64,000 bases of DNA from contig OY761159.2 in NCBI GenBank assembly GCA_963664395.2, forward strand, positions 3,968,001-4,032,000, written 5' to 3'. The first letter of the stretch is position 1; the number at the start of each line of letters is the position of its first letter. Below, piece after piece: positions 1 to 64,000 of this stretch. This stretch comes from Candidatus Binatia bacterium (GTDB taxonomy: Bacteria > Desulfobacterota > Binatia > Bin18). The translations under genes were made by a program, and so were the position numbers. The notes under the pieces are model-generated. The model did not search any database. It was given only the letters and a program-made list of their open reading frames with translations, and was not told the DNA's origin.

Positions 1-2
1 TA

Positions 3-239
3 TTACCCGGCCGTATTCTCACCGACCGTCTGAAAGGGGCGCTGGCCATCCGGGCTGAAAAAGCTGGCATCCCCTTGGAACAAGCCCTGGAAGAGAGTGG
101 CAAAGATGTCCCACTCGGCCGGATTGGTGAGCCTGTAGAAATGGCCAACGGCATTGTCTTTCTCGCTTCGGAGGCGGCCAGTTATATTACTGGAACGAGC
201 CTCCAGATTGATGGCGGCGCGATTCGGGGCTTGCTGTAG
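3..239 (+). CDS. SDR family oxidoreductase, C-terminal part (truncated by window start)
   Basis: Not in ORF track; frame from 3 reads [10 protein letters not shown]...[43 protein letters not shown], the classical SDR C-terminus. Confidence 0.9.
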
Positions 240-240
240 C

Positions 241-999
241 GTGGACCCTATTCTCCAAGCTGCCGTTCATGCTGCTCACGCTGCTGGCGACATTGCCCGG
301 CACTATTTCAAAACCAACCTGACGGTTGAGATCAAAGCTGATCGTACACCAGTAACCAAAGCCGACCGGGAGTGTGAAGCGTGCATTGTTGACGTGCTAC
401 GCACGCAGTTCCCGGACTATGGCTTTCTGGGTGAAGAGCTCGGCGAGCAGCCGGGAAACAGGTCAGTCCGGTGGATTATTGACCCCATCGACGGCACTAA
501 AAATTTTATTCGTGGGATTCCCTTTTTTGCCACCCTCATTGCCCTTGAAGAAGACGGAGAAGTCACCGCCGGCGTGATGTACGCGCCAGCCCTTGACGAC
601 CTGCTGTATGCCCAAAAAGGGCAGGGCGCGTTTGCCAATGGTAAACAGGTGTATGTCTCAGACGTGAACCGGCTGCAAGATGCCATGCTGATTCACGGCG
701 GTCTGAATGATCTGAAAGCCCGTCCCTGTTGGCATCCTTTTTTGCGCTTGGTTGATGCGACCTCTCGACAGCGAGGATTTGGGGATGCGTTAGGGCATAG
801 TTTGGTGGTGCAAGGGCTGGCCGAGGTCGCCCTGGAGCCGGAAATCAAACCCTGGGATGTCGCAGCAACCAAGATTATTCTCACCGAGGCGGGCGGACGG
901 TTTTCTGATTTTGCCGGAACGCCGTCTATTTACACAGGTGACGCGGTGATTTCAAACGGACAGGTACACGACCAGATTATACGTATTGTGCAAGGTTGA
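241..999 (+). CDS. hisN: Inositol monophosphatase family protein, probable histidinol-phosphatase
   Basis: WIIDPIDGTKNF, GEE and PWDVAA motifs; GTG at 241 directly follows SDR stop, so the track start at 154 is too long. Confidence 0.75.
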   Translation: MDPILQAAVHAAHAAGDIARHYFKTNLTVEIKADRTPVTKADRECEACIVDVLRTQFPDYGFLGEELGEQPGNRSVRWIIDPIDGTKNFIRGIPFFATLIALEEDGEVTAGVMYAPALDDLLYAQKGQGAFANGKQVYVSDVNRLQDAMLIHGGLNDLKARPCWHPFLRLVDATSRQRGFGDALGHSLVVQGLAEVALEPEIKPWDVAATKIILTEAGGRFSDFAGTPSIYTGDAVISNGQVHDQIIRIVQG

Positions 1000-1068
1000 G
1001 GAGCCAGCTTGGAGACATATCTTTGTCCCAGAAGGCTGTGCTCCCCTCGGCACCCCGCACTACTTCTA

Positions 1069-2187
1069 TCAAATACCGTAAAACTTTGCGGCATTTGTTC
1101 CCAGGATCTTATCTACCGATGCCGTTGGTAAAGAGGAAAGTACCTCACGTGCCTTCCGGACCGGATCGACAAATCCTTCGGCATGCGGGTAGTCGGAGCC
1201 GATAAAGAAGCGGTCGTCGCCGGCAAACTGAACCATAAGGGGAAACATCTTTTCCTCCGGATCACCGTTAACCCAGATATTACGGGCAAAATACTCGCTT
1301 GCCGGTCGTTTCATCTGTGAAGTGTGGCCCATATACTTGTAGCGATAATCGACCCGCTCCAGCCACTCGCCCACCCAGCCGACCATGGCTTCAATGGTCC
1401 CGACGCGCAGCTTTGGAAAGCGCTCAAACACGCCATCATACATCATCGCCGTGACAGCCTGACGCGGGTCTTGGATGATACTCATGGTGATATACATGAA
1501 GCCGGGATTGCGGTCGCGAAACCACTCACTACCGGTGTAGTTCGGATGACCGACGAGGTGGAGACCAACGCTGAGATTAAGATCTTGGGCTGCGGCCCAA
1601 ACTGGATCGTACTCCGGCAGGCCAAAGCTCTTGCCATCGATCGGTGCAGCCGCGATGAAGATTGTCCGGCCGCCGAGCTTGGCGATGCGCTCCATCTCCC
1701 GCACGGCCAACTGCGGATCACGCATCGAGATATGAGCGGCGGGGTAGAGACGATTTTTATGCGGGGAACAGATCTCGAATGTCCAGGTGTTATAGGCGCG
1801 GCAGTGGGCATCGGCCAGGTAAGGGTCGGCTATTTCGCCCTCCCAAAACAGGCCGAGGGTCGGATAGATGACTTGGGATTCCATCTTCTCGTCATCTAAG
1901 AACTGCACCCGCTTGTCCATGTCTTCCCAATCCGCACTATAATAATGGTAGCGATCGAAAGTGCTCAGGTCCTGGCCCGCCTCTTTTTGGCCATAGCCGA
2001 CAACACCGCCCAGAAATTCCTCGACATCAAAAACATTCATGGGCTTGTCATCAACCAGAAATTTCTTCTCGCCACTCACGGGGTCGGTCGCGCTTTTCAT
2101 GGCTCGCTCTCGATAGGCCGGATCAATATAACGCTCAAACAAGTCTAAGGGCTCAATAAAATGGGCATCTCCATCAACGACTTTCAT
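1069..2187 (-). CDS. Amidohydrolase_2 family metal-dependent hydrolase/decarboxylase
   Basis: N-terminal DGDAH, LH, FERFPKLR, GSDYPHAEG and ILGTNA motifs; GGAGG RBS. Confidence 0.9.
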   Translation of the reverse strand: MKVVDGDAHFIEPLDLFERYIDPAYRERAMKSATDPVSGEKKFLVDDKPMNVFDVEEFLGGVVGYGQKEAGQDLSTFDRYHYYSADWEDMDKRVQFLDDEKMESQVIYPTLGLFWEGEIADPYLADAHCRAYNTWTFEICSPHKNRLYPAAHISMRDPQLAVREMERIAKLGGRTIFIAAAPIDGKSFGLPEYDPVWAAAQDLNLSVGLHLVGHPNYTGSEWFRDRNPGFMYITMSIIQDPRQAVTAMMYDGVFERFPKLRVGTIEAMVGWVGEWLERVDYRYKYMGHTSQMKRPASEYFARNIWVNGDPEEKMFPLMVQFAGDDRFFIGSDYPHAEGFVDPVRKAREVLSSLPTASVDKILGTNAAKFYGI

Positions 2188-2338
2188 ATACAGCCCTCCT
2201 TTCGTATGGTTTTATCGTGTGTCTCTTATGGTGGTACTGCTGTCTGTGAGGAAATGCAAGGGAACTGAACCGAATGGACCTGTGGTAGGCGCAGGGTATT
2301 TAGGCTACAACTGGGGCAACACAAGAGGAGGCAGCAGT

Positions 2339-2959
2339 ATGGATACTCCAATTGAAATCATCGAGTTCTCAGATTACCTGTGACCCTGGTGCTTTCCGGC
2401 CGCGGAGCGGCTCCGAAAGATCAAGGAACGCTATGGTGACCGGGTAACCGTCAAATGGCAGCCCTTTGCCTTGCGCCCGCACTATGAGGCCACCCCGTTC
2501 CAGTTTAAGGACAGCTATGTGGAGCACGCCTGGCGTAAGGCATCGGCACTGGCTGAGCCAGACGGTCTGGCATATTCCATGTGGCCGCATGAAGAATTCC
2601 CACGCTGGAGCATGCCTGGCTTGGAAGCTGGTATGGCCGCTCAGCGTCAGGGGGAGGATGTCTTCCTCCGTTTTCACACGGGATTGTTTCGTTCTTTTTT
2701 CATTGAGAACAAGAGTCTGATTGAAAAAGAGACCTGTGTTGCTGTTGCCCGGCACGTTGGCCTCGATATGAACGCCTTCCTGCGTGATATTGAAGATAAA
2801 GCCTTACAAGACCAGGTTCGTCAGCAATGTGAAGACGCGGTGAATACGTATTTCGTGAGTGCGGTTCCTACTGTCCTCATTGGCGGTAAAACGCGCCAAA
2901 TCGGCATGGTACCGGCTGAAGCCTACCTGGAAGACCTTGCGAGGCTCGGAGTCGCATAA
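2339..2959 (+). CDS. DsbA/FrnE-like thioredoxin-fold protein, probable selenoprotein (UxxC)
   Basis: GAGGAGG RBS, ATG 2339, MDTPIEIIEFSDYL-TGA(2381-2383)-PWCFPAAERL in frame with track ORF 2471..2959; cis-Pro motif SAVPT near C-terminus. Confidence 0.88.
2392..2419 (+). promoter_or_regulatory. Candidate bacterial SECIS hairpin
   Basis: CTTTC-CG-GCCGC-[GGA]-GCGGC-TCC-GAAAG; G-initiated apical loop starts 20 nt after the in-frame TGA. Confidence 0.7.
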
Positions 2960-2968
2960 AGGCCGTAT

Positions 2969-3223
2969 ATGGCAGACAAGGATGAACATACATTTCACTT
3001 GCGCTTCTCCCTGAGTACTCAAATTCCCCTGGAATCGTGGGATGATGAAGATTTTGAGGGAGACGAGTGGTTGAACGAATGGGAAATAAAAGTAAAGCCG
3101 GGTCTGGTCCGAGAAGTTTTTACATATTTGCGCCAGTTTGAAGGTTGGAGTTGCCATATCCGCAATCGCGGTGTGTCTCCGATTGATGAAATTGAAATCG
3201 TGATGCACAAAGAGGAGGGGTAA
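2969..3223 (+). CDS. Small acidic hypothetical protein, operonic with the DsbA-like gene
   Basis: ATG 9 nt after upstream stop; protein-like composition; followed by terminator. Confidence 0.75.
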   Translation: MADKDEHTFHLRFSLSTQIPLESWDDEDFEGDEWLNEWEIKVKPGLVREVFTYLRQFEGWSCHIRNRGVSPIDEIEIVMHKEEG

Positions 3224-3271
3224 GACTCACAATAGTGCGGCGCTTTCGCCTATACGCATACTGTCTGGGGC

Positions 3272-3308
3272 AAGACAAAAGGCAGGCATTATGCCTGCCT
3301 TTTGTCTT
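3272..3308. terminator. Bidirectional intrinsic terminator
   Basis: AAGACAAAAGGCAGGCAT-T-ATGCCTGCCTTTTGTCTT perfect 18-bp inverted repeat between convergent genes. Confidence 0.85.
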
Positions 3309-3337
3309 TTAAGAGATTGCTCTCTGTTATCAGACAA

Positions 3338-5026
3338 CTAGACTTGAGTTGAGCCCAATAAGTTCCCACCAAGCGATGGATGACCAACGCTCTTATCGCC
3401 GAACACGTTAATCAGCGAGGTCTTGCCGGATTTGAGTGCGCGCTCCAGAGCAGGCACGATTTCATCTGGCTGCTCCACATGCTCGGTGTATACACCCATG
3501 GGTTCAAAGACCTTGTCGTAGCGGATGTCCTTAACCATATCGAACGGATCGGTGCGGCCCTTGAGCAGGGGCATCGACTCAAACGTTGGACCCCACGAAC
3601 TATTGTTCCACAACAGGGTAATAATCGGGATGTTGTATTTGGCTGCGGTTTCCATATCCATACCGCCGATACCCAGACCACCGTCGCCGCTGACAACGAT
3701 AACTTGCTTGCCCGGACGACCGAGTTGGACACCAATACCCATGCCTACGCCGTGTCCGACTGGGGCAAGTGGCCCGGCGTCTACAATCTGACCCGGTTCA
3801 TGAGCGGTAAACCACTGACTGGTGTAGCCACTCAGAGTGAAGCTATCGATAATCAGGGTTGCGTCTTTGTCGATCACCGAGGTGAGGTCTTTGGCCAGAC
3901 GGTCAGGATGGATCGGACTTGCGCTATGGTTTTGCTGTTCACGGTCGTTGATGAGCTTGTTATAGTTCTCGCGTACCTCAACCATGTTTTGGAGCCACGG
4001 ACTCTCGCGCTTGGCACTAAAGTCCAGCTGCATTTCTTTGATTTTGTCGATCATCTGACGGAGTACGAGCTTGGGATCACCGACGATGCCGACTTCTGCT
4101 GGTACATGCCAGCCTACACGCTGGGGTGTGGCATCAACCTGGATATAGGTGGCTTTGTCGCTCCATGTAGGAGGCTGGCCGAACTTTTCTCCGCTCCAGA
4201 ACTTGAATCCAACGGCTAAGACAACGTCAGCTTCGCCTGTAAACGGCTTTTTCCACGCACCACGAACGGCGAGCGGATTATCTTCGTCAACCGCACCTTG
4301 ACCGGCACGACGGCAATAGACCGGGGTGCTGGTGAGTTCAGCCAGTTCTTTCAGTTCAGCCTCGGCACCGGACCAGAAAATACCGTCTCCACCAGCGATG
4401 AGCGGCTTTTTCGACTGAAAGATGAGTTCAACGGCGCGCTCAATCTGGCGCGGGTCGCCTTGGAAACGGAGTTCATCCGGACTGTAGACTTTTGCGCCTT
4501 TGCGCTGCTTGGATTCGTCACCCTGGTGGTAGAGAATATTGGTTGGAATTTCGAGCAGGGAGACGCCCTGGGGTGCTGAGGTGGCTTCACGAAATGCCTG
4601 ACGCAGGTCGATTTCAATCGTCGACCAGTCAAGCACGCGCTTGGCAAACTTTGAGAAAGAGCTGACCACGTCAGAGCCATAGGCTTCTTGGAAGGAGCCG
4701 ATAAGGTCCTCGGTTGTGGGGTGCTGGCCAGCGAGACAGATGACGGCGCTATTTGTCAGGCCAGCGACGCAGAGGCCGGTCACTGCGTTGGTCAGGCCAC
4801 ACCCGGCAGTGACACAGCAGATGCCGGGTTTTCCTGTCACACGGGCATAGCCGTCTGCCGCGTAAGCGGTCGCTTGTTCGTGGCGCATGTGGATAAGTTT
4901 GATACCATTATCTCTGAGGGTAGCCAGAATGGGGAAGGTATGCCCGCCATTCACGGCAAACATATATTCAACCTTTTGTTCCTGTAAGATACGTCCAATA
5001 AGCGTCCCACCATCAACTGTTGCCAT
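3338..5026 (-). CDS. Thiamine pyrophosphate-dependent enzyme (acetolactate synthase-like / 2-hydroxyacyl-CoA lyase-like)
   Basis: RHEQ catalytic Glu, GDG...NNSSWG TPP motif; AGGAGG before MATVDGG at 5026. Confidence 0.9.
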   Translation of the reverse strand: MATVDGGTLIGRILQEQKVEYMFAVNGGHTFPILATLRDNGIKLIHMRHEQATAYAADGYARVTGKPGICCVTAGCGLTNAVTGLCVAGLTNSAVICLAGQHPTTEDLIGSFQEAYGSDVVSSFSKFAKRVLDWSTIEIDLRQAFREATSAPQGVSLLEIPTNILYHQGDESKQRKGAKVYSPDELRFQGDPRQIERAVELIFQSKKPLIAGGDGIFWSGAEAELKELAELTSTPVYCRRAGQGAVDEDNPLAVRGAWKKPFTGEADVVLAVGFKFWSGEKFGQPPTWSDKATYIQVDATPQRVGWHVPAEVGIVGDPKLVLRQMIDKIKEMQLDFSAKRESPWLQNMVEVRENYNKLINDREQQNHSASPIHPDRLAKDLTSVIDKDATLIIDSFTLSGYTSQWFTAHEPGQIVDAGPLAPVGHGVGMGIGVQLGRPGKQVIVVSGDGGLGIGGMDMETAAKYNIPIITLLWNNSSWGPTFESMPLLKGRTDPFDMVKDIRYDKVFEPMGVYTEHVEQPDEIVPALERALKSGKTSLINVFGDKSVGHPSLGGNLLGSTQV

Positions 5027-5092
5027 GTCTACGATCCTCCTTTGATTCATCCTTGGGCAATGCCAGAGCGGCATCTTCCCATATTTCAAGCA

Positions 5093-5133
5093 AAGAAAAA
5101 AGGGAGGTCTCCTCACGGGGCACCCCTTTTCTT
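5093..5133 (-). terminator. Imperfect hairpin with U-tract ending the 5154-5726 gene
   Basis: AAGAAAAAAGGG...CCCTTTTCTT arms; T-run on minus strand. Confidence 0.55.
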
Positions 5134-5153
5134 GCTCGGCTTGGTTGCCGAAG

Positions 5154-5726
5154 TTACAGCAGATTCAGGCGTTTGAGAATGGCGGCGATTTTCTCGTCGC
5201 GTTGCCCCAGGGATTGAAGAGCGTCGAAGATGACGTCCAGGCGGTGGCCTTTGGTTGAGAGATCGTCTTCCAGACTTTTGACCTTGTCTGTAAACGGCCT
5301 GACCATGGTCCGGCGGTCCCAAATGGCGAAACCGAGGATACTCATGAACATGAGGGTAAAGGCACCCAGTACGCCGAGGATGAGTTGAAAGTGACGATCC
5401 AACTGGCTGTTCATGTCTTCCCGGAGTTGCTGCATGTCCTCGCGCAGATGCTGATTCTGGAGATTCATGTCCTCGCGCATATTTTTGTTCTGGAGATTCA
5501 TGTCCTCGCGCAGTTGCTGCATATCTTCGCGCAGTTGTCTGATGCCGTCTTCCAGTCTTTTCAGTCCTTCGTCCAGCCGGGTTTCCACGCGGGTCAAGCG
5601 CTCGATAATTTCGCGGTCGGCTGATTCAGCCGTGCTGTCTTCGGCCCATACGAGAGCGGGCAGGACGAAAAACGTCCCGCTCCAGAGTATCCAGGTGAGA
5701 AGAAAGCCCCTCATAAATTCATACAA
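5154..5726 (-). CDS. Exported/membrane coiled-coil protein with internal tandem repeats
   Basis: Signal-like N-terminus, repeated xxLREDM / NLQNxxxREDM, one TM (FQLILGVLGAFTLMFMSILGFAIW), C-terminal coiled coil; start may be 5714. Confidence 0.75.
   Translation of the reverse strand: MYEFMRGFLLTWILWSGTFFVLPALVWAEDSTAESADREIIERLTRVETRLDEGLKRLEDGIRQLREDMQQLREDMNLQNKNMREDMNLQNQHLREDMQQLREDMNSQLDRHFQLILGVLGAFTLMFMSILGFAIWDRRTMVRPFTDKVKSLEDDLSTKGHRLDVIFDALQSLGQRDEKIAAILKRLNLL
5411..5540 (-). repeat. Mixed 21-bp/33-bp coding tandem repeats
   Basis: Recurrent CATGTCCTCGCGCA core; encodes 7- and 11-residue units. Confidence 0.85.
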
Positions 5727-5788
5727 TGCGGGGAAGGCCGGAATGTCAAGCGACTGTCAACATAGGTGCTCGACATGTGTCTAAATGT

Positions 5789-5823
5789 AAAACGGGAGGT
5801 CCCCTTTAGGAACCTCCCGTTTT
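5789..5823 (-). terminator. Intrinsic terminator downstream of DUF1302 gene
   Basis: AAAACGGGAGGT...ACCTCCCGTTTT. Confidence 0.8.
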
Positions 5824-5838
5824 CAGACTGAGTTTGTA

Positions 5839-5866
5839 GGAGAGGTGAAACATGTTTCACCTCTCC
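5839..5866. repeat. Perfect 28-bp palindrome just after DUF1302 stop
   Basis: GGAGAGGTGAAACA/TGTTTCACCTCTCC. Confidence 0.9.
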
Positions 5867-5872
5867 GGTTGT

Positions 5873-8176
5873 TTACAGCAGGTAGTACTGGAGACGAATC
5901 CAGAACAGATCGCGGTCCGCCCACAGGTTTAGCAACGTACCATCGACATCGTTGCGACTGCCCATATACATGACCGTGCCGGCATACAGGTCGAGGTTGC
6001 GGAAGAACAGGCCGTGCCAGTAGGTCTGGGCCAGAATCAGCGGCTGCTTGGCGTTCACCGAGTAGGCGAATGCAAACAACGGCTCCAGCTTGCCCCGGAA
6101 GTAAAAGCCCGACGTGCCAAAGGTGTACAACTGATTCCAGCGATGGTGCCGGTCTCGCGGCGCATTGGTGAAAGCGTTGATACCAGAGGGGCGGTTGTTG
6201 TTCTGGTAGGTGGTCAGCGCCTGGAAGGTGTAGAAGGTTGCCTGGTCGCCGATGCCACCCGGCAGGCCGCGCGTCCAGCCCATGCCCGGAAAGGACTGAA
6301 AGGACTGAATCAGGTCAAACCCGATCATGCTCCGCCACACAGACGTGCCAGTCTTAATCCGATCGCGGTTGATCTTCTTACCGGGGCACACGTTCACGCC
6401 CGGTACGCAGGGATTGCCCTCAGCGTCGCCGTGGGGGCCGGTGATGAGCGGGTCAACGCCCTCTGCGCCAAAGACCGCAGTACGACGGTCAACCCCGTGG
6501 TCGGTGGCATACTGATCAACCGCCGTGGCGTACTCCGGGTTGTCATCCAGGCCGGTCAGGTAGTTCTCCCGGGCAGCCTGCAACTTCGCATCAAAGTGTG
6601 CTTGAGACCTGCCGCCGTAGTTCGAGCCACCGTAGTTGCGCGGCTCATTGGTCGACCAACTCTGCTCCAGGCGGAACACCGCGCCGGTATAGTCGAAGTC
6701 GTTATAGGTGAGCGTGAAGCCAAACACGTTTGTCCACGGCATCCAGTGACCGACCTCAAAGCATGCCGTCGAATTCCGGTCGTTGTTCAAGTTACCATCC
6801 TGGCTGTAGCCTAACGAATCGACCCCACTGAAAAATGTGGCTTTATTCTCTCTGAAACACCGGTCCAGGGCGCGGCGGAAGGCTAACATATTGTCCGGGT
6901 TGGTCTGGTCATGCGCAAAAAACCCTCCCTCTGAACCCAGCAGAGTGTTGCTGAAGGAGCCGAGTCGCCGGCCGTATTGGTCCAGCCTGCCGAGGCCGTC
7001 ATCGTGGTCTCGGCCAAAGAAGGACGGCAGGTCAAACACGGCGGCCGCGTCGGTGCGCTTGAACATATAGTTCAGGGTGAAGTCAAAGCTGCCGAAGATC
7101 TTGCCCATCATCCGCACGCCGACCATGCTGTTGCTAAACTTCGTGCCCCGAATGTGGTGGGTATGGTGACCGCCGCCAATCCGGTACAGGAAGTTGCCGT
7201 TCCGGCCTGCGGCGTCGTCCGTACACGGAACATCGGCATTACAACCGCTGTCGGGCGCCATAGTCCCCAGGTTGCGTCCGACCCGGAACAGCGACCACGG
7301 ATGACGAATCCGAGCGTAGTCATTATATGGCCCCCAAGGCACGCCCTTGGTGGTCAACACGCCCGGTGAGGTCGGCGAGTCAAAGTAATCACTCGTATCG
7401 CCAACATAGTTCGGGTCATCGTAGCGCAGGCCGCCCCAGCCACCTTCCAACACCAGGTGTTGGTTGATGGGTCGCCAGCGTGGAGTGTAGAACGTCTCGA
7501 TCCCCACGTTAGACAGAAACGACCCGACGTTCCCGATGTCATACAGGAATTTGATGGCCCAGATGGGCGTCCGAAAGTCTTCAAATGCCTCTCCCACCGC
7601 CTGGTTCTGGTCCAGCCGCAGCGGGTTGGCAATATCAATCGAGCGGAACAGGTCCGATTCTCCCCACACGATTTGTTGCTTGCCCAGCCTCATGGACAGC
7701 CGATGCCCCATCACATCCCCAAAGCTCACGTCCAGGTTCATCTCCCGAAATCCGTTCTCGGGAAAGGCGAAGGATTTGAGCTGGTTCTTGATGCGGTGGG
7801 GATACATTTCGTCGTATTTGTCGCGCACCATGTACACCGGGTCAAAGCGGCCCCGATACATGAACGAGAAGTCGGCCCGGCGCACACCTGGAATCTTGAT
7901 GTTCTTATCGAACAGCCCGCCTTCGGTCGTCACCAGGTCTTGATACTCATACTCTACGCGCAGCTCGTTGCGCCACTGTACCCACTCGAAGTTATCTCCA
8001 GGGCTGCCGTCAAATTGAAACGAGTGTTGCATCTCGTATACGACTTGAACCTCTGAGTTCCCAACCCGGATCACCGCTTGCGCGGGGCTCGTTAACCAAA
8101 CGAGTCCCGCTACTACGAATAGCCCGGCCAAAAATCCTCTCAGGCACGACCTCCGCTTCCTGTCGTGTTCGATCAT
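5873..8176 (-). CDS. DUF1302 family outer-membrane beta-barrel (AupA-like)
   Basis: Signal peptide, RLGKQQIVWGESD-x-F-xx-D-xx-NP motif, aromatic beta-strand C-terminus (DRDLFWIRLQYYLL); GGAGG before MIEHD at 8176; context with DUF1329/YCF48/RND. Confidence 0.8.
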   Translation of the reverse strand: MIEHDRKRRSCLRGFLAGLFVVAGLVWLTSPAQAVIRVGNSEVQVVYEMQHSFQFDGSPGDNFEWVQWRNELRVEYEYQDLVTTEGGLFDKNIKIPGVRRADFSFMYRGRFDPVYMVRDKYDEMYPHRIKNQLKSFAFPENGFREMNLDVSFGDVMGHRLSMRLGKQQIVWGESDLFRSIDIANPLRLDQNQAVGEAFEDFRTPIWAIKFLYDIGNVGSFLSNVGIETFYTPRWRPINQHLVLEGGWGGLRYDDPNYVGDTSDYFDSPTSPGVLTTKGVPWGPYNDYARIRHPWSLFRVGRNLGTMAPDSGCNADVPCTDDAAGRNGNFLYRIGGGHHTHHIRGTKFSNSMVGVRMMGKIFGSFDFTLNYMFKRTDAAAVFDLPSFFGRDHDDGLGRLDQYGRRLGSFSNTLLGSEGGFFAHDQTNPDNMLAFRRALDRCFRENKATFFSGVDSLGYSQDGNLNNDRNSTACFEVGHWMPWTNVFGFTLTYNDFDYTGAVFRLEQSWSTNEPRNYGGSNYGGRSQAHFDAKLQAARENYLTGLDDNPEYATAVDQYATDHGVDRRTAVFGAEGVDPLITGPHGDAEGNPCVPGVNVCPGKKINRDRIKTGTSVWRSMIGFDLIQSFQSFPGMGWTRGLPGGIGDQATFYTFQALTTYQNNNRPSGINAFTNAPRDRHHRWNQLYTFGTSGFYFRGKLEPLFAFAYSVNAKQPLILAQTYWHGLFFRNLDLYAGTVMYMGSRNDVDGTLLNLWADRDLFWIRLQYYLL

Positions 8177-8430
8177 AACCTTCCCTCCTGTAACCAAAGG
8201 TTGTCCTCCCTAGACAGTACACATCTCTCTGTCTCACTCGCTGTTTTCCCAGTTGTGGCAGGTCACCCCCTTTCCCAAATGTTCCACATACAGGTCAAAG
8301 TACAGAGATGGTTCATTAGTAACCCTTGCCGCTTCTAGCGCTATTCAATACATTTTGCAACTGCCCAAGCTGTATTTTTTCCTGTTTCTGCCCTTGACAA
8401 ATGCGGCGGCTTTCTTTAATAAACCGCTCC

Positions 8431-8706
8431 ATGCAAGATAAATTTTCTTATTACGGCAAATGGCTGCGGCAAGGGCTCGTCGCGTGTGGAATTGGGTCGG
8501 TTATGGTGCTGGGTGGATGCCAGTTAGGGGAACCTCCCATTGATGAGGTTAAGGACGCCAAGCCCAAGACGTCTTTGGTTGACCAGTATAAGCAGGCCAA
8601 CAAGGACAGCCGAGACCCCGGATTGGCTGCGAACCCAAAGGCTCTTGGTGATTCCAACCCTGAAGAGGCGATGAAAAAGGGTGGTGATGATCCGGGAGAA
8701 GAATAA
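8431..8706 (+). CDS. Small lipoprotein
   Basis: Basic N-terminus, hydrophobic stretch, lipobox LGGC, hydrophilic tail; TTGACA at 8394 upstream. Confidence 0.65.
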   Translation: MQDKFSYYGKWLRQGLVACGIGSVMVLGGCQLGEPPIDEVKDAKPKTSLVDQYKQANKDSRDPGLAANPKALGDSNPEEAMKKGGDDPGEE

Positions 8707-8900
8707 CAAAGCACTCTGCTTTATTCTCCGGATTTCTCCTTCGCAGTTCAGCGATAACTCGCGCGCAGTGACTCCTGCTGCGCGCTTGCCCTTACTAGCC
8801 GTCCTTCCCAATATACGAAGAGACAGGCTTCTCTGAGCGGTCTTGACGCTGAAGTGTTGTCACCTTCGTAGAGTGTATCCTGAGTCCGTTCGGCGTTGTG

Positions 8901-9116
8901 TCAGCCCCGCTCTTCCAGGAGCTTTCGGAACCCCGCCATTTGCATATTCAGAGCATCCGTGTGGGCGCTCAGCGTCGTCATTTGTATCGTGCTTTCCTTT
9001 TGCAACTGCGCAATCTGATCACTCCGAGTGGAGGCTGCGTGCTGCATCTGCCGGAGGCCCCAGCCGATCATCACGAGCTGGCCGATCCCGATGCCGGCTT
9101 GTATCCATTCACTCAT
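8901..9116 (-). CDS. Small single-TM coiled-coil hypothetical protein
   Basis: MSEWIQAGIGIGQLVMIGWGLRQMQ...LEERG*, starting downstream of the RND terminator; true start inside track ORF 8901..9374. Confidence 0.55.
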   Translation of the reverse strand: MSEWIQAGIGIGQLVMIGWGLRQMQHAASTRSDQIAQLQKESTIQMTTLSAHTDALNMQMAGFRKLLEERG

Positions 9117-9150
9117 ACTCGTCAGTTTCTTCCAACTTCTTCCAACGGAC

Positions 9151-9185
9151 AAAAAAAGAGGCAGCCTCATGAGGCTGCCTCTTTT
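9151..9185 (-). terminator. Intrinsic terminator of RND gene
   Basis: Perfect palindrome AAAAGAGGCAGCCTCA/TGAGGCTGCCTCTTTT with T7 on minus strand. Confidence 0.85.
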
Positions 9186-9211
9186 GCCTTCAGAAAGAAG
9201 GGGTACGGGTT

Positions 9212-11602
9212 TTAGGCAATAATACCTTCTCTGGCGGCTCGGACGAAGAATTTGGGATGCCACAGAACCAAGGCAGCCGGCACGAAGGTACAGGCGCCAA
9301 GGAAGCTGATGCCCATCCACAGCGCCAGCAGCAGGCCCATTTCCGAGCAGAAACGGATGTTCGAGAATGCCCACAGGGCGGTCGCCAGGATAAGAGTCGT
9401 TGCGGTAAAGGCAACGGCTTTACCCGCTGTCGAGATCCCTAATCGGACTGCATCGTTGATATCGCCGTCATATTCTTCCACCGCTCGGCTGACGATGTAC
9501 AAGGCGTAATCAATGCCAAACCCGACTCCGACGGTCACCACCGGCAGGGACTGCAGGTTAATGCCAATATTACGCACACTCATATACGCATTCACAACTC
9601 CGTCGGCCAGGAACAGGCCGCTTATCATCACGAGTGCGGCGACTGGGGAACGGTAGGTAAACATCACGATCAAGAAGATCGTGCCAAAGCCCAGGGCGTG
9701 CATATACAGGTCGTTTTTCAAAATCTCTTCATTTGCCGCCGCCGTCACACCAATCAAGCCACCAGCCAGACGCCAGTCCGCATTTGGCAGGGGATTGGCC
9801 GCCACGAATTTTCGCGCTTCCTGAATAATCCGGGCGATATTATCACCCTGGTGATTGGCGCAGTAGAACGTCACACGCGAGACCGTATAGCTCGGGTCCA
9901 GAAATTTCGACGACTCGCCTGGCGGTGTTCCTGCAAAGTAATAAAAGAAGAGCGAACTCACCCGTCGCGGGCTGGCCGGAATAGATCCCCAACGTGGCTG
10001 CATGTCATAGAAGGTCATATTAATGGCCTGAATAATGTCAGCCAGCGAGAAGCTGTAGCCGATGTCTTTATCGCGTTCCATGTGACGCTGGAATTTTTCG
10101 AGTTGTTTTAACAACTCGGGGTTCTTGAGCACTCCTTTGTCACGCCCCTCAACCACAATGATAAGTGGTTCAATCCCACCGAAGTACTTTTGAATCTCAA
10201 TGTGGGCCTGATTATATGGGGACTCCAAATGCAACAACGGTGTGGCCGCGGTCGGATCGCCAATGGTGAGGTGGCGAAGCTGGGTGATAGAAACCAGAAA
10301 GGCGGCCACCCAGAAAATAACAATCATCCTGGAATTTTTGGGAGTGGTGATCCAGACTGCGCAGCGGTCAACAAAGGTTTGCAGCCAGCCATTCTCGCGT
10401 TTCATGACCTTTTCCGGTTCAGGCGCTTTGAGATAGTAGTACACAACTGGGTTCATGAGCAGTTCGCTCACCGCAACCGAGGCGACCCAAATCGAAGCCG
10501 AGATAGCGATCTTTTGCAGGATGACCACCGGCACGATCACGATGACGAGCATGCCCAGCGAGTCGGTAATAATACCGCTCAGGGTGGGCACGAACAGTTC
10601 TGCAAACGCGGCAACAATCGCCTTTTCTTTATTCCACTGCCACTTGCGATATTCCTCGTAATAGCGCTCGTGCATCTGCACCGAGTGACTCACGGCTCGG
10701 GCCGTGACAAAGAAGGGGATCACCAGGGCAAGCGGGTCCATGGAGAAACCCATCATGGCCTGAATACCAAGGCCCCAAAAGGCCGACACAATTCCGGTGA
10801 TGGTCGGGCGCAATGCACCCCGCCAGTCGTGGAAGTAGAGGTAGAGCAAGATCCAGCACACCATAGTGGCGGCGAGGAAGATGTAAAACACCTCGTTCGC
10901 GTAGTAGTATACCCAGCCGTAGAGCTGGGGCTCGCCGGCCACCCAGATCGACTCCTCCGCGGTCTCAAACGGCTCTTTGACCGTCCGGCGAATCTGATCA
11001 AAGACGGTCTTATAGTCGAGCTTGCCCTCAATAAAATTGGCCTTCAGCAGGAGGGCCTGACCGTTCAAGGCTACCAACTGGCCGTAAATGGTTTCGGTGT
11101 TGTAGCAAATCTCCTTGATATCATCGACCTCTCGGTCTGATTTGGGTGGACGGCGCATGACCGGTGGGGTGGCAATGGTCCCTCCTGACACCGTGAGATA
11201 GCGCGTCGTGCGATGGCCGACCGACTCGATCTGGTCGTGGTTCACCCCGGTGACGCGGTCCATGGCCTGCGTCATCGCGTAGATTTTTTTGAGCGTGTTT
11301 ACTGTGAAGACATCGCCCTTATCCACTTTCAACATAACGTTGACGTTGTTCGCCCCTCCGAATTGATCGGCAAAGCGGAAATGGACGCGGACGAACGGAT
11401 GCCGATAGGGAAGGAGGTCGTTAAAGCTGGTGGACATTTCAATCGATAACGCCTGCCATGCCATGAAGCCGGTTACAAGCAACACGCCGAGCGTGATAAG
11501 AAAGCGGTTTTGGATCAGGCCCTCTCCCAAACGATAGAGGGCGGCTCGTTCGCTGGAATGCGCTTCGAGCTCTTCAAGAGTCGGCATTTTTCTGTCAGCC
11601 AC
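9212..11602 (-). CDS. RND superfamily / MMPL family transporter (paralog 1)
   Basis: Two repeats of TM + periplasmic loop (FGG) + 5 TM; ARAVSHSVQ and GVGFGIDYALY motifs. Confidence 0.92.
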   Translation of the reverse strand: MADRKMPTLEELEAHSSERAALYRLGEGLIQNRFLITLGVLLVTGFMAWQALSIEMSTSFNDLLPYRHPFVRVHFRFADQFGGANNVNVMLKVDKGDVFTVNTLKKIYAMTQAMDRVTGVNHDQIESVGHRTTRYLTVSGGTIATPPVMRRPPKSDREVDDIKEICYNTETIYGQLVALNGQALLLKANFIEGKLDYKTVFDQIRRTVKEPFETAEESIWVAGEPQLYGWVYYYANEVFYIFLAATMVCWILLYLYFHDWRGALRPTITGIVSAFWGLGIQAMMGFSMDPLALVIPFFVTARAVSHSVQMHERYYEEYRKWQWNKEKAIVAAFAELFVPTLSGIITDSLGMLVIVIVPVVILQKIAISASIWVASVAVSELLMNPVVYYYLKAPEPEKVMKRENGWLQTFVDRCAVWITTPKNSRMIVIFWVAAFLVSITQLRHLTIGDPTAATPLLHLESPYNQAHIEIQKYFGGIEPLIIVVEGRDKGVLKNPELLKQLEKFQRHMERDKDIGYSFSLADIIQAINMTFYDMQPRWGSIPASPRRVSSLFFYYFAGTPPGESSKFLDPSYTVSRVTFYCANHQGDNIARIIQEARKFVAANPLPNADWRLAGGLIGVTAAANEEILKNDLYMHALGFGTIFLIVMFTYRSPVAALVMISGLFLADGVVNAYMSVRNIGINLQSLPVVTVGVGFGIDYALYIVSRAVEEYDGDINDAVRLGISTAGKAVAFTATTLILATALWAFSNIRFCSEMGLLLALWMGISFLGACTFVPAALVLWHPKFFVRAAREGIIA

Positions 11603-11669
11603 GGTTCTCTCCTTTTTTACAATTTCTTACTCGACGTGATGCTGATGTGGGAAGCGCACAGGCGCCGCG

Positions 11670-12806
11670 CTAGTGCGCTTCAGCCGACTCCTTGACGGAT
11701 ACCTGCTCGACCAGCTTCCAGCTCTTGCCTCCATCGCTGGTGGTCATGATGGTGCCTTTCCCGCCCACCAGAATACCCTTGCCGTTTTCTCCAAACGTAA
11801 CCGAGTTGATCCAGGTGAATACCCCCTCCGGTGTATTGGCCGGGCTCCAGTTGACTCCACTGTCAGTGGAGTCAAGCACGACCGCATTCATGCCCGCGAG
11901 GACGAGGCGACCATTCTCGCCCGGCGTATCAACATCGTACAGATGCAGCGCCGGAACATCCGTATTGCTGCCCTCACGCGCCACCCAGGTCCAGGTCTGA
12001 CCGCCGTCACTGGTTTTCGTAACGGCCCCACCAGCGCCGACCATCACACCATTATTGGCATCGCTGAAGTGAACTTTGAAAAACGCACCCATCACCATGA
12101 CGTCCCGCACGCCCCCTTGCTCGACTAGCTCATCGAGCAAACTCCCGTGCTGCGAGCCCCAGGTTTTGCCGCCATCTGTGGTGTAGCGCACGTTGCCGTA
12201 TTCACCCACTATCCAGCCGGTGTTTTTGTCCAGAAACTGTACGCTGTAATAGATGATGTCAGGCACGGCTAGACGGGTGCGCTCGGACAAGCCGATCTGA
12301 GACACGTCCATCATCTCGACGTTCCAGGTCTCTCCGCCGTTGTCGGTCCACAGCCAGGTTGATTCATCTCCACACGCCCAGCCATGCAGCTGGTCAACAA
12401 AGGAGACCGCCATTATGGTTTTGTCCGTATCGACGCTCTGCGCAGCCCACGTTTTACCGCCGTCCCGGGAATGGATGATGGTACCGTTTTGGCCGACTGC
12501 CCAGCCATGCTCGCCCGAGAATTTGACGTTGTTGAGCGACCAAATCACATCGCTAGCAACGTCTCCCCACGTGGTTCCCGCATCCTCAGTCCGCAAGATG
12601 CGTCCGGCGTAGCCCACGGCAACAAAGGTGTCATCTGTTACGTGTGCAACGCTAAAAAATTTGTCGGTCCGTGCAAGCAGCGATGTGCTCCATGCGGTTG
12701 GCTGCTCTCCGTGGCATCCCGCCAATCCGAGCAGGGTCGCGGCGGTAAACAGCGTGGCGAAAAGGCTAACACATCTCTGGGCCAAGCCGGCCCTGTAAGT
12801 ATTCAT
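11670..12806 (-). CDS. YCF48/BNR-repeat beta-propeller lipoprotein
   Basis: Lipobox LAGC; repeated Asp-boxes (S/T)xDGGxTW. Confidence 0.9.
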   Translation of the reverse strand: MNTYRAGLAQRCVSLFATLFTAATLLGLAGCHGEQPTAWSTSLLARTDKFFSVAHVTDDTFVAVGYAGRILRTEDAGTTWGDVASDVIWSLNNVKFSGEHGWAVGQNGTIIHSRDGGKTWAAQSVDTDKTIMAVSFVDQLHGWACGDESTWLWTDNGGETWNVEMMDVSQIGLSERTRLAVPDIIYYSVQFLDKNTGWIVGEYGNVRYTTDGGKTWGSQHGSLLDELVEQGGVRDVMVMGAFFKVHFSDANNGVMVGAGGAVTKTSDGGQTWTWVAREGSNTDVPALHLYDVDTPGENGRLVLAGMNAVVLDSTDSGVNWSPANTPEGVFTWINSVTFGENGKGILVGGKGTIMTTSDGGKSWKLVEQVSVKESAEAH

Positions 12807-13000
12807 AACGTACTGGCCTCCCTTGTATGTTGGACAACCTGCACCAAAGGATCTCCCCAGCAGGATTTCATGCCTTCCGTCCTTTGCATTTTTTTGCGAT
12901 AAAAGTCAAGGGACGGTAGGGTGTGATATTGACCTTGCCGCCGCCGCCATACTCGAAAAATTTAACCGTCTCTCTGCCGAGAAAACTTCTCTCATCAAAA

Positions 13001-13034
13001 TAAAAATCCCCCGTACAACCCTGTACGGGGGATT
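13001..13034 (-). terminator. Intrinsic terminator after DUF1329 gene
   Basis: AATCCCCCGTACA/TGTACGGGGGATT with T-run on minus strand. Confidence 0.8.
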
Positions 13035-13068
13035 CTCCGAGTCACAACAGGGCAGGGGGCTGTGACGT

Positions 13069-14370
13069 TTAGCGAGCGCTCTGGATCAGGAAGTTCACGG
13101 TGAACGCCTCGGGCGTGTTCCATTCCTTGGCGGTATTGAAGTACCAGTCGTACTTCGGCACATAGTACTCGTCATACCCCGGAGGGCAGTCCCATTTGGA
13201 GCTGTGGGTAATCTGCATATCGACCACCTGACCGTTGTGGGTAAATACCTGTTCCTCGTCGTAATCTGCGGCAATATACTTCGGTGAGGGCTTCGTCGAG
13301 ATGTTCATGAGCTGAGTCCAGGTTTTCCAGATCTCACCACCCTGGTCATACGTCTCTGACCATGAGGTGTTGAAGTACTCTTTATCGAGGTAGATAATCC
13401 GCTTGGAGTAGGCATACTGGCTATACCCGGTCGGGATGCCTTCGACGACCCATACCGGCCGGCGTTCCCAGTTCACCGAGTCTGACCACAGCATGGAGGT
13501 CACACCGCTGCGGCCGTCCGGTGCAGCAGCCCATACTTCACGATCTTGATAATGGCCGGAGTGGGCAGACATGAGGGTCTCTTTCTCGGCCAAGATGCGC
13601 CAGGTCCAGTATCCGGGCTTGGCGTTGAAGCCCCAAATCGAGTCGATATCGATGTCCGTGCCCCAGAAGGCGTCCGAGCGGTTCGCCACGCTGATACGAC
13701 GCACGCGGCGCAGCTCAGGCAGATACATATACGAGTCGTCCGGATTTTCGAGCGGGGTATACCGGAAGTTCAGCACCCCAGCGCCCTTCAGATCGTTTGG
13801 GGCGTACATCGGGCCCCATTGTTCCGTATAGGTAATCTGTGGGTTAAACGGCGCGAGCGGCTTCGGGTCCATGTGCAGCCGACCTTCCCACTTCATACGC
13901 CGCCAGAAGTGCGATGCGTAGAAGCGTTCCATCTCGCCCTTGTAGTTCACAAGCTCCATAATCCAGGGGCAGCCCACGTTATCCGTGAAATCCGGAAAGT
14001 ACTCGTGGTTCCACATCGCCTTGGCACCACCGAGCGGATCGTTGACGTCGATGCTGGGAAACGGGCACCCGGCGACGTAGTTGAACATCTGCCGACCATC
14101 TTCTGTCAACTGCACCTGGCCGGCAAATTTTTCTGTGGCCTCTGCGTACACCCTGGGCCATTCATACTTGCGGTACTCGATGACCTTCATGCTCATGCCT
14201 TGGTTGATCATCCAGTTTGCGGTTGGATTGAGGACATCGGCAGCCTGAGCCATATTACTCTTATCGACGACATCACCTGCTTGAGGGAAGTCAGCGGCGG
14301 ATGCTGGGACCACCCAGCTTACTACCGCCGCGCATGCGATCGCGGCAAAAAAATGTACTTTCAGCTTCAT
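13069..14370 (-). CDS. DUF1329 family periplasmic protein (AupB-like, LolA-like sorting domain)
   Basis: Signal peptide, GCPFP, YLPELRRVRR, YAYSKRIIYLD, YDQGGEIWK motifs. Confidence 0.9.
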   Translation of the reverse strand: MKLKVHFFAAIACAAVVSWVVPASAADFPQAGDVVDKSNMAQAADVLNPTANWMINQGMSMKVIEYRKYEWPRVYAEATEKFAGQVQLTEDGRQMFNYVAGCPFPSIDVNDPLGGAKAMWNHEYFPDFTDNVGCPWIMELVNYKGEMERFYASHFWRRMKWEGRLHMDPKPLAPFNPQITYTEQWGPMYAPNDLKGAGVLNFRYTPLENPDDSYMYLPELRRVRRISVANRSDAFWGTDIDIDSIWGFNAKPGYWTWRILAEKETLMSAHSGHYQDREVWAAAPDGRSGVTSMLWSDSVNWERRPVWVVEGIPTGYSQYAYSKRIIYLDKEYFNTSWSETYDQGGEIWKTWTQLMNISTKPSPKYIAADYDEEQVFTHNGQVVDMQITHSSKWDCPPGYDEYYVPKYDWYFNTAKEWNTPEAFTVNFLIQSAR

Positions 14371-14516
14371 ATAGAAGCCTCCTTTCGAGAGCCCCTGCCC
14401 TTAGTGAAATTTCCGACCTTCCAACTGTATATGAAGTACGGGGGCAACGATCAATAGCTCAGCGGCAGGTTTTTTTCTACTACTGCGGAAGGGGAGGAAG
14501 GAAATGCCTTTTGCAA

Positions 14517-14554
14517 TCCTCTTATAGAAGGTGTTTTTGTAGTCCTATAAGAGG
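14517..14554. terminator. Hairpin after the Gld-like operon
   Basis: CCTCTTATAG...CTATAAGAGG inverted repeat. Confidence 0.5.
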
Positions 14555-14559
14555 TATTT

Positions 14560-15186
14560 TTAGGAAGACGGGTCAATGGCAAATCCTTGGCTTGGGGTTG
14601 GGGGTGCGAGGGGGTGTTCGGTTGGTGTGTCCGAGGCCAGACCGGCTTCACGGAGCAGCCGCGCAAGAGCGGCAAGAGCATCCGAGACCGAACGCTGCGC
14701 CTCTAGCAGCTCCTCGTTTGCCCGAGAGAGCTGAATATAGTCCTGTCGTTCAACGGCATCAACGACCGACACCAGAGCAAATTCATGGGCGCGCCAGGAT
14801 TCGATATAGCCTTGATGTACCTGCGCCAGGGCCGGGGACTTTGGTTCATAGCGCTCTAATTCGACGACATACTCCCGGGCGATCCCGATCGCCGGGCGCA
14901 TAGTTTCTAGCACAAAGTCATCATGAACGAACTGATCTTCTCTGGCGCTTGCAATCGCGTTATTAATTTTTGCTTCGGTAGCCGCCCATAAGCGGGCCTG
15001 GTCCATATAGGTGGTGAGTTCGCCCTGGACGTTCACTTCTTCGACCTGACATGCAGACAGCAGGGCGATCCCGGCAAAAAAACCGAGCAATATCGGCCAC
15101 GGTTGCCCGCGTGTCCAGATTGGCCGCCACCAAGTTCGCGGCCAGTCCAAAGCTGAACAGCGGCTATGAGTTTTCTTCCTGGGCAC
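14560..15186 (-). CDS. Helical hypothetical lipoprotein (start uncertain, probably shorter)
   Basis: ILLGFFAGIALLSAC lipobox; amphipathic helical body; last gene of ABC operon. Confidence 0.7.
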   Translation of the reverse strand: MPRKKTHSRCSALDWPRTWWRPIWTRGQPWPILLGFFAGIALLSACQVEEVNVQGELTTYMDQARLWAATEAKINNAIASAREDQFVHDDFVLETMRPAIGIAREYVVELERYEPKSPALAQVHQGYIESWRAHEFALVSVVDAVERQDYIQLSRANEELLEAQRSVSDALAALARLLREAGLASDTPTEHPLAPPTPSQGFAIDPSS

Positions 15187-15760
15187 GTTGAGTCACCTGA
15201 AAAATAAGCTCTTCGTAATACTTGACATTGTATCCCAAGAGAACAACTTCGGGAGAGCCGTCTTTGCGTGCATATACGGCCGTTTTTGTCGGATTATAAC
15301 TCCCGATAAAAACCGTTTCTTTGCCCTGCTGTCCATTGCCTTCAATGACAATGGTCGAAGTCGGTGGGGCAAGGCCATACGCAGCAAGGTTGTCCGGGGC
15401 CTCGTGAACGATGGGGACTTTTCTGTTCGGGGTGAGATTTTCAATAAAACTGATCACGAGCGCAGAGGTGACCGGTGCCCCTGACGGCTCAAGGGTCCGC
15501 CACTCCGCCTGAGTCTCACCCGGCCGCGCCGCGCTGCGCTGCGAGGTGAAGGTGTGACCCTGGCGCTGGATGGAGAGTTTATGAATTGTGTCCCGTTTCA
15601 TCACCAGAAAAGTGCTCTCCTGGACTGGACGCGGTTCAAAAATGGGCGCATCGGGACCACCCGGACGCCACTCAAAGAGGAGATAGTATCCCCCGAGTAC
15701 AACGGCAAGAACGTAATATATGCCAATGCGTTTCCACGTCATCCGCGGTACCTCCGCCAC
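15164..15760 (-). CDS. DUF4340 domain-containing protein
   Basis: N-terminal TM, LAAYGLAPP and IGxxNPxxxxxYAR motifs; follows GldG-like gene. Confidence 0.8.
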   Translation of the reverse strand: MAEVPRMTWKRIGIYYVLAVVLGGYYLLFEWRPGGPDAPIFEPRPVQESTFLVMKRDTIHKLSIQRQGHTFTSQRSAARPGETQAEWRTLEPSGAPVTSALVISFIENLTPNRKVPIVHEAPDNLAAYGLAPPTSTIVIEGNGQQGKETVFIGSYNPTKTAVYARKDGSPEVVLLGYNVKYYEELIFQVTQRAQEENS

Positions 15761-17127
15761 GTAAAGATGCCTACCCCGAGTAGCAAGAAGGAGCCTGGCA
15801 GGACGACGGTGCTCGTCACAAGAACGGTTTGGATTTGATCCGAGGTCAGAAAGAGTTGATTGACGCCTGACTGCTGCGTCTCAGGTCTGGCTGCCATTTG
15901 GCCGGGGTCCTCAGCCAACCAATTCACCGCATTGATAAAGAGGTCTTTATTACCGCCCTGTTCCACCAGGGTATTATTGACGAAATCAGCATCGCCGAAC
16001 ACCACAATACGTCCAAACGCCTCCCCAGTCTGCACCAGCATCTCGCCGGCGATGGGAATTGGGCCACGAAAATCTTGTTCCTCATCAAACTTTCTAATTC
16101 CGGTTCGCGGAATGTTTTCCGGCTCACTGGCCCAGCCCTGGGGCGAGGTGGCAAGAATGGCTTGGGCGCTCAACCCCCTTTTTTCATCCGACTCCATATC
16201 GACCATGCCGGCCAGTGAAAAAATTGGCGGCGCATTGACAGAGCGGACCATCGGGTGTGGTTTGTTTGTTGCTGAGGCGCGGAACGTCAACATCTCGCCT
16301 GCAAACAGGCGCTTGGTGGGATCGACTGCAATGAGGCGCGGAAGGGAAATTCCATACCGCTCAAGAAAAGTGCTGAACGAAGGTGAGCTGTCCGGGTCCA
16401 GTAAGACAAAGAGGGCACCGCCACGCTGAATATACGCCTCGATCGCTTCCAGCTCAAAGGGCAAAAACTTTGCCTTTGGGCCAAAGACGACAACAACCGT
16501 CGCATCGTCCGGCACAGCACCGCTCTCTCCGAGCGAGAGGGTTTTCTCGTCATAAAACTCGTCAACGAGGGCTCCGCGCAGCCTAGTATAGCCCCTCGTT
16601 GGGGACGCATCGCCGAGAGATGCTTCCCCATGTCCGGTGAGAAAATAGATAATCTTGTCTCCCGGCGCACGCGAGACCTGGAGCAAGGCGGTAATGGCTG
16701 AGGATTCACCCCTGCCGAGCAGGGTGCCTTTGCGCAGACCCTCCGATTCGAATACCAGGGTCCCGTACTGGGTCGCTTGATATTCCCGTGCCAGGGCAGG
16801 ATTTCGATTGATATCAACAATCTTGTGGTGGAAGTGTGGCGACAGGGCGGCCATCCGACCCAGCATGTCCTCAATGAAGAAATTTTCGGGTCGATCACTG
16901 TGAATAAAGGCCGTCACCTGGACATCGCGTTTGAGGCTCGACACAACCTGCTGGGCGCGCGGCGACAGGGTAAACTTTTTTTGTTGGGTCAGATCAAGCC
17001 GTTGATTGTGTTCAATCAAGATGGACTGGACGGCAACGAGCAGTCCAAAGAAGCCCAGGGTGCCAAGCACAAGTTTAAACGTATTGCGGACAGTGGCATT
17101 CATCGGATTCACCGGCGTCCTTTCCAC
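15739..17127 (-). CDS. GldG-like ABC transporter auxiliary component
   Basis: RLDLTxxKxFTLS, IYFLTGHGE, GRIVVFGDADF, NAVNWL motifs; N- and C-terminal TMs. Confidence 0.88.
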   Translation of the reverse strand: MERTPVNPMNATVRNTFKLVLGTLGFFGLLVAVQSILIEHNQRLDLTQQKKFTLSPRAQQVVSSLKRDVQVTAFIHSDRPENFFIEDMLGRMAALSPHFHHKIVDINRNPALAREYQATQYGTLVFESEGLRKGTLLGRGESSAITALLQVSRAPGDKIIYFLTGHGEASLGDASPTRGYTRLRGALVDEFYDEKTLSLGESGAVPDDATVVVVFGPKAKFLPFELEAIEAYIQRGGALFVLLDPDSSPSFSTFLERYGISLPRLIAVDPTKRLFAGEMLTFRASATNKPHPMVRSVNAPPIFSLAGMVDMESDEKRGLSAQAILATSPQGWASEPENIPRTGIRKFDEEQDFRGPIPIAGEMLVQTGEAFGRIVVFGDADFVNNTLVEQGGNKDLFINAVNWLAEDPGQMAARPETQQSGVNQLFLTSDQIQTVLVTSTVVLPGSFLLLGVGIFTWRRYRG

Positions 17128-17858
17128 TGTCGTGCTTCCAGAGAGCGGAGGGTGAGAAAACTGAAAAAGATAATAAACATCAGAAAGAAAGTGATTTCTT
17201 TTGAATCGACTAAGCCGCGCGCAAAGTTCTGAAAATGTGTGACCATGGAGACGGAGGCAATCGTGCTGATGAGCCCGAATTGGGTTGCGCCGTCATTCCA
17301 ACTGAGAATCCAGAAAAAGAGGAGCACGCCGAGGGAGCCCAAGCCCGCGACGACAATGTTATCCGTGAGCGACGAAATAAACAGGCCACAGGCAATAAAC
17401 GATAGTGCGAGCATCACCAGGCCGAGATAGCCAGGCACGACCAGCGTCCAGTTGAACGGCTGCAGGGTAAACATCAACACGGGATAGATGAGGGTAAACG
17501 ACAGCATAAACAAGGTGGCAATAGCGCACGCAACAAATTTCCCCCAGAAGAGATCGGTATCGCGCATCGGATAGGTGAGCAGCAGTTCGATCGTCCCGAG
17601 TCGCTTTTCTTCAGCGAACAGCCGCATGGTCAGGAAGGGCACGGTCAGCATAATAACCAAGCGCAGGTCGCTAAACATCAGCTGCCAAAAGTTTTCCATG
17701 ATATTGAGGCCGAAGCCAAATTGGACATAGAAAACCAGATCGGTGTAAAAATAGTAGCCGCTCAGCAAGAGGAAGACCGCAGAGATCATGTAAATAAACG
17801 GCGACAGAAAGTAGGAACGTAACTCTTTGCTCAGGACGGCCGAGAAGTTCACGAACAT
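17109..17858 (-). CDS. ABC-2 type permease (GldF-like)
   Basis: KELRSYFLSP, TMRLFAEEKRLGTIELLLTYP, GKF motifs; about 6 TM. Confidence 0.9.
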   Translation of the reverse strand: MFVNFSAVLSKELRSYFLSPFIYMISAVFLLLSGYYFYTDLVFYVQFGFGLNIMENFWQLMFSDLRLVIMLTVPFLTMRLFAEEKRLGTIELLLTYPMRDTDLFWGKFVACAIATLFMLSFTLIYPVLMFTLQPFNWTLVVPGYLGLVMLALSFIACGLFISSLTDNIVVAGLGSLGVLLFFWILSWNDGATQFGLISTIASVSMVTHFQNFARGLVDSKEITFFLMFIIFFSFLTLRSLEARQWKGRR

Positions 17859-17944
17859 ATGCCCACCTTAGTGTTACAAGGATGCCTTTCTCGCGATTTG
17901 CTACGCCTGATTGCTACGGTCCACGGACCGTGTGCTGTGACTAT

Positions 17945-18901
17945 TCACGCTGCCTCCTGCCGCTCTTCTCCGGTCAACCGGACAAAGAGAGATTCGAGAT
18001 CAAGCGTGATTGGTCTGAGTTCATGCAGCGCCCAGCCGTTATTGATAACGACATGTGCAATCTCGCGGGCGATGTCTTTATTTGAGGAACGAACCGTAAA
18101 AACATTGCGCTCCTGGTGCTCTTGCCCGATGCCGGCTTGCTGTGTGACCTGACTGACTTCATTGAGTGTGCGCAGAGCAGCCAGAATGTCTTGACCGGGT
18201 CCGCCCACTCGGACCAGCACGCTTGCTGTGCCCTGGACTCGCTCGCTCAGGCGTTCTGTGGTGTCCTCGGCAATGATACGACCCCTGTCGATAATGACCA
18301 CCCGTTTACAGGTCAATTCCACTTCGTGCAGAATATGACTTGACAGCAGGATGGTTGCTTTACCCGCAAGGCCCTTGATCAACTCTCGCATGTCGATCAC
18401 TTGGTTCGGATCAAGTCCGACGGTTGGTTCATCTAAAATGAGGACCTCGGGCGCACCCAGTAGTGCCTGGGCTAACCCCACCCGCTGGCGGTACCCCTTG
18501 GACAGCGTCCCCATTTGACGATGAGCCATATCCTCAAGCGAGCACTCGCTGAGGACGCGTTCGACATTGGTGCGCCGTTGTGACACTCCATTGATCTTGA
18601 TCCGGGCGCAGAAGTTCAGAAATGCTCGGACCGACATGTCCGGGTAGAGGACGACGTTTTCCGGCAGATAGCCCAGCCGGCTGCGGACTGCAAGCGAAGA
18701 CGTTGAGATGTCAAGCCCGGCCACTTGGACTGTCCCTTCAGTCGCCGGAAAAAATCCGGTCAGGATACGCATGAGCGTTGTTTTGCCCGAACCGTTTGGT
18801 CCGAGCAGGCCGACGATTTCCCCGCTCTTGACGTCAAAGGAAATCCGGTCAAGGGCGCAAACTCGCCCATAATATTTGGTAACGTTCCGAACTCCGATCA
18901 T
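17945..18901 (-). CDS. ABC transporter ATP-binding protein (GldA-like)
   Basis: Walker A GPNGSGKT, LSKGYRQR signature, ILDEPTVGLDP, SSH. Confidence 0.95.
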   Translation of the reverse strand: MIGVRNVTKYYGRVCALDRISFDVKSGEIVGLLGPNGSGKTTLMRILTGFFPATEGTVQVAGLDISTSSLAVRSRLGYLPENVVLYPDMSVRAFLNFCARIKINGVSQRRTNVERVLSECSLEDMAHRQMGTLSKGYRQRVGLAQALLGAPEVLILDEPTVGLDPNQVIDMRELIKGLAGKATILLSSHILHEVELTCKRVVIIDRGRIIAEDTTERLSERVQGTASVLVRVGGPGQDILAALRTLNEVSQVTQQAGIGQEHQERNVFTVRSSNKDIAREIAHVVINNGWALHELRPITLDLESLFVRLTGEERQEAA

Positions 18902-18931
18902 AAAACCCCTACAAAAATCTTGTTGGCTAGG

Positions 18932-19130
18932 CTATGGCGGCGAGGGCGTGGTCAGTGCTGCGGGCGTCGCTTTTAATCCATCAATTTCGGCCTCAAGTTC
19001 CCGCTGGACCCGTTTCAGCTTGTTCACCTCAACCTCAAGTGTGTTGCGTGTTTTCGCAGCGCGGTCCCTGGCGTGGGTGAGATCCTTGTCGGCACCCTAG
19101 CAAAAAAGGCACTAGAGAGAAAGCCGCCAG
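18932..19130 (-). pseudogene. Possible decayed coiled-coil lipoprotein gene
   Basis: LAAFSLVPFLLGC (lipobox-like) in one frame, then GADKDLTHARDRAAKTRNTLEVEVNKLKRVQRELEAEIDGLK...* in another; no start codon. Confidence 0.35.
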
Positions 19131-19143
19131 CTAGTCTGTAATG

Positions 19144-19179
19144 AGCGAGAGAGGTAACAGCCCTGTTACCTCTCTCGCT
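19144..19179. terminator. 17-bp inverted repeat after the DUF1329 remnant
   Basis: AGCGAGAGAGGTAACAG-CC-CTGTTACCTCTCTCGCT. Confidence 0.65.
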
Positions 19180-19190
19180 GGCTCGCAGGG

Positions 19191-19420
19191 TTAACGGGCG
19201 CTCTGAATCAGGAAGTTCACCGAGAATGCTTTGGCGGTATTAAATTCAATCGCCTCGTTGAAATATCACTCGTTGATCCAGTCTTCCTTCTTTGTCATAA
19301 CCGGACGGCGCATCCCACTTGCTGAAGTGGGCAAGCTGGAGGTCCATCTGCATCCCATGCGGAGTAAAGGCCCAGTCATCCGTGTAATTGTATGAGGGCG
19401 GCATAGCCAGGGGAATAGTC
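19191..19420 (-). pseudogene. 3' remnant of a second DUF1329 gene
   Basis: NYTDDWAFTPHGMQMDLQLAHFSKWDAPSGYD / frameshift / EDWINE*YFNEAIEFNTAKAFSVNFLIQSAR* aligns with C-terminus of 13069..14370 (..HSSKWDCPPGYD..DWYFN..AFTVNFLIQSAR*). Confidence 0.9.
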
Positions 19421-19461
19421 TCTTTCAGTTCTTCTCCACAAATTTTTCAGGGACAAAACGG

Positions 19462-21894
19462 TTAAGGCACGGATTCGGCTGCATGCGCCGTGACAAAGCG
19501 CGGCTTAAAGAGCGCGACCAGAACGGGTAAGAGCGTCATGGTCGCCAGGAAACTTACCCCCATCCAGAGGGCGAGCAGCAGCCCCATCTCTGCGCTGAAG
19601 CGGAGGCTGGACATAGTCCAAAACAGCGTCCCGAGGATCATGGTCAGCGCGGTAAAGGTCACTGCTTTCCCGGACGTTGCGAGCGCCGTCCGTACCGCGT
19701 CATCCAGCCCTGTACCCAGCCGGTGTTCTTCGATAATACGGCTCACAATATACAGGGCATAGTCGATGCCAAATCCGACTCCGACAGTGACCACCGGAAG
19801 CGTATGGATATTAATGCCAATATCACGGGCACCCATATACGCGTTAATAACGGCATTTGCTACGAGCAGAGGGATAATCATATACACCCCGGCCATGACC
19901 GAGCGGTAGGTGATGACCAGGACTAAGAAGATGGTGCCGAAACCAAGAACGTTGACCAGAATATCATTCCGAAACAGCTCTTCGTTGGCAGCGGCTAACA
20001 CGCCAATAGGGCCACCGGCGAGCCGGAACTGCGCAACGTCACTGGGATGGGCAGCGATATACTCGCGGGCCCGCTGAATAACCCGCCGAATGGTCTCCCC
20101 CCGATGGTCGGTCATAAAGAAGCGGATGGGCGCGGAGCGATAGCGGTGATCAATAACCTGCGCGCTTTCCTGGAATGAGGTGCCGAAGAAGTAAGATGCG
20201 AGCAGAAGCTGCACTTCACTCTTGCGTCGGGGGAGAACCTCCCATTTGGGCTCTTGTTCATGAATGGCCCCGTTTACGACAGACAAAATATCCACAAATG
20301 AGAAGCTCAACCCTACCGATGGGTCGCGTTCGAGGTAGCGCTGAAAGTGTTCGATCCAGGGCAGGACCTCAGGGCTTGCCAGCGAAGGCTCTTGGCTTTG
20401 TTGGCGAAATCGGTCCAGCGCACTCATGCCTGTGCCTGCATCTGCGGCCTCTTCTTTTTTCTCAGGCTCCTTGCGTTCGACCACAACCATGAGCTGCTCG
20501 ACCCCGCCGAATGTGTCCTGAATGCGGGCATGGGCGGTATTGTGCGGGGAGTCTCGGTACAGGAGCGGGGTCGCCGCGGTCGGATCACCAATTACCAGGT
20601 TTTGCCAGTAGTAGACGCTTACGACCAAAACCATAGCCCAACCGGCCAAAGTGATGCCTTTGCCTACGGGAGAGACGAGAACCTGGGCGATTGAGGAAAT
20701 GATCCGTTTGAAGGGTCCGGTTTCGCGCCGTTCAACGACTCGGATGTCAGGTGCACGCAGGTAGTGGTACACGATCGGGTTCAGCAAGAGCTCGCTCACG
20801 GTAATGGCGAGAATCCAGACGGCCGCACTAATGGCGAGCTTCTGCAAGAGCACGATGGGCACGAACAAGATCACGAGCAGACCCAGGGCATCAGTCAGGA
20901 TACCTGAGAGCGTTGGAACAAAGAGTTCGGCGAATGAGGCAATAATAGCCGGCTCTTTTTGCCAATTCGCCTTGCGATATTCCTCATAATAGCGTTCATG
21001 CATCTGGACGGAGTGACTGACCGCTCGGGCGGTAATAAAGAACGGAATGACGAGGGTGAGTGGGTCTAGGCTGAAGCCTATCATCTTGATAAAGCCCAAC
21101 CCCCAAATGGCTGAGATAACACCGGTCAGTGTGGGCCGGAGTGCCCCTCGGATATCGTGAAAGTACCAATACAGCAGCAGCCACATCAGCGCGGTCGTAG
21201 CCAAAAAAATGACGTAGACCTGCTTGGCATAGAAATACACCCAGCCGTACAGGGCCGGTTGGCCCGCCATATGAATACGCGTGTTGTCATCTTCATAGGG
21301 TTCAACGACAGAGCGCTGGACTTCTTCAAACAGCCGCCGATAGTTGAGTCGCTGCTCGATAAAGGTGGCATTCAGCAGGGCGGCCTTCTCATCCAGCGAA
21401 ACGAGCACGCCGTATAAATTGCGCGAGGAATGTACGATGCGGCGCACGCGCTCAACTTCTTCCTGGGTCTCAGGTGCCCGTCCCATGACAGGTTCGACTT
21501 CCTGCATACCTCCACTTTTCATGATCACGCGGCGGTTGGTCCGGTGGGCAATGGAGTTGACCAATTCATTATTCACGCCATACACCCGCTCCAATGCCTG
21601 GGTCATGTTGAAAATCTTGGTCAACGTGTCTTGATTGAAGATGGTGCCTTCTTGGACCTCCAGCATCAGCATGATGGTGTTGGCCCCGCCAAAGGTAGGT
21701 GCGTACGCTTTATGGACCTGAATGAAAGGGTGGTTCTCGGGCAGTTGTTCGTCGAAGCGGGTGACTAAGTCAAGCCGAACGGCAAATGAGGCAAAAACCA
21801 GGGTAGCGACAACAACGAGCAGCAAAACAAGCTTACGCCGTGCAATAATCTGCCCCCCCAGCGTATACAAATAACCGCGCTCTTCAGTGCTCAT
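19462..21894 (-). CDS. RND superfamily / MMPL family transporter (paralog 2)
   Basis: Collinear with 9212..11602 incl. identical ARAVSHSVQMHERYYEEYRK, IGDPTAATPLL and GVGFGIDYALYIVSR blocks. Confidence 0.92.
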   Translation of the reverse strand: MSTEERGYLYTLGGQIIARRKLVLLLVVVATLVFASFAVRLDLVTRFDEQLPENHPFIQVHKAYAPTFGGANTIMLMLEVQEGTIFNQDTLTKIFNMTQALERVYGVNNELVNSIAHRTNRRVIMKSGGMQEVEPVMGRAPETQEEVERVRRIVHSSRNLYGVLVSLDEKAALLNATFIEQRLNYRRLFEEVQRSVVEPYEDDNTRIHMAGQPALYGWVYFYAKQVYVIFLATTALMWLLLYWYFHDIRGALRPTLTGVISAIWGLGFIKMIGFSLDPLTLVIPFFITARAVSHSVQMHERYYEEYRKANWQKEPAIIASFAELFVPTLSGILTDALGLLVILFVPIVLLQKLAISAAVWILAITVSELLLNPIVYHYLRAPDIRVVERRETGPFKRIISSIAQVLVSPVGKGITLAGWAMVLVVSVYYWQNLVIGDPTAATPLLYRDSPHNTAHARIQDTFGGVEQLMVVVERKEPEKKEEAADAGTGMSALDRFRQQSQEPSLASPEVLPWIEHFQRYLERDPSVGLSFSFVDILSVVNGAIHEQEPKWEVLPRRKSEVQLLLASYFFGTSFQESAQVIDHRYRSAPIRFFMTDHRGETIRRVIQRAREYIAAHPSDVAQFRLAGGPIGVLAAANEELFRNDILVNVLGFGTIFLVLVITYRSVMAGVYMIIPLLVANAVINAYMGARDIGINIHTLPVVTVGVGFGIDYALYIVSRIIEEHRLGTGLDDAVRTALATSGKAVTFTALTMILGTLFWTMSSLRFSAEMGLLLALWMGVSFLATMTLLPVLVALFKPRFVTAHAAESVP

Positions 21895-21989
21895 GCCGCC
21901 CCCTTTTTGCGTTGCACTGTGGTCCTGCCGGATGCCGGCTAATAGATAGTGTCTCCCCAGACGGTCAAAACGTCAGCGCTCCTTTGGGC

Positions 21990-22658
21990 TTACTGTTTCC
22001 CCTGTTTACGCTCAAGTAATCCGCCAATAATCGCTTCGATGTTCTCAGGAGAGAGGTCGCTCACCCGTATCCACCCGTCTACGATCATGGTCGGGACGCC
22101 CTCAATATGATAGCTGTCCCCCAGGGCAATGGTTGCTTCAAGCTCAGCCTTCCCCCCGTCTGCATCGAGCTGGCTCAGGAGCAGTTCGGGATCGAGGCCA
22201 ATGCGGTGGGCGACATGGGCGATGCCGTCTCGACTGCCAGTATTAATATTTTCCTCAAAACGCGCCTGAAACAGCGCGCGCTGCATCTCTTCACTCAACC
22301 CCAATTCGTGAGAGATCGCATATGCCCGGGCTGGAATTTGAGAAGACGCGTGGACAACCGGGACCGCGCGAAAGCGGATGTCCAGCTTGTTTGGATATTT
22401 TTGCTTGAGTGTGGGGATGAGTGTGGAGAAGACAGCGTAGCAATGTGAACACAGAAAATCCTCAAAGACGGTCAGTACGATCTTTTCTGATACCGTTCCC
22501 TCCGGAGCCCGCCGTACGAAAGAAAAGGCGCCTGATAAAGAGAGATACCGATCCATCAGGTCAGGTGTGGGCCGGCCCTGTGGCGGGAACGCGATACCGA
22601 CGAGGAGGAAGCTCAGAAGAAAAGAGAGGGTTCTGAAGACCATACGTGGCTGGATCAT
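21990..22658 (-). CDS. Exported DsbA-family thiol-disulfide oxidoreductase
   Basis: Hydrophobic N-terminus, FEDFLCSHC (CxxC) and GVPT cis-Pro motifs; start taken at MIQPR. Confidence 0.85.
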   Translation of the reverse strand: MIQPRMVFRTLSFLLSFLLVGIAFPPQGRPTPDLMDRYLSLSGAFSFVRRAPEGTVSEKIVLTVFEDFLCSHCYAVFSTLIPTLKQKYPNKLDIRFRAVPVVHASSQIPARAYAISHELGLSEEMQRALFQARFEENINTGSRDGIAHVAHRIGLDPELLLSQLDADGGKAELEATIALGDSYHIEGVPTMIVDGWIRVSDLSPENIEAIIGGLLERKQGKQ

Positions 22659-22763
22659 AGGAAGCAAATGGACACTTTGCAAGTGCGCAAAATGTAAGCG
22701 GGCCGCGTGCAATAAGCGTCTGTGTATGTGTAAGGGGGGCGATTCGAGAATCGCCCCGTAGCC

Positions 22764-25475
22764 TTATGCAACCAACTGCCGCAACACGTACGGCAAAATG
22801 CCACCATGCCGGTAGTATTCGACCTCAATGGGAGTATCAATGCGAACGGTGACCTGCACGTCTTCTGACTGTCCAGTGGCACGGTGGACGACTAAGGTCA
22901 CGTCCTGGCGAGGTTTGAGGTCAGCGTTGAGTCCCTGGAGATCAAAGGTCTCAGTGCCGTCAAGACCCAGCGACTGAACGCTCGTGCCCTCTTTGAACTG
23001 ACAGGGCACCACACCCATAAATACCAAGTTGCTGCGGTGAATACGCTCAAAGCTTTGGGCTACGACTGCTTTCACCCCAAGCAGTCGCGTCCCTTTGGCG
23101 GCCCAGTCACGGGAACTTCCAGTGCCGTACTCCTGCCCGGCTACCACTACTAATGGGGTGCCCTCGGCCTGATACCTCATGGCGGCATCGTAGATAGCCA
23201 TTTGTTTGCCACCATTCCCGTTGGCCGCATGATACTGCGTCACGCCGCCCTCAACTCCAGGCACCATCAAGTTCTTGATCCGCACGTTGGCAAACGTGCC
23301 ACGGGTCATGATGCGATCGTTGCCGCGCCGTGAGCCATAACTGTTGAAGTCTTTCACCTCAACACCCTGCTCTTGGAGATATCGTCCGGCTGGCGCATCC
23401 GGCTTAATCGCTCCCGCGGGACTGATGTGGTCGGTGGTGACGGAATCGCCAAGCACAGCAAGCGGACGTGCGCCGATAATGTCCTGGATCGTCCCTGCCT
23501 GGAGGCCAAAGGAATCAAAGAAGGGCGGTTCCTGAATATAGGTCGATTCTGCGTTCCACTCGTATATTGCACCGGTTGAACTTGGAATGTCATTCCAGAG
23601 CGGATTTTGCTCTTCAAAGTCGGTGTACAACCTGCGGTACGTATCCGGGTCCATGGCGGACGCCATGAGGTCTTGAATTTCATGCCCGCTCGGCCACAGG
23701 TCGCGTAAATAGACGTCAGCCCCGTCTCTGTCTTGGCCCAGAGGCTGGCTGGCCAGATCAATATCAACTCGACCCGCCAGGGCAAACATCACAACGAGCG
23801 GTGGGCTCATCAGAAAATTGGCCCGAATGTTCTGATGGACTCGCGCCTCGAAGTTGCGATTACCGCTCAATACACTGGCGACCACAAGATTATGCTGTAG
23901 CACTGTCTGTTCTATAGCCGGGTTGAGGGGCCCGGAGTTCCCGATACAGGTTGTACAACCATAGCCGACCGTCTGAAAACCGACCTGGTTGAGATACTGT
24001 TGCAAGCCGGTTTTCTCCAGATAGTCGGTCACGACACGCGAGCCGGGCCCAAGAGAAGTCTTGACCGTTGGTTTAACCGTCATACCGCGCTCGACGGCCT
24101 TCTTGGCCACTAACCCCGCTGCCAACATCACACTGGGGTTTGAGGTGTTGGTACAAGAAGTAATGGCGGCAATGAGCACATCGCCATGTCCAATATCGCC
24201 GAAATGTGAGGCAGCGCCATTTGGCACGGCATGGCGCTGGTCGAGCGTGGACTGGTCGGCATTAAAACCACCGTCGTTGAGCGGCGTTGTTAAGAGCTTC
24301 TGAAATGTCTCCTTAATATCCGGGAGATTGATCCGGTCCTGTGGGCGGCGTGGACCGGCCAGACCGGGCTGAATGTCGGCCAAGTCGAGTGCGAGCACCT
24401 GGCTGTAGTCTACCTCGCCCTGGCGCGGGATGCCAAACATCTGCTGGGCCTGGAAATAGCTCCGGAACGCATCAACCTGCTCCTCAGTTCGACCGGTCGC
24501 GGTCAGGTATGTACACGTTTCCTCATCAATGGGAAAAAAGCCCATAGTCGCGCCATACTCCGGCGCCATATTGGCAATCGTGGCTCTATCCGTAAGGGGC
24601 AGGGAAGTCACGCCTTCACCAAAATATTCTACGAATTTTCCTACCACCTTGGCCGCGCGCAGCATCTCGGTACAGTGCAGCACGAGGTCAGTCGCGGTGA
24701 CGCCCTCACGCAGGCTACCGGTCATATGCACGCCAACGACGTCTGGAGTGAGAAAGTAAACCGGCTGACCTAACATGCCGGCCTCTGCCTCAATCCCTCC
24801 AACACCCCAGGCAACAACCCCAAGGCCATTAATCATGGTGGTATGCGAGTCTGTTCCTACGAGGGTATCCGGATAGTAGACGCCCTCTCCATTGAGGACG
24901 CCTTTGGCCAGGTATTCCAGATTGACCTGGTGGACGATGCCGATACCCGGCGGCACGACCTGAAAACTGTCGAACGCCTGCATGCCCCATTTCAGGAATT
25001 CATACCGGGGCTGGTTGCGCTCGAATTCGATCTCCATATTTAGTTGTAAAGCATTCCCCACCCCCGAGTAATCGACCTGAATGGAGTGATCGACCACCAG
25101 GTCAACGGGCACGAGAGGCTCGATCAGTTTGGGATCTTTGCCCAGATTGGCCACGGCTGAGCGCATGGCGGCCAAGTCGACGAGCAGGGGAACGCCGGTA
25201 AAGTCCTGCAAGATAATCCGTGCCACCACAAAGGGAATTTCCGCCGTGCGTGTCTCTGTCGGCCCCCAGGTAGCGAGTGTACGGACGTCATCTTCGGTAA
25301 TCTTTTGGCCATCATAGTTGCGCAAGACAGACTCAAGCACGATTCGGATACTGACCGGAAGCCGAGAAATCGGCCCGACGCCGGCCTGCTCGAGTTGGGG
25401 CAGGGCGTAAAACTGGCCGGTTTTTCCCGCCGCGGTTGTAAAGGTTTGCAAAGAATTAAAAAGGTTGTGCGCCAT
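22764..25475 (-). CDS. acnA: Aconitate hydratase A
   Basis: [56 protein letters not shown]. Confidence 0.98.
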
Positions 25476-25667
25476 ATACAAATCCCTCCACGTCTTTGTC
25501 GCTTAGTGCAAAATGATAACGCTGTGCTTGGCTAAGCGGATATATTCTCTCGTCAATCAAGGCAAGGGAGCGGCGCCGGACAGGAAGGCTCAACCGGGGT
25601 GTTTTTTCGGCATCTTGTGCTGTGGCCAGCTCAGCGCGTATATATCTGGTGTGGGAGAGGAAAGCCA

Positions 25668-27575
25668 ATGCAATGGATTCGGAACAAGAGACTGAGTAGG
25701 CTCGTAGGCAGGGTAGGGACTACAACCTGTATCCTGCTCGTCCTTATTACGCCCACCCTTTTTGCCGAAGAGGTTCGTCCACCGAAGAATCTCCGGGCTG
25801 GACCACCGGCATGGACGGGCGACCTCACGCCCATCACTGCCCAGGAATGGAGCCGGGACCGGGCCGCCCATCTTTTGGAGCGGGCCGGCTTTGGCGGACC
25901 ACCCCAAGAAGTTGACCAAGTGGCGGCGCTGACGCCAGCCGCCGCCGTCCGCCACCTCGTTTCCTATCAAGACATAGACAATAGCCATCTAGCGGCGTTT
26001 GACGAGTCGGGCGTGTTCGATCCGACGCTTGATCCTTTTCCTAAAAGCCGCGCGGATGCGGTGCGTATTGCCCGCGCCAACGGCGAGTCCATGGGAGTGA
26101 AGGTTAAACTCGGTGGCAGTCGCCCGCTCCAGCCCGTTGTCGATCGTTTTTTCTATTGGCTGCGGGCCGACGCGCTGGAAATGCGGCGGGCCGGACAGTG
26201 GTGGGCCCACCGCATGCTGGTGACGAAGCGCCCGCTCCAGGAAAAGCTCGCCCTGTTCTGGCACGGCCATTTTGCGACATCAGACACCAAGGTCCGGGAC
26301 TATCGCAAGCTACTCAAACAACTCGAATTATTCTGGCAACACGGCAATGGGAATTTTCGTGATCTCCTCATCGGGGTAGCCCAGGACCCGGCCATGCTCG
26401 TTTATTTAGACGCCGGTGAGAATATCAAGGGCCATCCCAACGAGAACTTCGGTAGAGAAATCCTCGAACTCTTTACCCTGGGTGTTGGTCATTACACTGA
26501 GACGGACATTCGTGCAGCCTCGCGGGCGTTTACCGGCTGGACCCATATTGGTTTGGACTTTGTCGTCAAACCTGAGCTGCACGACGAAGGGGAGAAGACT
26601 TTTCTTGGACGCACCGGGAAGTATGACGGCGTCAATATTATTGATGTTATCCTGGAACAGGATGTATCTGCCCAGTTTATTGCGGCAAAGTTATATCGCT
26701 ATTTTGTTCGGCAAAATCCCTCGCCCGAGCTTGTGGCTCAACTTGGAGCGGTCTTTCGAGAGAACCAATACGAAATCGCGCCACTGTTGACGACGATTTT
26801 TCTGTCGCGGGACTTCTACAGTCCGCCAGCCTACGGCACTCAGATCAAAAGCCCGGTGCATCTGGTGGTTTCGACCTATCGCAAGCTCGGGCTGACCGAC
26901 ATTCCAGGGGTGCCTGATTTCAACACTACGACCCGCGACCTTGGCCAAGAACTATTTCATCCGCCTAATGTTGCTGGCTGGGAAGGGGGACGGAGTTGGG
27001 TTACTCCTGCTTTGCTGCTTGAACGCGGGAACTTCGCCCGCGCGGTCTTCTTTCCCGATATGGCCAATTTTCAGCCGCCGGACCGGTGGATGCCGGTGAC
27101 GAATCAAAAGGTGGCGGCCAAGATTGATCAAGGCTATGAAATTACGGCGGCAACTATTGAGGCCTCTGATAATGCCATGTCCAGCAACGCCATGGACCAG
27201 TCAGGTTCCGAGTCCATGTCAATGTTTAATATGATGGCGGGGGCGGACGAAGACTATAACACCCGGTACGGCAGTACCCACGGCTGGCAGGAAGCTTTTC
27301 GTCGGGTGAAACCCATCCCCCGCTACGCCGCACAGCTCACCCTGACCAGTGTCGTCACCCAAGCCGGGCTCACAACAACGTCTGAGGTCGTTGATTATTT
27401 TCTTGGCCGTCTGCTGCGAGCTCCCCTTGCGGAAGAGGACCGTCAAGCGCTTATTGATTTTCTCACCCAAGAGTTAGGAACGGATAAGATCAAACTGACG
27501 CTGACCTATTTGGAAGAGCCCGTCCGGCATCTGGTCCATCTTATTATGAGTGCGCCGGAATATCAGTTGGGCTAA
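25668..27575 (+). CDS. DUF1800 family protein (exported)
   Basis: AAHLLERAGFG, LQEKLALFWHGHFAT, PAMLVYLD, PNENFGREILELFTLG, PPNVAGW, PEYQL. Confidence 0.92.
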   Translation: MQWIRNKRLSRLVGRVGTTTCILLVLITPTLFAEEVRPPKNLRAGPPAWTGDLTPITAQEWSRDRAAHLLERAGFGGPPQEVDQVAALTPAAAVRHLVSYQDIDNSHLAAFDESGVFDPTLDPFPKSRADAVRIARANGESMGVKVKLGGSRPLQPVVDRFFYWLRADALEMRRAGQWWAHRMLVTKRPLQEKLALFWHGHFATSDTKVRDYRKLLKQLELFWQHGNGNFRDLLIGVAQDPAMLVYLDAGENIKGHPNENFGREILELFTLGVGHYTETDIRAASRAFTGWTHIGLDFVVKPELHDEGEKTFLGRTGKYDGVNIIDVILEQDVSAQFIAAKLYRYFVRQNPSPELVAQLGAVFRENQYEIAPLLTTIFLSRDFYSPPAYGTQIKSPVHLVVSTYRKLGLTDIPGVPDFNTTTRDLGQELFHPPNVAGWEGGRSWVTPALLLERGNFARAVFFPDMANFQPPDRWMPVTNQKVAAKIDQGYEITAATIEASDNAMSSNAMDQSGSESMSMFNMMAGADEDYNTRYGSTHGWQEAFRRVKPIPRYAAQLTLTSVVTQAGLTTTSEVVDYFLGRLLRAPLAEEDRQALIDFLTQELGTDKIKLTLTYLEEPVRHLVHLIMSAPEYQLG

Positions 27576-27588
27576 TAAGGAAGGGCGT

Positions 27589-28881
27589 ATGGCCAACAAA
27601 AAGTCATGGATAAAGACATCTTTACTGAATCGGCCACTATCGCGGCGTGATGCGCTCCGAGCGGGCGTGTACGGCCTCGGCGTTGGGGCGGGCCTTCTCA
27701 GTACTCCTTTGGTGCCCTTTGGACTGTCCTCAGCACTGGCAAAGCAAACGGATGCTGCGATGTCACCCCATGTGCATCCAGAGCGTATTCTTGTCGTGGT
27801 AGAACTCTCAGGTGGTAATGATGGTGTGAATACGATCATTCCCTATGGCGATGATGCCTATTACCAACAGCGCCCGACCATTGGTATTCCGGAGCACGAC
27901 GTACGTAAGATCGACGCTCACTTTGGCTTTCATCCGGCCATGGCCGGCTTTGAGCATTTGTATAAAGACGGCAAGTTGGCTGTCGTACACGCCTGCGGGT
28001 ATGAAAACCCGACCCTGTCGCACTTTGCTTCCATGGGCTTTTGGCATACGGGCAGTCCTCATGCGGGAGAAAAGCTCGGCTGGTTAGGCCGCTTGGCCGA
28101 TACGCTCGACCCCGAAGTACAGCGCAACTATTTGGTCAATGTTGCCAGCGCACAATCACTCGCTGTTCGGAGTCGTACTCACTCGCCCTTGGTCTTCTAT
28201 GATCCCGAAGGGTTTAAACGGAATGGCGTTCACCAGCAACAACCGCTCTTCCCCCGTCTGAGTGACAGGCGGGAAACACACAATGATTCCTTGAACTTCC
28301 TGACCGGCTTGGCTGAAAACGCAACAGAAAGCGCGGCCTTTGTCCGTCAGGCGTGGGCGGACTATCAGACCCCGATCGACTATGGCGTGCGGGCTGCGGG
28401 TCTCGGGCTTGATTTGCGCAAAGTCGCGGCGCTGATCAAAGCCAAGATGCCAACCCGACTGTACTATGTCAGTTATGCGGGTAATGTCTTCGATACGCAT
28501 GTGCATCAAAACGATCTCCACTTCCGCCTCCTGACCTACACCACCGACGCGTTGCGTGGATTTATGGAAGACCTCAACCACATCGGTCGTGCCGGTGACG
28601 TCGCTATCATGGTCTTTACTGAATTTGGCCGGCGTGTACCCGAGAACGCCAGTAAAGGCACCGACCACGGCACGGCAACTCCAGTGTACGTCATCGGTGA
28701 AAAAGTCAAAGGTGGCTTATACAGCACCCCACCAAGTCTGACTGATCTGGACGATGGAAACCTGCGCTATACGACCGACTTCCGTCGGGTCTACGCCACG
28801 CTGATTAAGGAATGGCTGGGCTACGATGACACGCAGTCGTTGCTGCGAGAAGAGTTCGAGACTTTGGGAATGTTTGTGTGA
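27589..28881 (+). CDS. DUF1501 family protein with Tat signal
   Basis: SRRDAL twin-arginine; LSGGNDGVNT, SHF, FDTH, TEFGRR, GTDHG, DFRRVYAT. Confidence 0.92.
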   Translation: MANKKSWIKTSLLNRPLSRRDALRAGVYGLGVGAGLLSTPLVPFGLSSALAKQTDAAMSPHVHPERILVVVELSGGNDGVNTIIPYGDDAYYQQRPTIGIPEHDVRKIDAHFGFHPAMAGFEHLYKDGKLAVVHACGYENPTLSHFASMGFWHTGSPHAGEKLGWLGRLADTLDPEVQRNYLVNVASAQSLAVRSRTHSPLVFYDPEGFKRNGVHQQQPLFPRLSDRRETHNDSLNFLTGLAENATESAAFVRQAWADYQTPIDYGVRAAGLGLDLRKVAALIKAKMPTRLYYVSYAGNVFDTHVHQNDLHFRLLTYTTDALRGFMEDLNHIGRAGDVAIMVFTEFGRRVPENASKGTDHGTATPVYVIGEKVKGGLYSTPPSLTDLDDGNLRYTTDFRRVYATLIKEWLGYDDTQSLLREEFETLGMFV

Positions 28882-28887
28882 GGAAAG

Positions 28888-28962
<75 letters not shown>

Positions 28963-28984
28963 ACAGTGGATTGTGAAAGAAGAA

Positions 28985-29057
28985 TGAGCCGACCGGGGCT
29001 CGAACCCGGGACCCTCTGCTTAAAAGGCAGATGCTCTACCAACTGAGCTATCGGCTC
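28985..29057 (-). tRNA. tRNA-Lys (TTT)
   Basis: GAGCCGA/TCGGCTC acceptor, TCTGC-CT-TTT-AA-GCAGA, GGTTCGAGCCC. Confidence 0.96.
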
Positions 29058-29165
29058 AGCCCGACGCACCTTAGCTGATGCAGTACAAGAACTCAAACCC
29101 CCTGCGTCGTTTGGGAAATTCGTACGGATAACAGGAGTCGAGCGCCTGCTCTGCCCCACACGGCG

Positions 29166-29193
29166 TTGACTTGTAGGCTGCCCGTGGTAGCGT
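29166..29193 (+). promoter_or_regulatory. sigma70-type promoter of gltX (extended -10)
   Basis: TTGACT-16 nt-TAGCGT with TGn; ATG begins 6 nt later and no SD is visible. Confidence 0.6.
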
Positions 29194-29199
29194 TCGGGC

Positions 29200-30615
29200 A
29201 TGCCGTCTGTTCGTTCACGTTTTGCCCCGAGTCCGACCGGCGCCTTGCATATCGGCGGTGCCCGGACCGCCTTGTTTGCCCTCCTGGCTGCGCGCCAACA
29301 GGCCGGAACCTTTGTGTTGCGTATTGATGACACGGATGTGCAGCGATCGACCCAAGAATTCCACGACGATATTCTGGATTCGATGCAGTGGATTGGTCTG
29401 GCTTGGGATGAGGGGCCGTATTACCAAAGCCAACGCTCTGTGCAGTACCGGGAAATGGGAGAGCGGTTCCTCAGCCAAGGGAAGGCCTACCGCTGCTTTT
29501 GTACTCCTGAGGAGCTGGATGCAAAACGGAAAGCCGCACTCGCCGAAGGGCGAAGCCCGGCCTACGACGGGACCTGTCGGGACTCTCGGCCCGAGCCGGG
29601 CGAGTCTCGTCCCTACACCGTGCGTTTCCGAAGTCCCAAAGAAGGCGAAACGGTTGTTGACGATCTACTGAAGGGACGGGTGGTCTTTCAGAATCAGGAG
29701 CTGGATGATCTGATTCTTGTGCGTTCCGACGGCTCCCCAACGTATAATTTCTGCTCGGTTTTCGATGATGCCGATCTTCATATCTCCCATATTATTCGAG
29801 GCGATGATCATCTGACGAATACGCCGCGTCAGGTCCTGATCTTTCAGGCGATGGACGCTCCGCTCCCACATTTCGCTCACCTGCCGCTAATTTTAGGCAG
29901 CGATCGGGCACCGCTCAGTAAGCGTCATGGAGCGACCGCCGTACGCGCGTATCGAGAAGCGGGTTATTTACCGGATGCGCTGATTAATTTTCTTGCACGT
30001 CTAGGATGGGCGCATGGAGATGACGAAGTCTTTTCGTGGCAAGAGCTTGAGGAAAAATTCAAGCTCGAAGATGTAGGTACATCGGCCGGTGTCTTTAACG
30101 CGGAAAAGCTAGCATGGCTGAATGCGCACTACCTCAACGCGCGGGCTGCCGAGCAACTGACGCAAGAAGTGAAGCCCTTTCTCCCGGAGACGGAACGGCC
30201 GCTGCCTGATGACGACTGGCTGGCCCGTATGGTGACCACGCTTCAACCACGGGCGAAAACGCTGGTAGAGTTGGGCGCGCAGTCCCATTTCTACCTGACT
30301 GACAACATTACATTGGAAGAGAAGGCGGCGAAGAAGTTTCTGAAAGCTACCACTCTTCCGCTGCTGGCGCGTTTGTGTACCCAACTGCATGACGTGACAG
30401 TATGGGATGAACCGACACTCCATGGGGTATTCACCGCATTCATGGAAACCGAGCAGGTCAAATTAGGTAAAATTGCCCAACCGGTCCGGGTCGCGCTCAC
30501 CGGCAAGACGGCGAGCCCTGGGATTTTTGAAGTCATGGAGGTGTTGGGAAAGGAACGCTGTCTTGCCCGGATTGACCGCGTCTTAGCGGAGCAGCCGGTC
30601 GCAGCTGAATCTTGA
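29200..30615 (+). CDS. gltX: Glutamate--tRNA ligase
   Basis: RFAPSPTG, HIGG (HIGH), CFC Zn region, IIRGDDH, PLSKR (KMSKS), full anticodon domain. Confidence 0.97.
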   Translation: MPSVRSRFAPSPTGALHIGGARTALFALLAARQQAGTFVLRIDDTDVQRSTQEFHDDILDSMQWIGLAWDEGPYYQSQRSVQYREMGERFLSQGKAYRCFCTPEELDAKRKAALAEGRSPAYDGTCRDSRPEPGESRPYTVRFRSPKEGETVVDDLLKGRVVFQNQELDDLILVRSDGSPTYNFCSVFDDADLHISHIIRGDDHLTNTPRQVLIFQAMDAPLPHFAHLPLILGSDRAPLSKRHGATAVRAYREAGYLPDALINFLARLGWAHGDDEVFSWQELEEKFKLEDVGTSAGVFNAEKLAWLNAHYLNARAAEQLTQEVKPFLPETERPLPDDDWLARMVTTLQPRAKTLVELGAQSHFYLTDNITLEEKAAKKFLKATTLPLLARLCTQLHDVTVWDEPTLHGVFTAFMETEQVKLGKIAQPVRVALTGKTASPGIFEVMEVLGKERCLARIDRVLAEQPVAAES

Positions 30616-30640
30616 CTTCCTCTGGTTGCTTATCTATTTT
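30612..30640 (+). promoter_or_regulatory. sigma70-type promoter for tRNA-Gln/tRNA-Glu
   Basis: TTGACT-17 nt-TATTTT, 9 nt upstream of tRNA-Gln. Confidence 0.6.
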
Positions 30641-30649
30641 GAACAACAC

Positions 30650-30722
30650 TGAGGTGTGGGCTAATTGGTAAGCCACCTGACTCTGGATCAGGCGATTGTA
30701 GGTTCGAGTCCTACCACCTCAG
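30650..30722 (+). tRNA. tRNA-Gln (CTG)
   Basis: TGAGGTG/CACCTCA acceptor (U1-A72), CCTGA-CT-CTG-GA-TCAGG, GGTTCGAGTCC. Confidence 0.95.
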
Positions 30723-30732
30723 CTCTCAGTGC

Positions 30733-30807
<75 letters not shown>

Positions 30808-30874
30808 TCCTCAGAGGAAGCGGTGGTAAGTAACTGTCAACGCAACTCGTCGGACTCATACTAAGGAGCTCTCT

Positions 30875-32806
30875 ATGGCACCAGAACAAAATGTCTTTGA
30901 GCGGATGATCAAGGCAGACCGTGAAAATCAAGAGAGCAAACACTGGAGCGGGACCTTCATCGAGTATTTGGAAAAGATCCGAAAAGACTCCTCGCTGGTG
31001 AAGCACGCCCATGCCCGGACCTATGATATGATCATGCGCGAAGGGGTCTCTCAGATCAACGAGACGGATGATCCACGCATCGGACGGCTGTTCAAAGACG
31101 AATCCCTCAAAGTGTATAATTTCTTCAAGGACGAATTCTTCGGCATTGAAGAAGCCCTGGCCCAGATCGCGCGCTACTTCCAGTCCGCAGCCATGCGCGG
31201 CGAAGAGAGTCGCCAAGTGCTGTATCTCATGGGGCCGGTTGGGGCCGGAAAGAGTTCGCTGGTTGAAAAGCTACAGCGTGGACTTGAAGGGCTTGATCCG
31301 ATCTACGCGATTGCGGGCTCACCCATGCAGGAAGAGCCGCTCTTGCTCATCCCTCGCCATTTGCGGAAAGAATTCGAGAAAATGCTCGATGTGCGGATTG
31401 AGGGCGACCTCTGTCCGGTCACGCGCTGGCGCTTGCGTGAGGAATTCAAAAACCACTATGAAGAGATGCCGATCACCACGGTTGGATTCTCAAAACGCAA
31501 TCGGCGCGGGATTGGCGTTGTGCCGCCGGTTGATCCGAATAATCAGGACACTTCAGTCCTGGTCGGCTCTGAAGATATCTCAAAACTGGACCGCTACTCA
31601 GAAGGCGACCCGCGTGTGCTCGAACTGAACGGGGCGTTCAACGTCGGCAACCGCGGCATGGTCGAGTTCATTGAGGTCTTTAAGAACGAGACCGAATATC
31701 TGCACGCGATGATTACGGCTACGCAGGAGAAATTCGTGCCGGCGCCGGGTCGGCATGGAACGGTATTTGTTGACACGGTCATTGTTGCCCACTCGAACGA
31801 AGCCGAATGGCAGAAGTTCAAGGCCGATCATACCAACGAGGCGATTCTCGACCGTATCGTCGTGGTCAAGGTGCCGTATAATTTGCGTCAGTCGGAAGAG
31901 GTCAAAATCTACCAGAAGATGCTACACACTTCCGACTTCCGAGCCAGCGTGGCGCCGCATACGCTCGAAATAGCGGCGATGTTCGCCATCCTGTCACGTT
32001 TGGAGCCCTCGCCCAAATGCGATCTGATGACCAAGCTGCGCCTGTACAACGGCGAAGAAGTGGTTGAAAAAGGTCGTACCAAAAAGATTACCGTGAAAGA
32101 ACTGCGCGAGGATGCCAGGCGCGAAGGCATGTCCGGCATCTCCACCCGCTTTGTCATGAAAGCGCTCGACAATGCCCTGTCGGACGGGGGGTCGTCGATT
32201 AATCCGATCAGTGTGCGTGAAGCCCTGATTCGGATGGTCAAGGAAACGGAAATTGCCGACGATACGCGCAAGCAGTATCTGGAGTTTCTCCAAGACACCA
32301 TCCATAAGGAATACCTCGAAATTCTGGAGAAAGAGATCACCAAAGCCTTTGTCTATTCCTATCAGGAACAGGCCGAATCCCTCTTTCAGAACTACCTGGA
32401 CCATGCCGAAGCGTATGTGAATCAGACGCAGGTCAAAGATCGCAATACCAAGGAAGAGCTCTTGCCGGACGAGGGTTTTCTCAAATCCATTGAGGAGCAG
32501 ATTGCGATTATCGGCTCGGCAGCCGACGGCTTCCGCCAGGAGGTGATTGCCTATCTGTGGGCGTCATTACGGCGGAGTGAGAAGGTTTGTTATGAGAGCT
32601 ATGAGCCGCTGAAGGACGCGATTGAGAAAAAGCTGATGAGTTCCGTGCGCGATATCAGCCGCATTATTACCAAGGCGCGCACCCGAGACGAGGAACAGCA
32701 GCAAAAGCATACGGCCATGGTGCAGCGCTTGATCGAACTCGGGTATCCGGAGGACAGTGTTGACGTGATCCTAAAATACGCAGCCAATCATTTGTGGAAA
32801 GATTGA
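30875..32806 (+). CDS. prkA: PrkA/YeaG family AAA+ serine protein kinase
   Basis: Walker A GPVGAGKS, GAFNVGNRGMVEFIEVFK, AHSNEAEW, NEAILDR, VPYNL, EGMSGISTRF. Confidence 0.95.
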   Translation: MAPEQNVFERMIKADRENQESKHWSGTFIEYLEKIRKDSSLVKHAHARTYDMIMREGVSQINETDDPRIGRLFKDESLKVYNFFKDEFFGIEEALAQIARYFQSAAMRGEESRQVLYLMGPVGAGKSSLVEKLQRGLEGLDPIYAIAGSPMQEEPLLLIPRHLRKEFEKMLDVRIEGDLCPVTRWRLREEFKNHYEEMPITTVGFSKRNRRGIGVVPPVDPNNQDTSVLVGSEDISKLDRYSEGDPRVLELNGAFNVGNRGMVEFIEVFKNETEYLHAMITATQEKFVPAPGRHGTVFVDTVIVAHSNEAEWQKFKADHTNEAILDRIVVVKVPYNLRQSEEVKIYQKMLHTSDFRASVAPHTLEIAAMFAILSRLEPSPKCDLMTKLRLYNGEEVVEKGRTKKITVKELREDARREGMSGISTRFVMKALDNALSDGGSSINPISVREALIRMVKETEIADDTRKQYLEFLQDTIHKEYLEILEKEITKAFVYSYQEQAESLFQNYLDHAEAYVNQTQVKDRNTKEELLPDEGFLKSIEEQIAIIGSAADGFRQEVIAYLWASLRRSEKVCYESYEPLKDAIEKKLMSSVRDISRIITKARTRDEEQQQKHTAMVQRLIELGYPEDSVDVILKYAANHLWKD

Positions 32807-32855
32807 TCTGCAATTTGCGACTCCTCCATGGTTCGGTCTGCGGAGGTGAGTTGAG

Positions 32856-34091
32856 GTGGTGCAGGATATGAAACCGACAATCAATGCGATCTTTCGTCCG
32901 TACTCTTCATCTGATGCGCTGCGCTCCGACCGCAGCGCTGGCGACCGGCAACGGCACCGGCAGAAAGTCAGAGAAGCGGTGCGTGAGAACATCGCCGACC
33001 TGATTGCCGAAGAGTCCATCATCGGCAAGAACAAAGACAAGATCATCAAAGTCCCCATCCGAGGGGTCAAGGAATACCGCTTTATCTACGGCGAAAACGC
33101 CTCCGGCGTCGGGCAGGGAGACGGCAACTCGGAAAAGGGCCAGGTCATTGGCAAGACCGATGGAACCGGCCACGGGCAGGGCGAGGATAAAGCCGGCGAC
33201 CAGCCCGGTGTCGACTATTATGAGACCGATGTGACCCTGGAGGAACTGGTCGAGATCATGTTCGAGGACCTCGAACTGCCGGATATGGAACGCAAAATTT
33301 TGCGCGAGGTCATGTCCGACCGCATCAGCAAGCGCAAGGGCTTTCGAAAAGCGGGCATCCGGATTCGGCTGGATAAAAAACGGACGGCCAAATCACGCAT
33401 TAAACGCCGCCTCGCCGCCACCAAACGAGACGGCGACCCAGCGGATGAGGAGCAACGCTTCCCCTTTCGCAAAGAGGATCTCATCTATCGCCATCTGGTC
33501 GAAGATGTCCGCCCGGAGTCCAACGCCGCGGTGCTGTGCATCATGGACACCTCGGGCTCTATGGACACCCTGAAAAAGTATCTGGCGCGTAGCTTCTTCT
33601 TTTTGTTGTATCAATTTGTCAGCACCAAATACCGCAATGTCGAGATTGTCTTTATTGCGCATCATACCGAGGGGAAAGAAGTCACCGAGGAAGAATTTTT
33701 CTATAAGGGCGAGTCTGGCGGGACGTTCATCTCTTCCGGCTACACTAAAGCGCTCGAAGTGATCCAGGCCCGCTATCACCCGTCATTGTGGAATCTGTAC
33801 GCCTTTCACTGTTCGGATGGCGATAATTTTGACTCTGATAACCCTGCGGCGCTCAAGGCCGCCCAGGAACTGTGCGAGCTGTGTAACTTATTTGGCTATG
33901 GGGAGATCAAGCCGCTCGGATCGCGCTATTACGAAAGCTCTATGCTCAATATTTTCCGTCGCCTGGAAGCCGAGAACTTTCAGACCGTGCTGATCGAACG
34001 CAAAGAAGATATCTGGCCGAGCTTCAAAACGTTTATGTCCAAAGAACGCACGCCGATCGCTACGGAAACACCCGCGGCGGCCGAACAATAG
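32856..34091 (+). CDS. yeaH: YeaH/YhbH (DUF444) vWA-like protein
   Basis: FEDLELP, MDTSGSM (MIDAS), FIAHHT, ESGGT, SDGDN; canonical position after prkA. Confidence 0.92.
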   Translation: MVQDMKPTINAIFRPYSSSDALRSDRSAGDRQRHRQKVREAVRENIADLIAEESIIGKNKDKIIKVPIRGVKEYRFIYGENASGVGQGDGNSEKGQVIGKTDGTGHGQGEDKAGDQPGVDYYETDVTLEELVEIMFEDLELPDMERKILREVMSDRISKRKGFRKAGIRIRLDKKRTAKSRIKRRLAATKRDGDPADEEQRFPFRKEDLIYRHLVEDVRPESNAAVLCIMDTSGSMDTLKKYLARSFFFLLYQFVSTKYRNVEIVFIAHHTEGKEVTEEEFFYKGESGGTFISSGYTKALEVIQARYHPSLWNLYAFHCSDGDNFDSDNPAALKAAQELCELCNLFGYGEIKPLGSRYYESSMLNIFRRLEAENFQTVLIERKEDIWPSFKTFMSKERTPIATETPAAAEQ

Positions 34092-34121
34092 AGGCGTCGC
34101 GGCAACAGCCGAGGAGCAGCT

Positions 34122-35552
34122 ATGGCTGAGTGGGATGTGAAAGACCTGGAAGGCTGGGACGAAAAAATTCGGGTCAAAGTCCAGGAGTTCGGCCTCTCCT
34201 GTTTTGATCAAGAGTTTGAGGTCTGTGACCACAACCAGATGCTGGGCTATATGGCCTATTCGGGCATGCCGTCGCATTACCCGCACTGGTCCTATGGCAA
34301 GAGCTTTGAGAAGCTCAAAACCATGTACGACTACGGGGTGTCCGGCTTGCCGTATGAGATGGTCATCAACTCTGACCCGTCGATCGCCTACCTGATGACC
34401 GACAACTCGTTTTGTCTCCAGGTCCTGACGATTGCGCATGTCTACGGCCATAACGATTTTTTCAAAAACAATTTCACCTTCAAAAGTACCCAGGCCGAGT
34501 ACACCATCAGTCGTTTTAAGGTCCAGGCCGACCGGGTCCGCTCCTATCTTGAAGATCCTTCCATTGGCGTTGAAAAGGTCGAACGGATTTTGGATGCCGC
34601 CCATGGCCTGTCGTTACAGTGCCGGCGGAATCTTGCCATTAAAAAGCTCACGCTCCGAGAGCAGCGGGAGCGGATGCTAGAGGCTGCTCAGCCCGCGGCT
34701 GATCCGTTTGCAGACCTGCACCAGCAGGAAGATATTGAAGTCCCGGACCTCAACAAAATCCCGGCTTCTCCGGAAGAAGACCTCTTGCTGTTTATTCGTG
34801 ACTATAACCGTACCCTGAGCGATTGGGAGCGTGACCTGCTGACCATTGTGCACGAGACCTCACAGTACTTTATCCCTCAGATGGAGACGAAGATCATGAA
34901 CGAGGGCTGGGCCAGCTACTGGCACCGCGAAATCGTGAATAGTCTCGATCTCCCCCAAGAGCTGTATCTTGAATTTCTCGTCCGGCATAACCAGGTTGTT
35001 CGCCCCTTCCCCAAGGGCCTGAACCCGTACTACCTGGGTCTCAAAGTATGGGATGATATTAAACGCCGCCACGACGATCCAACCCCGGAGGAGATCGAGA
35101 AATACGGCCAGCCAACCAAAACCGGAACCCAAGCGCTTTTCGAAGCCCGTGAGGTGGACCGCGATGCCTCTTTCCTGCGCCGCTTTCTGACCGAAGAACT
35201 CATGCGCGAAATGGACATGTTCGAATATGAGCCACGCGGCGAGGATCTCGTGATCTCCAAGGTTTCAGATAAAGAAGACTGGCGCGGCATCAAGGAAACC
35301 CTGATCAAGAACGTTGGTATGGGTGGTGTGCCGGTCATGAAGATTGAAGATGCTGATTACAACCAAAACCGCGGCCTGTATGTCAAACATTACCACGAGG
35401 GACGAGATCTTCAGCTCGAATATGCGGAGAAATCTCTCTCTTACCTGCATCGTCTGTGGGGCCATGAGGTCATGTTGGAGACGGTTGTGAATAACAAACG
35501 GGCGTTACTGTCGTATAGCGCCGAAGGCTTTTCTGCCAAACCGCTCAAGTAG
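34122..35552 (+). CDS. ycgB: SpoVR/YcgB family protein
   Basis: GMPSHYPHWSYGK, YEMVINSDP, AHVYGHNDFFKNN, TKIMNEGWASYWH, NPYYLG. Confidence 0.93.
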   Translation: MAEWDVKDLEGWDEKIRVKVQEFGLSCFDQEFEVCDHNQMLGYMAYSGMPSHYPHWSYGKSFEKLKTMYDYGVSGLPYEMVINSDPSIAYLMTDNSFCLQVLTIAHVYGHNDFFKNNFTFKSTQAEYTISRFKVQADRVRSYLEDPSIGVEKVERILDAAHGLSLQCRRNLAIKKLTLREQRERMLEAAQPAADPFADLHQQEDIEVPDLNKIPASPEEDLLLFIRDYNRTLSDWERDLLTIVHETSQYFIPQMETKIMNEGWASYWHREIVNSLDLPQELYLEFLVRHNQVVRPFPKGLNPYYLGLKVWDDIKRRHDDPTPEEIEKYGQPTKTGTQALFEAREVDRDASFLRRFLTEELMREMDMFEYEPRGEDLVISKVSDKEDWRGIKETLIKNVGMGGVPVMKIEDADYNQNRGLYVKHYHEGRDLQLEYAEKSLSYLHRLWGHEVMLETVVNNKRALLSYSAEGFSAKPLK

Positions 35553-35613
35553 AGCCCGGTAGGTGTCCTGCTAAGCTTTTGGAAAGAGCACGCAGCCGGG
35601 GCGGCAAGACGCC

Positions 35614-36111
35614 CTAGCCGGGCGTCCCGGTGTGGGCAGCCTCCAGGAGTACAACGGCCTCAGCCATCATGCCTTCTTCTCGGCCCACAAAGCCCAGTGT
35701 TTCGCCCGTGGTAGCCTTGATGTTCATAGCGGATGGCTCGACTTCAAGTACTTCCGCCATGTTTTGACGCATGGCTTCTGTGTAGGCGGCGAGCTTTGGT
35801 TTTTGCGCTAAAATCGTCAGATCCGCATTGCCCACGCGATAGCCACCCGCTTTCACCTTTTCCATGACAACGCGCAGCAGCTCAACGCTCGACGCGCCGT
35901 GATAGTGCGGGTCTGAGTCCGGGAAATGCTGTCCGATGTCCCCTGCGCCCAACGCACCTAAGAGTGCGTTGCTCAGGGCATGACAGACGATATCTGCATC
36001 GGAGTGGCCAAGGAGTCCTTTCTCCCACGGAACCTCAACGCCGCCCAGAATCAGCTTGCGTCCCGGTACGAGCCGGTGAATGTCTACGCCCTGACCAATA
36101 CGAAAAGACAT
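35614..36111 (-). CDS. ispF: 2-C-methyl-D-erythritol 2,4-cyclodiphosphate synthase
   Basis: RIGQGVDIH, GHSDAD, GDIGQHFPD, KATTGETLGFVGREEG. Confidence 0.97.
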   Translation of the reverse strand: MSFRIGQGVDIHRLVPGRKLILGGVEVPWEKGLLGHSDADIVCHALSNALLGALGAGDIGQHFPDSDPHYHGASSVELLRVVMEKVKAGGYRVGNADLTILAQKPKLAAYTEAMRQNMAEVLEVEPSAMNIKATTGETLGFVGREEGMMAEAVVLLEAAHTGTPG

Positions 36112-36124
36112 GTCGGACCTGAGC

Positions 36125-38089
36125 CTACAGGTTGTTCGCCATCAGTTCCACCAAGTGTTTATTGAAACTCACCGGGTCGGTAATCTCTGAGCCTTCAGCC
36201 AGGAGCCCATAGCCCAACAGCAACTCCGCGTAGGTCTTCAGGGTCGGGTCGTCTTTATCGTGTTGAAAACGTCCCTGGAGTTTCTCCAGGAGTGGATGGG
36301 TCGGATTCAGCTCCATGATGCGCTTTTGCGTGGGGATATCCTGTTGAGCCTGGCGTAACAGGCGCTCCATTTGTGGACTGTGGTCACTATCCTCACTCAC
36401 CAGACATACTGGAGATGCCGTCAGCCGATTGGACAAGCGGACTTCTTTAATATGTTCGTCAAGCATTTTTTGGAGCGTTTGGAGTAAATCCGTATAGCTC
36501 TCGGACTTCTGCTTGAGCGCTTGCTCTGTCGCCTCTCGTTCGCTCTCGCTGCCGATGTGGACCGTGCCTTTGCCTATGGACTTGAGCTTTTTCCCCTCGA
36601 ACTCGGTGAGGGACTGAACGACGATCTCATCCACCGGATCAATCAAATACAAAACTTCATGGCCTTTGTCCTGAAAGGCTTCCAGATGCGGAGAGTTTTC
36701 AACTGCGTTGCGTGACTCTCCAGTCAAATAGAAAATCTCCGGCTGAACGAGGGGCATGCGGTCAAGGTATTCTTTGAGACTGACGAGCTTTTCAGGATCT
36801 TTGGAGGAGGGGAAGAGCAGGAGCGGCACGATCCTGGCTTTGTTCTCAAAGTCCGTGCCGAGTCCCTCCTTGAGTATCCGACCAAATTGTTTCCAAAACT
36901 TGAGGTAGGTCTCTGCATCATTCTGAGCGAGATTGCTCAGCGCCTCCAGCACTTTTTTTGTCAGCCAATTGCGGATTTGCGTAATATGCCGATCCTGCTG
37001 GAGTCGTTGGCGCGAAACGTTCAGCGGCAGGTCAGCGGAATCAACCACCCCTTTCAGAAAACGGAGATAGCGCGGAATGAGATCTTCGCACTGCTCCATG
37101 ATCATGACCCGTTGGGCGTAGAGTTGCAGCCCAAACGGCGAGGCGTGAAACGAGAGATCAAACGGAGCTTGTGAAGGCAAAAAGACCAGGGCCTGAAATT
37201 CAAAGCGTCCCTCAGCCCGAAAATTAAGCGTCTTGAGCGGCTCATTCCAGTCATGCGAAATATGTTTGTAGAACTCGGTATATTCTTCTTCAGAGACAGC
37301 GGACGGTGTCCGCGTCCAAATGGGTTTCATAGAGTTGAGGGTCTTATCCTCAACTACACGGGTCGGCTCTGCGTCTGGTTTGGGTTGGCCTTCGTCATCG
37401 CGTTCGATTTCTTCGCGTTCTTGCTCGTGCTTAATCGGATAGGTGACAAAATCCGAGTAGCGCTTCACAATATTGCTCAGCACCCACGGCTCGGTGAAAT
37501 CTTCAATCCCGTTTTCTTGATCGACCGGTTTCAGATGGAGGGTAATCGAGGTGCCCTGTTGAGGACGCTGCGTCTCACGCAGAGAGTACTCACCATCTCC
37601 TGTAGATTCCCACTCTGTGGCGATGTCTTCGCCCGCGCGGCGGGTCACCAAGGTCACTTTATCCGTCACCATAAAAGCCGAGTAAAAACCAACCCCAAAA
37701 CGGCCGATCAGCTCAGATAGTGCTTCGGGTGATTGGCCATCCTTTTGGACCTGCTCAAGGAGCGTCTTTGTCCCTGATTTGGCAATTGTCCCGATATTGG
37801 TCACAACTTCATCGCGGCTCATGCCAATGCCATTGTCGGAGATTGTGAGGGTGCGGTTCTGTTTGTCAGCTTCGAGACGAATCTCAAGCGCGTCTGTAGC
37901 TGATAATAGTTCTGGCTTGGTGAGCGACTCGAAACGAAGTTTGTCCAAAGCATCTGACGCATTTGAGATCAGCTCGCGCAGGAAAATATCCTTATTGGTA
38001 TACAGGGAGTGGACAACGAGATGCAGAAGCTGTTTGGTTTCTGCTTGAAAGGTAAAAGTCTCAGCAGCTTGATTCGATTGCTCAGCCAT
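36125..38089 (-). CDS. htpG: Molecular chaperone HtpG (Hsp90)
   Basis: FQAE, FLRELISNASDA, DNGIGM, GTIAKSGT, GRFGVGFYSAF, LNVSR; GAGGAG before MAEQS at 38089. Confidence 0.97.
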   Translation of the reverse strand: MAEQSNQAAETFTFQAETKQLLHLVVHSLYTNKDIFLRELISNASDALDKLRFESLTKPELLSATDALEIRLEADKQNRTLTISDNGIGMSRDEVVTNIGTIAKSGTKTLLEQVQKDGQSPEALSELIGRFGVGFYSAFMVTDKVTLVTRRAGEDIATEWESTGDGEYSLRETQRPQQGTSITLHLKPVDQENGIEDFTEPWVLSNIVKRYSDFVTYPIKHEQEREEIERDDEGQPKPDAEPTRVVEDKTLNSMKPIWTRTPSAVSEEEYTEFYKHISHDWNEPLKTLNFRAEGRFEFQALVFLPSQAPFDLSFHASPFGLQLYAQRVMIMEQCEDLIPRYLRFLKGVVDSADLPLNVSRQRLQQDRHITQIRNWLTKKVLEALSNLAQNDAETYLKFWKQFGRILKEGLGTDFENKARIVPLLLFPSSKDPEKLVSLKEYLDRMPLVQPEIFYLTGESRNAVENSPHLEAFQDKGHEVLYLIDPVDEIVVQSLTEFEGKKLKSIGKGTVHIGSESEREATEQALKQKSESYTDLLQTLQKMLDEHIKEVRLSNRLTASPVCLVSEDSDHSPQMERLLRQAQQDIPTQKRIMELNPTHPLLEKLQGRFQHDKDDPTLKTYAELLLGYGLLAEGSEITDPVSFNKHLVELMANNL

Positions 38090-38214
38090 TGTTTTCTCCT
38101 CTTCCGGTGAAAGGTACGCAAGACTCCGCCGTCTGACGCAAGCTTCGTCTCCTGTGTTCAATAACCATTCTTTTTCGGAACGCAAATGTATTTGCCCAGG
38201 TAAGGGGCTCAAAG

Positions 38215-38400
38215 TCAGGGCAGGCTCGGCGGCGGGCAGATCGCCGCCGAAACCAAAGTCGTCTTCCCGATACCTGATTCGCCGCCAACAAAAACAATCT
38301 GGTGTTGACCGGACCGGGCGACTGCAAACCACGTTTGTAATTGGTCCAGTTCTTTTTCTCTTCCCACGCTAGTGGCGGATTGGGGGGCGGTTCTGTACTG
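38215..38400 (-). pseudogene. Fragment of an AAA_16/STAND-type ATPase
   Basis: SVGREKELDQLQTWF...IVFVGGESGIGKTTLV then stop after about 10 residues; no Walker B. Confidence 0.7.
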
Positions 38401-38508
38401 GGGACTACAAGGTGTGTGGTTCGTGATTTGCCCCACGGGCTGACCAATCTATGCGCTTCTGCTCGCTGTTGACAACACTTCAGAAGAAGCGTTAGTAGCA
38501 AAAATATT

Positions 38509-38571
38509 ATGGCGGCTCGAAGTTTTTACTCTCCCCTCTGTCCGTCTTTCGCCTTTTCTTTTGCCCCCTAG
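38509..38571 (+). CDS. Candidate Phe/Tyr-rich leader peptide upstream of DAHP synthase
   Basis: MAARSFYSPLCPSFAFSFAP*; TTGACA at 38469; stop lies in GCCCCC-TA-GGGGGC hairpin followed by a pyrimidine-rich tract. Confidence 0.5.
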   Translation: MAARSFYSPLCPSFAFSFAP

Positions 38572-38660
38572 GGGGCGTATACTTTTCTTTCATCATTACG
38601 TTTCTCTATTTCTGTCTTTCTTATTCTCGTGCTGGAGAAAGAAACCGCTGAGGTACAACT

Positions 38661-39797
38661 ATGCTGATTAAAATGACTAAGCGGGCAACACAAGAAGAAG
38701 TTGTCGCTGTCGAAAACAGGCTTCACGGCTGGGGCTATAAAACCGGCAAAATGGTTGGAGAAGAGATTACGCTGATTGGGGTGTATGGAGATATTACTCG
38801 TTTGCCGACGGGTGAAGTCCAGGAAATGGGTGGGGTGGAAAGCCTGATCCCTATCTCGCGGGCGTATAAACGAGCGGCGCAAAAAGGCTCGCCCGGCAAT
38901 CTCATGCATCAGCGCGTCCGGATCGGTGGGGTCGAGGTTGGGGGTGACGACATTACGGTCATTGCCGGCCCGTGTTCGGTTGAGAGCGAAGCCCAGATTA
39001 TGGAAGCCGCTCGGATTGTCAAAGAAGCTGGGGGGAAAGCGCTGCGTGGAGGAGTGGTCAAATATCGCTCCAGCCCGTATAGCGGCTGGGAGGGTATCGG
39101 GTCGAGCTCCGACGACGCCCTGCGCAACGGACTCAATTTGATTGTCAAAGCCGGACGGGCATTCGAGTTGCCGACTGTTGTTGAAATCCTCGATCCAGGC
39201 GACGTGTCTCTGTATGAAGACGTGGGAGTGGATTGCTTCCAGATTGGTGAACCCAATGCCAAAAATCAGGCATTGCTGAACCGCTTACGCGATACGCCGC
39301 TGCCCATCATCCATAAACGCGGCAACTCACTGGACATAGAAGCGTATTTACTGTGGGTAGAGCGCGTGATGGCCTTGGGCAAGGAAAATGTCATCCTGTG
39401 TGAGCGTGGGATCATGAGCGCCAACAAGTATACGCGCAATACCTTGGACCTCGGTGGGGTGGCAGCCTTCCACTATCAATTGTCCTGCCTGCCTATTGCG
39501 ATAGACGCTTCGCACGGAACAGGGTTGAGAGACCTGGTGCATCCCATGACGCTGGCCGGTGTCATGGCCGGAGCATCTGTTGTCCTTGTCGAATGCCATC
39601 CCAATCCGTTAATTGCCAAATCGGACGGCTTTCAGGGATTATTCCCGGAACAACTCAAACGTCTTGTCACTGCCTGTGAACAAGTCTGGGAGACGCGCAA
39701 ACGCCTCGCACCACTCTATGTGCCAAGTGCGCTCCTCGAACGAGACTACGAAGCGCGAGTCGCCGAGGATAAACAGCGCTTCTTTGGTGCACAGTAA
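38661..39797 (+). CDS. aroF: Type I-beta DAHP synthase-like enzyme with N-terminal regulatory domain (atypical motifs)
   Basis: IAGPCSVE, LRGG..K.RSSPY, KRG, CERGI, TRNTLD, DASH, E.HP.P..A.SDG. Confidence 0.8.
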   Translation: MLIKMTKRATQEEVVAVENRLHGWGYKTGKMVGEEITLIGVYGDITRLPTGEVQEMGGVESLIPISRAYKRAAQKGSPGNLMHQRVRIGGVEVGGDDITVIAGPCSVESEAQIMEAARIVKEAGGKALRGGVVKYRSSPYSGWEGIGSSSDDALRNGLNLIVKAGRAFELPTVVEILDPGDVSLYEDVGVDCFQIGEPNAKNQALLNRLRDTPLPIIHKRGNSLDIEAYLLWVERVMALGKENVILCERGIMSANKYTRNTLDLGGVAAFHYQLSCLPIAIDASHGTGLRDLVHPMTLAGVMAGASVVLVECHPNPLIAKSDGFQGLFPEQLKRLVTACEQVWETRKRLAPLYVPSALLERDYEARVAEDKQRFFGAQ

Positions 39798-39800
39798 CGG

Positions 39801-40718
39801 ATGTCCATACACAAGCCGCCACGGCTCAAGTCGGGTGATCGGATTGGCGTTGTCTCGCCGGCTGCTGCTGTCCAAGCAGAGAAGCTGAAGCAGGGCTGTC
39901 TCGCGCTCCAGCAGTGCGGATTTTCAGTCCAGGTTGGCGCGCAAGCGCGCCAGCGCGACCGATTCCTCGCGGGTACGGACCGGGACCGGGCTGAGGAATT
40001 GACGGCCATGTTCACCGACCCGAGTGTCCAGGCTGTTTTTTGTAGCCGGGCAGGCTATGGCTCCAGTCGTCTCTTGCCTCTGCTCGATTTTGCGACATTC
40101 CCGCAGCGGCCGAAAATTTTTGTCGGCTATAGCGATGTAACGCTGCTGCTGAATGCGTTTGTCCAAAGGGCCGGCTTGGTCTGTTTTCATGGACCCCTTG
40201 TGGCTGGAGAGTTCGCTGCCGGCTTATCTGCCCGCTCCCACGAGCATCTGTTCAATCTCCTGACCCGCGGCACAGGAGAGGAATATCTGCCCTTCTCTAC
40301 GACCCTTCAAACCGGCGTCGCTGAGGGGCAATTATTGGGCGGATGTTTATCCGTCCTTGTGGCAACGCTGGGGACGCCATTTGCTTTTAATCCGCGAGGC
40401 GCTATTTTATTCCTTGAAGATACTGGCGAAAAGCCGTATCGTATTGATAGGATGTTAATCCAGCTCAAGCAGGCCGGTTTGCTTGAGCATCTCGCAGGGG
40501 TTGTTTTTGGGGATATGCAGGGATGTTGGGGGGCAGGTAATGATTCAACCTTGCTCTTGTCCGTTATTGCTGACGTGTTTGCGGAGTATGCCTATCCGGT
40601 TGGGTTCGGCCTGCCAGCCGGGCATGGAGGAGAGAACTTTGCCCTCCCGCTGGGCACCCGTGTCCGCCTGGATGCCGGGCAGCAACAGTTGGTATTCCTT
40701 GAGTCGGCAGTGACATAA
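39801..40718 (+). CDS. ldcA: LD-carboxypeptidase (peptidase S66)
   Basis: GYSD (Ser), LFLED (Glu), AGH (His) triad motifs; KPPRLKSGDRIGVVSPA. Confidence 0.93.
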   Translation: MSIHKPPRLKSGDRIGVVSPAAAVQAEKLKQGCLALQQCGFSVQVGAQARQRDRFLAGTDRDRAEELTAMFTDPSVQAVFCSRAGYGSSRLLPLLDFATFPQRPKIFVGYSDVTLLLNAFVQRAGLVCFHGPLVAGEFAAGLSARSHEHLFNLLTRGTGEEYLPFSTTLQTGVAEGQLLGGCLSVLVATLGTPFAFNPRGAILFLEDTGEKPYRIDRMLIQLKQAGLLEHLAGVVFGDMQGCWGAGNDSTLLLSVIADVFAEYAYPVGFGLPAGHGGENFALPLGTRVRLDAGQQQLVFLESAVT

Positions 40719-40734
40719 ACGGAAGGAAGGGAAG

Positions 40735-42015
40735 ATGGACTTCTCGGTGGTTGATGTGGTGTTAGAAGAGGCGGTACGAGATGAGACGTTTCCTGGAGCC
40801 GTTGTCCTAGTCAAGCGGGCGGGAGAGGTGGTCTATCGCAAGGCGCATGGCTATCGGAGCGTGAGGCCTGAGTACACTCCACTCAGCGAAGACACTGTTT
40901 TTGACTTGGCTTCACTCACCAAGCCGTTGGCAACCACGGTTGCCCTGATGCGCTTTGTGGCGGAAAAGAAGGTCCGACTCGATGATCGGGCCAGTCGCTT
41001 TTTTCCGAATTTTGGAGCGTGCGGCAAAACGGCTATTACGATACGGCAACTCCTCTCTCATTCATCTGGGCTGCCAGCCTGGCAGCCCTACTTCGAGGAA
41101 CTACGAAAACCCAACCGGAAGGTTGCCCGGCTTGCGACGCTGGGATCACAAAGCGCGCGAGATTTTATTTATGCCCAGCTCCAGCGCGAAAAAGCTGAAT
41201 ATGAGCCCGGCTCGCGCGCGCTGTACAGCGACCTTGGCTTCATGCTGCTCGGTGCATTGGTTGAGGACATGAGTGGCATGAGTCTTGACGAATACTGCTG
41301 GAAGAAGATTTACCATCCACTCGGCCTGAAGGCGACAGGGTTTATTAATCTTGAGACTCTGCGCCAGAAAAGATACGAGACCGCAACCGAGATGATCGCT
41401 CCGACCGAACACTGTCCGTGGCGCAAACGCGTCTTGTGTGGTGAGGTCCACGACGACAACGCCTACGCCATGGGTGGCGTGGCTGGCCATGCCGGCCTCT
41501 TTGCTCCAATTGATGATATCGATCGGTTAGTCAGTAGTCTGGAGGAATGTTATTCAGGCACCCATCCCTTTCTGCCGGCGGCTGTTGTCCAGGAATTTTG
41601 GGCCGTGAATACCGCAGTACCGAACTCGACCTGGGCCTGCGGGTGGGACACGCCCTCACCGCAAGGATCAGCTGCCGGGGAGTTTTTCTCGCCACACTCC
41701 ATCGGCCATCTGGGCTTTACCGGAACCTCCGTGTGGATTGATCTGGAGCGGAAAATCCACATTATTGTGCTGAGCAACCGGGTCCATCCACACCGCAAGA
41801 ACGCAAAGATCACCGCCTTTCGGCCTGTCCTGCATAATGCGATCATGAAAACGCTGCTTGATGCTGAAGGAACCGAAGCGGAAACAACACCTGCCACTCC
41901 GAATTTTACTCACAGCATGGAGTCTGCACCAGAGAGAATATCCGGGGAAGCGACCAAGAGAGCGGTGGCGAGTGAGACTGTGCCTGAGACAATCGAAGAG
42001 CACGCTACGTTGTAA
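40735..42015 (+). CDS. Beta-lactamase-family serine hydrolase (likely muropeptide amidase/esterase)
   Basis: FDLASLTK (SxxK), LLSHSSGL, YSD, GEVHDDNA, GHLGFTG. Confidence 0.88.
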   Translation: MDFSVVDVVLEEAVRDETFPGAVVLVKRAGEVVYRKAHGYRSVRPEYTPLSEDTVFDLASLTKPLATTVALMRFVAEKKVRLDDRASRFFPNFGACGKTAITIRQLLSHSSGLPAWQPYFEELRKPNRKVARLATLGSQSARDFIYAQLQREKAEYEPGSRALYSDLGFMLLGALVEDMSGMSLDEYCWKKIYHPLGLKATGFINLETLRQKRYETATEMIAPTEHCPWRKRVLCGEVHDDNAYAMGGVAGHAGLFAPIDDIDRLVSSLEECYSGTHPFLPAAVVQEFWAVNTAVPNSTWACGWDTPSPQGSAAGEFFSPHSIGHLGFTGTSVWIDLERKIHIIVLSNRVHPHRKNAKITAFRPVLHNAIMKTLLDAEGTEAETTPATPNFTHSMESAPERISGEATKRAVASETVPETIEEHATL

Positions 42016-42053
42016 ATCTTATGCTGAACACGGCTGCGTGAGCCTGGCCCTGT

Positions 42054-43490
42054 ATGCCGCACGTCACTGAACCGGACCTGAGGGAAATTCGTCACATCCA
42101 CTGCATCGCTATAGCCGGCGTTGGCATGGCAACGCTGGCTGCCATGTTGAAAGCGCGTGGATACCGGGTGACCGGCTCGGACCGGGGGATCTATCCCCCC
42201 ATGAGCGACTTTCTCGCGCAAGCAGGCATTCCCGTTATCCAAGGCTATCAGGGGAAAAACCTTACTCCGGAGCCAGACCTCGTCGTCGTTGGGAATGCCG
42301 TCTCCCGTACGAATCTCGAAGTCGAAACATTATTGGCCACTACCCTCCCGTATGTCTCTTTCCCGCAGGCGGTGGGCGAGTTCTTTCTTGCGGATAAACG
42401 CCCGCTTGTTGTGGCTGGAACGCATGGCAAGACCACGTCAACGGCCCTGTTATCCTGGGTCTTAGAGCAGGCCGGCCGGTCGCCGGGACTGCTGGTTGGT
42501 GGGATCAGCCGAAATTTTGGCCGGGGCTATCGTTTGGGGAGTGGCCAGGATTTTGTGATTGAGGGCGACGAATACGACTCAGCCTTTTTTGATAAAGGCC
42601 CTAAATTTCTGCACTACCGTCCTCAGGCGGTCCTCCTGAATGCTATTGAGTTTGACCATGCTGACATATATCGGGACATTGATCAGATGAAAGCCGCCTT
42701 TCGCCGTCTACTCGAGATCGTACCGACCGGCGCCCCAATTGTCGCCTGCAATGATTTCCCGGAAGTGCTCAACGTCGCGCAGTCGATAGAAAAACCATTT
42801 GTAACGTTTGGTTTAAACGCGTGCGCGGACTGGCAAGCGCACGACATACAGGACGACGGGCGTCGGCTGGCTTTTACGATCACACACGGCCAACACGTCT
42901 GGGGAAATTTCACCTGTCCGCTGATGGGACGTATGAATGTGCGTAACGCCCTGGGGGTGAGTGCCTTGGCCTCGATGCTCGGGTTGTCCGCACAGGATAT
43001 TGCGCCTGGTGTGGAGAGCTTTCTCGGGGTTGAACGTCGTCAGGAGCTGGTTGGGGAAGCCAGGGGAGTGACCGTTATTGACGACTTTGCGCATCATCCA
43101 ACGGCCGTGACAGTTGCGATCGAAGCCATCCAACTGCGTTACCCTGAGCGTCGGGTCTGGGCCGTCTTTGAGCCGCGCTCCAATACGTGTCGGAGAAGGA
43201 TTTTCCAAAAACCCCTGACTGAGGCGCTTGCGCTTGCCGACCGTGTCGTCCTTGGCCCGGTGTTCACCAAGCCGCAAGACCCGCTTGCCGCAGCGGACCT
43301 CTTCGCACCCGCTGAGCTCGCCGCCGACCTCCAAGCCCGTGGCAAATATGCTCATGCGGGTCAAAGCGTGGAGAACATTTGTGCGCTCCTCACCGCGGAG
43401 TGTCAGGCCGGTGATGTCGTGCTGGTGATGTCGAACGGTGCATTCGGGGGGCTGCCACGCAAACTCCTCGCGACGTTGCAGGACGGTTAA
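42054..43490 (+). CDS. mpl: UDP-MurNAc:L-Ala-gamma-D-Glu-mDAP ligase
   Basis: YPPMS, GTHGKTTS, EGDEYDSAFFDK, EFDHADIY, DDFAHHPTA, FEPRSNT, MSNGAFGG. Confidence 0.93.
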   Translation: MPHVTEPDLREIRHIHCIAIAGVGMATLAAMLKARGYRVTGSDRGIYPPMSDFLAQAGIPVIQGYQGKNLTPEPDLVVVGNAVSRTNLEVETLLATTLPYVSFPQAVGEFFLADKRPLVVAGTHGKTTSTALLSWVLEQAGRSPGLLVGGISRNFGRGYRLGSGQDFVIEGDEYDSAFFDKGPKFLHYRPQAVLLNAIEFDHADIYRDIDQMKAAFRRLLEIVPTGAPIVACNDFPEVLNVAQSIEKPFVTFGLNACADWQAHDIQDDGRRLAFTITHGQHVWGNFTCPLMGRMNVRNALGVSALASMLGLSAQDIAPGVESFLGVERRQELVGEARGVTVIDDFAHHPTAVTVAIEAIQLRYPERRVWAVFEPRSNTCRRRIFQKPLTEALALADRVVLGPVFTKPQDPLAAADLFAPAELAADLQARGKYAHAGQSVENICALLTAECQAGDVVLVMSNGAFGGLPRKLLATLQDG

Positions 43491-45622
43491 GGCAAGCGGA
43501 TCTCAGAGACCGTTGCTTCCTTCCCGTACATCCGTATATAGGTTCGATAGTTGCGCAGGACCAGCTTCACATACTGGCGTGTCTCACCGTAACTGATGTT
43601 CTCAATAAACTCGTCCGGCTCCAAGTGCCCAGAGCGGCTACGCCATTTATCCGCCGCCTTTTCGCCGGCGTTATACGCGCTCAGAGCCAGAATGACGCTG
43701 CCCTGGTAGCGCTTGAGCAGGCCGCGGAGATAGGCCGTCCCGAGGCGTATGTTGAAGGCCGGGTCGGTGAGCGCGCTTCCGTCGTTCAACGGCAGGTCGG
43801 TGAGTTGGGCCGCGGTCGTCGGTAAAAGCTGCATCAGTCCATAGGCATTCGCCGGTGAGACGGCTGCCGCGTCAAACAGACTTTCCTGTCGAATCAGTGC
43901 AACAATGAGATATGGATCAATGCCGTTTTTCTCTGCGTGGGCGAGGATGACATCCCAATATGCCTGTGGGTAGAAATACGCCTGCTTGACTGCGCTCTGT
44001 ATTTTTAACTGCTGAATTAACTGAAATACTGAGGTGTGATCGTTGAGGCGTTGATACTCGGAGATAAAAAATTTTGTCCACCTGGCTCCCTTCGGCGCGA
44101 GGTGGCGGACGAAGTCGAGTTCACGCCGCGCCAGATTGAGCAATCCAAGGTCCGCGAGCGTGGTGCGGCGCTGATAGTGCATGGTCTGGACTGCAGAGAG
44201 GAGAGGGGGGGGAGAGGTCGGAAGGGGCTTGCGGGGGAGGGCCGACAGCGTCGTTCCCAGGCGCTTTTCCGCCCATAAGGCATAATAGTCATGCGGGTAG
44301 CGACGCAGTATCCGTCGATACACGCTAGCCGCTCCCTCGGACTGCCCTAAACGACCGGTTGCGCGCGCCTGCCAGTACAGAGCGCGTTTACCTTCGGCTG
44401 TTCCGGGTACGGACTGCGCGAGTTTTTGGAAGATATTTTGCGCGGTTCGATACTCACCCTGGCTATAGGCCATCCAGCCTTGTTGCCAGTGCGCTTCGCG
44501 GGCCAGCGGTGCGCGGGAGAACTGCTGTTTGAGGTGTTGATAGGCGGAAGCGGCGTTGGCATTGTCCCGCTTGGATTGAAAAATACGACCCATTGCATAC
44601 CACGCTTCCGCGGCCAAGTCCTGGCGTGGATACTCCGTGGTCAGCCGTTTGAAGAGAGGCAGGGCCGCGTCATCCTCGTCTTGATTCCAGAAAAAACGGG
44701 CCCAGTGGTACAGGGCTTTGGGGGCAAGTGCAGTCCTTGGATAGCGTTCGACAATCTCTTGCCACTGTTCTATGGCTGCCTCTCGCCGCCCCTGGCTTTT
44801 ATAAATTCCGGCGAGTAATAACAGTCCGTCCGGTCTCAGACTGCTGGTGGAGAAGCGCGTCTGAAACTGCTCGGTGAGGTTCTGGGCGGTTTCAACATCC
44901 CCCTCTTTCAGCAACAGCCGAGCCTCGTTGTAATACGCCTGCGCCGTCTGGAGCGGAAAAGCCTTGGGATATTGTTCTCGGAGCCCGGCGACTCGTGCTT
45001 TGGCCGCTTTTCCGATAGCCGTGCGCGGTACGCTTGCACGAAGGGCTTGATAGCGCTGGTAGGCTGGGGCCAACGCTCCTTGGCGTTCGTAGGCTTGGGC
45101 AATGAGTAACGAGCTTTGATGCCGAACCGCCTCGGTCGCCAGCGGTGCTCGTTGCGTCTGTCTGGCATAGGCAACCGTTCGTTCCCACCGCTCTTCCGCA
45201 AAGGTGAGCTGAGCTAATGCCAGCGCAGCGTCACTCTGCCAGACCGTCGTCGGATAATCGTCTAAGAGCTGCTCTAAAAAGCCGCGCGCTTCCGCCCGGC
45301 GATCAGCTTTGAGGTGGAGCTTCCCTAAAAAATACAAGCTGTAATCGGCCAGAATGGGCTGCTGGACGTGTTCAAAGGCTGTGCGGGCCGCCGCCCAGTC
45401 TTTGTTTTGAAATGCGTGGTAGCCGTGCAGAAATACGGAGGGGGACGGCGTTTTCGCCGGCGGGGAGGCGTTTGCCGGTTCTGCCGGAGAAGTTGGTAAC
45501 TCAGTGTTCTGATACGAGGGTTGGGTGCCAACCGGCTCTTCGTCCGCTTGATCTTGAGACCAGCCGAAGGACGGACCACTGATGAAACACAAGAGAAAAA
45601 GGGAGAGAAGACGCTGCTGCAT
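43487..45622 (-). CDS. slt: Soluble lytic murein transglycosylase with TPR superhelix
   Basis: Signal peptide, TPR-like helices, IRQES, GLMQL, AYNAG, ETRQYV. Confidence 0.92.
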   Translation of the reverse strand: MQQRLLSLFLLCFISGPSFGWSQDQADEEPVGTQPSYQNTELPTSPAEPANASPPAKTPSPSVFLHGYHAFQNKDWAAARTAFEHVQQPILADYSLYFLGKLHLKADRRAEARGFLEQLLDDYPTTVWQSDAALALAQLTFAEERWERTVAYARQTQRAPLATEAVRHQSSLLIAQAYERQGALAPAYQRYQALRASVPRTAIGKAAKARVAGLREQYPKAFPLQTAQAYYNEARLLLKEGDVETAQNLTEQFQTRFSTSSLRPDGLLLLAGIYKSQGRREAAIEQWQEIVERYPRTALAPKALYHWARFFWNQDEDDAALPLFKRLTTEYPRQDLAAEAWYAMGRIFQSKRDNANAASAYQHLKQQFSRAPLAREAHWQQGWMAYSQGEYRTAQNIFQKLAQSVPGTAEGKRALYWQARATGRLGQSEGAASVYRRILRRYPHDYYALWAEKRLGTTLSALPRKPLPTSPPPLLSAVQTMHYQRRTTLADLGLLNLARRELDFVRHLAPKGARWTKFFISEYQRLNDHTSVFQLIQQLKIQSAVKQAYFYPQAYWDVILAHAEKNGIDPYLIVALIRQESLFDAAAVSPANAYGLMQLLPTTAAQLTDLPLNDGSALTDPAFNIRLGTAYLRGLLKRYQGSVILALSAYNAGEKAADKWRSRSGHLEPDEFIENISYGETRQYVKLVLRNYRTYIRMYGKEATVSEIRLP

Positions 45623-45742
45623 AAAGGGAAGGTGAGTTATGCGTTTGGGGTGCTGGGGTGGATGCCGTAATTGAGTCTCTGTCCATTTCCTATTAAGGTT
45701 AAATTTTTACAGGAAAAACGACACCAAGTAAGGGGGCTAGAC

Positions 45743-46618
45743 ATGCAGATCGGGGTACTTGCTTTTTTAACCGAACAGTCCGGAGAGCCGGGGGCTATTG
45801 CCCGAGAGGCCGAGAGTCTCGGGTTTGAGTCATTTTGGGTTGCCGAGCACTTAGTCATGCCGACGCATTACACAACCTATTATCCCCGTTCACCAGATGG
45901 AAAAGTACCCGAGTTCTATGCCCATTTGGTTGACCCGTTTGTGGCTTTGGCGGCGGCTGCGCACGCGACCCAGACGATTCGTCTGGGTACGGGTATTTGC
46001 CTCCTGCCAGAACGTGACACGATCACGACCGCAAAGGCCGCGGCGAGTATTGATGTGTACTCAAACGGGCGACTCATACTCGGGGTTGGCGCCGGCTGGT
46101 TTCCTGAAGAAGCCGAAATTATGGGTGTGCAGTTTTCCAAACGCTGGCAACATCTGCGCGAATCTGTCGAAGCTCTCCGAGAGCTGTGGACCAAAGAGGA
46201 AGCCAGCTATGACGGCGAGTTTGTCCACTTCCCCTCGGTCAAACTCTTTCCCAAGCCGATCCAAAAGCCGACGCCGCCGATATTTCTTGGCGCTCACGAC
46301 CGGCGCTACGCGCTCAAGCGGGTGGCCCGCTATGCGGATGGCTGGTGCCCTGGGGGGCTCACGCCCGAGCAGGCAAAGGAAGATATTCCGGTCATCAAAC
46401 AATTGGCCCAAGAGGCCGGGCGTGACCCTGAAGCGCTCGAATTCTCCGTCCTCCTGCTCTCTCTGCCCGAAGGTGGTCTGGGTAGTGACACGCTCAAACA
46501 CTATCAGGAAGCCGGTGTCACCCGGGTAATCATGACAGCGGCCCAAGCCGCTTTGGGCAATGGCGCTGAAGCCGTCAAGCAGCTCGCGCCTATTGTTGAG
46601 CGGGCACAACACGTATAA
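45743..46618 (+). CDS. LLM class F420-dependent oxidoreductase
   Basis: GFESFWVAEH, DPFVAL, RLGTG, D.YSNGRLILGVGAGW, PKPIQKPTPPI, YADGW; start at MQIGV. Confidence 0.88.
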   Translation: MQIGVLAFLTEQSGEPGAIAREAESLGFESFWVAEHLVMPTHYTTYYPRSPDGKVPEFYAHLVDPFVALAAAAHATQTIRLGTGICLLPERDTITTAKAAASIDVYSNGRLILGVGAGWFPEEAEIMGVQFSKRWQHLRESVEALRELWTKEEASYDGEFVHFPSVKLFPKPIQKPTPPIFLGAHDRRYALKRVARYADGWCPGGLTPEQAKEDIPVIKQLAQEAGRDPEALEFSVLLLSLPEGGLGSDTLKHYQEAGVTRVIMTAAQAALGNGAEAVKQLAPIVERAQHV

Positions 46619-46660
46619 GCGCCAACTCCCATGTGAGAGAGCAATAGGGTCTTACGACAT

Positions 46661-47389
46661 ATGAAAACAGACATAACGCGCATTGTGGTGGTCAGTCTGA
46701 GCTTACTCAGCCTGGTGAGCTGTGGCTCTATGAAATCAACAGTGTCATCCATCATTCCAGGTGGAGAGAAGAAGGAAGAAGAGAAGATCAAGGCGGGTAA
46801 GAAGCTGAATTTGAATGTCCCTCCGCAAGTCGCGCTCATGTTGTTTCAAGGCGTGGCGACGGAGAATGGCTGGGAGGTCAGGAGCGCGGGTGACCAAAGA
46901 AATATCAATGGCGAGGTGACCGGGAAGTTCTTCCGCGTTGAGACCGTTCAATTTGTCGGTGGGCGCAGGACAATGACCGGCGTTTTTTTCAAAGAAAAAG
47001 AGGATGACGAGACATCCTATGTAACGATGGGCAAGCCCGGAACCGAAGTCGAATATGGGATTCCGATCGCACTGGTGAGACCCATGCTGGCGGCTGTTGC
47101 TGAATGGACAGGGGAGGTGGACGAGACATTCGAGGCAGAAGAGGACGCAGCAGCCGAACCGGAGCGGAGTCCTTTGGAAGAAGCCTTAGGCGAAGACCTT
47201 GCAGAAGAGAGCGCAGCAGAGCCGGGAGGGGAGAACGAGTTTGAGGAAACAGAATTCAGCTCCGAATTCAGTTCTTTGGATGAGATACTGGACCACGACT
47301 TTGAAGAAGACGCTGAATTGAAAGAGAGAGAACTCAGCCCTGAAGAAGAGGGAATATTAGAGGAGATGGAACTCGACCCCGTCGAGTAA
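46661..47389 (+). CDS. Lipoprotein with long acidic C-terminal tail
   Basis: Lipobox LVSC; last ~90 aa strongly E/D-rich. Confidence 0.75.
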   Translation: MKTDITRIVVVSLSLLSLVSCGSMKSTVSSIIPGGEKKEEEKIKAGKKLNLNVPPQVALMLFQGVATENGWEVRSAGDQRNINGEVTGKFFRVETVQFVGGRRTMTGVFFKEKEDDETSYVTMGKPGTEVEYGIPIALVRPMLAAVAEWTGEVDETFEAEEDAAAEPERSPLEEALGEDLAEESAAEPGGENEFEETEFSSEFSSLDEILDHDFEEDAELKERELSPEEEGILEEMELDPVE

Positions 47390-47485
47390 GCGTCAAGCAA
47401 TCGACCGGGCCCTGTGTCTGATGCTGCTGTCACTAAGTCGAAGGTCGGAAAGTCGATGGCGGGACCCTGCTTGCTCTACCCCTCT

Positions 47486-48288
47486 CTAGTTCATGCGCGC
47501 GCGAAAGATACGCTGTCGGCGCGTCCCCCCGGCCAGCGCCTTGAACACCAGTCCGCGGAAAACCATGAGCACGTAGAGGAGAACAGAGCTGCTTACGGCC
47601 CAGATGATTTCCGCCGACGAATTCCAAAACCCGATGCCAAAGGGCAACAACATTGACCGACCAAGCTGCATCGGCATGGCCAGAATATCGAGCGGAAAGA
47701 ACAGCGACGAGGCCAGGGCTATTGGCGGTAAACTACCGATAATCGACACCGCCACAACCAGCCCAACCAGGGGCACAAACCACTCTACGCCACTTTCACG
47801 CAGAAACTCAAAGCTCTCCTGGATCATGCCAAATCCGTCAGTCCGGCCTTGATAGATGATCTCTGTGACCGGGCTGAGCAGAATCGGGAGAATCAGATGG
47901 ACGACAACATACAGGGCCTGAGAGCCAGCCCCGCCGGACAGCATTGAGAGCAGCAGGCGGATAATCGTCAGGGAGAACAAAATGGTTATAACCGAGCCAA
48001 AGTGGGGCCGCCAACTGTCTAATAATTCTTGTGGCTGAACGCGCTGGCCGTGCACAATGCCGTCAATAAAGTACAAGTACGAGCCGGTACACAGGGCCAT
48101 GACCAGCCCAACGAGTAGCCCCCCGACAAAACCCATACGCCAAAAAAGTTTGCCGCAAGAAAGATGAGAGGCGTGTACACCAGCGGCAGGAGGGCGATCC
48201 ACCAGCCTTTTCCGAATTTCTCGACTGTCTCTTTTGCGGCTTGTTGATAGATGTTGAGCGTCGCTGTTACCAGGGCATTCCAATCCAT
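47486..48288 (-). pseudogene. Multi-TM membrane protein split by a frameshift near 48140
   Basis: GAGGAG + MDWNALV...LIFLAANFFG in one frame, RMGFVGGLLVGLV...RARMN* in another; junction at T6 run. Confidence 0.75.
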
Positions 48289-48351
48289 GACTCCTCCTCA
48301 CCACCGCTAGGGAGAGTGGTATCATGGCCGGCTTATGCGAGGAAATGGTCC

Positions 48352-49572
48352 CTACGTCCTGGCTTCCACGCGGACTCGCTTTGGTCCAAAGGCAATCATA
48401 TGGGCGGGAAACGTGCGCAGCAGCGGAATACGTGGGACCAGCCGTATGGCCAGGGGGAGCCGAAAAGACGCGCTGCCGCGTAATGCCGGCACAACAAGGC
48501 GCTGCTGAATCTGAGCCTGAAACGCCTGGATAATGCGCGTAGGCCACTCGCGTTGCCGCTGTATGTCCGCCAGGTGATGCTCGTGGACAGTGTGACTCCG
48601 CAGGGGCCGAGCCAAGATATTTGCCGCGACCACGGCATCATGGATAGCATAGTTAATGCCGATACCGCCGACTGGAGACATGACATGGGCCGCGTCGCCT
48701 ATCAGCAGCAGGCCGGCTTGATACCACTGCGAAAGCCGGTCGGCACCAACGGACAGGACGGCAATATCCTGCCAGGTCGAGAGAGAGCCCACGCGGTCGT
48801 GAGCCCAGGGAACAAGCTCGCCAACGGAGCGTTGCAGGGCCTCCAGACCAGCCGCGCGGACGTGGCTGTAGCTGCCTTTGAGGATGGCATAGCCGATTTG
48901 CCAACAGGTATGCCGATTCTGAAGGACGAGCAGATGTCCCGGTCCGATGCGGAGAGTCGCGCCGGCATCCACCGGGTCGTTCGGCTGCCGCGGCAACCGG
49001 AACCACAGTATATCCATCGGTGGCTTGGACGTCTGCGGTTCCAGCTTGGCGAGGCGGCGTAGCCGAGAGAAACGGCCGTCCGCCCCAATCGTGAGCTGAG
49101 CGTGTACCTCGTGCCAGTCCCCATTCGTGGTCCGATAGCGGACGCCCCGGACGCGACCGTTCTTTTTGACCAACTCCTGGACATTGGCTCCCATCTGAAG
49201 CTGAAAATGGGGATAGTGTTTTGCCTCGGTAGTGATGAAATCCAGGAAATCGACCTGTGGAATCAGCGTGATATACGGGTAGGGCGTTCTGAGGCGGCGC
49301 AGGTCAATCAACGGGAGCGATTCTTCAGGCGTCTGGATGGAGAGTCGGTCGATCTTGGCATGGCGCCGGCTCAGCAGACGGTCGGCCAGGCCAATCGAAT
49401 CCAATATCTCCATGACCGACGGATGGAGCGTATCGCCGCGAAAATCACGATCAAAATTGAGATGGCTTTCCAGCAGCGTGACCGGCACGTCCTGACGCGC
49501 AAGCAGGAGGGCGAGCATGGCTCCGGCCGGACCACCACCAACGATGCAGCACGCGGTGTCGTGCGTACTCAC
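48352..49572 (-). CDS. FAD-dependent monooxygenase/oxidoreductase (UbiH-like superfamily)
   Basis: IVGGGPAG, RDFRGD, GADGRFS, IGDAAHVMSPVGGIGIN. Confidence 0.92.
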   Translation of the reverse strand: MSTHDTACCIVGGGPAGAMLALLLARQDVPVTLLESHLNFDRDFRGDTLHPSVMEILDSIGLADRLLSRRHAKIDRLSIQTPEESLPLIDLRRLRTPYPYITLIPQVDFLDFITTEAKHYPHFQLQMGANVQELVKKNGRVRGVRYRTTNGDWHEVHAQLTIGADGRFSRLRRLAKLEPQTSKPPMDILWFRLPRQPNDPVDAGATLRIGPGHLLVLQNRHTCWQIGYAILKGSYSHVRAAGLEALQRSVGELVPWAHDRVGSLSTWQDIAVLSVGADRLSQWYQAGLLLIGDAAHVMSPVGGIGINYAIHDAVVAANILARPLRSHTVHEHHLADIQRQREWPTRIIQAFQAQIQQRLVVPALRGSASFRLPLAIRLVPRIPLLRTFPAHMIAFGPKRVRVEART

Positions 49573-49573
49573 G

Positions 49574-50890
49574 CTAGAACAAGCCGATCGATTGCAACAA
49601 AATGATCGTCACGGCAATCGGCGCAACAAAGCGCAGCAGAAAGACCCACACCAGATAGAGGCTCGGTCTCAGGACGCTGGCCGGAACTTCCGCTTGCCGC
49701 TCTTGATGCGTCAGCGACCAGCCGGCAAATACCGCGATCAGCAGCCCGCCCAGGGGCAGGAGATAGTGCGTTGTCAGCATGTCCATAAAGCCGAAGAAGC
49801 CGCCGTTCAGCGCGGACGGAACGCCTAGGGCAAAGATGACACCTCCCATGGTCCAACTCGCCCGCATGCGCGTCCAGCCCTTTTCGTCAACAAAATACGC
49901 GACCACGACCTCCAGCAACGGCATGGCGGAGCTTAAGGCCGCAAAGGTCAGGAGCAAAAAGAAAAGAACGGCCAGGAACTGTCCGAACGGGAGCTGGCTG
50001 AACGCGGCTGGCAGGGTTTCAAAAATAAGCGCCGGACCGGCGTTCGGTGCTAACTGAAAGGTAAACACCAGAGGAAAAATGACAAACCCTGCCAGGATAG
50101 CAATACCCGTATCGCTGGCTGTCACGAACAGGGCCGCGCGGGGGAGGCGGGTATCGCGCTGCAAATAACTGCCATAGGTGATGAGCGTCCCCATGCCGAC
50201 GCTGAGCGAGAAAAACGCCTGCCCCAGAGCTTCCAGGACTGCTTTCGGGCCGATCTTGTCCCAATGCGGGGTCAGCAAAAACGTAATGCCCTGTGCGGCA
50301 CCATCGGTCGTCAGGGCATAGACCAGGAGGAAGCACAGCATGAAGAAGAGGGCCGGCATCATGATTTTATTGCCCCACTCAATACCCCGCGAGACACCCC
50401 GCGAGACAAACCAGATGGTGGCGCCCATAAAAACGGCGTGCCAGAACACCTGCAGGGCTTGATTGGCTGACAGGGATTGAAAGAGCTGGCCGATGGCGGC
50501 TGTTGATTGGCCGGCAAAACCGCCCATAAGAGAGAGGGAAATATAATGCAGCACCCAGCCACCAACGACCGAATAGTAGGACAGCAGGACAAAACCGACC
50601 GTCACGCCCAGCCAGCCGGCCAGAAACCAGGGGGTGCCGGGTCGCAGCGTGGAAAACGCGCCAACGACGTTGCGCTGGGTGCGGCGTCCGATGAGCAGTT
50701 CGGCAATCATGATCGGGATGGCGACCGCAACCACGCAGCCCAAATAGACCAGGATAAAGGCCGCGCCCCCATACTCTCCGGTAATATACGAAAAGCGCCA
50801 GATATTGCCCAAGCCAACCGCTGACCCCATAGCGGCAAGCACGAATCCAAGCGTTCCTGACCAATGTCCCCTGCCTTGTTGCATCGTCAT
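49574..50890 (-). CDS. Sodium-dependent transporter, SNF/NSS family
   Basis: GSAVGLGNIWRF, GGAAF, QAFFSLS, ITYGSY, GPALIF. Confidence 0.95.
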   Translation of the reverse strand: MTMQQGRGHWSGTLGFVLAAMGSAVGLGNIWRFSYITGEYGGAAFILVYLGCVVAVAIPIMIAELLIGRRTQRNVVGAFSTLRPGTPWFLAGWLGVTVGFVLLSYYSVVGGWVLHYISLSLMGGFAGQSTAAIGQLFQSLSANQALQVFWHAVFMGATIWFVSRGVSRGIEWGNKIMMPALFFMLCFLLVYALTTDGAAQGITFLLTPHWDKIGPKAVLEALGQAFFSLSVGMGTLITYGSYLQRDTRLPRAALFVTASDTGIAILAGFVIFPLVFTFQLAPNAGPALIFETLPAAFSQLPFGQFLAVLFFLLLTFAALSSAMPLLEVVVAYFVDEKGWTRMRASWTMGGVIFALGVPSALNGGFFGFMDMLTTHYLLPLGGLLIAVFAGWSLTHQERQAEVPASVLRPSLYLVWVFLLRFVAPIAVTIILLQSIGLF

Positions 50891-50920
50891 TTGCCCGTTC
50901 CTCTCTTACGTCTGCCGGAC

Positions 50921-50954
50921 AGAAAAGAAAAAGGGCGGAGACCTGCTCCACCCT
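50921..50954 (-). terminator. Intrinsic terminator immediately upstream of the SNF transporter start
   Basis: Minus strand AGGGTGGAG-CAGGT-CTCCGCCCT followed by TTTTCTTTT. Confidence 0.7.
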
Positions 50955-51018
50955 GAAAAAATATACTACGAGGTGCTTTCTCCCCTGTTTCTATGTGATC
51001 GCACCCCATTGTGCGGGT

Positions 51019-51070
51019 ACAGCGCGTTTGCCTCCCAAAAGGCACGCGGGGAGGCAAACGCGCTGTTTTT
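51019..51070. repeat. 18-bp perfect inverted repeat with plus-strand T-tract
   Basis: ACAGCGCGTTTGCCTCCC...GGGAGGCAAACGCGCTGT-TTTT. Confidence 0.8.
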
Positions 51071-51078
51071 CGCTGACC

Positions 51079-51567
51079 TCACATCCCGGTTGGGTCGTAT
51101 CGCACCAGGGTGCGTGAGCCGTCGGCGAAGCCGCTCCGAAAGCGGTCTTCGTGGGCAGACCAGCCAGCCGCATATTTTTGGGCAAAGGTCTTATACATGA
51201 GTTCGTTGACGGCCTCGTCCTTCACTAGAGACCCGGTCGCCTCAAACGACTGCCCATCGCGCGAGCCGATCCAGACCTTGGCTTTTGTGCGTCCGGCCTG
51301 GATGCGCTTGACGCGGTGCGTAGACACTGGCGTCCCAACCCAGACGGCCCCGTCGTGATGGAAAAACCAGATCTCGGCCTGTGCGCCGAACTCGCCGCTT
51401 TTACGCTCGGACTGGATATAGACATATTTGCTGGAGTCCAGCGCCTGTTGCAGTTCCGGGGCGAATTCGGCTGCGGACTGCTGTGGGGCGGCGAAAAAAA
51501 AGAACGCGCCACTCAGCACGGCCAGGAGAACCCAGGGCGACCAATGGAAACGTGTCTGTAAACGCAT
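51079..51567 (-). CDS. PNPOx-like split-barrel (flavin/F420-binding fold) protein with signal peptide
   Basis: KYVYIQSERKSG...EIWF..DG.VWV.T....RVKRI...F..KY pattern; N-terminal hydrophobic segment ending QSAA. Confidence 0.65.
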   Translation of the reverse strand: MRLQTRFHWSPWVLLAVLSGAFFFFAAPQQSAAEFAPELQQALDSSKYVYIQSERKSGEFGAQAEIWFFHHDGAVWVGTPVSTHRVKRIQAGRTKAKVWIGSRDGQSFEATGSLVKDEAVNELMYKTFAQKYAAGWSAHEDRFRSGFADGSRTLVRYDPTGM

Positions 51568-51590
51568 ACTACCTCCGGTACGTATCGGAT

Positions 51591-52211
51591 TTATGACCCA
51601 CTCTGCGCGTCATACTTTGCTTCGGAAACGACCTTCATCGACTGAATAAAGATGGGCTCCTGCGGCACGTCAGCATGCATGCCTCTCTGTCCGGTTTGCA
51701 CCCCTTCGATTGCACTCACGACGTCCATGCCTTCAATGACCCTGCCAAATACGCAGTACCCAAACCCTTGCATTGAGGTATCTTTATGATTCAGAAAGTC
51801 ATTATCCTTGACATTGATGAAGAATTGAGAGGTGGCAGAATCAATCATGTTGGTGCGGGCCATGGCCAGCGTTCCGGTATCATTGGTCAGGCCGTTGGCG
51901 GCCTCATTTTTGATCTGCGGCTTGGGCGGTTTTTGCTGCATGGCCTGGGTAAAGCCTCCCCCTTGGAGCATGAAGCCGGGAATCACCCGATGGAAAATCG
52001 TCCCATCATAAAAGCCCTCGTTGACATAGGCGAGAAAGTTCTTGACCGTCACCGGTGCTTCTTTCTCAAACAGCTCAATCTTCACCTCTCCCTTGGACGT
52101 TGACATGAGAACCACAGGTCCTCCGGCTGCCCCACCACCAGCCTCCGAACACCCAGGTTGGCTGAGCAGTAATACGACTGAAAAAATAACGAGCTGTTTC
52201 ACACCCCACAT
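51591..52211 (-). CDS. ppiA: Cyclophilin-type peptidyl-prolyl cis-trans isomerase, exported
   Basis: APVTVKNF, FHRVIPGFMLQGGG, AMART, SATSQFFIN, GYCVFG. Confidence 0.92.
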   Translation of the reverse strand: MWGVKQLVIFSVVLLLSQPGCSEAGGGAAGGPVVLMSTSKGEVKIELFEKEAPVTVKNFLAYVNEGFYDGTIFHRVIPGFMLQGGGFTQAMQQKPPKPQIKNEAANGLTNDTGTLAMARTNMIDSATSQFFINVKDNDFLNHKDTSMQGFGYCVFGRVIEGMDVVSAIEGVQTGQRGMHADVPQEPIFIQSMKVVSEAKYDAQSGS

Positions 52212-52307
52212 TATTTTCCCTCCAAATACCAGGCTTCAACAGTCCGACAGCCTAACCTAGCCTGAGGGCGAAGGGAAGTGCCTGAGAAGGGCTCTCAACA
52301 CCCGGAT

Positions 52308-52946
52308 TTACAACTGCTCCAAATACTCCAACACCTCCTGCAAAGGCAGCACATCCCCGTACTTTGAGCCGATATCGAACAGATTGGCTTCGTGTGGCTC
52401 TTGGGCTCGGTCGCCGACACACTCAATCGGAACAATAGGCCGAAAGCCGTTGGCCAGCGCATCCATCACCGTCGCGCGGACACACCCGCTGGTGGTACAG
52501 CCAGTGACTATGGCGGTATCAACCGACTGCATGGTTAAGGTCGAGGCAAGATAAGTTCCGAAGAAGCCGGAGGCGTATTTTTTGGTAATCACCAGATCTC
52601 CGGGCTCGTGGTTGAGGCGCGGGTCGAGCTTGACCAAATCGCTCCCGATTGTGAGCAGCCGCAAAGATGGGGCCTTTTCGGGCCACAGGCCGGCGTCGTC
52701 CTGCCGGTGTGGGTCATACCCCACGACCGTAAAAATAATAGGAACGTTCTTCTTCCGAGCGGCGTGGATGAGTTCGTTCGTCGCCGCGACCTCGGCGTCG
52801 AGATTACCGGCAAGGGGAGACTGTTCCGGAACAGTAAAGCCCAGCTGAAAGTCCACCACAATAAGAGCCGGCTTTTTCCCAAAGCCAAGGGTATGGCCGA
52901 GCTGGGCATATTCATAAATCGCGTGTTTGTCTTCCGTCTGAGCCAT
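52308..52946 (-). CDS. Isochorismatase-family cysteine hydrolase (N-carbamoylsarcosine/maleamate amidase-like)
   Basis: ALIVVDFQ (Asp), KKYASGFFGT (Lys), TGCTTSGCVRAT (Cys). Confidence 0.9.
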   Translation of the reverse strand: MAQTEDKHAIYEYAQLGHTLGFGKKPALIVVDFQLGFTVPEQSPLAGNLDAEVAATNELIHAARKKNVPIIFTVVGYDPHRQDDAGLWPEKAPSLRLLTIGSDLVKLDPRLNHEPGDLVITKKYASGFFGTYLASTLTMQSVDTAIVTGCTTSGCVRATVMDALANGFRPIVPIECVGDRAQEPHEANLFDIGSKYGDVLPLQEVLEYLEQL

Positions 52947-52960
52947 AGCGCTCTCCTTAT

Positions 52961-54379
52961 TTATAACCCTCGGGGCTTAACAACCTGCTCAACAAATCTG
53001 CCACTCGGCTGTTCGGCCACAATCTCACCGTCTTCCATCACCAACTGGCCACGCAGGAAGGTTTTCACCGGGATGCCCTTGACCCGCCGGCCTTCCCATA
53101 ACGAATAGTCCGCGCGCGACCGCATCCGGTCGACCCCAAGCACGGCTTCCTTTTCCGGGTCCAAGACCACGATGTCCGCGTCAGAGCCAACCGCCAGCGC
53201 CCCCTTCCTGGGATACAGGCCATACAGCTTGGCCGCATTTTCGGACAAGACTTTTGAGAGTGTTACCAGATCGATACGGCCTTTGTTGACGCCTTCGTGG
53301 AACATGAGCGGCAGGGTATCCGCGACCTGAAGATTAATGCCAACGCGACAATCCCAGAAGTCTCCGTCGGTCTTGAACGACGAGGAGTAAGTCAGGCTAT
53401 CCGTCCCGACGACCGACAACGTGCCTTCCCGCAGACCGCGCCACAGCCGCTCTTTATCTTTATCAAAACGAATCGGCGGCTGAATTTTCGCTTTGCCGCC
53501 CATGCCCTGAGCATCCATTTCCGGGGCAGTAGTATTGAGAAAACACGCCACCGTTTCTCCAACAATGTTCAATCCTTCGGCGTGCAGGCGCTTGACCGTT
53601 TCCACGGTATGCGCCGCGCTGATGTGGACCGGGTAGAGCGGTACGCGGAGTTGGTTGGCAATCATCCCATAGGTATAGACCTGCACACTTTCGGCCCACT
53701 CCGGACTGGACTCGGCCCAGGCCGTGAGTTGGTCGGCGCGGCCCATCTCTCGCAAGCGGTCGATGAGGATGCCACGGACATGGGGGTCTTCAGCATGAAT
53801 CTTGGCAAAAGTGGGGGGCCCGCAGCGGGCCAATTGTTCACACGCGGCATGAAAAAAAGAAGGCGTAATACCTTCCGGATTCATGCCAAAGGCTTCGGCC
53901 TGCGGGCCGGCATAGCCGGTAAAGAATTTGTAGGACACGCCGCCCTTTGCGGCCACTGCCGGAATTTGGGCGACTTGATCGAGCGTGTTGACCACGCAGG
54001 TCACCTTGAAATCGCACCAGGAATGATTCGTGCCACATTCGACGGCCTGGTCAAACAGGTCGAGCATTGGGTCCTGGCCGATTAAGGTCGTGGTGGCAAT
54101 AGTCGTGACCCCGCCTATCAGACAATCCTTGGTGTCACGCAGGAAATCTTCGACCATGGCCTCATCGCCAAAGCGGTCCGAGATGCCGAAGTGGACGTGC
54201 GGGTCAAAAGTTCCAGGGAACAGAATTTTGCCCTCAACATCGATTTCGCGCTTGGCCTGGCCCAGGCTCGAACTCGCACCGACCGCGACGATCTGTTCGC
54301 CTTCAATGGCAATCCCGCCTTGGATCACTCCACTCGGCGTGACGACCAACCCGTTCTTCAGGACGATGTCATGCGACAC
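52961..54379 (-). CDS. Cyclic amidohydrolase (dihydropyrimidinase/allantoinase family)
   Basis: DPHVH, GGVTT, YKFF, IHAE, VHIS, KIQPPIR, GTD, KG.LAVGSDADIV; AGGAGG before GTG 54379. Confidence 0.88.
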   Translation of the reverse strand: MSHDIVLKNGLVVTPSGVIQGGIAIEGEQIVAVGASSSLGQAKREIDVEGKILFPGTFDPHVHFGISDRFGDEAMVEDFLRDTKDCLIGGVTTIATTTLIGQDPMLDLFDQAVECGTNHSWCDFKVTCVVNTLDQVAQIPAVAAKGGVSYKFFTGYAGPQAEAFGMNPEGITPSFFHAACEQLARCGPPTFAKIHAEDPHVRGILIDRLREMGRADQLTAWAESSPEWAESVQVYTYGMIANQLRVPLYPVHISAAHTVETVKRLHAEGLNIVGETVACFLNTTAPEMDAQGMGGKAKIQPPIRFDKDKERLWRGLREGTLSVVGTDSLTYSSSFKTDGDFWDCRVGINLQVADTLPLMFHEGVNKGRIDLVTLSKVLSENAAKLYGLYPRKGALAVGSDADIVVLDPEKEAVLGVDRMRSRADYSLWEGRRVKGIPVKTFLRGQLVMEDGEIVAEQPSGRFVEQVVKPRGL

Positions 54380-54590
54380 AGCAGCCTCCTTTTTTGCTAG
54401 CACATAATCTCGGAGCGATTATCGAACCAAAAGGAGCGGAATGTCAATGTAAGGGCGAGCCCTGGCTCGGGCGTCCCGTGCATCGCATTGACCGCTCTGT
54501 ATCTCTTTGGACCTTTTGGGGCCTCTTTCTCTTTTTGTTGTTTTTGCGCTAAAAGCGTGGAACGAGACGTAACGAAAGAAGGAGGATGCT

Positions 54591-55529
54591 ATGGCAGTCA
54601 ACGATGATCTGAGTGAAGCCCAAGTGGAGGAGTTCTTCTCGACCCTAAGCAACTGGGGAAAATGGGGAGCGACCGATCAGCTTGGCGCGCTCAACTATAT
54701 TACGCCTGAGAAACGCTCTCAAGCCGCGGCCGAAGTCCAAGACGGACACCCCGTGTCGCTGTCTCTCCCATTGGCGACGCATCATGGACCGGATAATCCG
54801 ACCCCGGTCATGCACCTGATGATGAAGACCGGCGCACCGGGTGAAGAGAGCTTGGTCCCACTACCATACTGTGCCGACTATTTTGCCATCGCGCCGCATG
54901 GGGTGGCGAATACGCATCTCGACGCACTGTGTCATGTGTTTCATAACGACAAGATGTATAACGGCTATCCCTCCTCTGACGTGACTACACAGGGCGCGCT
55001 GAATGGAGCCATCCATTCAATTAAAAACGGCATTGTGTCGCGCGGTGTATTGATCGATATCCCAAAACTCAAGAACCGTGACTATCTGGAACCGGGTGAG
55101 GCCATTACGCCGGCGGACTTGGAAGCCGCGGAGCAGGCTGGAAACTTCAGGGTTGAAGAAGGCGATGTGCTCTTTGTGCGGACCGGTCGCCATGTGCGCC
55201 AAAAAGCCCAAGGCAATTGGAACGCGCTTCAGGACGGCTTGGCCGGGCTGGGCGCGGCCTGCTTGCCCTGGATACATGAGCGTAAAATTGCGGTGCTCGG
55301 GTGTGACGGGGTGAGTGATGTGGTGCCGAGTGGCTATGACACGCTCATCATGCCCATCCACTCGTGTACCCTGGTTGCCATGGGCATACACCTGCTCGAC
55401 AACTGCATGTTGGACGATTTGAGCGCCGCCTGCGCCTCACGCTCACGCTGGACTTTCATGCTGACTGTGGCGCCGCTGGTTTTGATGAAGGGGACGGCCT
55501 CACCGGTGAACCCCATTGCCATGTTTTAG
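54591..55529 (+). CDS. Cyclase family (kynurenine formamidase-like) protein
   Basis: NWGKWG..DQLGALN, THLDALCH, RGVLID, GDVLFVRTG, GTASPVNPIA. Confidence 0.9.
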   Translation: MAVNDDLSEAQVEEFFSTLSNWGKWGATDQLGALNYITPEKRSQAAAEVQDGHPVSLSLPLATHHGPDNPTPVMHLMMKTGAPGEESLVPLPYCADYFAIAPHGVANTHLDALCHVFHNDKMYNGYPSSDVTTQGALNGAIHSIKNGIVSRGVLIDIPKLKNRDYLEPGEAITPADLEAAEQAGNFRVEEGDVLFVRTGRHVRQKAQGNWNALQDGLAGLGAACLPWIHERKIAVLGCDGVSDVVPSGYDTLIMPIHSCTLVAMGIHLLDNCMLDDLSAACASRSRWTFMLTVAPLVLMKGTASPVNPIAMF

Positions 55530-55537
55530 ACACGCTG

Positions 55538-55573
55538 CGGGGCAGGGGAGAGGGCTCTCCTGCCCCGTTTTTG
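55538..55573 (+). terminator. Intrinsic terminator
   Basis: GCGGGGCAGGGGAG-AGGG-CTCTCCTGCCCCGT-TTTT. Confidence 0.75.
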
Positions 55574-55715
55574 CGGAGGAAGCCCGGACCCTGCCCGACG
55601 CCTCCGTGATTTATCCTATGAGAATTATGGGCAGTTCCTGCTCGGTCTGCCTGACTTCGATCCCAGGGGATAAGTAGAACCAATAATGGGCGCATCGGAG
55701 GTATAGGAGGACGCT

Positions 55716-56156
55716 ATGGCCCGCTTACATCTGGAAACGGCAAATACCATCGTGACGGAAGCACTACGCAAAGCACGCGCAATGAATGCCTCTCCACTGG
55801 CTGTGGCCGTATTGGACGAAACCGGGCAGATAAAGTCTTTTCAACGTGAAGATGAAACCAGCTTGATGCGCGCCGACGTTGCGACCGGCAAGGCCTGGGG
55901 CGCATTAGGCATGGGTCGCTCGTCTCGGGTGCTGGGCAATGTCGCGGCAGAGCGTCCCCACTTTGTTCAAGCCTTGACCGCTGTCGCGCAGGGGAAGCTT
56001 GTGCCGGTTCCGGGTGGGGTGCTGATCCGCGATGCCTCACAGTCTATCATTGGGGCGGTTGGGATATCGGGCGACACCTCGGATATCGATGAGGAATGTG
56101 CCGTGGCCGGCATTGAAGCCGCCGGGCTGACGGCTGATACGGGCGTCTCTTCATAA
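55716..56156 (+). CDS. GlcG/HbpS family heme-binding protein
   Basis: VAVLDETG, R.D, A.GKAW.A, GGVLI, IGAVGISG....DE.CA. Confidence 0.9.
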   Translation: MARLHLETANTIVTEALRKARAMNASPLAVAVLDETGQIKSFQREDETSLMRADVATGKAWGALGMGRSSRVLGNVAAERPHFVQALTAVAQGKLVPVPGGVLIRDASQSIIGAVGISGDTSDIDEECAVAGIEAAGLTADTGVSS

Positions 56157-56191
56157 GAGACCAGAGAGACCAGAGAGACACAGGAGCAAGA

Positions 56192-56977
56192 GTGATGGGA
56201 TTTGCTGATATTGACGGACTACGGGTTCATTATCATAGCGCCGGACACCTGAGTGTCTCAAAAGGTCAGCGCGTCTTATACGTCCACGGAACCGGCTGTG
56301 ACGGCCGGGTGTGGCACAGGCATATGCAGGCGATGGCTGACCGTCATACGCCGGTAGCGATAGACCTGCCGGGGCACGGCCAGTCGTCCGGCAGCGGGTT
56401 TCGTGGCGCGGCGGATTACACCCATTATGCTGTCCGACTGGCCGATCATTTGGGCTGGGATCGTTTTGTGATCGCCGGACATTCGCTCGGCGGCGGGGTC
56501 GCCCTGACCGCGGCGGTCTACTACACGGACCGCCTCGCCGGCATGATGCTCATTGATACGGGCGCGCGGTTGCGGGTGGACCCGAACGTCCTTGAGAATT
56601 CGCGCCGGCTCGCCGCGGGTGAAGCCGGCATTGCCATTGATCCGCGTTTAGGCTTTGCCAAAAGCACGCCCCAGTCGATTGTCGATACGATCAAGGCCTT
56701 GACGGCCGAGAGCGACCCGAAGGTGACATACAAGGACTGGATCAGCGACGACACATTCGACTGTATGAGTCGAGTCGGCAACATCCAGACCCCTTCGATC
56801 GCGATCTGCGGTGACGAAGACTATTTTACGCCTGTAAAATATTCCGAGTACCTCCGCGACCGGATGCCGCACTGCCAACTGGCAGTCATTCCCCAAGCCG
56901 GCCACTGGACGTATGAGGAACAACCGGAAACCTTCGACCGTATTGTCCGAGCCTACTTGGACAATCTGCCGTCCTGA
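56192..56977 (+). CDS. Alpha/beta fold hydrolase
   Basis: HG, DLPGHG, GHSLGG nucleophile, GDED, AGH. Confidence 0.92.
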   Translation: MMGFADIDGLRVHYHSAGHLSVSKGQRVLYVHGTGCDGRVWHRHMQAMADRHTPVAIDLPGHGQSSGSGFRGAADYTHYAVRLADHLGWDRFVIAGHSLGGGVALTAAVYYTDRLAGMMLIDTGARLRVDPNVLENSRRLAAGEAGIAIDPRLGFAKSTPQSIVDTIKALTAESDPKVTYKDWISDDTFDCMSRVGNIQTPSIAICGDEDYFTPVKYSEYLRDRMPHCQLAVIPQAGHWTYEEQPETFDRIVRAYLDNLPS

Positions 56978-57001
56978 TAAGGCTGCGGTCGTCCAACCTT
57001 T

Positions 57002-57035
57002 TGTTCCCTCTCCCTCTGGGAGAGGGCCAGGGTGT
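57002..57035. repeat. REP-like short palindromic element between convergent genes
   Basis: CCCTCTCCCTCTGGGAGAGGG core; looser look-alike at about 61303-61323. Confidence 0.45.
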
Positions 57036-57074
57036 CTGATTGAATGTTCTTTACAAACCTAACAGCAAAGTGGG

Positions 57075-57992
57075 CTACGCCCCCTCCTGCGCTACGCCGC
57101 CAAGACCGGGCGTATGTCGGACATGACCCCAGATGCTGCCGGAGGTATGCATTTGGACCTGCCAGGTAGCGTCGTCCACTTCACGTGCCCCCCAGCCATA
57201 TTCAACCGCAAAGCCGGACGGCGTCTGCATATAGAACGAGGTCATATGGTCGTTGGTATGGCGGCCGAGACTCATCGTAATCGGCACATCCTGGTCCTGG
57301 CACAGATAATAGGTCGAACCAACATCATTCAGCGACTGCGTCTGGAGCATAAAATGATTCAAGCGTTTGGGCGGGTTGGGGGCTTCGACAAAGGCGATCG
57401 AATGATGGCGCGGATTGCAGTGGAAAAAGGTGGCCTGAAACGTTACGCCCGGAGCCGGGGTGATATGGACATAGTCGCTGATCCGCATCCCCAGGACATC
57501 ACGATAAAAGTTGATGCTCTGTGCGGCGTTATTCACCAGGATCACAAAATGTCCTAAGCCCTGCTCCCCGGTCTTAAAGCCCGAGATCGGCCGGGGTGAT
57601 TGAAACGGTTTATCAAAATGAACCAGCGGACCATAGAAAATCTCCGACGGAATACCGCTCGGGTCTTGGAAGCGAATCAGCCCGGCCACGCGCCGGGTGG
57701 CCAGCTCTTCAGGCGTGCCCGGTGTCACTTCGACATCGGCGGCCTGTAGCTGGTCCGCCAAGGCGTGTAAGGCGTGCTCATCCGCAACCTCCCAGCCAAT
57801 ATAGGCCAGGTCATCCTTGCCCGTAGGATGCACGAGAAAGCGATGGTGGTACTCATCCATCCGCAGATGGAGCGAGTCGTCATCGGCGTGTTCGCTCACA
57901 GCCAGTCCGAGCACCCCGGTGGCGAACTGTTCCCATATGGTCATGTCACTGACGCTGAGCCCCAAATATCCGAGTTGTGATACGCTGGTCAT
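57075..57992 (-). CDS. Type I extradiol ring-cleavage dioxygenase (BphC/HsaC-like, VOC fold)
   Basis: LGYLG, LRMD, GLGH (Fe His), HCNPRHHSIA, LNHFM, LGRHTNDHMTSFY.QTPSGFAVEYGW. Confidence 0.94.
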   Translation of the reverse strand: MTSVSQLGYLGLSVSDMTIWEQFATGVLGLAVSEHADDDSLHLRMDEYHHRFLVHPTGKDDLAYIGWEVADEHALHALADQLQAADVEVTPGTPEELATRRVAGLIRFQDPSGIPSEIFYGPLVHFDKPFQSPRPISGFKTGEQGLGHFVILVNNAAQSINFYRDVLGMRISDYVHITPAPGVTFQATFFHCNPRHHSIAFVEAPNPPKRLNHFMLQTQSLNDVGSTYYLCQDQDVPITMSLGRHTNDHMTSFYMQTPSGFAVEYGWGAREVDDATWQVQMHTSGSIWGHVRHTPGLGGVAQEGA

Positions 57993-58159
57993 GCTGTCCT
58001 CCTGTTCAAACGGCAGCTCCTAGTTGAAGCATTGTTCTGCATTCCTTCTCCAAGCGCAACCTGTTTTCTTCTCCCACGCTATTGGGGATAGCACTTTAGG
58101 GTATCCCTGCTAGGAATAACAGATATTTTGAAATGGACGTGTAGCGAAAGAACGATTTC

Positions 58160-61100
58160 ATGGCGGGACCATTCACAGCATATTTCAACGCGATCAAAGG
58201 CCTTGATGCTGCCGAGGCCACCGAGCACACTTTACGCGGCGCACTGGAAACTCTCCTGAACGCCATTGCCGCCGACGCCCGCCTGAATGTTCGGGTCATT
58301 CACGAGCCTAAGCGAGACAAGACCAAGCTGGGCGCACCGGACTTCAAGATCAAACTGAACGAAGCGACGTTGGGCTATCTCGAAACCAAGTCCATTGGCG
58401 ACAACCTGGACGCGGTTCTGCAATCCGTTCAAATCGCCAAATACAAACGATTGTCCGAGAATCTCATCCTGACCGACTATCTGGAGTGGCTCTGGTTGAG
58501 GGACGGTAAAATTATCAAGCGTGAAACGCTGTGCTACCCCAGCGATGCAGGCAACCGCAAGGCCCGGCTCGACTCGGACAAGGCAGAAAAAGTAGCCACG
58601 CTGATTGCCGATTTCCTGTCCGTCCCGCCCGCCAAGTTGGGCAACACTAACACCTTATCCCGTGCGCTGGCTGTGCGGTGTCATGACCTGCGTGATTTCC
58701 TATTAGAAGAACTGGAACGACAGGAGAAGGAACACCAGGAAGGGAAACTGTATGGTCTGTATGAGGTCTTTCAGAAAGAAGTATTTCAGGGACTCATGCT
58801 CAAGGAATTTGCCGATGCTTTTGCCCAAACGCTGGGCTATGGGCTGTTCCTCGCTAAGCTCAATGCCGGGGAGACGACTACCATCACCCTGAGAAACGCC
58901 AAGCAGCATATCTCGACAAATTTTGCCTTACTGCGTGAGTTAGTGAATTTCCTGGACGAGTTAGACCAGGACGAATACCGGGGCATTAGATGGTTGGTAG
59001 AAGAAATCCTCAGCATCATGAACACGCTCGACCTGACCGCTATTCGTGAAGACCTGTCTTTCTCGAAGCGATTAAGCCAGCCTTCTCTGACGACAGACGA
59101 ACGAGAGTTATTTGCCAAAGACCCGTATATCTATTTTTATGAAGACTTCCTGAGAGCGTATGACAAGGATATGAGCCAAAGACGAGGCGTGTATTACACG
59201 CCGCTGCCGGTGGTGTCTTTCATTGTCCGGGCCGTCAATGACCTTCTCAAGGATACGTTTGGCATCTCCTCTGGTTTAGCGGACCGCAAGCGGGTGACGG
59301 TGTTAGACTTTGCGACCGGTACCGGCACCTTTCTCCTGGAAGTGTTGCAACAGATATTCGAGGCTGTCCCTGAGAGTGTCCGTAATCAGGTTGTGCAAGA
59401 ACACGTCCTGAAAAACCTGTACGGCTTTGAATATCTGATTGCCCCGTACACAGTCGCACATTTGAAGCTGTCGCAATTCCTGCGCGACAAAGGCTACGCC
59501 ATGCAGCCCGGCGAGCGGCTGAACATTTATCTGACCAACACCCTGGAACCTATCGAACCACAGCGGAACTTGCTGTTACCGGCGCTGTCACGCGAAGTGG
59601 AGGCAGCCCAGGCAATCAAAGACAAACCCATTCTGGTGATTACCGGCAATCCGCCGTATTCGGGGCATTCAAAAAATAAAGGGAAGTGGATTACCGGGCT
59701 AATAGACACCTATAAGAAAGGTTTTCCAGAATTGAACAAACCGGGACAAGGAAAGTGGCTGCAAGACGATTACGTAAAGTTCATCCGCTTTGCCCAATGG
59801 AAAATGGAACAGGTAGAGGAAGGTGTGGTTGGCATTATCACCAACCATTCCTTTTTGGATAACCCGACTTTCCGAGGAATGCGCCAATCCCTGATGCGTA
59901 CCTTTAATCAGATGTATTTGATGGACCTGCATGGCAACACAGAGAAGAAAGAGAGCACACCAGAGGGCGGCAAGGATGAAAACGTGTTTGACATTAAGCA
60001 GGGCGTAGCAATCTCTCTACTCGTGAAAAAGAAGGGATTGCCAAAGAAAATCTACCGGGCCGACCTATGGGGGAAACGGAAGGAAAAGTATGTCAGTTGT
60101 CTGGAGCGAGACCTAGGTTCGGTAGAGTGGAAGACTTTACACCCTACCGAACCGTTTTACCTGTTTACGGAACGCGACGCCGAATTGGAAAAAAGCTACT
60201 ACGTTCTCTCCTCTCTCCCTGAAATTTTCGGGAGGAACGGCGACCCTGCACCGGGTATCGTTACCACACATGACGGATTCGCTATTTCCTACACGCCGGA
60301 AGAGTCCGTCAGTAAGGTGGAACAATTGCTCGCTACAAAAGATGAACAAGAGGCTCGAAGATACTTCCAGCTATGTAAGCAAAGCCAGTGGAATTATACG
60401 AAGGCAAAGGAAGAACTCGTAAAAAATGGCTGGCGGGAAGAAATTGTTCCCGTCTTATACCGTCCTTTCGATCAACGTTGGACCGTGTTTGATCGCAATG
60501 TGGCTGTACACCGCCGCGAACGGGTTATGTCTCACATGCTGGCTGGGGAGAATGTAGGTATCATTACGACACGAGGCACTAAAGACGAGTGGGCTGTCTT
60601 GGCAACCAAATATATCGTAGCTAATAAGTCAGGCTCACGTTATGACATAAGCTACTTGTTTCCCCTCTACCTCTATCCATCGCTAGAGGGGCAGACAAAA
60701 AGTCGATCCACACTCTTTGCAGACGCCGACCCCTTCCAAGGCAAAGAGCGCATAGAAAATTTCAGTCCCGAGTTCCGGGCGTTTGTGGACAAGCACTATG
60801 CGCACCACTACAGCCCCGAAGAAATCCTGGGCTATATCTATGCGGTTCTCCATAGCCCGACCTATCGAGAGAAATACGTTGACTTCCTGAAAATCGACTT
60901 CCCGCGCATTCCGTTCGTGAACCGGCGCAAGACGTTCGAGGCATTATCGGCCCTTGGTTGGGAACTCATGCAAGCCCACCTGCTCAAAACTATTCCCAAC
61001 GCTCTGACGGTCGATGTCACCGCTGGTGATTTCGAGGTTGAAAAACCGGGATACGACCCGCAACACGAGCGGCTGCATATCAACAAAACGCAGTATTTCT

Positions 61101-61285
61101 CCCCCGTTCCGGCGGACGTGTGGGCGTTTCATATTGGTGGCTATCAAGTGCTCGACAAATACCTCAAATCTCGCAAAGGCCGGACGCTTTCTCTCGATGA
61201 AATCGAGAACGTTCAGAATGTCGTCAACGTACTCCGGTTTACTATTGACCAGATGCGGCGGATTGACGTGAGGTGGAAGCCATGA
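58160..61285 (+). CDS. Single-chain type IIG / helicase-less ISP-like restriction-modification enzyme
   Basis: N-terminal PD...ETK and QIAKY nuclease motifs; GVYYTP, DFATGTG, GNPPY N6-adenine MTase motifs; C-terminal YRPFD, DFPRIP, IGGYQVL specificity-domain motifs. Confidence 0.9.
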   Translation: MAGPFTAYFNAIKGLDAAEATEHTLRGALETLLNAIAADARLNVRVIHEPKRDKTKLGAPDFKIKLNEATLGYLETKSIGDNLDAVLQSVQIAKYKRLSENLILTDYLEWLWLRDGKIIKRETLCYPSDAGNRKARLDSDKAEKVATLIADFLSVPPAKLGNTNTLSRALAVRCHDLRDFLLEELERQEKEHQEGKLYGLYEVFQKEVFQGLMLKEFADAFAQTLGYGLFLAKLNAGETTTITLRNAKQHISTNFALLRELVNFLDELDQDEYRGIRWLVEEILSIMNTLDLTAIREDLSFSKRLSQPSLTTDERELFAKDPYIYFYEDFLRAYDKDMSQRRGVYYTPLPVVSFIVRAVNDLLKDTFGISSGLADRKRVTVLDFATGTGTFLLEVLQQIFEAVPESVRNQVVQEHVLKNLYGFEYLIAPYTVAHLKLSQFLRDKGYAMQPGERLNIYLTNTLEPIEPQRNLLLPALSREVEAAQAIKDKPILVITGNPPYSGHSKNKGKWITGLIDTYKKGFPELNKPGQGKWLQDDYVKFIRFAQWKMEQVEEGVVGIITNHSFLDNPTFRGMRQSLMRTFNQMYLMDLHGNTEKKESTPEGGKDENVFDIKQGVAISLLVKKKGLPKKIYRADLWGKRKEKYVSCLERDLGSVEWKTLHPTEPFYLFTERDAELEKSYYVLSSLPEIFGRNGDPAPGIVTTHDGFAISYTPEESVSKVEQLLATKDEQEARRYFQLCKQSQWNYTKAKEELVKNGWREEIVPVLYRPFDQRWTVFDRNVAVHRRERVMSHMLAGENVGIITTRGTKDEWAVLATKYIVANKSGSRYDISYLFPLYLYPSLEGQTKSRSTLFADADPFQGKERIENFSPEFRAFVDKHYAHHYSPEEILGYIYAVLHSPTYREKYVDFLKIDFPRIPFVNRRKTFEALSALGWELMQAHLLKTIPNALTVDVTAGDFEVEKPGYDPQHERLHINKTQYFSPVPADVWAFHIGGYQVLDKYLKSRKGRTLSLDEIENVQNVVNVLRFTIDQMRRIDVRWKP

Positions 61286-61454
61286 GACGAGGCTCCCTCC
61301 TGCTCCCTCTCCCGCTTGGGAAGGCGAGGCCACCCTGCACCCGAAGGCTCTACCTCTTGGCTAGGCCCTTGACAGACCCTATTACACCTATACTAAGGTG
61401 CGTCTGTCATAGTTCTCAGGATCGGTCCTGGGTGAATGAAGGAGGCTTTAGTAA

Positions 61455-62033
61455 ATGATGGTTATTTTGCTCGGAGTAATAGGGTCTGTCCTCCTCGTGG
61501 TTTGCACTGCGGTAATGATTAAGCTGACCTTCATCGGGTTGCAAATGTTGAAGGCCACCATCCATGCCCCCAGCACTAACGATGACGATCTCGCCGTCGA
61601 CAGCTTCACAGATTTGTTGGAGAAGGCCAGCTTGAACATGACTGTCTATGACGATGGCAACAACATGGAAGGGTCAATCTACACGAAACAGGAAGTCGTC
61701 AATGCCGTCAAAAAGAAGCTAAGCAATGTTCCAAGCTTCACAATGCGCTGCTACTTCAACTATGATGAGAAGGGCACCCTCTTCCGCAAGACGTTTGATG
61801 GCGAGGCCCGGGTGAATATTCGGACGCGCAAGGGCGATCGCCCGGACGACACCCACTACAAGATCATTGACGCCGGCAGGATGGCGTACCTGTCGCAACA
61901 CGGACACGGCTCCCGCCAACGGAAGTTCCAAGTAGTAGACTGTACGAGTGTGAGCAAGTTTGCGCTCAAGAGCGTGACCGATAACATCCTCGGCGAATAC
62001 AAGAAGGACATCGAACAGAAGTTTCCGTCCTAG
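61455..62033 (+). CDS. Membrane-anchored protein with PLD-like domain
   Basis: GGAGG RBS; N-terminal TM; helix/strand pattern then HYKIIDAG resembling a degenerate HKD motif. Confidence 0.6.
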   Translation: MMVILLGVIGSVLLVVCTAVMIKLTFIGLQMLKATIHAPSTNDDDLAVDSFTDLLEKASLNMTVYDDGNNMEGSIYTKQEVVNAVKKKLSNVPSFTMRCYFNYDEKGTLFRKTFDGEARVNIRTRKGDRPDDTHYKIIDAGRMAYLSQHGHGSRQRKFQVVDCTSVSKFALKSVTDNILGEYKKDIEQKFPS

Positions 62034-62037
62034 TCTC

Positions 62038-62409
62038 ATGAACGCTGGTGCTGTGACCGAGTTTCCACCTATCGCGCTGTACGCCTTATTGTCCTTAGCA
62101 GTCGCCGCGCTGTCGTTGGTAGCCGCCTTTTATCGGGAAGCCGCAACGGCGGATACACCGCCGGCGGAGTGGGTTAAACTTCTCGGCCTCTCCTCATTCT
62201 TGAGCATAGGCGCTTGGCTCCACCTGTCAGGCTACCAGCTATGGCAACTCTTCGCCCCTGCCCTTACACCCTCAGCAGCACACAAATTCAACCAATTCGT
62301 GCATTTTGTGATATTAGTGTTACTCGGCTACGTGCTTGCCAAGATATGGTTTTTTTGGGTGAGCAAGCAATCCAGCGCTCAACACACCATGCGCCGCGAA
62401 GGGAACTAG
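62038..62409 (+). CDS. Three-TM hypothetical membrane protein
   Basis: Starts 4 nt after upstream stop; three hydrophobic segments. Confidence 0.65.
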   Translation: MNAGAVTEFPPIALYALLSLAVAALSLVAAFYREAATADTPPAEWVKLLGLSSFLSIGAWLHLSGYQLWQLFAPALTPSAAHKFNQFVHFVILVLLGYVLAKIWFFWVSKQSSAQHTMRREGN

Positions 62410-62634
62410 CAGACGAGTAGTCCCCCCCCTGAGCCAACACGCAAACCAGGGCCAGCAGCCTCGCGTCAGCCGGCCTCCAGCCCATTGACCTGCGGCTTTT
62501 TGCGTTTGCAACTCTTTCTCCCCAAGCCTTGACGCGGTGCTTCGGGCGGGCGCACGATGCAAGAGGCCCCAGGTAAGAGGTCGAGGAGAGCCGCAGATTT
62601 CCCAGACACAGTGCTTAACGCAAAGGAGGCACGT

Positions 62635-63030
62635 ATGGAAACGGCAGTCCTATGTTCCGGTTTACTGGGCTTGTTGGTCTTTGGGCTCGGCTTTATGGTT
62701 TCTATGACACGCGGGAAGACGGACCCCGACAGTGGCGGCAGTTCGGACCCCGCCGACCGCTTACATAAAATGGTACGCGCACACGGCAACGCGACCGAGT
62801 ACGCGCCCATGTTGGCCTTACTCATGCTCATCGTGGCGATGGGCGAGGGCGGCGTCCCGGCCTGGGCTATGTGGACGATGATGCTGGTGACCGCCTGTCG
62901 CTATCTGCACGCCATCGGTATGATCTCCAGCGCGACGCTGGCGAAACCTCATCCACTGCGTGTCGTCGGTGCTCTCGGCACGTATATCGGTGGTGTCGTG
63001 TTGTGTGTCGCGGTGTTTCTGGGCGGTTAG
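62635..63030 (+). CDS. MAPEG family membrane protein
   Basis: RAHGNATEYAP and R.LHA.G motifs; AGGAGG before METAV. Confidence 0.9.
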   Translation: METAVLCSGLLGLLVFGLGFMVSMTRGKTDPDSGGSSDPADRLHKMVRAHGNATEYAPMLALLMLIVAMGEGGVPAWAMWTMMLVTACRYLHAIGMISSATLAKPHPLRVVGALGTYIGGVVLCVAVFLGG

Positions 63031-63196
63031 CTGCATACCTGAGGACGGAGGGCCGCTCTCCCCTTCTGCCCTCACACAATCCCGGCCTGCTCCAATTCCC
63101 GGACGCGTTTGTGGGAGAGGTACCGCGCGCGTCGCCCACTATTCAAGTTTGAGCTTATCGCCTGAATAGCACCGCCCGTGGGGAGACACTACGATG

Positions 63197-63610
63197 TTAC
63201 TGGACAATTGGTGGTTTCCTTGTTTTCACAACAAACGGGATATGCGTCATTGCCCGACCATCGACGGTCACTTCGACGGAATACCGCCCTTCACGGGGTA
63301 CTTTCAGGTTAGACAAACCTACGTTCATGTCCACCACATATCGTTCATGTGCCTCGTTCTGTACGGTCGCTTCAACCGGACCGGAAAGACTGAATCCAAA
63401 ATCACCCTCATGGGAATTCACGTTGAACCCGACCGTGTAGGTGCCGGAGTTCTGAAAGCCAAGCTTCACGAAGACGGTGAATGGCGGTAAGGGCTGCTGA
63501 TAGTCGGAGACACTAAAATCGGTAAAGAGACCCATCAGACTTTTCTTATTACTAACTTCGTGTCTCACATCATCGCAAACGGCCGCGACAAGAACTTGAC
63601 AGTTTTCCAT
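63197..63610 (-). CDS. DUF6941-like beta-rich protein
   Basis: CDDVRHEVSNKKSLMGLF N-terminus and P.EG.Y.V.V.VDG......F.V C-terminus. Confidence 0.7.
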   Translation of the reverse strand: MENCQVLVAAVCDDVRHEVSNKKSLMGLFTDFSVSDYQQPLPPFTVFVKLGFQNSGTYTVGFNVNSHEGDFGFSLSGPVEATVQNEAHERYVVDMNVGLSNLKVPREGRYSVEVTVDGRAMTHIPFVVKTRKPPIVQ

Positions 63611-63634
63611 TCTATCCCACCTGCATAGGCATAC

Positions 63635-63952
63635 CTACCGGCGAGTCGGTAGGTATGCCTGATTCATTTCAATACTCGGCATAGCGCGCGATACAATCGG
63701 CTGGGAGCTGTCATCTTCGATAGCAACCTGCCCAGAGTGTAAAACGTTCAATGGGGTAGGAAAAGGAAGGCGGTCGTGTTCCAAGACTTCCAGCCAGCTA
63801 CACACGGCTATTTTGATCTCGGCTAGTACTTCTTCGGGCGTTTCTCCATATGCCGACAGGTCAGGAATCTCTAAGCAACGCGCCTCCCAGTCTTCCGATT
63901 CTGTGCACTTTTTCCACGTATATGCGTAGGACGGCAATTCATCTACAATCAT
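63635..63952 (-). CDS. hicB: HicB family antitoxin with C-terminal extension
   Basis: W.ARC.EIPDLSAYGETPEE.L.EI..A...WL......P.P pattern; AGGAGG RBS. Confidence 0.82.
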   Translation of the reverse strand: MIVDELPSYAYTWKKCTESEDWEARCLEIPDLSAYGETPEEVLAEIKIAVCSWLEVLEHDRLPFPTPLNVLHSGQVAIEDDSSQPIVSRAMPSIEMNQAYLPTRR

Positions 63953-64000
63953 GGCCTCCTCCTTTTTCTATTATACCCATGCTCTCTGCCCGCTTTAGCA

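Follow-up and report, generated by a model that had tools for sequence, protein, structure and literature searches.

The window, a 64,000-nucleotide stretch of Candidatus Binatia DNA, contains a gene in which an in-frame UGA codon at 2381-2383 is very probably decoded as selenocysteine (Sec) by means of a hairpin in the coding sequence, giving a 206-aa cytoplasmic FrnE-type protein; we put the probability of this reading at about 0.92. Its basis, computed here, consists of a conserved UGA/Cys pair, the protein fold, the Sec machinery of the genome, and a sequence-level constraint on the hairpin. What takes the observation beyond chance is the conservation of the TGA and not the hairpin alone.

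The first-pass annotation of this DNA had described a strong ribosome-binding site and an ATG at 2339, from which FSDYL-TGA-PWC is read in frame with a downstream ORF of 162 aa. Reading and translating the sequence confirmed this description and gave the following features.

2326-2331, + strand: Shine-Dalgarno sequence AGGAGG, read directly from the sequence (GAGGAGG occupies 2325-2331), 7 nt 5' of the ATG at 2339.
2339-2959, + strand: putative selenoprotein gene for a 206-aa FrnE-type DsbA-like thiol-disulfide oxidoreductase, from ATG 2339 to TAA 2957-2959, by translation.
2381-2383, + strand: in-frame UGA, predicted to be read as Sec (U15), first position of U-P-W-C, at the conserved TGA column.
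2390-2392, + strand: codon of the putative resolving cysteine C18 of U-P-W-C, an invariant column in an alignment of 31 Sec/Cys forms.
2867-2869, + strand: codon of P177, the proline of an A-V-P-T-V loop, an invariant column in the same 31-form alignment.

Codon 15 is the TGA, in the context FSDYL-TGA-PWC, and the frame is open from there to the TAA at 2957-2959, so that 206 aa result when the TGA is read as Sec. The read-through protein begins MDTPIEIIEFSDYL-U-PWCFPAAERL. By comparison, the longest ORF listed under translation table 11 has 162 aa and starts at TTG 2471. Purine-rich GGAG or GGGG motifs are found at the matching place upstream of the gene in orthologous loci.

The read-through protein matches the Pfam DSBA domain (PF01323) over residues 7-195 with an E value of 8.1e-23 and 81.6 bits (cut-off 25.6). 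Since the match begins at residue 7, the domain takes in both the motif that follows the TGA and the 14 codons that precede it. An AlphaFold model built with an alignment of 31 Sec/Cys forms (mean pLDDT 95.5, pTM 0.92) is a thioredoxin fold with a helical insertion. Strand 1 is formed by residues 5-11, helix 1 begins immediately behind U-P-W at residue 18, and the strand 178-181 is directly preceded by the invariant P177. We take P177, from what is known of this fold, to be the expected cis-Pro of the thioredoxin fold. The N-terminal MDTPIEIIEF runs straight into strand 1 and shows no Sec-dependent export signal; with the domain beginning at residue 7 and strand 1 at residue 5, there is no room for a signal peptide, in agreement with the cytoplasmic location assigned in the first-pass annotation. 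The C-terminus, ...AEAYLEDLARLGVA, has no Cys pair, and a C-terminal CxxxxC is thus absent. A search of NCBIfam gave no specific model for the selenoprotein, the best match scoring 35.5 bits against a cut-off of 190.

A scan of genomes, one per species, returned 46 related loci. TGA occupied codon 15 in 22 of 22 loci formed by the window and 21 relatives at 71-94% identity; in these 21, the frame was otherwise open over 205-206 codons or slightly more, and all were labeled Candidatus Binatia/Binatota except for one Thermodesulfobacteriota. A metagenome scan yielded 22 loci, of which 21 extend to the N-terminus; these 21, at 50-86% identity, all have the TGA, and one of them is on the same contig as a genome locus. 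In the metagenome contig L083, a further TGA stands in place of W82, a residue otherwise invariant, which is probably an error or decay in that one contig. Apart from L083, the frame after the TGA was open in every orthologous locus that holds the start of the gene. Around the TGA, Ser11, Asp12, Tyr13, and Leu14 before it and Pro16, Cys18, Phe/Tyr19, and Pro20 after it were conserved at the protein level while their synonymous sites varied. Conservation of residues on both sides of the codon with varying synonymous sites is the signature of translation through it.

The 25 more distant loci of the genome scan (26-43% identity; Myxococcota, SAR324, Spirochaetes, and others) all read SDYL-C-PWC. 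Because these distant loci had been ascertained in part with the pattern DYLCPWCF, a census independent of the motif was taken in a sample of the class to which the window belongs. Of the 201 genomes in the sample, 110 had a match at E <= 1e-15, giving 114 rows, one of which is a contig-edge fragment that does not reach the Sec/Cys column. A single TGA was present in all 24 full-length rows at 59% identity or more and, counted by hand, in 36 of 89 rows of 25-43% identity, among which a single row exceeds 38%; the other 53 have none. Over the whole census, TGA occurred in 60 of 113 full-length matches. In a phylum-wide sample, only 6 of 301 genomes had a match at E <= 1e-20, and 4 of these 6 had the TGA. 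For a distant Sec set of 38 Binatia homologues, which comprises the 36 census rows, one orthologue row at 59% identity, and one phylum-sample row with TGA, the sequences were fetched, and each of the 38 has its TGA exactly where the U of U-PWC aligns. The motif was CPWC in all 20 sequences fetched from the 53 census rows without TGA; together with the 25 genome-scan loci, Cys (TGC or TGT) stands at the Sec column in 45 of 45 other homologues. This alignment, which the first-pass annotation had proposed as a check, bears out its claim that the TGA sits at the first Cys of a CPWC active site.

In all, the same TGA occurs in 80 loci from independent assemblies, a count that overstates independence because the compared sequences are related. 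The first-pass annotation had allowed for a base-call error, or for relatives all carrying TGC or TGT; instead, the TGA is common to these 80 loci. Contigs from four metatranscriptome libraries of two studies also cover the TGA with no differing letter, and such libraries may contain DNA.

The machinery for Sec decoding, also named as a check, is present in the genome from which the window was taken (5.04 Mb in 14 contigs, 95.9% complete). A profile search placed selA (596 bits), selB (390 bits), and selD (316 bits) over their curated cut-offs, and a tRNA-Sec with the anticodon TCA adjoins selA. Within the window, TGA ends 7 of 30 long ORFs. As an ordinary stop in these genes, the codon has not been reassigned in this genome.

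Downstream of the UGA, folding of the RNA gave a hairpin.

2392-2419, + strand: SECIS-like hairpin, from the fold, with an upper stem 2398-2403/2407-2412, a GGA loop at 2404-2406, and a lower stem of CUUUC 2392-2396 and GAAAG 2415-2419.

The bacterial SECIS consensus, as set out in the part of a 2026 review available to us (PMC13188914), has a loop of 3-9 nt, an upper stem of 4-16 bp, a minimum free energy of -7.5 kcal/mol or lower, a G as the first or second loop nucleotide (usually GG or GU), and a distance of 16-37 nt from UGA to loop. The window hairpin fits this description with a 3-nt GGA loop beginning 20 nt after the UGA, a 6-bp upper stem, and a free energy of -16.6 kcal/mol for a 45-nt stretch, a fit to be read in light of the permissiveness of the bSECIS model, a simplified version of which was passed by 24 of 44 Cys forms. 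The recoded 206-aa DsbA/FrnE-type selenoprotein named in the first-pass annotation is thus supported by this fit together with the Pfam DSBA match, the conserved TGA, and the Sec machinery.

Constraint on the hairpin was seen at synonymous sites. Codons 21-24 (GCC GCG GAG CGG), which form the stem-loop, each use a single codon in all 18 distinct close orthologues, among which only 19 of 124 amino-acid-invariant degenerate codons do so overall; that four codons named beforehand should all fall among the 19 has a hypergeometric p of ~4e-4 by our own arithmetic, for sequences that are related. In another group of orthologues, codon 23 encodes Val instead of Glu, and a different hairpin occupies this position: CUGCRGC[SGUNC]GCY(U)GCAG, which has a bulged U and whose loop contains GU. 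Across 18 distinct rows, one pair of this second hairpin is G-C eight times, A-U seven times, and G-U once, and two rows leave it unpaired; both positions of the pair are synonymous (Ala GCG/GCA and Leu CUG/UUG), and the covariation observed was reached by only 3 of 500 shuffles.

Sec and Cys forms also differed in the placement of the hairpin. Leaving out L083, owing to its second TGA, a stem of at least 4 bp whose loop starts 18-24 nt after the codon and has a G in its first two positions occurred in 24 of 44 Cys sequences, compared with 31 of 35 Sec sequences from orthologues and 36 of 37 from the distant set. A loop start at +18 to +21 was seen in 31 of 31 orthologue Sec and 32 of 36 distant Sec sequences; of the 29 Cys sequences whose stem has 4 bp or more, only 11 had it. 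In a fixed CGUGC register, at least four of the five pairs formed in 19 of 37 distant Sec versus 2 of 44 Cys sequences, and the seventh codon after the UGA was GCC in 30 of 37 Sec versus 8 of 44 Cys sequences.

Folding energy gave no such separation. For the window sequence, single-sequence folding yielded z scores of -0.67 (60 nt) and -1.47 (45 nt; equaled by 18 of 200 shuffles), neither of them significant, and z lay between -1.30 and +0.75 for six relatives. That Sec forms would fold more stably than Cys forms was rejected for the 45-nt zone (mean -12.9 versus -15.5 kcal/mol; one-sided Mann-Whitney p 0.9998), and plain folding energy did not separate the two. RNAalifold on 22 orthologues gave -2.39 kcal/mol with no compensatory pair; it finds no common structure because the two orthologue groups use different hairpin registers. 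An Rfam scan of 2330-2480 at E <= 10 returned no SECIS family and only a chance snoRNA match (E 6.4). The coding sequence for A-A-V-R-L-R in the FrnE-like family is hairpin-prone by itself. Both stems, the GGA loop, and the 20-nt distance described in the first-pass annotation are present in the window, whereas the lower CTTTC/GAAAG stem is not conserved among orthologues and occurs only in the window and its nearest relative. In our reading, the functional element is the upper stem-loop at +20.

The public databases record this gene differently. Each of the 54 database entries found for the Binatia gene family either has its start 3' of the TGA or is frameshifted; none covers more than 89% of the read-through query, and all lack the redox motif. 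Such starts, and the 162-aa ORF of table 11, are what one would expect if the TGA were a true stop, with the 14 codons before it a leader or untranslated and the product starting downstream as a DsbA fold without CxxC. We judge this very unlikely. The database starts are artifacts of standard gene calling and differ among relatives, falling at M or V at 'VRLQ' or at the M of residues 38 or 62; among 15 database proteins that were aligned, 13 begin at an M or V after the motif and two are frameshifted. Moreover, the Pfam domain begins at residue 7, the called starts fall downstream of both strand 1 (5-11) and the beginning of helix 1, protein-level conservation with varying synonymous sites extends over codons 1-24, and the column of the TGA is Cys in all 45 other homologues. 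Because the database starts lie after the motif, it follows that gene callers truncate the gene systematically, as the first-pass annotation had supposed.

Read-through might, on the other hand, insert something other than Sec, or not only Sec. When selenium is limiting, the Sec machinery can place Cys at UGA codons, and near-cognate suppression with Trp or Cys is another conceivable route. This explanation is in our estimate very unlikely: the genome has a complete Sec pathway, the hairpin is position-specific and under synonymous constraint, and TGA acts as an ordinary stop in other genes. That the gene is a pseudogene carrying a nonsense mutation, or that the TGA stems from a wrong base call or a faulty assembly, is extremely improbable. 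The second TGA of L083 indicates that single-contig errors or decay do occur in the family; against this stand the 80 loci of independent assemblies, and the contigs of four RNA libraries, in which the codon-15 TGA recurs, and the open frame that follows it in all orthologous loci with the gene start other than L083.

We therefore retain Sec insertion at the UGA as the preferred reading; this insertion, the catalytic cycle, and the physiological substrate are inferred. The hairpin within the coding sequence, with its loop starting 20 nt past the UGA, would recruit SelB carrying Sec-tRNA(Sec), and the ribosome would read through the UGA to produce the 206-aa cytoplasmic protein of FrnE type and DsbA fold. 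Its active site, U15-P-W-C18, would lie at the N-terminus of helix 1. The selenolate of U15 may then attack disulfides or other oxidized thiols of the substrate to form a selenenyl-sulfide, which C18 would resolve. Re-reduction would require a cellular reductant. The C-terminal CxxxxC tail that serves this purpose in D. radiodurans FrnE is absent.

The history of the Sec/Cys column was followed in a quick FastTree analysis of 124 rows (80 Sec and 44 Cys), from which L083 was excluded and in which the column itself was masked. A clade of 43 rows, all 43 of them Sec, contains the window and has a support of 99. At least 12 Sec/Cys changes are needed on the tree, 7 of which are forced by well-supported branches; these figures apply to a partial sample of Cys rows, 25 drawn from the motif pattern and 20 of 53 from the census. 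Multiple changes fit the dynamic Sec/Cys exchange described previously (PMC1794560, in the part available to us). We tentatively suggest, as a possibility we regard as somewhat doubtful, that the A-A-V-R-L-R hairpin, which the coding stretch forms unaided at a suitable distance, may be a ready-made proto-SECIS that enabled repeated switches between Cys and Sec, with the window's clade becoming fixed for Sec and its hairpin refined under synonymous constraint. If true, this would be an unusually clear natural system for the origin of a SECIS inside coding sequence.

The first-pass annotation had further placed the gene in an operon with an 84-aa acidic protein that might be its partner. Two features lie in this region.

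2969-3223, + strand: conserved ORF for an 84-aa acidic protein with 65 homologues, starting 9 nt after the stop of the selenoprotein gene.
3280-3310, no strand assigned: palindromic hairpin resembling a terminator, with runs of T on either strand, located between the 84-aa ORF and a convergent TPP-enzyme gene; the terminator-like sites of the two strands fall at 3280-3300.

The 84-aa ORF has no match in Pfam or NCBIfam, and its 65 homologues in the databases are short proteins, none with a Pfam domain. A moderately confident model of the protein (pLDDT 83) gave a best E of 0.37 with Foldseek against the PDB, a best Z of 5.5 in a wide VIA-align search, which is below the level the tool considers meaningful, and only 'hypothetical protein' clusters in the ESM Atlas. 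It is the next gene after the selenoprotein gene in 17 of 21 genome loci and 6 of 21 metagenome loci. In the other four genomes of this set, it lies 7-130 kb away or on another contig and is still convergent with the TPP-enzyme gene, in one of them directly after a different gene of 294 aa. At several soil-type loci, its place is taken by an unrelated 72-aa ORF with CxxC...CxxC on the opposite strand. The position of the 84-aa ORF thus follows the TPP-enzyme gene, and a partnership with the selenoprotein is unsupported: the check for co-occurrence failed, with the ORF staying by the TPP-enzyme gene in those four relatives and being absent beside many Sec-form loci. A sigma-70 promoter scan of 2100-3450 gave no site. 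Contigs from the RNA libraries span the selenoprotein gene and the 84-aa ORF, which proves neither transcription nor a single transcript.

With all 54 public entries found being truncated or frameshifted, annotations and metabolic reconstructions of these sponge- and soil-associated bacteria overlook a probable selenoenzyme. Binatia appear to use Sec widely in FrnE-type proteins. Our understanding of Sec decoding itself is unchanged, and the main value of the finding lies in the correction of annotation.

Among proteins of solved structure, the closest fold is that of FrnE from Deinococcus radiodurans (DR_0659; PDB 5cnw, 5co3, 5coh, 5cp1, and 5xwh), a cytoplasmic disulfide reductase/isomerase belonging to the DsbA family. 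The DrFrnE entries made up five of the top six Foldseek matches, with E values of 2.5e-10 to 1.1e-9, TM scores of 0.77-0.79, and 22-23% identity, and a sequence match to DrFrnE was found at an E of 1.5e-6. According to the parts of PMC8945050 available to us, FrnE proteins are predicted to be cytoplasmic thiol oxidoreductases and have a CP(W/F)C motif; DrFrnE acts in vitro as a disulfide isomerase and reductase, and its mutant shows sensitivity to cadmium and diamide. Like DrFrnE, the window protein has no signal peptide and an active site of the C-P-(W/F)-C type, here U-P-W-C. It differs in having Sec for the first Cys, in its length of 206 aa against chains of 260 aa, and in lacking the CxxxxC tail that regenerates the DrFrnE active site. 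That C-terminal CxxxxC is described for many FrnE proteins and not for all, the proteins of Streptomyces roseofulvus and D. maricopensis being likewise without it (same source). Given the closest fold and the activities described for FrnE, the window protein is most likely a cytoplasmic disulfide reductase or isomerase with Sec as its nucleophile, a function suggested by the model and by homology.

The Foldseek matches after DrFrnE were YjbH, other cytoplasmic DsbA-like proteins, and kappa-class GST/HCCA isomerases. YjbH/SpxH (PDB 6ghb and 6gho) and the kappa-class GST/HCCA isomerases (3fz5, 2imd, and 1r4w) share the DsbA-like fold and its helical insertion, at TM scores of 0.72-0.77 and sequence E values of 9e-8 to 1e-7. 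YjbH is a ClpXP adaptor and the kappa-class proteins are glutathione-dependent isomerases; nothing in the window points to either role. Periplasmic DsbA likewise has a helical insertion in its thioredoxin fold, together with a cis-Pro loop and a motif of the CxxC type. However, the periplasmic protein is an oxidase of the E. coli type that is reoxidized by DsbB, whereas the window protein has no signal peptide, and the structural matches to periplasmic DsbA were weaker (TM 0.48-0.62). As a separate observation, a secreted DsbA-type gene elsewhere in the genome, with SDYQ-U-PYC, is a second selenoprotein candidate.

The description "hidden selenoprotein" in the first-pass annotation implied a novelty that is overstated. 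A "DsbA-like protein" of COG2761 with a UxxC motif was published as a new selenoprotein family in 2005, on the basis of nine Sargasso Sea sequences with a predicted SECIS (Zhang, Fomenko, and Gladyshev, PMC1088965); the DsbA-like selenoprotein was later listed in several Deltaproteobacteria and Firmicutes (PMC1794560), and the 2026 review has an entry "DsbA-like protein form 1, PF01323, UxxC" (PMC13188914). In the parts of these three descriptions available to us, Binatia are not named as a host, and a literature search on Binatia and selenoproteins gave unrelated titles among the matches listed. The window gene resembles this family in belonging to PF01323, in having Sec for the first Cys of CxxC, in the hairpin just downstream with a G in its apical loop, and in the widespread occurrence of Cys homologues; that it shares a subfamily with the known members (Sargasso Sea, NIP15863.1) is suggested by the COG and Pfam labels and the motif. 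Since UxxC selenoproteins of COG2761 have been known since 2005, the window gene, which displays every feature tested of the DsbA-like UxxC family, is a new member of that family and not a new kind of selenoprotein, and the Binatia data add to the family a lineage and many Sec/Cys pairs.

The 84-aa acidic protein encoded directly downstream of the selenoprotein gene (window 2969-3223, + strand) comes from a protein family with at least 65 short members, in which the motifs LRFSLS, WDDEDFEGDEW, KPGL, RNRG, and EIEIV are strongly conserved. Searches of this family revealed no known domain, and structure comparisons gave no clear solved fold. At L095, a relative's locus, the 84-aa gene lies directly 3' of a 294-aa ORF (L095:1752-2636, - strand) that, judged by eye from its sequence, may encode a polyphosphate kinase 2 family protein. 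In several soil-type relatives, the position between the selenoprotein and TPP-enzyme genes was occupied not by the 84-aa ORF but by a conserved 72-89-aa ORF containing two CxxC pairs (MVKVFCDRCN...CQECF), found at the following loci:

L073:3257-3475, - strand, 72-89-aa CxxC ORF
L074:2863-3081, - strand, 72-89-aa CxxC ORF
L076:1720-1989, - strand, 72-89-aa CxxC ORF
L078:3217-3450, - strand, 72-89-aa CxxC ORF
L086:3326-3559, - strand, 72-89-aa CxxC ORF

In the window itself, a palindrome located between two convergent genes is scored as a terminator on both strands:

window 3280-3300, both strands, palindrome AGGCAGGCAT TATGCCTGCCT with flanking A and T runs

For the selenoprotein gene, a second in-frame TGA was observed at the invariant Trp82 in a single metagenome contig (L083:1584-1586), where it is likely a sequencing error or the mark of a decaying copy.

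The selD of the window's genome was found outside the window as the C-terminal half of a longer ORF:

L018:1390-3657 (contig C1 of the genome, near 4,506,000-4,508,500), - strand, selD-containing ORF of 755 aa

The N-terminal half of this ORF looks like a pyridine-nucleotide-disulfide (NADH-dehydrogenase-like) oxidoreductase, as judged from the sequence. Since the SelD active-site region reads CGGCGSK, the SelD of this genome is the Cys form and not the Sec form.

The same genome holds a second DsbA-type selenoprotein candidate, also outside the window (contig C1, about 423,200-424,216; locus L093:1000-1977, + strand). Its signal-peptide-like N-terminus, MKPHGQKRLRLVSAFLLTGVVLAPGALRA, is followed by a long helical region and then by a thioredoxin-type domain, within which SDYQ-TGA-PYC is located.

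Near-verbatim copies of window 2200-3330 were detected in runs from eight studies, including sponge metagenome-labelled runs and six metatranscriptome libraries. Because the region is near-identical across these studies, the organism or very close strains of it recur across several sample sets.
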